Source: a virus
Taxonomy: Duplodnaviria > Caudoviricetes
IMG/VR virus record: IMGVR_UViG_3300030372_002240
Coordinates: 1 to 28,784 of that record
Strand: one strand, 5' to 3'
Length of the DNA: 28,784 bases
Within the stretch, counting starts at the first letter, position 1. Every line of letters starts with the position of its first letter. Made by a program: the position numbers and the translations under genes. Positions 1 to 28,784 of this stretch are shown one piece after another. The notes beneath the pieces were generated by a model that made no database searches, had not been told where the DNA came from, and saw only the letters and a program-made list of their open reading frames with translations.

Positions 1-32
1 TTTAATAATTTCTCTTTTTTATTCTGTGCCAT
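1..32 (-). CDS. Probable N-terminus of terminase small subunit (runs off window start)
   Basis: ATG at 32 gives MAQNKKEKLL(K), just after the ParB-like stop; fits the missing N-terminus of the partial TerS at the other end. Confidence 0.6.
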   Translation of the reverse strand, partial: MAQNKKEKLL

Positions 33-37
33 TTGTA

Positions 38-523
38 TTATTTTATCTTTACATTATAACCTTGTTTCTTTAGGTCATTGTACAATTCCTGTGCCTTAAT
101 TTCATCATCTTCTTTAATAGTTATTGTAGCACTATTATCTTCTTCTACTATCTTATCTATATTAACATCCAAGTCAATATGCTTAAAACCCCAATCTACT
201 AATTGGTCAATGTCAAATTCGTTTGCTAAAATATCTATATCAAAAGTCCCCGTATTTTTATTTAATCTAATATTCAACTCTTTTTCCTGTTCTTTGTTTA
301 GATCTAATACAATACAGCCAATTTCTTTGTATTCTAAGTCTTTACATATTTTGTAGCGTTGATGTCCTCCAATTATGGTATAACACTTATTAACAATTAT
401 AGGATCTACCAATCCAAATTTATTAATTGATTCTTTTAAATCTTTATATTGCTTTGTACTGATCTGTCTTGGATTATACGTTGCAGCTTTAAGTTTATTT
501 ATTTGTATTTTCTCTATATTCAT
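38..523 (-). CDS. ParB/Sulfiredoxin N-terminal domain protein
   Basis: YNPRQI...LKESINKFGLVDPIIVN...IIGGHQR motif; position upstream of TerS is common. Confidence 0.85.
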   Translation of the reverse strand: MNIEKIQINKLKAATYNPRQISTKQYKDLKESINKFGLVDPIIVNKCYTIIGGHQRYKICKDLEYKEIGCIVLDLNKEQEKELNIRLNKNTGTFDIDILANEFDIDQLVDWGFKHIDLDVNIDKIVEEDNSATITIKEDDEIKAQELYNDLKKQGYNVKIK

Positions 524-800
524 CTAATTTCTTTTTTATATCTATTAATGCGTAAATTTGTGTGCATACATTTTCAAGGTGGCTTATTCTACAATACATA
601 TTAAAACAACTATCACTTTCAGCTTTAATATGACAGTCCCTACATACACCAATTAAATTTTCTATAAAGTCGTTTTTAGTTTTATTTCTTTTCTCTAAGT
701 GGTGTATATCTACAGCAACAGCATTACACATCTCGCAATATATTGTGTCGCTTTGATCATAACCAAAAAAGTCAAGATATACTTTCGTATGCTTTTGCAC
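495..800 (-). CDS. HNH endonuclease
   Basis: CEMC...DIHH...ENLIGVCRDCH zinc-binding HNH pattern; GTG start. Confidence 0.8.
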   Translation of the reverse strand: MQKHTKVYLDFFGYDQSDTIYCEMCNAVAVDIHHLEKRNKTKNDFIENLIGVCRDCHIKAESDSCFNMYCRISHLENVCTQIYALIDIKKKLDEYRENTNK

Positions 801-930
801 GTCTATCTACTTTATGTAAATTATCACTAGGTAGTGTTAGTATAAAATCACCATTACAAAAATGGCATTTACCTTTTTCCATTAATGTAACTCTAACACA
901 GCTACAACAAAATCTAAACTTCTGACTCAT
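772..930 (-). CDS. Small zinc-ribbon-like protein, 52 aa (not in ORF track)
   Basis: MSQKFRFCCSCVRVTLMEKGKCHFCNGDF...; two CxxC pairs; fills the gap and overlaps both neighbours. Confidence 0.7.
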   Translation of the reverse strand: MSQKFRFCCSCVRVTLMEKGKCHFCNGDFILTLPSDNLHKVDRRAKAYESIS

Positions 931-1285
931 TTTTACAACTGTTTACATATACCTTTGCTAATTGTGCTAGTGTCTGTTGTACACAGCTACCGCAGCTACT
1001 TGCTTTTTTATTAGCATTAAATACTTTATTATATAGCTTGACCATAATAGCTTGATCTTGTCCGCTTATTGTCCCCTTTGTTCTTGGCAACACTTCTTCA
1101 TATATCTTTAACTCATCTTCTGTAAATTGTCTAACCTTAGAATATGGAAACATAGCATTGAGTGTCTTTTTTCTATCCTCACACCCACAGTCATCACCAA
1201 GTACTTTTTTAGCTACCTTATCAATCCCTGTTGCTTTTAGTGCCTTTTCTATTGAATCACCTAAGCCTTTACTTTGTTTGCTCAT
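914..1285 (-). CDS. Hypothetical Cys-containing phage protein
   Basis: GLGDSIEK..TGI..DCGCEDRK and CGSC motifs; overlaps neighbours. Confidence 0.75.
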   Translation of the reverse strand: MSKQSKGLGDSIEKALKATGIDKVAKKVLGDDCGCEDRKKTLNAMFPYSKVRQFTEDELKIYEEVLPRTKGTISGQDQAIMVKLYNKVFNANKKASSCGSCVQQTLAQLAKVYVNSCKNESEV

Positions 1286-1511
1286 TGTTTAATTCTTTTA
1301 AAATTTTCTTTTTTAATTTAACATCGTCTAATATGTTAAATGTTCTATTTAGCATAACATTAATAGAATTTGTTATTATGTTCATATAGTGTGGCTGTTC
1401 AGCTAAAAAATACTCTTTTCCCTTTTCATCTTTAAATGACAAAACACTATCTGCTTTAAAATCTGTGCTTTTACAATTCTTTAAAGCTCTTATAATTCTA
1501 GTTTTTTTCAT
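1269..1511 (-). CDS. Hypothetical protein
   Basis: 80 aa ORF in operon, overlapping neighbours. Confidence 0.65.
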   Translation of the reverse strand: MKKTRIIRALKNCKSTDFKADSVLSFKDEKGKEYFLAEQPHYMNIITNSINVMLNRTFNILDDVKLKKKILKELNNEQTK

Positions 1512-2007
1512 TGATTAAATAGTTTTTTACGTTTCTAATTGCCTTGTATAATGTGTTCTTATTAATCTTAGTTGCTTTTGCCATTTCTGATAAGCTGAAA
1601 TTTTCTCTATAATATAGCTTAAATACTTCAGCATCAAACCAATATAAATCCTTTAGCTTTTCTTCAATCCAATCTAGCTTAACTTCTATTTCTTCTTTTT
1701 TCTTTTTATTGCTTTTAGATTTATCGGCACTTATAGATTCTATAGTTTGCGTTGCGTGATATTCATAATACTTTTTATACTTATAATAGTATCTGCTAGT
1801 CTTAGAATGGTATTGATTCATCATAACTCTAATAGCATAAAATGTCATCTGATTTTTTTCTATTATTTCTCTTAATCGTATTTGGTCGCACTTATATAAT
1901 TCTTCAATAACAAAATGTAATAGTTCTTCATACTCTTTAATACCTGCTATATTCAATGCTATATCTTTTAGCTTGTCATAGTTTTCTATAAGGTATTTAT
2001 CTAACAT
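1498..2007 (-). CDS. ECF-type sigma-factor-like protein (putative late transcription factor)
   Basis: Region-2-like N-terminus (YDKLKDIA...EELLHFVIEEL) and region-4 HTH (EVFKLYYRENFSLSEMAKATKINKNTLYKAIRNVK). Confidence 0.75.
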   Translation of the reverse strand: MLDKYLIENYDKLKDIALNIAGIKEYEELLHFVIEELYKCDQIRLREIIEKNQMTFYAIRVMMNQYHSKTSRYYYKYKKYYEYHATQTIESISADKSKSNKKKKEEIEVKLDWIEEKLKDLYWFDAEVFKLYYRENFSLSEMAKATKINKNTLYKAIRNVKNYLINEKN

Positions 2008-2282
2008 ATTTTAATCACCGAAGGTACTTTATATTTCTTCATTAAGTTGTATTCCACATATGATAATTTACTTGTATGTATCTCAATAATATTACCAAAT
2101 CTACTGTGCAATTTCTTATAAATATAATTTAATATACTTTCGTTTTTCTTCAAATCTCTTAAAATAAAATTCAATTCCGCACCACTATCGAATAAAATTG
2201 TGAACAAGTAGTTGTTAGTATCTACGTAATCCCAATGCAATCTATCGTATCTTGTATTAAAAAATGTTGGCTTAACTATCAT
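2001..2282 (-). CDS. Hypothetical protein
   Basis: 93 aa ORF coupled to both neighbours. Confidence 0.65.
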   Translation of the reverse strand: MIVKPTFFNTRYDRLHWDYVDTNNYLFTILFDSGAELNFILRDLKKNESILNYIYKKLHSRFGNIIEIHTSKLSYVEYNLMKKYKVPSVIKIC

Positions 2283-2917
2283 TAAACATTTAATTTAAAT
2301 TTATACTCCCTGCCTGACAATAAATTTTCTGTTTGATAAATATTATTTGTGTAAATATGAGCATTGCCAATAAAAAAAGTTATGTTTTTTAATGGTATAT
2401 CAATTTTATCTGCAATTTTTTTAATATGATATATATCGCAAGGTAACCCTAAATTAGAGTCCGCGCTTCTTTGATATACAGTAATCCATAATTTTCTATC
2501 TATTATTTGAAATTGAATTAAAGATAAACATGGTAATTGACTTGTTTTAACCCCAGTCTCTCCAATAAATAAAACATAATTTTTTGAAGGCCTTTTTTCT
2601 TTATTTATTTTTAAAATTAAATCTGGTAACTTTTTAAAATACGTCGGATATGTATTTATCATTGTAGGATAACAATAATCCCACCAATTAATCTTTTGTT
2701 CTTTATATTTATCTACAGAGACTATTCCTTCCATATATAACTGTAATTCCTTTTCTAATAATTTTTTTGGTATTTTATGATCTGCAAATAATAAATCTAA
2801 ATCTTTTGTATATAAACTTAATTTTTGATTAATTAAATATATAATACTGCCTTTTTTATTTGTTTGACTTTTACCTTTTTTTAAAATTGTTTTTAATAAT
2901 TTATAGTATTTATTCAT
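2282..2917 (-). CDS. Thymidylate synthase (ThyA)-family protein, short form; possibly dCMP-modifying
   Basis: LPCL catalytic Cys, YQRSAD, GNAHIY; Asp161 aligns with E. coli ThyA Asn177. Confidence 0.85.
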   Translation of the reverse strand: MNKYYKLLKTILKKGKSQTNKKGSIIYLINQKLSLYTKDLDLLFADHKIPKKLLEKELQLYMEGIVSVDKYKEQKINWWDYCYPTMINTYPTYFKKLPDLILKINKEKRPSKNYVLFIGETGVKTSQLPCLSLIQFQIIDRKLWITVYQRSADSNLGLPCDIYHIKKIADKIDIPLKNITFFIGNAHIYTNNIYQTENLLSGREYKFKLNV

Positions 2918-3249
2918 AGTTTTAAATAATTTTTTATAATTTCTATTGTTTGATCTAGCCCATTGCTACTCATAGCTAAGTAGCCTCTTTCAGTTAATTT
3001 ATTTAACCAAGTTAATTGCTCTACTGTAGGTTTATTATATCCCACCTTTAATTCTATTGCTAATCCGTGATAGTTACCTTTAGGTTCATAAATAAATAAA
3101 TCGGGAAACCCACGCTTGTATCCAGACTTTTTAGCCTTAATCCTTTGTGACATATGCACTTGATACTGTCCGCCCATAGAACCACAGTATAAAACATTCT
3201 GTAGATCTAAGTATTTGCACACAGCTTTTTGTAATTGATATTCTTTCAT
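2914..3249 (-). CDS. VRR-NUC domain nuclease
   Basis: E..LQ...GFPDLFI...IELKVGYNKPTVEQ..W PD-(D/E)xK pattern. Confidence 0.85.
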   Translation of the reverse strand: MKEYQLQKAVCKYLDLQNVLYCGSMGGQYQVHMSQRIKAKKSGYKRGFPDLFIYEPKGNYHGLAIELKVGYNKPTVEQLTWLNKLTERGYLAMSSNGLDQTIEIIKNYLKL

Positions 3250-3250
3250 A

Positions 3251-3664
3251 TTAAAATATTACTATCATTGAATCGTGCATACCACATTTATTATCTACAT
3301 ATTCACCTTTAGTATTATATCCACTAAATTTTAACCTGCCTTTTATGAATCTAATTTCTTTTTTATTAGGCAATATATGATCGTGGAATATCTTTGTACT
3401 TGTAGATACAGGGAGTAGCATTACACATAGTTTACCTTTTCTACTTTCTTCTATTGCTTTCATAATAAATGCCTCTTTTAATTTTCTACTGTAAGGGGGA
3501 TTTATAAAGTTTCTAAAACCCCATTCTATTTCTAATCCATTCCAAGACATATCGTGTTGATAAGGACAAGGATCAAAATTAAAATTAAATTCTTCATTAA
3601 GTTTATTATAAAATTCGGTTGGTGTTTTCCAATCGTCTTTGTGTTCTAAGTTTCTGTTTTTCAT
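3251..3664 (-). CDS. Phage DNA N6-adenine methyltransferase (Dam-like family)
   Basis: DDWKTP, FDPC, FINPPYS, IRFIKGRLKF motifs. Confidence 0.88.
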   Translation of the reverse strand: MKNRNLEHKDDWKTPTEFYNKLNEEFNFNFDPCPYQHDMSWNGLEIEWGFRNFINPPYSRKLKEAFIMKAIEESRKGKLCVMLLPVSTSTKIFHDHILPNKKEIRFIKGRLKFSGYNTKGEYVDNKCGMHDSMIVIF

Positions 3665-3777
3665 CTGTAAAATTTATAAATTATATAAGATACTATTGGT
3701 GTTGTCATTAGTATTGTAAATATGTTAATATGTGGCTCACCACAAATACCTAATAAATGTTTTAATACTTCTATCAT
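3661..3777 (-). CDS. Small membrane protein, 38 aa (not in ORF track)
   Basis: MIEVLKHLLGICGEPHINIFTILMTTPIVSYIIYKFYR; ATGA overlaps at both ends. Confidence 0.7.
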   Translation of the reverse strand: MIEVLKHLLGICGEPHINIFTILMTTPIVSYIIYKFYR

Positions 3778-4526
3778 ACTGTATGTTTTTTACGCCACAC
3801 AGTACCTGCTGTTGGACTATATACTGTTTCAAATCCTAAGTCCTTTAAATACTTAGTGTATTCTTGTTGTCCTTTTGCATCTAGCTTTTTAAATGTGTAT
3901 TCATCAAAGTATTCAGGAAATTTAGACTTTTGGTTTTTATTAAAGCCATTAGATGCCCACCTTTTTAATCTTAGGTTTATGTCGAAAGTCCTTTGCATCT
4001 CAGCTCTAAATTTAGAACCACTTTTATTTTTTTCTGTCCAATACAAGAAAAAATCGTTTTTATCTTCATCACTTATTCCTTCTATTGCGTGTATGGATTT
4101 TTTAAAATCCTCTATTCTTTTATTAATATTAATACTTTTACTATTACTAATACTAGCATTGCGTTTGCTATGCGATGGCATTGCGCCCGCATTATTCCAT
4201 CTCTTAGCTGCATTTTCTTTAGCCTTATTTGACTTGTTATTTATTTCTTCTATATGATTATTTAAACGCTTAGAATAAAAACAACCATCTTCTATTACAA
4301 ATAGATCAAAATCTTCTATAACAGTCTTTAATTTGTCTGCATCACATTGTAAACTATATGCCAGTGGTTCATAGTCATCTAAACATAGTTTATTTTCTTC
4401 TTTAAATAATAATTCTAATACAGCCCAGAATATACCATAGGATTCTATACCTAGTTTTGAACGCATTTTTATTATTTTATAATCTGTAAAGCTGTCTGAT
4501 TGATGTAAGAAATAAGTTTTTTTCAT
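3774..4526 (-). CDS. Replication initiator-like protein (DUF4373/Lin1244-like N-terminal domain)
   Basis: YF.H.SD...D.KI..MR..LG.E.YGIFWAVLE N-terminus, A..RW linker, FFLYWTEKN C-domain; contains iteron-like repeats. Confidence 0.75.
   Translation of the reverse strand: MKKTYFLHQSDSFTDYKIIKMRSKLGIESYGIFWAVLELLFKEENKLCLDDYEPLAYSLQCDADKLKTVIEDFDLFVIEDGCFYSKRLNNHIEEINNKSNKAKENAAKRWNNAGAMPSHSKRNASISNSKSININKRIEDFKKSIHAIEGISDEDKNDFFLYWTEKNKSGSKFRAEMQRTFDINLRLKRWASNGFNKNQKSKFPEYFDEYTFKKLDAKGQQEYTKYLKDLGFETVYSPTAGTVWRKKHTV
4121..4196. repeat. Putative replication origin: four 8-bp repeats at 11-bp period next to an AT-rich tract
   Basis: GCATTGCG 4156, GCTATGCG 4167, GCATTGCG 4178, GCATTATT 4189; TA(T/C)TNN hexamer run 4121-4156. 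Confidence 0.6.
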
Positions 4527-4543
4527 AGTTTAAAAGTATTAAG

Positions 4544-4605
4544 ATAGTGCCCATGCTAAACAAACAAGAAAAGAATATAAAGCAAAAAATTAACATAGGC
4601 ACTAT
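4544..4605 (-). other. Intergenic RNA hairpin, 16-bp stem with 30-nt U-rich loop
   Basis: Arms 4544-4559 and 4590-4605 pair fully on the minus strand with two G-U wobbles. Confidence 0.65.
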
Positions 4606-4610
4606 AAAAG

Positions 4611-4940
4611 TTAAAATGGTGTATTATTATCACTTGCTAAAGACTCCATAGTTTGCTGTTCTCTGATTCTACAATTCTTAATCATAAGAGTATTATAAAA
4701 CTTTCCTTTATATTCTCTACATTTTATATAAAAATCAATATCTACATATTGTTCTACAGCTAATTTCTTTGAGTGTTCTATTACATCAATTTTAGTTTGA
4801 CCAAACAATTCAAATTGCATAGTGTGTCTAAAACCTGAATCTGATTCTTCTATTGTAATTAGCTTTTTTACAAAATCCCCATTACTTGTATTAATATCTT
4901 GATTTTCTATATTTATTATTCTTCCGTTAATTTTATACAT
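4611..4940 (-). CDS. Single-stranded DNA-binding protein, DUF3127-like
   Basis: I.GRI...F.KK...FELFG...V.IDF.I..REY.GKFYN.L OB-fold pattern; ends in ...PF. Confidence 0.8.
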   Translation of the reverse strand: MYKINGRIINIENQDINTSNGDFVKKLITIEESDSGFRHTMQFELFGQTKIDVIEHSKKLAVEQYVDIDFYIKCREYKGKFYNTLMIKNCRIREQQTMESLASDNNTPF

Positions 4941-4953
4941 ATCTATTTATTTT

Positions 4954-5349
4954 TTAATTATTATTTCTTTTAAATGATTCGCTTTCATCTTCACCAAAAA
5001 CACCAAGCTCGTAAAAACCTGCTAATTTTAAAACTGCTCTTGACATGGCTCTTTTCTCAGCCATTTCCATAACATACCAACTGTTAGTATTACCGTCTTT
5101 AAATGTATTACCTTTTAAAGCACTACCAAATGTTTGGATTGTTTTTTCACCCACATTAGCATTTGCTTTTACTACTGCAAAATGTGGTTCACATTTAATA
5201 ACGTCATAGACAATACTAATATCTATATTGGCTTGTATTTTATCAATACCTGCTCTTGTTATTATAGTATAATGTTGATGTTTAAAAACATCTTCCTCTG
5301 TTAAATTATTCTCTACAAATAATCTATTTAATATATCTCTTTTATTCAT
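4954..5349 (-). CDS. Putative single-strand annealing protein (Rad52/Sak-like)
   Basis: MAEKRAMSRAVLKLAG...GEDE motif; adjacent to SSB. Confidence 0.55.
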   Translation of the reverse strand: MNKRDILNRLFVENNLTEEDVFKHQHYTIITRAGIDKIQANIDISIVYDVIKCEPHFAVVKANANVGEKTIQTFGSALKGNTFKDGNTNSWYVMEMAEKRAMSRAVLKLAGFYELGVFGEDESESFKRNNN

Positions 5350-5557
5350 CAGTATTATTATTAGTTAAAAATTCACTTAACTTTATATTAAGTATTACAC
5401 ATAATTTTTCGGCTTCACTTATCTTTAGTGTGCCAGGATTCTTTAGTTTATTGAGCATTGTAGGATAACTCATTTCCATATACTCGGACAACTCTAATTT
5501 GGTTAAGCTATTCTCATACATAGCATAACCTATAATCCTTTTTAGTTTTTCATTCAT
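5342..5557 (-). CDS. HTH (Cro/Xre-like) transcriptional regulator
   Basis: LTKLELSEYMEMSYPTMLNKLKNPG.LKISEA.KLC..L; first gene after divergent promoters. Confidence 0.75.
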   Translation of the reverse strand: MNEKLKRIIGYAMYENSLTKLELSEYMEMSYPTMLNKLKNPGTLKISEAEKLCVILNIKLSEFLTNNNTDE

Positions 5558-5581
5558 AGTAAAATTATTATAATTAAAGGC

Positions 5582-5612
5582 GCAATATAAATAATTTTTT
5601 ATATAAAAACAA
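5582..5612 (-). promoter_or_regulatory. Putative Bacteroidota-type promoter (leftward)
   Basis: TTG (5612-5610), 20-nt spacer, TATATTGC (5589-5582), a variant of TAnnTTTG; palindrome TTTTTATATAAAAA lies in the spacer. Confidence 0.5.
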
Positions 5613-5627
5613 TTTAATACGAATTAC

Positions 5628-5652
5628 TTATTAACAATACAAATGTTAATAA
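5628..5652. repeat. Perfect inverted repeat TTATTAACA-N7-TGTTAATAA (operator or DnaA-box-like pair)
   Basis: Read directly, centred between the divergent promoters. Confidence 0.55.
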
Positions 5653-5681
5653 CTTATAAAGATTTTTTTACATTTATTTAC

Positions 5682-5709
5682 TTTGTATATAAAATTTTCT
5701 TTATATTTG
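5682..5709 (+). promoter_or_regulatory. Putative Bacteroidota-type promoter (rightward)
   Basis: TATATTTG (5702-5709) matches TAnnTTTG; TTTG at 5682-5685, though the 16-nt spacer is short. Confidence 0.55.
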
Positions 5710-5788
5710 TTTATAATTAACGACGAGGTTAATAAACAAGATTGAGAAATTAACTAAGTCACAAACAAAAATTTAAAAGAATATAAAA

Positions 5789-5998
5789 ATGTCAAAATTA
5801 AAAGAATTATATAAATTATTTACAAGCGACCAAGTGGAAAGAATCTACTTTTGTAAATTTGAACTGGGTTATAAAAGAACAATTCATTCTGTAACACCTT
5901 ATTCAGTAACATTTAGTGAATTAGAAGATTATTTAAAACATGAATGTTCTCTTATTGAAGTTGTTTTAAAAGATGAGAAAATAAGCCGGGTCTTTTAA
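5789..5998 (+). CDS. Hypothetical early protein
   Basis: 69 aa, first ORF after rightward promoter, A-rich leader. Confidence 0.7.
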   Translation: MSKLKELYKLFTSDQVERIYFCKFELGYKRTIHSVTPYSVTFSELEDYLKHECSLIEVVLKDEKISRVF

Positions 5999-6046
5999 TT
6001 TAGAAAATAAATAACAAACAGAAATACTAATTTAAAGAATATAAAA

Positions 6047-6181
6047 ATGAAAGAAAAAATGCTAGACCACATATATGAATTATTTGTCTTAGCTGACAAT
6101 ATAAAAGATTCTAAAGAACGTACTGAATACATTACTAAGCTAGGTGATGTTGAATATATTGTTAAACAAATAAATAAATAG
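6047..6181 (+). CDS. Hypothetical early protein, 44 aa (not in ORF track)
   Basis: MKEKMLDHIYELFVLADNIKDSKERTEYITKLGDVEYIVKQINK; same AAAGAATATAAAA leader as the 5789 gene. Confidence 0.7.
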   Translation: MKEKMLDHIYELFVLADNIKDSKERTEYITKLGDVEYIVKQINK

Positions 6182-6183
6182 AT

Positions 6184-6264
6184 ATGAAAACAAGGATATT
6201 TTTAACAATAGCTACAAGCTATTTTATAGGCAGGTTTTTAATCACACTAATTTTTAATATATGA
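6184..6264 (+). CDS. Small hydrophobic peptide, 26 aa (not in ORF track)
   Basis: MKTRIFLTIATSYFIGRFLITLIFNI; ATGA overlap with next gene. Confidence 0.55.
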   Translation: MKTRIFLTIATSYFIGRFLITLIFNI

Positions 6265-6470
6265 ACAAGTATTTAATACACGGCAAAGGTTATTGGAATG
6301 TACAGCTCAATGATCCGTTTATATCGGGAGTAGAAACAACTGATATAGAATCAAGCTACAATTATATCAAATTTAAAGGCACAGAAAAACAATTAGACAG
6401 CTTTTTAGACCAATTAATAGATCAAGGTGAAGCTGCATTTAAAATAATAGGAATCCATACAATAGATTAA
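6261..6470 (+). CDS. Hypothetical early protein
   Basis: 69 aa ORF within plus-strand operon. Confidence 0.7.
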   Translation: MNKYLIHGKGYWNVQLNDPFISGVETTDIESSYNYIKFKGTEKQLDSFLDQLIDQGEAAFKIIGIHTID

Positions 6471-6472
6471 TT

Positions 6473-6688
6473 ATGAAAAAAGGAACACAAAAACACACAT
6501 TATATAACTACCTAAAAGAAGGTAAAACAATATCAACATTTAATGCTATGTACGATCTCGGGATTGCAGATTTGCAAGGAGTAATCAGACAACTTAAAGA
6601 CATAGGAGTAAATATCCAATCTAAATACATTACTGTAAACACTAGATATGGCAATACAGCAACTGTAAAGTCGTATTGGTTAGAATAG
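6473..6688 (+). CDS. Winged HTH protein (HTH_39-like)
   Basis: L..GKTIS...A...LGI..L...I..LK..G.NI...V..Y.L pattern. Confidence 0.75.
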   Translation: MKKGTQKHTLYNYLKEGKTISTFNAMYDLGIADLQGVIRQLKDIGVNIQSKYITVNTRYGNTATVKSYWLE

Positions 6689-6755
6689 AAAAGCACCCGC
6701 ATTGAACACATTTTACAGGATAAGGAGAATTCCCTGTTACGGGTGCAATTCTATT
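6684..6755 (-). terminator. Nested stem-loop at the convergent junction; probable terminator
   Basis: GCACCCG (6693-6699)/CGGGTGC (6740-6746), outer AATAGAA/TTCTATT, inner ACAGG/CCTGT; U-rich tail on minus strand. Confidence 0.55.
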
Positions 6756-6888
6756 TTAAATTCTTTAATATGATATTAAAGTGTCTGCGTAACTTTTTTA
6801 AGTTATATACTCTATTATGGTTTTTATCATAAGTATATTCAGCATCTAGTTTAATATCTTTTGCGTATATGTGACTATTTTCACTCAT
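6751..6888 (-). CDS. Hypothetical protein, 45 aa (not in ORF track)
   Basis: MSENSHIYAKDIKLDAEYTYDKNHNRVYNLKKLRRHFNIILKNLK; ATGA overlap with phosphoesterase stop. Confidence 0.6.
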   Translation of the reverse strand: MSENSHIYAKDIKLDAEYTYDKNHNRVYNLKKLRRHFNIILKNLK

Positions 6889-7628
6889 AATTCCATTAGT
6901 AAATTTATAGGTATTTTTCCATTATTCAAAATAACAGCACAGCCAATTGCGGGTTTTTTTCCCGCTTTAGCGTATGCAAAGCTATATTTTGAAAAGTTTA
7001 TTCCTGATCCTATTTGACAGCCAAAGATTCTAAAATTTTGACCTACATAGTGTTCTGTATATGCTTGGGTGTGTAAATGCCCCTGTACAGTATTCATCAT
7101 ATCTGCTCTACATTTTGTTCTAGCTGTACCCCCTTCACCGTGTAAATACTGAACACCGTCCTTAACATATCTTTCTACAAAATTCCAACCTGGCACTTCT
7201 AGCACTTCTTTATAGCTTTTAATCCATTTACTTGGTATAGCTGATGTTTGACTCTTTCTCATCACCATTCGGTCATGGTTGCCAATGATTACAGTTGCTT
7301 TAGGGAACGCTTTGTACCAACGTGATATTCTTTTTATTGCTAGATCTAATTCATCTGATCCTGTCATTAATTCATTACCACCGTATGTCTCGTGATATGA
7401 AGAATAGTGGTTATCAATAATATCACCAATAAACACCACTTCTGTACATTCAAATTCGTCATATTTGGATATACAAAATTCTAGGTATTTATCAAGTGAA
7501 AATGGTTCGTGAAGGTCACCAATAACAAGGACGTTATTAAGACCGTTGCCTTCAGATTGGCGTATATTTTTTATTAAGTCGTGTTCTGACTTTGTTAAGC
7601 GTAACCGATATTCTTTGAGTTGTTTTAT
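6885..7628 (-). CDS. Calcineurin-like metallophosphoesterase; true start upstream of 7439, probably ATA at 7628
   Basis: VLVIGDLHEPF, GDIID, GNHD, HG and GHLH motifs; motif I lies upstream of the first in-frame GTG. Confidence 0.8.
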   Translation of the reverse strand: MKQLKEYRLRLTKSEHDLIKNIRQSEGNGLNNVLVIGDLHEPFSLDKYLEFCISKYDEFECTEVVFIGDIIDNHYSSYHETYGGNELMTGSDELDLAIKRISRWYKAFPKATVIIGNHDRMVMRKSQTSAIPSKWIKSYKEVLEVPGWNFVERYVKDGVQYLHGEGGTARTKCRADMMNTVQGHLHTQAYTEHYVGQNFRIFGCQIGSGINFSKYSFAYAKAGKKPAIGCAVILNNGKIPINLLMEL

Positions 7629-8008
7629 TTCTTTTTAATTTTTTCTATACTTCGTCCTGCAAAATATGCAGAATATACAACCATCATTAGTGTTTGATAG
7701 ACAGGTACATAAATAGGATTCATTTTGAAACTGCCTACGTTACCATCAAAAAAAGATATTATTACAAATATCATAGTTAAAAAAGCTAAAGTTAATGGTC
7801 TAATATTAGCAGGTAACCACCCCGCTTTGCTATCAGCTTCCCACCTTCTCGTAACTTGTTCTTGTGCTTTACTTTCAGCATCAGCTAAAAGTTGTTTAAA
7901 TTTAAGTTTTATTTCCTTCTTTTCTACAGGACTTGTGTGTAAGGTATCAACAATGTTATTAACATCTTTTAACACGCTACCACTTAGTATTTTGCCTATT
8001 ACACTCAT
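7625..8008 (-). CDS. Holin (3TM/GTA-type family)
   Basis: RWEAD....W...NIRPL, hydrophobic helices, YFAGRSIEK; follows endolysin. Confidence 0.8.
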   Translation of the reverse strand: MSVIGKILSGSVLKDVNNIVDTLHTSPVEKKEIKLKFKQLLADAESKAQEQVTRRWEADSKAGWLPANIRPLTLAFLTMIFVIISFFDGNVGSFKMNPIYVPVYQTLMMVVYSAYFAGRSIEKIKKK

Positions 8009-8502
8009 ATACTATTATAATGTTTTTTAGCTCTGTATTTAGTCCTGTTGTTTTCGTCTTTATAAGCAACTAGAACTTGTTTTCTATTTCCTGTTATCTT
8101 CCAACTTATATGAATCCAATCAGGATTGTCACTATCTGTATGTGCTGTAGAACCACCAAATTCTAATATACATTGGTCAAAATCCAACCCTTGACTTATA
8201 ATAGCATTAAAGATTCTCATATTGTCCATACGTCCACGCTTAACAAACTGTAAGTCCACAGCCTCGCATTTAGTGTGCTGAGATTTATTAGAACCACCTA
8301 TTGCTGCGTTGAGACTTTCAGACCTAAAGCCACTTGTAACTCTTAATGGACCAACTGCATTCCTGAGAGGTTGTAAAAGTTCAGCGGCTAAAAGTCTGAG
8401 TTTGTGTATTCCTTCCTTGTCGGGTGTGTTAGAAATACCAAGTCTTGTAGCTGTATTGCTTTTAGTAAGTTCTGCTAATGTGAAATTTTTGCTTATTCTC
8501 AT
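8005..8502 (-). CDS. Endolysin, peptidase M15 family
   Basis: NFTL.EL..S.TA...GI.N.P, VTSGFR, SQH...EAVD, WIHISW zinc-peptidase motifs. Confidence 0.88.
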   Translation of the reverse strand: MRISKNFTLAELTKSNTATRLGISNTPDKEGIHKLRLLAAELLQPLRNAVGPLRVTSGFRSESLNAAIGGSNKSQHTKCEAVDLQFVKRGRMDNMRIFNAIISQGLDFDQCILEFGGSTAHTDSDNPDWIHISWKITGNRKQVLVAYKDENNRTKYRAKKHYNSI

Positions 8503-8891
8503 TATTCAAATTTTGCTAACATCAAATTGTCTATGCTTTTTTGCACGTCCTTTTTTGTTGCGTTTAGTTGAAACATAATGTTTGCCTTAAACCTGTCCTT
8601 TTCTTCGCCACTTTCAAATATAATAACTGTAGGTATACAAGTTACATTATACTTCTTTTGTATGCTTGGAAAACGTCCTATATCAACTCTATACTTTTCA
8701 CAGTCATTCAATTTAGTAATTTCTGCAAATTGATTAGACTCATTCCAACCAACCCAAAACTCTACAGCAACAATATCTTTTGCAATTTTATCTTCAAAGT
8801 TAGACTCAGTAATAAAGTCTTGACCACTAGCTACCCCTATTATAAAAAATAAGATAGTAATTAAGATATAAATTAAATCTGTAAAGCTCAT
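8502..8891 (-). CDS. Exported thioredoxin-fold protein lacking CXXC
   Basis: Signal peptide; ITESNFE...VAVEFWVGWN...RVDI...KYNVTCIPTVIIFESG thioredoxin pattern. Confidence 0.75.
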   Translation of the reverse strand: MSFTDLIYILITILFFIIGVASGQDFITESNFEDKIAKDIVAVEFWVGWNESNQFAEITKLNDCEKYRVDIGRFPSIQKKYNVTCIPTVIIFESGEEKDRFKANIMFQLNATKKDVQKSIDNLMLAKFE

Positions 8892-9169
8892 TGCATTTTA
8901 TCTATTTTATCTCTAAGGTATTTGATGTCCTCTTTTATTTCTGTAACGTCCTCTTGCGTTGTCATTATAGTGGCACGTATCATTTGGTCCTTCATGTCAA
9001 ACTCCAACTTAGTAACTTCAGGTTCAGGTGGCAACGGCAATAGCTTTGCTTCATCTATAGAAGCATTAAGGCTAAACCACATACCTACTAGCGTTGCTAT
9101 TAAAACACCTATACCGCCTAAGGTTTTTAGGCTTATTTCAAACTTAGAATCTTCTGAAAGCTCTTTCAT
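8888..9169 (-). CDS. Single-TM protein with C-terminal coiled coil
   Basis: Hydrophobic GGIGVLIATLVGMWF, Pro-rich linker, heptad pattern VTEIKEDIKYLRDKID. Confidence 0.7.
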   Translation of the reverse strand: MKELSEDSKFEISLKTLGGIGVLIATLVGMWFSLNASIDEAKLLPLPPEPEVTKLEFDMKDQMIRATIMTTQEDVTEIKEDIKYLRDKIDKMQ

Positions 9170-9402
9170 TATTTACAAGATTTATCACATTTTTTACCTG
9201 AAAACTTTTCTACTCCACTAATTCCAAAACACCCCAACACAACCCAAACGAATGAATCATAAACAAATTCATTAATTACTAAGTCTTTTCCAATCCAGCC
9301 TGTAAGTAAATCAGCTATCATTATTATACACATTATTATAAAAGCAACAAAACCGATTATTGCCTTTTCATTCCAATTGTTATCGTCTTTAAATATATTC
9401 AT
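9169..9402 (-). CDS. Two-TM membrane protein (holin-like topology)
   Basis: Two hydrophobic helices, basic C-terminus KKCDKSCK. Confidence 0.7.
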   Translation of the reverse strand: MNIFKDDNNWNEKAIIGFVAFIIMCIIMIADLLTGWIGKDLVINEFVYDSFVWVVLGCFGISGVEKFSGKKCDKSCK

Positions 9403-9545
9403 ATACTATCAATTTTTATTTTATCAGCAAAGGGGACATCTTCGTTTTGATCTAAATCTTCTTTGCAATCGTTATTATGTGAACCGTCACAATTTCCATT
9501 GGGTTCTTTTGTTTTGCCACATATACATTTTTTTTCAAGTTCCAT
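9399..9545 (-). CDS. CDGSH-type iron-sulfur microprotein, 48 aa (not in ORF track)
   Basis: MELEKKCICGKTKEPNGNCDGSHNNDC...; start/stop overlaps with both neighbours. Confidence 0.75.
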   Translation of the reverse strand: MELEKKCICGKTKEPNGNCDGSHNNDCKEDLDQNEDVPFADKIKIDSI

Positions 9546-10096
9546 TAGTTATTTATATATTTAACTTGACCATTTTCTATATATATACTTTCAGGTTTTC
9601 TAATATGTTGACCATTAAGGTTATACATTAAACCTGTATTCTTTGATTTATCTAACACTTCATCAATCCCTGTATTACAAGGCAATCCCGTTACGCAATC
9701 AATATATTCTTGAGTAAATATTTCAATGTATTCTGTTTCTATTATAGTGTCATAAATAATAACATCTACGTATTCAATAACTGTTTCGTAAATGTATTCT
9801 ATTTCATATATGGTGTCACATTCTTGAGGGGGTGGTCCGCATTCTTCAGCTAGTGTCGGTACAGCATCTGCTTCGTCTGATCCATCTACGCAATCGTCCC
9901 AACCATCATTAAGATAAAACAAACCACCTTCACCATTTGGCACACAGCCATTCGGAGCATATTGAGTCCAATTAGCGGGGTCATCACCACAGAAAAATCC
10001 ATTTTGTTCTACGCAATCTAAGCATAGTTGTTGAAAGTCATATCCTTGACCAAACGAAAATGATGTTATAAATAGTAATGTAATTAGTCTGTTCAT
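9545..10096 (-). CDS. Secreted Cys-rich acidic protein with LDL-receptor-class-A-like motif and T9SS-CTD-like tail
   Basis: Signal peptide (..SFSFG/Q), NDGWDDCVDGSDE, tail TGIDE...MYNLNGQHI...IYIENG. Confidence 0.7.
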   Translation of the reverse strand: MNRLITLLFITSFSFGQGYDFQQLCLDCVEQNGFFCGDDPANWTQYAPNGCVPNGEGGLFYLNDGWDDCVDGSDEADAVPTLAEECGPPPQECDTIYEIEYIYETVIEYVDVIIYDTIIETEYIEIFTQEYIDCVTGLPCNTGIDEVLDKSKNTGLMYNLNGQHIRKPESIYIENGQVKYINN

Positions 10097-10098
10097 TG

Positions 10099-11109
10099 TT
10101 AAAATATTAAATAGTTAAATCCAAACTTGCATTCATATATTGGCTTTTCCCAATAGTTTAAATATGTACCCTCTACAAATAAACCTAAGTGCTTAGTAAC
10201 TCTTAGTCCTGCCACAATACCTGCATCAAGGTCTAATCCTGCTCCATCATACTCAAAACTATAGTCACTTAAACCATAGTGTAAAGGAATCAAATTTAGC
10301 CATGTATGAAGCCATGCGTTATTATGGTATTTATAATAAGCCACTCCAATAGCCATAGAAAGCTCATAGACGCTCCCTAAGGCGTTTAATTGCTCCGTGT
10401 TATAGTTTGCTATAGCTTGTCCAAAATAATGCTTGTAAAACTCATCATTTGACGTTGCTATTAATTCACCATTGTTAAACCAGTGCCAATTGCCATTGAC
10501 ATATTGCGTTGAATATCCAAAATCTTCTGCTAGATCGTTGAATGTGTTTTCACCACTTATCCAAAAATCCTCAATAGGTAGTATATGATAAACAGGGTGC
10601 TGACGAACCAAACCACCCACTGTGAAATCAAAGTTGCCTTTTTGTAGTCTATATCTTGTATCAAACGATATAAACTCCATATTACGTCTTTCATCATTTT
10701 TAAGTTGTATTTTAGTTACACATTTGTTCCCAAGGTATCTAAGCCAAAAATCTTGGTTAGTAAACTTGTCACCACGATTACGTATAAATGAATAATTAAA
10801 TAAATACTCCCAACCAATGCTATTACCAATAGTAACATTATCACTAACAGCTTTCTCAGTACCATAGTACCATGTCTTAACTTTATATTCATAATCAAAT
10901 CTTGCTATTTTTCTTAAACCAATGGTGAGGTTATAATCGTATGGATTAACTTTTGTAACATCTTCATACCCTTTGTCTACAGCTATATAGTTTTGGTTCT
11001 CGACCATACTTGTATTCATACTCATAGAAGTATAAAATGTAGCATACTTAAAAAAGTCACCTTGACTGAACCCTAAAAAGGGTAGTAATATTAATAGGTA
11101 TTTTATCAT
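10099..11109 (-). CDS. Putative outer-membrane beta-barrel protein
   Basis: Signal peptide (..LGFS/Q), alternating aromatic/hydrophobic strands, C-terminal KFGFNYLIF. Confidence 0.7.
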   Translation of the reverse strand: MIKYLLILLPFLGFSQGDFFKYATFYTSMSMNTSMVENQNYIAVDKGYEDVTKVNPYDYNLTIGLRKIARFDYEYKVKTWYYGTEKAVSDNVTIGNSIGWEYLFNYSFIRNRGDKFTNQDFWLRYLGNKCVTKIQLKNDERRNMEFISFDTRYRLQKGNFDFTVGGLVRQHPVYHILPIEDFWISGENTFNDLAEDFGYSTQYVNGNWHWFNNGELIATSNDEFYKHYFGQAIANYNTEQLNALGSVYELSMAIGVAYYKYHNNAWLHTWLNLIPLHYGLSDYSFEYDGAGLDLDAGIVAGLRVTKHLGLFVEGTYLNYWEKPIYECKFGFNYLIF

Positions 11110-11636
11110 AATACTTTAGTATAAGCGTAAGTACAATAAACATCACAGCTCCAACCACCATTAAACGCATTATTTGACCACATTTTGAATGATTTATTAA
11201 TTAGCGAACCTGCGTCAACACCCCCGCCTGGCTGGTCACCTGAAAATATATAACTTGCATCAGCACTTTTACCACCCATAAACCTAGAAGCGTAATCCCA
11301 TCGCAGAATGTCATTCGTGTCATCAAAACCGAAATAGATGTTGTTGTTAGAGGATTCTGTATTAGATGCGTAAGTACATAAAACCGTAACACTTATGGGC
11401 ATAACCATATAACCACTCAAAGCACCTACTAAAACTTTTGATGTAGTATTTAACGCCTGTACTTGTGCATTTGGTAGTGAGAATTTATCAGTTTGAATAA
11501 CATATTTGAAATCCATCTTTTTAGATGTACCTTCAGGTGATCCTGTAGTGTCGTTTACGTCCACTACCATTAATAAGTCGCCGCTACCTGCCTGTTGTTC
11601 GAGTGCGGTCTTGTCGGTTAGTCGTTGTCCTGCCAT
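11106..11636 (-). CDS. Putative virion structural protein (fibre/decoration-like)
   Basis: MA..RLTD..AL.....DLLMVVD N-terminus resembling virion appendage proteins; beta-rich body. Confidence 0.5.
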   Translation of the reverse strand: MAGQRLTDKTALEQQAGSGDLLMVVDVNDTTGSPEGTSKKMDFKYVIQTDKFSLPNAQVQALNTTSKVLVGALSGYMVMPISVTVLCTYASNTESSNNNIYFGFDDTNDILRWDYASRFMGGKSADASYIFSGDQPGGGVDAGSLINKSFKMWSNNAFNGGWSCDVYCTYAYTKVL

Positions 11637-11715
11637 TGTTTAATTTTTTAATATAATTTTTTAGCTTTTTAAAGTTTTCTAAGCTACTAGGATATGTCCT
11701 TCTTTTAACAGTCAT
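11584..11715 (-). CDS. Small basic protein, 43 aa (not in ORF track)
   Basis: MTVKRRTYPSSLENFKKLKNYIKKLN...; bridges gap between adaptor and next gene. Confidence 0.5.
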   Translation of the reverse strand: MTVKRRTYPSSLENFKKLKNYIKKLNNGRTTTNRQDRTRTTGR

Positions 11716-12289
11716 ACGTGGTGATATTTGCTCCTTGTAAAAAACTTTTCATTCTATTGCTTAATGGTGCTACATCTAAATTCATTCCTGCATAGTAGTT
11801 ACGTACCGTCGGTGACATTTCGCCTGCATCATTGTTACTAGCATATTCTGGAAACGCTGCACTTCCCTTGTCAGTTAAGTAGTCAATTAATCGTTGTCTA
11901 TAAAACTGAGCTGCATCTGTAGCCGTGTCCATCAAAGGCTTTATATCGTCATACGTAGCACTTGAAGATTGTTCTGTAGCCCCCATAACTACAACTGCAT
12001 TATTTACGAACCTTAGCCTTAAATACGGTGCTAATTGTGCAAACGCAAATTGAACAAGAGCAGGTTGTATGTAAGTTTCAGTTAAAGTCTTATAATCACC
12101 TGTAAGTGTACCACCTTGTATTTTGGTTTTTATTGCTTCATATAGATCAGTACCAAGTACAGGAAGTATATTCATATCCTGTGCCAATAGTATATATGGC
12201 ATTATAAGGTTGTCATCTACCGATTGCCCCAAAGCTGTGTCTTTTTTTAATCTTGTACTGCTTATAAACAGAGTATGTTGTATTGCCAT
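11705..12289 (-). CDS. Head-tail adaptor/connector (DUF6712-like)
   Basis: LFIS...LK......VD...I.P.I..AQD..I.P.LG..LY pattern; immediately after portal. Confidence 0.65.
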   Translation of the reverse strand: MAIQHTLFISSTRLKKDTALGQSVDDNLIMPYILLAQDMNILPVLGTDLYEAIKTKIQGGTLTGDYKTLTETYIQPALVQFAFAQLAPYLRLRFVNNAVVVMGATEQSSSATYDDIKPLMDTATDAAQFYRQRLIDYLTDKGSAAFPEYASNNDAGEMSPTVRNYYAGMNLDVAPLSNRMKSFLQGANITTYDC

Positions 12290-12297
12290 ATTTTAAT

Positions 12298-14451
12298 TTA
12301 TTTTACTCCTGGATAATGTCCTTGATTTGGCATATTCTCAGGTGCTATTACTGCATCTTTAATTCCTCTTGGTCTTGGTGTGTATGATTTAGGTATGCTG
12401 TCAGTCTTTTTATAATCGTTCATACTTTGACCATCTTTTAATTCTGTGCCTTCTTTTAATCTATATAGAATCACCTTCCAAGCGTGTCTGCAATATACGC
12501 CACCTTTAAATTTAAATAAATCGTAAGGCCGTCCCTTGTGTCCTAATTGCTTATTTACTCCTGCTCTACTAGCTGCATCAATATCTTCAATTCTATATAC
12601 AAAACCACCTTTTGATAGTCGCATCATATTCTTACAAAATGTTCTAGTAGATTTGCTTGGTTTTCTACTTTTCTTAATGTACTTAAATCTAACCCTATAA
12701 TATGACTTGTCTAAGTAACTAAACCTGTCCTCTTTGCTAACTATTTCGTCTGCAAATTTATCCTTTATGTCTTTAGGTTCTATAAAGCTATCCGCCCAAT
12801 CACAATAATCCTCTACATAATCTTGCTCATCTACAACTTCCCATTTGTCTAAATCTATTTGTTCGCCTTCTAGTGCATCAAATACATCATCAAATTCATC
12901 ATCAGATAAATCAGCTCTAACACCTTCTATTTCTTTAACTTTTTTTTTTGCCCAAGATTGTCCTGCATCACCACCCCATAAAGCCCAAGCAATTCTTCCT
13001 GCTGACGGGAATCCATCTTCACCTATTTCATAACCTTCTGCTTTTTTATCTACTTCGTGTCTAGCAAAAAAACTGTTCATTCTTTTAATTGTGTCTAAGC
13101 TAAGGTTGTCACCGTTCTTAATATTAGTAGCTCTAGCAACTGCAACTTGAGTGCCACCACGTCCATACTCTCTGCGCCATTCTAATCCTTTTATAGCTTC
13201 GTCAATCATTCCTTGCGTCGGTTTAGTGTCTATGTCTTGTAAGTCCTTAAATTCTTGCTTTAATTGATCTGTATTTATTTCCTCTTTTGTAACACCTTCT
13301 TTTTCTTGTTCTTCTTCTGATTGTGTCTTAGTAACTTCTAAATCAATGAAATCAGCAGGTTTAAGCGACTTAAAGTATAAATCAAGGTTTATGTCATTAA
13401 CTTTAAATATCTTCTCTAAACCCTTTAAAAGCGTGTTTTGGAACGGAATAACCACAGTATTTGTAAATAAACTAAAGGCATCACGTAATTCATCTGCATT
13501 ATTTCCAAGTCCACCACCTTCTGCTCTAATACCAAATAATATTGGTGACGTAACTCTATGTCCTGCCAAGATTTGATTTACAGCTTGTTTTGACATACCT
13601 TCCCAAGCTGACTGTGCATCATTCATTTGGATAGGTTCTATTATAGGTGCTGTTTCTTTTCCGTCATTGAAAGTGATTAGTATTTTACCTGCATTTCCAC
13701 TACCTGCAAATTTAGCGTTTAATTGACGTTCTATAGTACGGCGTTCTTCATCTGTAGGCACACCGTTAGAGAATCCAACGTGCATACTAGGAGTCATACC
13801 GCTAGTTATATTAGATAAATGAAATTGAGCTATTTCTAATTCCATTTGAATCCAATCCGTAGCAGCTACATAATCAGGAGCAAACCCATAAAATAAAGCA
13901 GGGTTTTTATCTCTAATCATTAAGATTTGACTAGCTTGTGTTCTATCGTCAGTATTGAAGGCTGCATAAGCACGTGGTCTGTATTCTTGTTTTTTAACTT
14001 TTGACCAATCAGCACTATAATAATATGTGTCTATTTCACCGTCAATCATTTTACCTGAACGTATATACTGAGCAGGTATATGTTTCATCTTAGCAATCCT
14101 TGACCTGTCTCGTGACCATATAACATTAACGTAACACCCACCAAATAGCTTTAAGTCCATAGCTAGGTCTTTTAGCACATCGTCATCTGAATTGTGTAAT
14201 AATTCTGTTAATCGTAAATATGATTCTTTTGTGTCTGTAGTTTCATCTGCATTTGTAGCAGCTAATCCTTCACCATAAATCATAGCACCTATAGACTTAA
14301 TCAAAGCACCATTAATAGCACTACCTAAGAATAGGTCTAGTAAGTAGTTCGGGTATAGATTATCTTTTCCAAAAGAAATCCAATCATTCTTAGAATCTTC
14401 TATTAAGTGTGGTATGTTGTAATGTGATAATTTTATTAAGTCTAATTTCAT
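12298..14451 (-). CDS. Portal protein fused to two extra C-terminal domains
   Basis: W..FG.DNLYP, DL..FGG, F.GSGNAGK, I..GHRVTSP.LFG portal motifs; then PSAGRIAWALWGG domain and FC..M...KGG.YCRH.W domain. Confidence 0.85.
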   Translation of the reverse strand: MKLDLIKLSHYNIPHLIEDSKNDWISFGKDNLYPNYLLDLFLGSAINGALIKSIGAMIYGEGLAATNADETTDTKESYLRLTELLHNSDDDVLKDLAMDLKLFGGCYVNVIWSRDRSRIAKMKHIPAQYIRSGKMIDGEIDTYYYSADWSKVKKQEYRPRAYAAFNTDDRTQASQILMIRDKNPALFYGFAPDYVAATDWIQMELEIAQFHLSNITSGMTPSMHVGFSNGVPTDEERRTIERQLNAKFAGSGNAGKILITFNDGKETAPIIEPIQMNDAQSAWEGMSKQAVNQILAGHRVTSPILFGIRAEGGGLGNNADELRDAFSLFTNTVVIPFQNTLLKGLEKIFKVNDINLDLYFKSLKPADFIDLEVTKTQSEEEQEKEGVTKEEINTDQLKQEFKDLQDIDTKPTQGMIDEAIKGLEWRREYGRGGTQVAVARATNIKNGDNLSLDTIKRMNSFFARHEVDKKAEGYEIGEDGFPSAGRIAWALWGGDAGQSWAKKKVKEIEGVRADLSDDEFDDVFDALEGEQIDLDKWEVVDEQDYVEDYCDWADSFIEPKDIKDKFADEIVSKEDRFSYLDKSYYRVRFKYIKKSRKPSKSTRTFCKNMMRLSKGGFVYRIEDIDAASRAGVNKQLGHKGRPYDLFKFKGGVYCRHAWKVILYRLKEGTELKDGQSMNDYKKTDSIPKSYTPRPRGIKDAVIAPENMPNQGHYPGVK

Positions 14452-14453
14452 AG

Positions 14454-14882
14454 TTATATTGTTATATAAACGCTTTCAGTATCAGAATCGTTTGTAGTAT
14501 ATTCGTTGTATGTTACAGACCTAGTATTACTTGTACTAGATAAATTCATTAAACCCGTATATACAACACTAAGACCTGAAGGGTCAAGATTTACAGCACT
14601 TGAATTTTCATATATTGTAACATCATAAAAACCTAAAGGGCAATCGGTTGTTCCTAAATGTAACTGACCTACGGATAAGTTCTCGCTAGTTGTTGTAAAG
14701 TATACCACCTCTAAATATCTTTCTTTGTTAGTAGTTACTGTGGAAAGAGGCAAAAAGGTCTTAGATTTGCCTGTTAGTTGACTCGTAAAGGTTATTAATA
14801 AGTTAGTAGAAGTCATTTCATCATAAAGATTAAGACGAAATCTACAAACAGTAACCCCTGTATCTTGTATAGTTTGTATCAT
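14454..14882 (-). CDS. Putative structural protein (head closure-like)
   Basis: 142 aa, beta-rich, directly upstream of portal; function inferred from position. Confidence 0.55.
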   Translation of the reverse strand: MIQTIQDTGVTVCRFRLNLYDEMTSTNLLITFTSQLTGKSKTFLPLSTVTTNKERYLEVVYFTTTSENLSVGQLHLGTTDCPLGFYDVTIYENSSAVNLDPSGLSVVYTGLMNLSSTSNTRSVTYNEYTTNDSDTESVYITI

Positions 14883-14998
14883 ACTTCTTCAAAAAATTCA
14901 TTAAATAATTCTAAAGATATTTCTTTTATTAACTCCATGCGTTCCTGTGTCGGTTCAGGTGTTATATTTCCCCTAAATTCAGGCTTTACTTGAAACAT
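14879..14998 (-). CDS. Hypothetical protein, 39 aa (not in ORF track)
   Basis: MFQVKPEFRGNITPEPTQERMELIKEISLELFNEFFEEV; ATGA overlap downstream. Confidence 0.6.
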   Translation of the reverse strand: MFQVKPEFRGNITPEPTQERMELIKEISLELFNEFFEEV

Positions 14999-15146
14999 CT
15001 TTTTTCTTTTTAGTTTCTTTTACAAATAAAGCATCTCTGACGCTTTCATTAAGTCCTTCAATTTGCTTTTGTGTTAAGTCGTTTAATGGGGTATTGATAC
15101 TATCAATACTTTTACCTTCCCATTCTTTTTTTAATTTCCAAGCCAT
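14979..15146 (-). CDS. Hypothetical protein, 55 aa (not in ORF track)
   Basis: MAWKLKKEWEGKSIDSINTPLNDLTQKQIEGL...; directly after late promoter motif. Confidence 0.7.
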   Translation of the reverse strand: MAWKLKKEWEGKSIDSINTPLNDLTQKQIEGLNESVRDALFVKETKKKKDVSSKA

Positions 15147-15157
15147 AGTAGTTTATT

Positions 15158-15184
15158 ATAAATATAAAAGTTAAGATATTGTTT
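15158..15184 (-). promoter_or_regulatory. Putative late promoter AAACAA-N10-TTTATATTTAT, copy 1
   Basis: Exact motif, 11 nt before ATG 15146, just downstream of a terminator. Confidence 0.75.
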
Positions 15185-15194
15185 TTTAGTGTAC

Positions 15195-15221
15195 AAAAAA
15201 AGGGGCAAAAAAACCCCTTTT
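15195..15221 (-). terminator. Intrinsic terminator after tail tube gene
   Basis: AAAAGGGG/CCCCTTTT stem followed by a T run on the minus strand. Confidence 0.75.
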
Positions 15222-15242
15222 CTTTTCTTTTTAGAGTAACGA

Positions 15243-15851
15243 TTAAGCTCCTTCTGTAATCACTATATCTGTAGGGTCAGCAATAACATCAGCTAATTGG
15301 TCAAACGGATATTTTGATTGAGCAACCCCATTTGTGGGTACCACTTGAACCAAAGCATTTCTTTCTTCTGCTCCCCATTCTATAGTATATCCTGTCATAT
15401 CACCTTTAGCGGCACCTGTTACAACAGTACCACCTGTTACATGACAACCACCATCAATACCTAATAAAAAACAGTTGTCATTCTCATCAAGTACAAAAAT
15501 TTGAGCTCTTGAATATGCAATAAGTCTTAACTCATTGGTCATGTCATGGTCAATCTTTTGTAGTGTTATAGATAGTGTCTGATTAAAGAATGTAGTTCCA
15601 TTAGCATTGTCTGATTGCACATTAACAGTCATACTAGATAGGTTTGGCACTAGGTCATATTTAAACACTGTAGTTACACCACCACTAGCACCACTCCAAG
15701 ATGCAAAACCTGCATCAGTCATTTCTGTAGTGTTTATTGTAGCAACAGCAGAAATATTATTATTGTAATTTTTACAAATATAAATGGCTTTTAGACCACC
15801 TATACTGTCTTTACAATCTATTAAACGTCCTCTTGTTATATCACAAGCCAT
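15243..15851 (-). CDS. Major tail tube protein (putative)
   Basis: MAC..T.GR...CKDS.GG...IY, NGT.FF.Q.L...L, G...GD..GY pattern; follows capsid. Confidence 0.7.
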   Translation of the reverse strand: MACDITRGRLIDCKDSIGGLKAIYICKNYNNNISAVATINTTEMTDAGFASWSGASGGVTTVFKYDLVPNLSSMTVNVQSDNANGTTFFNQTLSITLQKIDHDMTNELRLIAYSRAQIFVLDENDNCFLLGIDGGCHVTGGTVVTGAAKGDMTGYTIEWGAEERNALVQVVPTNGVAQSKYPFDQLADVIADPTDIVITEGA

Positions 15852-15872
15852 ATTATTAATTATTTAAAAGTT

Positions 15873-15902
15873 AAATAAAAGGGGAGTATATTACAACTCC
15901 CC
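15873..15902 (-). terminator. Intrinsic terminator/attenuator after capsid gene
   Basis: GGGGAGT (15881-15887)/ACTCCCC (15896-15902) stem followed by TTTTATTT on minus strand. Confidence 0.75.
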
Positions 15903-15913
15903 GTTTAAATTAT

Positions 15914-16903
15914 TTATGAATCCCAAACAGTTGAACCGTAAACACCATCTGTCGCAACAGCCGTTTGTACCCCTACAGCGAAGTTCATAACAACTCTAAC
16001 GTTGTCTGAGCCGTCATATTCGTAAGTAGGTATTAACCTTGCTTCAGTCCAATCAGTAGCTAAGTTTGTTCCGAATACTAAGTTTTCAGGATATGTGAAA
16101 AGAATTGTATCGTTGAACATTCCGGGGCATCTGTATATTGGATATCCAAAGTAAGTAGCTGTATCAGCTTTTGCATCAAATCCTAATCCTGAAATTTGTC
16201 CTTGATTAGAACCTGCTGAAGCTAGAGCTTGAATGTAGAATCCATAAGTTTTGTTGTTCATATAGAATCCAACTCCGGGCTTAGTAAGTATTCCTGAAAT
16301 ATCAGAAGCAGCCTTGTCATATACAGCAGCCATATCAGTTAAGATGTCTGAAGCAGCTAAAGCATCAGCGAAATCTACTTCGCTAAAGTCTTTACAAGCA
16401 GACGCATCAGCACCCGCTTCATCTTGCGTACCGTCATCAGATAAGAAACCTGTTCCAAAAGGAGCAGCTCCTTGCCATATACCAATTTCTAATTGAGCAG
16501 CAGCTTTTCCTGCAATTACTTGTAATAAGAAATCAGAAAAAGATTGTGGTAAGTCACCATTTCTGTCCATTCCTTGTCCCATCCAAGTAGGGAAAATTGT
16601 ACCTCTACAAATTTCCTCATTTACTTTAAGGTCGGTAAGTGTTAAAACTTGCTCACTTGTTGATGTGTCATTTCCTGAAGAAAACGAACACGCAGCAGCA
16701 ACAATAGGATTGCTTGAAGCAATGTTATTGATAACTGCAGATTTTGTTAAACCATCTAAGATTCTAACATATCCTTTTGCAACTGTGTCAGGACTTCTCA
16801 AGGCAGCGGTCACATAAGGCATCGCGTGAACACCTGCATACGTATCACCGTTTACAGTAATGTCAAATTCACGTCTTTTTGATAATTGAATTTTATTTGC
16901 CAT
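15914..16903 (-). CDS. Major capsid protein
   Basis: 329 aa after protease and scaffold; YAG....YV.AAL, IWQG, NL.FGT.L..D pattern; followed by terminator. Confidence 0.85.
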   Translation of the reverse strand: MANKIQLSKRREFDITVNGDTYAGVHAMPYVTAALRSPDTVAKGYVRILDGLTKSAVINNIASSNPIVAAACSFSSGNDTSTSEQVLTLTDLKVNEEICRGTIFPTWMGQGMDRNGDLPQSFSDFLLQVIAGKAAAQLEIGIWQGAAPFGTGFLSDDGTQDEAGADASACKDFSEVDFADALAASDILTDMAAVYDKAASDISGILTKPGVGFYMNNKTYGFYIQALASAGSNQGQISGLGFDAKADTATYFGYPIYRCPGMFNDTILFTYPENLVFGTNLATDWTEARLIPTYEYDGSDNVRVVMNFAVGVQTAVATDGVYGSTVWDS

Positions 16904-16912
16904 TTTTTTAAA

Positions 16913-17611
16913 TTATTTATTGTTAATATAATACGCTGTCCTTTCCATTGGTGACAGTTTTGCTAGGTCAACAGTAGCATTAATGTTTCTTCCCTCAGGA
17001 TTGTATTCAATACCTTCACTTGCAGGTTCACCACTTAATTCTACTATTTTACTTTTTAATTCTTCTATTTGAGTCATAAGTTCACCTATCACTTCGTTTG
17101 ACATCTCAGTCTTTTCTTCTTCAATAGGTTCTTCTTCAGCAGACAGTTCTTCTGTTTCTTCTGCTGCTTTTTCACCAAATACTTTTTTTTCTAATTCAGC
17201 AACTCGGTCTTTTAATTCTTCATAAGTTTTAGCCCAATCTGCTTTCTCAGCAGGCGTTTCGCCAGGCTCGTCAAATTCCTCTTTGTTTTCTTCAGACATT
17301 TCTTCAGAAAGTTCTTCCTCAGACGCTTCAACATCTTCAGCTTCTTTTTCTTCCCCTAAGTCTAGGATTTCAGAAGATTCACCGATTGTCATTTTGTTAC
17401 CATTTTCCATAGTGTAGCTTCCCGCTTCTAATGGAGTTGCCTCACCGTCATCACCGACAGCAAATACTTTAGAGCCAATCATAAACTGCTCATCTTCTGT
17501 AGCAAGTATACGACCGTCCTCTAATTTCATTTCAGCGTACATTTTTACGCTATAAGATTTAGGTTCATTTTTCATTTTTAAGATATTTAAAATTTTTTCT
17601 AGTGTACTCAT
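16913..17611 (-). CDS. Scaffold protein
   Basis: Very acidic, coiled-coil segments, between protease and capsid. Confidence 0.7.
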   Translation of the reverse strand: MSTLEKILNILKMKNEPKSYSVKMYAEMKLEDGRILATEDEQFMIGSKVFAVGDDGEATPLEAGSYTMENGNKMTIGESSEILDLGEEKEAEDVEASEEELSEEMSEENKEEFDEPGETPAEKADWAKTYEELKDRVAELEKKVFGEKAAEETEELSAEEEPIEEEKTEMSNEVIGELMTQIEELKSKIVELSGEPASEGIEYNPEGRNINATVDLAKLSPMERTAYYINNK

Positions 17612-17618
17612 AACATAT

Positions 17619-17645
17619 ATAAATATAAAGGCGTTATTATTGTTT
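17619..17645 (-). promoter_or_regulatory. Putative late promoter, copy 2
   Basis: AAACAA-N10-TTTATATTTAT, 7 nt before ATG 17611. Confidence 0.75.
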
Positions 17646-17662
17646 ATTTCTTTTAGCGTTTT

Positions 17663-18646
17663 TTACTTGAATTTAATTGTAGCACATACTTTTGCAGCCG
17701 TTTCTTTATTGCCGTATTGCTTCATTTGGTCACGCATACAATCGTCCCAAGAATATTTAAGCATAGCTTTACGCTTAGCATAAGCAATATATTCTAGCAT
17801 CTTGTATTTTTTCTTGCGTTTCTTTCGCCCTGTGCTACCATATTCTTCCCGCATTGTTGCTGATGAATGGTCAGCACATGGCATAAATAATTTAACACCA
17901 TCTACTGTATGTGGGTGACTACCTGAACAGCCTTTGAACATTTCAGCATATAGTTCAGCTTCTTCTTTTGTTCTAAATAATGGTTCACCATCTAAAGCAC
18001 CTACAGGCTGTAATTCGTTTTGTAGAATAACATCTTTAATTTTGCTCATTGTCACCTCATCAGGACAATCTTCACAAACTTCGTCTAATATATCTACTTT
18101 TTTAGATGCTTCAATTAGTTTGTCCGTAAAGTAGCCTTCTATACTGAACCCACGAACCTCTTTATTCTTAATAGCTTCCCAAATCTCAGGGTTGTTTTCT
18201 GCTGATACTTGTACAAACCACGTCCCAATAGGTAAGCTAGAAAAACCATACATATTGGATTTGTCATATTTCTTGTCTTCCTTAATCCACGATTCTACGA
18301 CAGTTAAACCTTGTATTGGTTCTTTGTGTTCTAAGGTATGGTTATTGTTATTTAAACTAGACATAAATAACTTCTGAGCTTGTTTTATAGTTTCTTTAGT
18401 AAAGTAAACGTCGTATTCTTCGTTAGTTTCCTTATCTAGTCTTGGAATACGTTTCTCGGGAATAAGTATTGCACCGATTAATTGTTTCTTTTCTTCATCT
18501 GCTTTTGCTAGACTTAAAAAGTCATTATTAAAGAATACAAAATTTTCTTCTATCGCAGGAAATTTTACGACGCTTATCGCGTCTACTCCAAAGTGGTCTG
18601 CTGTTTCGTCTATGATTAATTCTATAAGTTTTTTCTTTTTCTTCAT
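17663..18646 (-). CDS. Prohead protease (XkdF-like) with C-terminal accessory domains
   Basis: AISVV..PAIE, LIP...I.R, H, ESWI, GTW, GFSIEG motifs. Confidence 0.8.
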   Translation of the reverse strand: MKKKKKLIELIIDETADHFGVDAISVVKFPAIEENFVFFNNDFLSLAKADEEKKQLIGAILIPEKRIPRLDKETNEEYDVYFTKETIKQAQKLFMSSLNNNNHTLEHKEPIQGLTVVESWIKEDKKYDKSNMYGFSSLPIGTWFVQVSAENNPEIWEAIKNKEVRGFSIEGYFTDKLIEASKKVDILDEVCEDCPDEVTMSKIKDVILQNELQPVGALDGEPLFRTKEEAELYAEMFKGCSGSHPHTVDGVKLFMPCADHSSATMREEYGSTGRKKRKKKYKMLEYIAYAKRKAMLKYSWDDCMRDQMKQYGNKETAAKVCATIKFK

Positions 18647-18653
18647 AACACTA

Positions 18654-18680
18654 ATAAATATAAAGTTGTCTATTTTGTTT
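18654..18680 (-). promoter_or_regulatory. Putative late promoter, copy 3
   Basis: AAACAA-N10-TTTATATTTAT, 7 nt before ATG 18646. Confidence 0.75.
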
Positions 18681-20331
18681 ATAATGTACTTTGCAAGTCT
18701 AATTCTTGCTGTAACGCTTGAGCGTTTGAAATATTACTCTCTACTACAAAAGCTTGAGTCGGTGCCATTTGTCCAATTTCAGGTTGTTCTATTGATTCAA
18801 TGTTTGGTGCGCCTAAATTTAAACCTTCGGGACCACCACCACCACCGCCTTCTGTCGGCACATCAATTTGGGGGTCGGGACCGTCACCACCACCCGGAAC
18901 TTTTTTAAGAACGGCTTTAGCGTTTACAATACCTGCTAATACAGATGCTACCCCTGTTGCTATTGCACCTAAATTTAAAGGGAATGGTAACCCTGCTCCT
19001 GCAGCTATAGCACCTGAAACACCTTTTGCTGTATCTATAAGAATGCCTGCTAAGGCTGCTGCTTTTGCTGCTGCTGTTCCTTCACCTGCTAATTGTGCTA
19101 TGCTACTTAAAATATCTTTAGCTGCACCCACCCTCAAGGCTTTGTCTGCTGCAATTTTAGCTTTTGTAATTGCAAGTTTTTTATTTTCGGTGTCTATAAG
19201 TAATTGGAGTTCTTGGTCACTTATGCTTTTATCAAATTCTAACCCTAATAAGGCAGCCTCTTTTTCTAGTGCTAATCTTGATTCTTCTGCTAGGCGCTGT
19301 TCCTTTAATTTCAATAAGCGTTCTTCCTCTGCTGCATCTCTTTCAGCTTCTAGTGCTTTCAAATTAGTTAGTTGTTCTGAGCGCTGCCCTGTAATACGCT
19401 CATCTAAATCAGCCATTTCTGTTTTAGCGTTTATTAGAGCAACCTGTAAGTCTATATTGTCTGCGTTTTTACTGAGCTCTAATTCCGCTAATTCAACTTT
19501 CTTTTGTGCTAGTGCTTGTTCTTCTGCAAATTGTTCGTCTAGTATTCGTCCAAGTTCTTCATTGGCTGCAATACGTTCTTCAAAAGTTAAACTTATGTCA
19601 TCTCTAATTTGTCTTTGTAGCTCAGCGTCCTTTTGATATGTTAATTGTAATTGTCTTTGATTTGCTTCTGCTAACTTTACTTCATTTCTAAGAGCTGTAA
19701 TAGCCTTCCCATACGCAACACCCTCTTTTGTTGCTTCTTTTATTTCTTTTGTTAGATTTTTAAAACCTTCAGCAGCTTTTTGTTGTTGTAGTTCATCTAA
19801 GCCTGTATTAAGTTGAATGAATGCTGTCCCCGCGTCTTTAGCTGCGCTTTTCATTAATTCTAAGTCCCTTGTAAAAACCCCCTTAATTACATTCCCTAAA
19901 GCGCCGAATAAATCAATTAAACCTTCTACTCTATTAACTACATTTTGTTTTAGTGCTTCCCAAAAACTTTTTAAAGCATCTTTAGGGCTTGTAAAAGCCC
20001 CTGTTAATTTTTCACCAACCTGTATTGCTGACTGTATTAACTTTTGAAAAACCACATTAACAGTTTCACTAACCACCGACAGCTTGTCCATTACAACTTG
20101 GTTTTGTCCTAGCATCTCAGCTAATTTGGCAAACGCTGCTACTATTAATCCTATACCTAGTGCTTTAAAAGCAACCCCAACAGCATTAATACCGCCCTTC
20201 ATTTTACCAAAACTAGATTTAGAATCTTCAGCAGCTTTGTTAGTATCCTTAACGCCTTGTTTTAATTCATCAACTTGTTTGATGCCACCATCTGCATCAA
20301 CTTCTAATATTATTGTTTTTTTTACCGCCAT
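18679..20331 (-). CDS. Tape measure protein
   Basis: Ala/Lys/Glu-rich helical protein, GIGLIVAA hydrophobic segment, coiled coil, QAFVVE..I..AQ C-terminus. Confidence 0.8.
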   Translation of the reverse strand: MAVKKTIILEVDADGGIKQVDELKQGVKDTNKAAEDSKSSFGKMKGGINAVGVAFKALGIGLIVAAFAKLAEMLGQNQVVMDKLSVVSETVNVVFQKLIQSAIQVGEKLTGAFTSPKDALKSFWEALKQNVVNRVEGLIDLFGALGNVIKGVFTRDLELMKSAAKDAGTAFIQLNTGLDELQQQKAAEGFKNLTKEIKEATKEGVAYGKAITALRNEVKLAEANQRQLQLTYQKDAELQRQIRDDISLTFEERIAANEELGRILDEQFAEEQALAQKKVELAELELSKNADNIDLQVALINAKTEMADLDERITGQRSEQLTNLKALEAERDAAEEERLLKLKEQRLAEESRLALEKEAALLGLEFDKSISDQELQLLIDTENKKLAITKAKIAADKALRVGAAKDILSSIAQLAGEGTAAAKAAALAGILIDTAKGVSGAIAAGAGLPFPLNLGAIATGVASVLAGIVNAKAVLKKVPGGGDGPDPQIDVPTEGGGGGGPEGLNLGAPNIESIEQPEIGQMAPTQAFVVESNISNAQALQQELDLQSTL

Positions 20332-20495
20332 ATTATTCTAAATAATTGTTTAAACATTCTGCGTATGCTTGAATGGTATTCTTCCATTCCATAAGCAAAA
20401 TCTAATTCCTTGTCTTTGTATTCTACTAATTGCAAGTGGTCTATACTATGTATAATTAACTTGCTTGTATTTTCTATATATTTTTTTAATTCCAT
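20322..20495 (-). CDS. Hypothetical protein, 57 aa (not in ORF track)
   Basis: MELKKYIENTSKLIIHSIDHLQLVEYKDKELDFAYGMEEYHSSIRRMFKQLFRIIWR; fills gap, overlaps both neighbours. Confidence 0.65.
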   Translation of the reverse strand: MELKKYIENTSKLIIHSIDHLQLVEYKDKELDFAYGMEEYHSSIRRMFKQLFRIIWR

Positions 20496-23400
20496 AATAA
20501 ATAATCTCTATTTTCAAATTGTATCAAATCTCCGTTTTGGAATAAAGCTAATTTCTCACCATACGGAATATCTATATTAGGTATGCTTTGAACATCAAAA
20601 TCTACTGTCAATGTCCAAGTTCTTTTTAAATCAGTTTGGCTGTCATCTAAACCAAATTTTATAACCCCTGTATCTGTTATAGTAGTAATATATACAGTAC
20701 AAGTAGCGGGTTTTGTGTGGTCTTGTTTTACAGCAAGTTCTTCAACACCCCCTGCTGTACCTATCTGTGTGGTAAGACCGTTACTGTCTTTACTAAAAGC
20801 TGTAAAGTAAGCAAAACTTTCTGTATACCCGAGGGGATAATCGGTACTAGTACCACCAATAACTGTTGCTGAACCCTTTAACCTTATTACAGCAATACCT
20901 GAAGTCGGCACTTTAATAGATTTATTTGTGCTATCACCTGTAGCTGTAGCATAACCACGTGTATTGCCTTCTGTGTAACCCATTAATATAATCCTATGAT
21001 TTTCACCTTGAAATGGTGGTGTATTACCATTTTCATTTTTATACCTTATAACGTAATCATTCGGACTATTTGCTAATAAGTTTGGCCTGTAAGGACTTGT
21101 GTTGTTACCAATAGTCAACCCCCCCTTTTTGCCATTTGAAATAACAAAAGAAGCTAAATTTTTAGATAATGAAGTACTGAATATAGGGATTAAATTTCTA
21201 AGATTAGATGCTTGTACACTTAAGCTGCTTGAATTTGAAAGGCAATACCCTAATCCTTGAGTACTTGCTCCCCATGGCACAAACTCCCCGTTGTTACATT
21301 CGCAACAATCTTGAGTAGTAAATATATTATCAACAGTTACGGGGTTAAAGGCACAGTCAGCATCATCATCGGGACACCAAATCATTAAACTACCGTAAGC
21401 ATTATTTTGTAAATCAATTTCTGATGTAACAACATAATCACAACTTGGACAGGTTATATTATAAAGTTCATTTATTAATAGCAAAGTAACTTTAGCACTT
21501 TGACTGCTTCCGACTACATAATTCTTTATACTTAAAACCCTGTAATAATTGTCTTTTATAAATATTTCATCACTAAATTTAAAATTGTTTATATCATTTA
21601 CATTAAGGTTTAAATGAAGCTCAACAATTCTACTACTTGTAGCATAAATAGCATTTAAATATGGCGCCCAATACTCAAAATATAAACTTTTAGATATATT
21701 AACAAGGTTAGAATTGTAATCAAAACACGCAAGGTATGGTGCAATAGGTGGGTTTGCGTTCCAATATAAAGACCTTGTAGTGGGTTGTATTGTTGTAGTG
21801 GGTGATATTTCAAAAGGTGAGCATACAGGGAATATGTTAAGAGCGTGTGCATCAACAACAAGATTACCTTCGGGTACAGTTTCATAAGTATTATGTAAAT
21901 AATAGTAAGCATAGGTAGGAATTAAGGTGTGAGCCATACCACTATAGTAAAACATTTTGGGTTTAGTAGCTACTAGCTTTTGTTCTGCCTGACCTTCGCT
22001 GTTCAAATCATAACTTATTTCATATTGAACAGTCATATTAACTAGCTGTGTAGGCTGTGTGGCATCTACATCACTTGACCAAACCTTGTCATTGATATAT
22101 GGTGCAAATATAGATTTGTTAGTCAATTTACCATTAGCAAACTCATTTTGTGTGTTTTGCATAAAGACTTTGCCATAAGGATTGTGAACAGGACTAGTTT
22201 CTGCTATTCTTTTATTGTTCAAGTCGTTATCCTCTAAGTCCTTTAGCTCAATATCTTTTTTTTGCAAGGACACAGTGTCTTTGATAATAATTTCCTTGCT
22301 CATATCAACTTTATCAGACCAATATTTAACTTCACCTGCTGCTAAAAAATTACTGTAAGGTTCAATTTTTAAATTAGATGGGTCGTTAGAATCGGGCGCT
22401 ACAACTAAATTAAATCTTTGTATTATATCTTGTAAAAAATCTTTTTGAGTGATAGAAGAATCAATACAACTTGGAATGTCTACTTCTTGACCATAGATTC
22501 CTGTTGAAGCATAACCACTCCAAGAAATACTCGCTTCATTATACATACCCGCAAATAGATAATTTGTAGGTGTAGAATCTCCACAAGATGTGACACCGGG
22601 CGCGCACCTTTTACCCACCCTAATTGTTGTAGATAGTGTATTGTCTTTTACTACTGCACCCTCTAACCTCATTACAAACCTATATCCCCAACCTAACGGA
22701 ATGTCAGTCCACGGTATGTCAAATTCTATAGGAACATGAACCGTTAGGTCCCCATAAATAGCTGATTGTGCTTCTAGGTCTGTGTCTGCAACTAAAGGAA
22801 TACTAAACTCATACAAAGTGCTATCATAAGCAAATGGTGCGTTTGGATTTGCTGTAGGTTGCATACCCTGTACTCTTATTACTAGAACCATGTTTGACCA
22901 CGGTCCCCAATTAGGAGCCTCGCCCCCGCAAGGTCTTAAATTGTTAAATGATATATAAGTTTTAAGTTTTAATGGCTGTAAGTTAGTACTGACTTTTTTA
23001 AAAACTCTACCATTATTCCTCACTATATTCATAGGGTCGGTAGGGACAGTAAACCCCGTGTATGCTGATGTTGTATTAGCTTGAAAATAATTTAAAAATA
23101 CACCATTTCCTATTGTGGGGGGGCAATAAATAACAGTTCCCGCAGCAAATGTATTATCATATTGATACTCGTCATTACCTGCAACTAAGATTCCGTCTAC
23201 GCCACCCTCACCCACTATATTATTATTTCTCATCACAGGACCCGGCACAATTTGCTCATTACAGGTTGTCATATACAATTTTCTAAAATAGTCGCCATCA
23301 ATAAAAGCAGACGTATAAGTAAACCCTGCTCTATTGAGTAATCTTTTAAATATTTCCCGTATTTGTACAGCAGGTCTAAATTGATTAATATCAACAGTTT

Positions 23401-24109
23401 TGTCCTCTAAATATGTTCCCCCATTTGCGTAGTCCTCAAGAATTGTATCTATTGTTGTTTGATTTAAATTTAAATATTCCTGTTCGCCAAGATTAAAAAC
23501 AAAATTAGGTTTTGTGATTGATAGTGGGTACATTACCTTATAAACATCACCATCAACATCTCTTAATGAATCACCATCAACATTATTAAATGTAACTGAA
23601 CCGTCCCCTGTCCAACTACTTTTAAAGTTTGATATATTAAATAAATGATTAAGGTCCCTGTTGTATGTTTCCCCATCAGCATTTAAAAAAATATCTCTTA
23701 ATTTTTGATTACCTATATTGCTAAATAAATCTGCTGCTGTACCTAAAACGACAACTTCATAAAGACCTGCCTTCATATACACAGACCTTAACTGTATAAC
23801 CCCCTCAAATTGAGGCACAGTACCAACATAAATAACTGCAGGGAATTTTTTCGCTGCACTATATACTAACGTGTCCAAATTCACATCAAACCAATTTTGA
23901 AAAAATATGTTGTTTCTTTCTGTAAAAGGCAATTTAAAGGTTTGAGAAAAATTTGCTTTTCTTTTACTTGGGTCTGTTATGTCAGATAATTGAAAATTTA
24001 CAGATATATTAGGGTCTTTTTGTAAATCAAGTTCGTACGCCTTTTCTTTAACAGTAACAAAAGGACCTAAATCTTCAGGCTTTCTATATACAACTAATCT
24101 AGTATTCAT
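20486..24109 (-). CDS. Tail tip/baseplate hub protein (Tal-like) with putative receptor-binding insertions
   Basis: 1207 aa; LDL......N..L.DI......FSQTF.LP.T..N N-terminus, I..RFNL, F.F.D.I.I...Y.V..I.NY. Confidence 0.75.
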   Translation of the reverse strand: MNTRLVVYRKPEDLGPFVTVKEKAYELDLQKDPNISVNFQLSDITDPSKRKANFSQTFKLPFTERNNIFFQNWFDVNLDTLVYSAAKKFPAVIYVGTVPQFEGVIQLRSVYMKAGLYEVVVLGTAADLFSNIGNQKLRDIFLNADGETYNRDLNHLFNISNFKSSWTGDGSVTFNNVDGDSLRDVDGDVYKVMYPLSITKPNFVFNLGEQEYLNLNQTTIDTILEDYANGGTYLEDKTVDINQFRPAVQIREIFKRLLNRAGFTYTSAFIDGDYFRKLYMTTCNEQIVPGPVMRNNNIVGEGGVDGILVAGNDEYQYDNTFAAGTVIYCPPTIGNGVFLNYFQANTTSAYTGFTVPTDPMNIVRNNGRVFKKVSTNLQPLKLKTYISFNNLRPCGGEAPNWGPWSNMVLVIRVQGMQPTANPNAPFAYDSTLYEFSIPLVADTDLEAQSAIYGDLTVHVPIEFDIPWTDIPLGWGYRFVMRLEGAVVKDNTLSTTIRVGKRCAPGVTSCGDSTPTNYLFAGMYNEASISWSGYASTGIYGQEVDIPSCIDSSITQKDFLQDIIQRFNLVVAPDSNDPSNLKIEPYSNFLAAGEVKYWSDKVDMSKEIIIKDTVSLQKKDIELKDLEDNDLNNKRIAETSPVHNPYGKVFMQNTQNEFANGKLTNKSIFAPYINDKVWSSDVDATQPTQLVNMTVQYEISYDLNSEGQAEQKLVATKPKMFYYSGMAHTLIPTYAYYYLHNTYETVPEGNLVVDAHALNIFPVCSPFEISPTTTIQPTTRSLYWNANPPIAPYLACFDYNSNLVNISKSLYFEYWAPYLNAIYATSSRIVELHLNLNVNDINNFKFSDEIFIKDNYYRVLSIKNYVVGSSQSAKVTLLLINELYNITCPSCDYVVTSEIDLQNNAYGSLMIWCPDDDADCAFNPVTVDNIFTTQDCCECNNGEFVPWGASTQGLGYCLSNSSSLSVQASNLRNLIPIFSTSLSKNLASFVISNGKKGGLTIGNNTSPYRPNLLANSPNDYVIRYKNENGNTPPFQGENHRIILMGYTEGNTRGYATATGDSTNKSIKVPTSGIAVIRLKGSATVIGGTSTDYPLGYTESFAYFTAFSKDSNGLTTQIGTAGGVEELAVKQDHTKPATCTVYITTITDTGVIKFGLDDSQTDLKRTWTLTVDFDVQSIPNIDIPYGEKLALFQNGDLIQFENRDYLLWN

Positions 24110-25620
24110 TAAGTGTTTGTGTTTATATAATTAGCATATTCAATTTTAATAGTATATTGAATTAAATTGTCATTTGCAGTTGTTTTTCTAACAAAACTAC
24201 TGTCTTTAATAACTACAGGGTGGTAAAATTCGTCATCTTCTATTTTTACTGAATCAACCCTTTTTGATAATAATAGTGTTTCAATAAAAGGCACCATGTC
24301 CTCACTTATATAATCAGTTTGCAAAGTTTCAGTCATCTTAGCTGATACTTTTCTTGTTGTAATTCCCCTAGCTGTATTGTCGTACCTATACCTACTACCA
24401 TTAAAAAACCCTAGCATTTTATCGTAATTTTCTCTCTTTATTTCAACAGTTCTAACATTTTTTAACTCAAAATTCATATAATCATAACCACCAAGATTAT
24501 TTAAAAATCCTAATCTCCTTCTTTTATATTTAGTACAAGTTTTAGATTTTTCAAAATAATATGTATCACTTAAAAAAGAACCACCTGCGCCTGTTGCTGT
24601 ACTGTGACCGCGAACAGTGTAATAATCCCAATTTGTATTAGCGCTTGGTCTTGCGTTTACATTTATTGTCTGCGCTTGTAAATTACCGGGTCCACACCCA
24701 AAGTATAATAACTTTTGAAAGTTGTTAGTAATTACTGTAGGTATTTGACCACCTGTACTCGCTGCATTAGCAAAAACATAAGTTCCTATAGATGTGCCGT
24801 CACTTTCAAAATACTGTACTTTTATTGATTGTGCAGCAGAATTAAAGGCTGCAACTCCATTTAAAAAAGCTAAAGTATGATAATCCCCAATATTTGTAGA
24901 TGTATCAAAATGAACCACATTTCTATACCCTGAAATAGTAGCGCCCCCTAGCTGAAAACGTTGCTCGGGTATATTAGTTAAAAATTGAGATGCGGCTGTA
25001 TATAAACAATAAGGGAGAAAAGCATTACCCTGTATATATTCTGTGTCGGGACCGCCACTTGTTACAAATCTAGCTTGTTCTAATGGCAGGGTGGCTTGTA
25101 TATAAGTCTGTGTGTCGTTAGGGGCACCCGTCCAAGACGAACCCGGAGCTTGACTAACATTTGTGCTATATTCCTGTGTTGCTTGTACGTGCAAAGTTAC
25201 AAGCTGACTTGAACCTGTTTGTCGATTGCCATTTAAACTAAAAATAAAATCTGTTAAGTCGGTACCACTAGCATTGTCACCTGTACTTGCACCCACACCA
25301 TGAATAGATTGAAATGGAGCGCCTGTGCAATTTTGGTCAAAGTACGTGTCTACTGTTTGAGCGTTTGCTATTGCTCGTAAATCAAAGAAGGCGCGTATAT
25401 TGTTTGCAGCTATATCAACACTATACCCATTACCCCTTTGTTTCATAAGTGCAATTGTGTCACCTGATACGTCATCTAGTTTGACTCTTAGTATTAGTTT
25501 TTGATAAAAAAAAGTAGAATTATCATCACTACTTTTCACCATATAACCTACCATTGGGGTCCAATTAGTTATTACAGGTATTGTTCCATCTATAGGTTTT
25601 TGTTCGAATGTTACCGCCAT
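24109..25620 (-). CDS. Distal tail (Dit-like)/baseplate protein
   Basis: C-terminal FLN.LGG.DY..F...L.TDY......LL.S..V...QY.I....AN pattern; precedes Tal-like gene. Confidence 0.65.
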   Translation of the reverse strand: MAVTFEQKPIDGTIPVITNWTPMVGYMVKSSDDNSTFFYQKLILRVKLDDVSGDTIALMKQRGNGYSVDIAANNIRAFFDLRAIANAQTVDTYFDQNCTGAPFQSIHGVGASTGDNASGTDLTDFIFSLNGNRQTGSSQLVTLHVQATQEYSTNVSQAPGSSWTGAPNDTQTYIQATLPLEQARFVTSGGPDTEYIQGNAFLPYCLYTAASQFLTNIPEQRFQLGGATISGYRNVVHFDTSTNIGDYHTLAFLNGVAAFNSAAQSIKVQYFESDGTSIGTYVFANAASTGGQIPTVITNNFQKLLYFGCGPGNLQAQTINVNARPSANTNWDYYTVRGHSTATGAGGSFLSDTYYFEKSKTCTKYKRRRLGFLNNLGGYDYMNFELKNVRTVEIKRENYDKMLGFFNGSRYRYDNTARGITTRKVSAKMTETLQTDYISEDMVPFIETLLLSKRVDSVKIEDDEFYHPVVIKDSSFVRKTTANDNLIQYTIKIEYANYINTNT

Positions 25621-25626
25621 ATATAA

Positions 25627-26172
25627 TTATATTTGTTCTAAAGCTGTTTCTAAATCATTTGCGAAGGCTTTAGTTATGTTATCAGTTTGTTTGTTTAATT
25701 GTTCTGTAAATGGTTTGCTAAAAAATTGTGTGCGTGTTAATCCTCTTTGAAATATAGAGCGCTGTATTAAAAAAGCAAAGCTATCATTTGTAATAAATTT
25801 ACCTTTTGCGTCCCTTCCTTTTAAACCTTTAGTTCTAATCCAACCTTTGATATTCTTTTTAAATTTATTCCAAGTACCACCAAATTTACCACTACCAAAT
25901 CTAAATGGACTTCCTTGACCTCTAGCACGTCCCGAACCTTTAAAACCGCCCACCCCTTTTACGCCTTCATCAACGAATTGCCAATAATCCTCAGCACGTC
26001 CAAACTCAAACTCTAGTGTTACAGAATCTTGTTGATTAGTAACTAGATAATCAAAGTCCCTTGATAATGTTCCTGTTGCATTTTTCTTTTTTTGTTTAAG
26101 AATATTTCGCCCTTCCTTAACAACATTATTGCCAAGTTTCTGTAGTGCTTGTATGGTATTTTTAAACTCCAT
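25627..26172 (-). CDS. Tail completion/neck protein
   Basis: Basic; ATGTL, Y..FVD.GV.G, I.RSIF..G....FFS.PF pattern. Confidence 0.6.
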   Translation of the reverse strand: MEFKNTIQALQKLGNNVVKEGRNILKQKKKNATGTLSRDFDYLVTNQQDSVTLEFEFGRAEDYWQFVDEGVKGVGGFKGSGRARGQGSPFRFGSGKFGGTWNKFKKNIKGWIRTKGLKGRDAKGKFITNDSFAFLIQRSIFQRGLTRTQFFSKPFTEQLNKQTDNITKAFANDLETALEQI

Positions 26173-26663
26173 TATGTATTAGCTTCTATTGGTGCTATGC
26201 AAAGGTTATTCTTATTGTTTACATCTACATTTATTGTAGCACTCCAACCTGTTAATAAGTTATTGAATCTAGCTGTGAATGGTTCACACGTTATAGGTAA
26301 CTGTAGCACCACTTGGTCACCAACCCAAGACTGCGTTGATAAACTTTGTTTAAATTCCGCAATAACATCATTTAAGATTTGTAGTGTTTCTGAATAAGTA
26401 TCAACACGCCCTAATCTTTGTTTATTTGGTGCATCACCAACTTCGTCATTAATCATATCCATTACATATAGGGTAAAAGAATATGTCATAACACCCTGAT
26501 TAACTGTAGCACTTCCTGGCTCTGCATATAGTATATTATAATCACTAGCACCAAGTTTATTAATGTCTACTTCATCTAACAAACCCGAATGAAAGCTATT
26601 AATCTCATAATGCTTTGTTGCTATTGTTTCTAAATACCCGACTACGTTTCTAAAAGTTATCAT
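26172..26663 (-). CDS. Tail terminator-like protein
   Basis: Acidic 163 aa; PF..RF...L.GW...C..P C-terminus; position in tail module. Confidence 0.55.
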   Translation of the reverse strand: MITFRNVVGYLETIATKHYEINSFHSGLLDEVDINKLGASDYNILYAEPGSATVNQGVMTYSFTLYVMDMINDEVGDAPNKQRLGRVDTYSETLQILNDVIAEFKQSLSTQSWVGDQVVLQLPITCEPFTARFNNLLTGWSATINVDVNNKNNLCIAPIEANT

Positions 26664-26898
26664 AGTTGTTACGTTGTTTATTATTATAATCTTGACTATA
26701 AGCCAAGTATGTTAGTACCTCTAGTATTGGTAACCTAGTTATTTTTTCAATGTCTAAGATTGAATTAGACAAGCTATACAAAACATTGTACCAACCCCAC
26801 TTGCTATTCATTGTTACGCCTTTTGTGGTGTCGTGTTTTGAGCTTCCAAAAAGCGGTGCGAAATCTTCGCCAATCTTTCGCCTAAAGTCAAAAAAAAA
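26650..26898 (-). CDS. Frameshifted extension of tail assembly chaperone (gpT-like)
   Basis: -1 frame FDFRRKIGEDFAPLFG...KWGWY begins at the T9 slippery run 26890-26898. Confidence 0.75.
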   Translation of the reverse strand, partial: FFFDFRRKIGEDFAPLFGSSKHDTTKGVTMNSKWGWYNVLYSLSNSILDIEKITRLPILEVLTYLAYSQDYNNKQRNNYDNF

Positions 26899-27395
26899 CC
26901 TAAGCTGCTTAATGCTATATTCATTGGACAATCCTTGAATAGTTCTTCTTTGAATTCTTCAGGGTCGTAAGCCTCTACAGCATACCTGTCATTTACCTTG
27001 TTTGTAACACGTCTATAAAGTATTGACATAATAATATGCAGATTCTCTATAGGTTCTTTACAATATGCTTCTAAATCAATATATTCACCTGTCGTAAGTT
27101 TGCTAAGGTTTGGACAAAACCCATATTGTTCGCCTTTAAATGTAAACAGCTTTTTAAAATCTTGTTTTGTGGGTTCGGTGTCAATCATTTTTTTAATTAT
27201 GTCCATTATCTCTAACAAGTCCGTGTAAGCCATTTTCTTTACAATAAAGGGAGTAGTGTTACATAATAACGCTAAACTCTTTACAACCTTTGTTTTGTCT
27301 GTTCCTTTGCCTTCCTGAATCTTGACATACTTTTGATATGTTCCAATAGTTATGTCTTTCCAATTATCAGGTATTACTAATTTAACCTCTTTCAT
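26814..27395 (-). CDS. Tail assembly chaperone (gpG-like)
   Basis: IP..W.DIT...YQ, YGF.P.L...T.GEYIDLE; contains GGT TTT TTT TTG slippery site. Confidence 0.75.
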   Translation of the reverse strand: MKEVKLVIPDNWKDITIGTYQKYVKIQEGKGTDKTKVVKSLALLCNTTPFIVKKMAYTDLLEIMDIIKKMIDTEPTKQDFKKLFTFKGEQYGFCPNLSKLTTGEYIDLEAYCKEPIENLHIIMSILYRRVTNKVNDRYAVEAYDPEEFKEELFKDCPMNIALSSLGFFLTLGERLAKISHRFLEAQNTTPQKA

Positions 27396-27400
27396 TACTA

Positions 27401-27427
27401 ATAAATATAAAATGTTAATATTTGTTT
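27401..27427 (-). promoter_or_regulatory. Putative late promoter, copy 4
   Basis: AAACAA-N10-TTTATATTTAT, 5 nt before ATG 27395. Confidence 0.75.
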
Positions 27428-27428
27428 T

Positions 27429-28586
27429 TTACAATATATAATATTTGCCACTATGATTAATAGACAGCTTGTTTAAACATAGATAACGTACTGCATCTAC
27501 TAAGTGGTCATTTACTTTTACGGGGGTGTTTAATACATCACCATTTTTATCTGTAGCCCATTTATAGCTTCTAAATTCTTTGATTGCATTTAAACTATCC
27601 TTAGTGATGTTAAGTTTGTATCTACGCATTATGTCAATTCCTAAATGTATTCCTGCTCCCTTTTTGGCGGGTTTTATATTGAAGCCTTGACGATATATTT
27701 CTTCTATTGATTTTGGTTCTGCTGAATCTCCTACTATTTCTGATGTTCTGTCTACTCCTAGTTCTTTCATCTTATTAGCTAAGTCTGTATTAGTCAAACG
27801 CTTTTCATAAAGTAATTCTCTAATATATAAGTTGTCATCTAATTGTCTAACTTCTACTAATGCTGTAGGCGAATTAGTAAAGCCAAAGTCTAATCCATAA
27901 CCAACTAAACGACCTTGTACGTCATCAACAAGTTGAAAGTTTCTGAATATCATTGTCTGTACTGTTCCTATCTCACCTAGTCCATACACACGCCAATAGT
28001 CAGGGTCTATATCTTTTAATCTTTCAATCTCCGCAATAGTATCTTCATCTAAGAATGGATTGGCTTGATATGTAGATTGTAAGAATGTGCAATCATCCCT
28101 AGTATGTACCTTTTCATATATCCAAGAATAAGGATCAGAAGGATTATAATCTAAGTATATCTTTTCTGTTGTTCTAAGTATTAGCTGTTGCCAATCTTCA
28201 TAATGAAATTCGTTCGCTTCATTACACCAAAGATAATGTCTTTTACGACCTCTAATTTTCTGCGGTTGATCTACACTAATAAATTCTATAATGTTACCAT
28301 TGAGGGTATATGATAATTCTGATTTATTATGGTTTTCTTCTGAATATAATTCTAGTTCTTTTAAGATATTCAATACATCACGATATGCTGTACCTTTAAG
28401 GGCAGGGAGTGTCTTTCTGCATATAGTAAATACCTTTCCTGTTTCTTCTAAGCATTTAACAATAAACAATTGACAAAGCGAATAGGTCTTGCTAGAACGC
28501 GTGCCCCCCTGTAAGCATGTGATTCTAGTTTTAGACCTATAAGCCTTGTGAAATACATTTGTTGTCTTAATCTTTGCCTGTGTCAA
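27429..28586 (-). CDS. terL: Terminase large subunit (PBSX/Terminase_3 family)
   Basis: Walker A GGTRSSKT, WCNEANE, DYNP, GLDFG, DSAEP, DHLVDAVRY; TTG start. Confidence 0.95.
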   Translation of the reverse strand: MTQAKIKTTNVFHKAYRSKTRITCLQGGTRSSKTYSLCQLFIVKCLEETGKVFTICRKTLPALKGTAYRDVLNILKELELYSEENHNKSELSYTLNGNIIEFISVDQPQKIRGRKRHYLWCNEANEFHYEDWQQLILRTTEKIYLDYNPSDPYSWIYEKVHTRDDCTFLQSTYQANPFLDEDTIAEIERLKDIDPDYWRVYGLGEIGTVQTMIFRNFQLVDDVQGRLVGYGLDFGFTNSPTALVEVRQLDDNLYIRELLYEKRLTNTDLANKMKELGVDRTSEIVGDSAEPKSIEEIYRQGFNIKPAKKGAGIHLGIDIMRRYKLNITKDSLNAIKEFRSYKWATDKNGDVLNTPVKVNDHLVDAVRYLCLNKLSINHSGKYYIL

Positions 28587-28784
28587 TTACTTGTATAGTT
28601 AAATCGGTTAATGATTTACCACCGCTTGTTATGTCTACTTTCTCTGCATATCCTCTGTCCCTTGCTTTTGACTTCAAGTAAAATATAATACTTGTTTCTT
28701 TTCCACTAGATATGTTTTTAATTAGTTGCCCTTCTACATAATCAATCTGAGCTTCCTTAATATCTTCAACAGCTTGAGCAAATT
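28567..28784 (-). CDS. terS: Terminase small subunit, C-terminal part (5' end outside window)
   Basis: FAQAVEDIKEAQIDYVEGQLIKNISSGKETSIIFYLKSKARDRGYAEKVDITSGG...; overlaps terL start. Confidence 0.8.
   Translation of the reverse strand, partial: FAQAVEDIKEAQIDYVEGQLIKNISSGKETSIIFYLKSKARDRGYAEKVDITSGGKSLTDLTIQVIDTGKD

Follow-up and report, generated by a model that had tools for sequence, protein, structure and literature searches.

A conserved trio of predicted envelope proteins encoded beside phage endolysin genes, a candidate lysis device in place of lipoprotein spanins

Organization of the locus

The window – the whole 28,784-nt stretch of phage DNA analysed here – carries six open reading frames on its minus strand between positions 8502 and 11109 (Table 1), three of which (those for the barrel, the 1-TM, putatively coiled-coil protein and the thioredoxin fold) are referred to below as the trio. 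The start of the barrel gene overlaps the upstream 176-aa gene by 4 nt, the LDL-like gene follows the barrel gene after a 2-nt gap, and the later junctions within the six genes overlap by 1, 4, 1 and 4 nt; the thioredoxin-fold gene in turn overlaps the M15 endolysin gene by 1 nt, and the endolysin gene overlaps the holin gene by 4 nt. The original prediction of six tightly coupled genes running into endolysin and holin is thereby confirmed, as is its estimate that they use about 9% of the genome (2,608 of 28,784 nt, or 9.1%). All six are under purifying selection (dN/dS 0.07–0.19, against 2–10 close relatives), and promoter scans of the module genes gave no excess over shuffles. In one run, with the RNA type guessed, a 1.6-kb contig of a relative covered 9896–11463; it is not used as evidence.

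Table 1. Genes of the cassette and its immediate neighbors in the window
Feature	Coordinates	Strand	Description
176-aa gene (context), upstream of barrel	11106..11636	-	Retained in trio-less relatives, missing from other lineages
Barrel (core 1)	10099..11109	-	336 aa, predicted 12-stranded outer-membrane beta-barrel
LDL-like protein (add-on)	9545..10096	-	183 aa, exported; Cys/Asp-rich head, acidic stalk, T9SS-type tail
CDGSH-like microprotein (rare add-on)	9399..9545	-	48 aa, motif C-x-C-x9-C-D-G-S-H
2-TM protein (add-on)	9169..9402	-	77 aa, two membrane helices by hydropathy
1-TM protein, putative coiled coil (core 2)	8888..9169	-	93 aa, predicted type II inner-membrane protein
Thioredoxin fold without CxxC (core 3)	8502..8891	-	129 aa, exported; PF00085
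Peptidase M15 endolysin (context)	8005..8502	-	PF08291 E 2e-16; phrog_894 endolysin
Holin, GTA_holin_3TM type (context)	7625..8008	-	phrog_3427 E 1e-21; PF11351 E 0.001, under cutoff

The three core proteins and their inheritance

The AlphaFold2 model of the barrel has 12 strands at pLDDT 73, with loop 71–96 below 50, and the protein has a signal peptide ending before Gln, a conserved loop (68–98), a helical insert (172–246) and a C-terminal Phe; by strand count, the loop is predicted to be periplasmic and the insert extracellular. The best fold matches are Tsx (Z 13.6, rmsd 3.8 over 187), EstA (13.4), KdgM (13.0) and NanC (12.7), at 6–10% identity, and together with the model they uphold the earlier label of an outer-membrane barrel as a prediction. 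In strand number and fold (Z 10–13.6) the protein is like the known 12-stranded barrels – Tsx, NanC/KdgM, the autotransporter barrels, COG4313/FapF, OMPLA and LpxR – but it shares only 6–12% identity with them and has no clear best match, and the insert and the long, putatively periplasmic loop are peculiar to it. A PorV-type T9SS carrier was rejected, the model having 12 strands versus 14 in PorV (PMC11969387). The barrel has no Pfam or PHROG match, a dN/dS of 0.07, and conserved residues in its lumen (R124, K133, R152, R169 and H171). The family comprises 320 clusters at 50% identity, and its pattern matches an estimated 1,500 or so IMG/VR stretches. Relatives were seen only in virus records or metagenome proteins: a pattern scan found none in bacterial genomes, and the barrel was absent from overlapping samples of 5, 401 and 401 bacterial genomes, in which alignment A6 had no positive control.

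It is conceivable that the barrel is itself the effector and, once triggered by the periplasmic pair, acts as a gated pore or cleaves lipids in the manner of OMPLA or LpxR. The fold search did match both of these 12-stranded proteins (Z 10.2 and 11.0, respectively), and the outer mouth of the barrel has a conserved R169-x-H171-P-x-Y174; however, they rank below Tsx, EstA and KdgM and are tied with many non-enzymes. OMPLA enzymes have a His-Ser motif, but no conserved His-Ser pair is present in an alignment of barrels that includes 24 distant ones, three of which vary at H171, and we regard an effector barrel as very unlikely.

The 1-TM protein, with conserved residues read over 184 trios, has a conserved short N-terminal tail (E6, K15), a helix at approximately 17–35, a Pro-rich hinge, and a C-terminal helix with conserved E56, K60 and R65; the hinge and helical pattern are read from alignments alone. 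A single hydrophobic peak (KD 1.7) follows K15, and the protein is predicted to be a type II inner-membrane protein with i-spanin-like topology. About 58 residues follow the membrane helix, and Cys is absent from 111 of 114 homologues. A profile of the protein finds 7,539 relatives among 8,000 candidates, and in all 61 loci its gene is the neighbor of that for the thioredoxin fold.

The third protein scores above the cutoff for PF00085 (29.3 versus 23.5 bits, E 9e-7), and its earlier description as an exported thioredoxin fold holds. In the window it carries F-W-x-x-W-N-x-x-N and no CxxC, with a conserved Pro87 and a C-terminal Phe. Gln follows the signal peptide in 120 of 120 thioredoxin-like proteins, 119 of 121 near ones have one to four Cys, and several distant ones have none; CxxC is present in 1/121 near and 0/67 distant members. 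A thioredoxin oxidoreductase was rejected, since the fold and conserved proline are present but the CxxC active site is missing, and the protein is predicted to be a periplasmic adaptor. Its closest Atlas clusters are viral.

The barrel, the 1-TM protein and the thioredoxin fold form an invariant unit. Of 40 relatives recovered with an unrelated adaptor gene, 37 carry the whole trio and three carry none of it, and at distant-barrel loci the 1-TM gene is found in 44/44 and the thioredoxin gene in 43/44. The trio is contiguous in 37 of 40 distinct distant loci, in two gene orders, and occurs across phages that are unrelated, with sizes from 29 to 120 kb and structural genes that are likewise unrelated. 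The upstream 176-aa gene is a property of the phage lineage and not of the module. One 99%-complete relative (G004) lacks both barrel and thioredoxin, a 99%-complete 114-kb record (G009) has the barrel and no thioredoxin match, and at one locus (L277) the trio sits among head genes. Barrel divergence tracks that of its partners with rho 0.31–0.36, as compared with 0.81 between the 1-TM and thioredoxin proteins. Complex prediction on four chains gave a score of 0.00 with the barrel as partner in both runs, which is neutral on binding, and covariation on 184 trios (effective depth 68 for 498 columns) gave no strand-pairing signal inside the barrel and is uninformative.

The carriers are many uncultured ocean phages, likely of Bacteroidota. 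Cultured phages gave no match for the barrel, LDL-like or 1-TM proteins, and the thioredoxin matched just two records, both from a single ssRNA phage (31%). In agreement with the original prediction that no phage system of such composition has been described, the trio was not found in the main text of the papers searched, mostly outside subscription journals; the spanin tables that accompany PMC6139136 could include genes related to it.

Add-on genes

A system of six genes, as first proposed, is not supported because only the trio is invariant: synteny shows its three genes co-occurring far beyond chance across unrelated phages, whereas the other genes are patchy. The LDL-like, 2-TM and CDGSH genes count as dispensable add-ons and not as core. 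The LDL-like gene is present in 26/40 close and 1/44 distant loci, the CDGSH gene in 2/40 and 1/44, and the 2-TM family in 15/40, with an unrelated 60-aa 2-TM family in its stead in 19/40; at other loci it is absent.

The LDL-like protein had been described as LDLa-like, T9SS-tailed and secreted. A small residue plus Gln at 10–36, read by regular expression and by eye as a Sec signal, occurs in 114/115 members, and a tail of 40–47 aa carries the short type-A T9SS CTD motifs B (112/115), D (105/115) and E (91/115), scored against their description in PMC11969387; motif D of the window protein has S for G, as in 15/105. Yet both names amount to a resemblance, in that PF00057 scores 13.7 bits (cutoff 24.1; 16/72 members reach E<=0.05, best 4e-4) and none of 72 members matches a T9SS CTD model of Pfam or NCBIfam. 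The head is common to large, host chromosomal proteins of Crocinitomicaceae, Flavobacteriales and Marinimicrobia MAGs, and the stalk (14–174 aa, acidic, D-T-[IV]) is rich in the Bacteroidota O-glycosylation motif, D[ST][AILVMT] occurring 578 times versus 65±7 in shuffles. Fold searches with the LDL-like model (pTM 0.39) returned no match. Like known short type-A cargo it has a signal peptide and a T/G-I-like cleavage motif along with motifs B, D and E, but its cleavage-to-B spacing is 12–13 aa in 92/96 versus 6–11 in known short CTDs, which have been reported only for Prevotella intermedia (PMC11969387). It is likely exported by the host T9SS. Regular replacement of the gene by other T9SS cargo was also considered and rejected, as the 680-aa genes after the thioredoxin gene in 60-kb phages lack a signal peptide; two exported proteins were seen at loci L267 and L268 alone.

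These host-type parts (head, short-CTD motifs and glycosylation-motif stalk) recall another early suggestion, surface masking or superinfection exclusion. The infected cell would be coated by the barrel and its T9SS-type cargo, a receptor hidden or incoming phage DNA trapped, with the periplasmic pair as anchor. The LDL-like gene follows the barrel in most near loci, and phage-encoded T9SS cargo has a precedent (PMC7468147). However, the cargo is missing from 43/44 distant and 11/37 close trio loci, the genes are coupled into a late operon in which promoter scans gave no excess, which is late for exclusion, the barrel differs from PorV in strand number, and the linkage to lysins is left unexplained. 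Masking is a possible role for the LDL-like add-on; it fails to account for the trio, and for the cassette as a whole we think it unlikely.

The 2-TM protein is likely of holin or antiholin type. Flavobacterium phage immuto encodes a homologue with 45% identity immediately ahead of its endolysin and holin, and none of the 11 genes checked there belongs to the trio. Two helices are present as originally described, but the C-terminal CxxxC is missing in several homologues. A GldL/GldM-like motor was also considered, but the frequent absence of the 2-TM gene led to its rejection.

The canonical CDGSH spacing has eight residues between Cys2 and Cys3. The microprotein has nine, with all four ligand positions and an acidic tail (dN/dS 0.19, two pairs); the motif is thus as first noted, but with no Pfam match at E<=5 the assignment is one of resemblance. 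Twelve loci were found in IMG/VR, six matching over most of its length, and in 5/5 records checked the homologues come from barrel-carrying phages. This association, the Cys-rich head of the LDL-like protein and the adjacent structural genes would suit an iron or redox sensing module, as once proposed, or plain virion proteins. The former fails because CxxC is so nearly absent from the thioredoxin-like proteins, and furthermore the CDGSH gene is rare among relatives and the CxxxC tail unconserved; as to the latter, cleavable signal peptides and a membrane barrel are unlike tailed-virion parts, and phages whose structural genes are unrelated share the mobile trio. We give this pair of readings very little credence, the least of those considered.

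A possible role in lysis

An endolysin lies within 100 nt of the trio in 22/22 loci of its own lineage and within 2.5 kb in 24/24 loci of other lineages, 10 of these 24 counting DUF5675, which we take to be a lysin; among 40 distant loci one is recognised in 30, and none in the fetched DNA of 10. The lysins are of at least three unrelated types (M15, phrog_33083-like, and Amidase_2 with or without a PG-binding domain), and the holins are GTA_holin_3TM, Phage_holin_4_1 or none recognised. The trio genes are coupled, conserved and inherited as one unit beside interchangeable endolysins and holins.

No lipoprotein spanin had been recognised in the window, and indeed the coding strand carries no lipobox ORF at 6700–11700, nor is there any ORF in the window with the lipoprotein signal and C-terminal TMD of a unimolecular spanin. 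A separate lipobox ORF is near only 7 of 138 trio loci, with a pattern that recovered 6/6 control rows after loosening and 0/6 before; a pattern that missed its control found a lipoprotein in 0/16 trio-less loci. Trio-less relatives have, in the same slot, a 54–69-aa hydrophobic membrane peptide (net charge 0 to +3, long hydrophobic stretches) with an amphipathic basic tail, which is in no trio locus, and the slot is never empty of one or the other.

We tentatively favor, while holding it somewhat short of probable, the reading that the trio is a trans-envelope lysis device that replaces lipoprotein spanins and breaches the outer membrane; of the roles first suggested, a lysis-linked device fits best. 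The predicted locations span the envelope, as anticipated, with the barrel in the outer membrane, the thioredoxin fold in the periplasm and the 93-aa protein in the inner membrane with its helices outside. As an adaptor with no redox role, the thioredoxin fold would link the coiled coil to the conserved periplasmic loop of the barrel; holin and endolysin would first remove the peptidoglycan, and the 1-TM helices would then draw the two membranes toward each other or make the barrel open. The LDLa-like, 2-TM and CDGSH products would be optional passengers.

PMC6139136 describes Rz as type II with the helix-linker-helix layout that is read for the 1-TM protein, lists 91 of 677 genomes without a spanin, Bacteroides and Croceibacter phages among them, and notes in section 15, as something still to be explored, that an OMP might serve as the o-spanin. 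With two-component spanins (lambda Rz/Rz1, T4 PseT.3/PseT.2) as presented there the trio shares the lysis-cassette position, a predicted type II protein of putative helix-linker-helix layout and a predicted outer-membrane partner. It differs in having no lipoprotein, a 12-stranded barrel with a putative extracellular domain, a third, soluble thioredoxin-fold protein, and no Cys in the inner-membrane part, whereas Cys for intermolecular disulfides is present in 507/528 two-component spanins (PMC6139136). There is no sequence match, the best being phrog_739 (Rz-like, E 0.23) with one homologue.

Several observations count against such a bridge. The trio is dispensable, as in G004, and the trio-less loci likewise gave no lipoprotein, though by a pattern that had failed on its control; a simple anchor would have no need of a conserved, putatively extracellular insert or of conserved lumen residues; the 1-TM protein is short after its helix and mostly without Cys; and there are the distant loci without a recognised endolysin, the trio among head genes, the barrel of G009 without a thioredoxin match, and the weak tracking of partners by barrel divergence. 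Among other systems, phiKT gp28 disruptin (bioRxiv 10.1101/515445) and LambdaSo Lcc6 (bioRxiv 10.1101/2024.01.23.576932) are non-spanin lysis accessories sized like the replacement peptide, which differs from them in its charge and hydrophobic stretches; both are single peptides, and the trio resembles neither. CxxC-less thioredoxin folds also occur in an envelope-spanning machine, as F-plasmid TraF and TrbC (bioRxiv 10.1101/2023.12.05.570194), but these belong to a type IV secretion system, and the trio has no linked T4SS gene, be it for an ATPase, a pilin or another component.

A close rival to the spanin-replacing device is a lysis-timing sensor resembling T4 lysis inhibition, in which the outer domain of the barrel would sense superinfecting virions, calcium or a small ligand outside the cell and signal through the periplasmic loop, the thioredoxin fold and the 1-TM protein to the holin. 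T4 lysis inhibition uses holin T, which has a GAF-type periplasmic domain, with antiholins RI and RIII, and involves a single-pass inner-membrane protein and an exported periplasmic partner made late. The trio likewise pairs such proteins late, but T4 has no outer-membrane barrel and no sequence similarity to the trio was found. Conservation of the extracellular insert, which in many distant barrels carries Dx[DN]xDG-like loops (read by eye), of the lumen and loop 68–98, and of the cytoplasm-side E6 of the 1-TM protein would suit a sensor, as would a dispensable trio with a small membrane peptide in its place. In Nonlabens phage P12024S, the closest relative in culture, the endolysin gene is immediately preceded by one for a TM protein with a weak GAF match (E 0.009, under cutoff), but this protein, gp12, matched no PDB sequence. 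Moreover, no ligand is known, the trio persists beside unrelated holins, which a holin regulator must contact, and disruption of the outer membrane is left unexplained; we place a sensor slightly below the spanin-replacing device in likelihood. Combining elements of both, the trio may be a third spanin class, widespread among ocean phages – three-part, lipoprotein-free and barrel-anchored, with redox-dead thioredoxin coupling, and with an extracellular domain that also lets lysis respond to the outside – a suggestion that we offer as speculative.

The trio is a concrete candidate for how spanin-less phages pass the outer membrane, for which an OMP-anchored spanin is raised as an untested possibility in PMC6139136, and trio-less relatives with the 54–69-aa peptide are natural controls. 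If the bridge is real, it would be a new way of opening the host outer membrane; should it prove to be a sensor, the trio would amount to a signalling chain from outer membrane to holin that the phage itself makes, of which we found no description in the literature searched. Either outcome informs the lysis of marine Bacteroidota cells.

A three-gene core and its passengers

Six ORFs on the minus strand of the window, joined by overlaps of 1-4 nt and one 2-nt gap, run on into the endolysin and holin genes, with the coordinates and junctions that the original prediction had described. All six are under purifying selection, with dN/dS of 0.07-0.19 against close relatives (the CDGSH value comes from two pairs). 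The labels LDLa, T9SS and CDGSH are sound as resemblances, but the matches do not reach curated thresholds.

The conservation of these genes was counted in loci sampled from four anchors – the barrel, the thioredoxin, a head-adaptor gene outside the module, and distant barrels – whose sets overlap in contigs and are not independent. The barrel has 122 relatives, the best 80 of which are 62-97% identical, on contigs that reach 89 kb and whose genes around the barrel are unrelated. Counting from the thioredoxin (80 loci, 61 with 3.5 kb upstream), the single-transmembrane (1-TM) gene is present in 61/61, the barrel in 56/61 and the LDL-like gene in 53/61; four of the five loci without a nearby barrel have one elsewhere on the contig, and the fifth is a 42% fragment. 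From the head-adaptor gene (80 loci, of which 40 extend 4.3 kb downstream), the genes for barrel, 1-TM protein and thioredoxin occur together in 37 and are jointly missing from three; the LDL-like gene is found in 26, a 2-TM gene of either of two families in 34, and CDGSH in two. From distant barrels, 36-65% identical to barrel protein P0129 (80 loci, 44 with 3 kb on each side), the 1-TM gene is present in 44 and the thioredoxin in 43, and the LDL-like and CDGSH genes in one each. The expected co-occurrence across other phages thus holds for the barrel, 1-TM and thioredoxin genes – the trio – and only in some of the loci for the LDL-like and CDGSH genes, and the invariant unit is three genes rather than a six-gene system.

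The missing thioredoxin of locus L275 is probably a divergent one; in its twin L271, the only one of the two translated, the matching gap encodes a thioredoxin. The core is contiguous in 37 of 40 distinct distant loci, in two gene orders. One genome (G009, 99% complete) has a barrel and no thioredoxin match, which counts against a strict all-together rule. Pairwise divergences of the 1-TM and thioredoxin proteins are tightly correlated (rho 0.81 over 99 loci), and that of the barrel is weakly correlated with either (rho 0.31-0.35), all values that kinship inflates. The cassette, three core genes plus passengers, is real and widespread.

Core and passenger proteins

The barrel is modelled with 12 strands (pLDDT 73), and its fold matches are 12-stranded outer-membrane proteins, none of which stands out; among viral proteins it strongly matches only one, which is unnamed. 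By a count back from the C-terminal strand, loop 68-98 would face the periplasm or lumen and residues 172-246 would be extracellular; the loop is poorly modelled yet conserved (R70, E74, K76, Y81, G83, E85). In the 93-aa 1-TM protein a conserved Lys precedes the single predicted membrane helix, and a hinge rich in Pro then leads to a helix at the C-terminus. The thioredoxin fold retains the proline and terminal Phe and has no CxxC; thioredoxin folds of F-plasmid secretion machines also lack CxxC (10.1101/2023.12.05.570194). Iron or redox sensing by the module, one of the functions first proposed, finds no support, the thioredoxin fold being without CxxC.

The head of the 183-aa LDL-like protein occurs within large chromosomal proteins at 11 of 12 bacterial loci, and several of those proteins appear by eye to end in a long type-A CTD. 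The tail of the LDL-like protein itself has motifs B, D and E, known from short CTDs (PMC11969387), at slightly longer spacing; phage-encoded T9SS cargo is already known (PMC7468147). The stalk motif D[ST][AILVMT], found 578 times over 105 stalks against 65±7 in shuffles, agrees with that of Bacteroidota O-glycosylation (PMC10897501), and because D-T-[IV] is the repeat unit as well as a motif match we can say only that the stalk may be glycosylated. Surface masking, also among the original proposals, would account for this add-on but for nothing else in the cassette, and we consider it improbable.

A cultured Flavobacterium phage carries the 2-TM family before endolysin and holin with no trio gene nearby, so the 2-TM protein is probably a membrane protein of ordinary type that serves lysis. 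CDGSH homologues are few (12 loci), in loose association with barrel-carrying phages, and the acidic tail resembles that of an SNase-like protein in the same region of other phages (L061, L064). Between the barrel and 1-TM genes lies an insertion hot spot, which holds SNase-like genes, a 63-aa lipoprotein and small basic proteins with N- or C-terminal tags in common. Near the trio, three loci encode a second small exported protein, which has a weak OMP beta-barrel match (E ~0.009 in two of them).

The phage genome and its host

The window is the entire virus record and is rated 100% complete; family-library matches identify genes for a terminase, a portal, a protease, an endolysin and a holin. 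The portal's top cultured match is Nonlabens phage P12024S/L (34% identity across 69% of the protein), and this match, together with signal peptides ending before Gln, a pointer to Flavobacteriia (PMC5837995), suggests a host in that class. Signal peptides of three distant barrels (P0127, P0128, P0154) have no Gln, and their hosts may lie outside Bacteroidota, e.g. in Marinimicrobia. An internal domain of the portal has 50-67% matches in the capsid or portal regions of phages of Roseobacter and Synechococcus. The 11-mer TTTATATTTAT lies just 5′ of four late-gene starts, with 5 matches against 2.0 expected, a number reached by 10 of 100 shuffles. The metallophosphoesterase has an ambiguous start, and in relatives its called length varies between 49 and 289 aa. 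No integrase was seen by eye among the divergent small genes; the family-library scan covered ORFs from 6885 up.

Features of the window and of compared phage loci (L-numbers)
Feature	Location	Remark
Six-ORF cassette	window 8502-11109	minus strand
CDGSH acidic tail	window 9399-9440	
Divergent small genes	window 5342-6688	include HTH-like proteins, by eye
Metallophosphoesterase	window 6885-7624	
Portal	window 12298-14451	717 aa; internal domain ~404-508 (phrog_2859)
TTTATATTTAT	window 15158, 17619, 18654, 27401	minus strand
Insertion hot spot	L094-L156	
Second exported protein	L305:8764-9183, L315:7739-8167, L334:8137-8565	
Small-peptide family (54-69 aa)	L190:4828-5004, L349-L370, L231, L238	no Pfam/PHROG name
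P12024S gp12	L246:8556-9194	unannotated
Immuto gp187, gp186	L371:5844-6507	

Linkage to lysis genes and possible function

Context and topology suggest that the trio quite probably acts in lysis. All 22 own-lineage loci have an endolysin within 100 nt of the core, and all 24 other-lineage loci have one no more than 2.5 kb away, ten of these by counting DUF5675, which we take to be a lysin; among distant loci one is recognised in 30/40, with none recognised in ten. Because the lysins adjoining the trio belong to unrelated families, the linkage has been retained or re-formed repeatedly.

A lipobox regex search found no lipoprotein gene in the window's lysis region and a nearby lipobox ORF in only 7 of 138 trio loci. 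A lipoprotein defines spanins, so the trio is not a member of that class; it may work like one. No spanin was found in 91/677 genomes in PMC6139136, which raises the possibility of an OMP in the role of o-spanin. The most economical version of a lysis role, which we advance tentatively, is a spanin substitute, in which the 1-TM protein would serve as i-spanin, the barrel as outer anchor and the thioredoxin fold as adaptor; physical contact within the trio is a step that we infer. What weighs most against this version is that the outer domain and lumen are conserved, that the 1-TM protein is short and Cys-free and that the trio is dispensable; all of this would fit a lysis-timing sensor equally well. 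In phage P12024S the endolysin is directly preceded by gp12, a TM protein that weakly matches GAF, which also favours a sensor, a reading we consider somewhat less likely. The layout of gp12 resembles that of T4 holin T (TM plus GAF), and it has no homologue in the other loci compared.

In trio-less relatives the flanking genes are the same and enclose a hydrophobic peptide of 54-69 aa whose tail is amphipathic and basic (24 loci), a candidate holin, antiholin or disruptin-like protein. Of these loci 22 were mapped; 16 loci cover the full slot, none of the 16 has trio genes, and the profile of the peptide matches no trio locus; one genome with the peptide, 99% complete, is without barrel and thioredoxin. 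In Flavobacterium phage immuto, endolysin and holin are followed by a gene for a helical 1-TM protein and by one that overlaps it, whose product has a signal end of the Gln type and a hydrophobic C-terminus, possibly another lipoprotein-free spanin pair.

Disruptin (10.1101/515445) and Lcc6 (10.1101/2024.01.23.576932) are single peptides, in contrast to the three-gene trio, and PMC12628812 and PMC6467409 add little to the comparison. In line with the original prediction, which knew of no such phage system, no account of the trio turned up in the literature searched, and the trio was not found in the 50,697 phage records or the bacterial genomes searched. New here are the all-or-none count of the trio from an outside anchor, the head-adaptor gene, the synteny around distant barrels, and a small peptide mutually exclusive with the trio.
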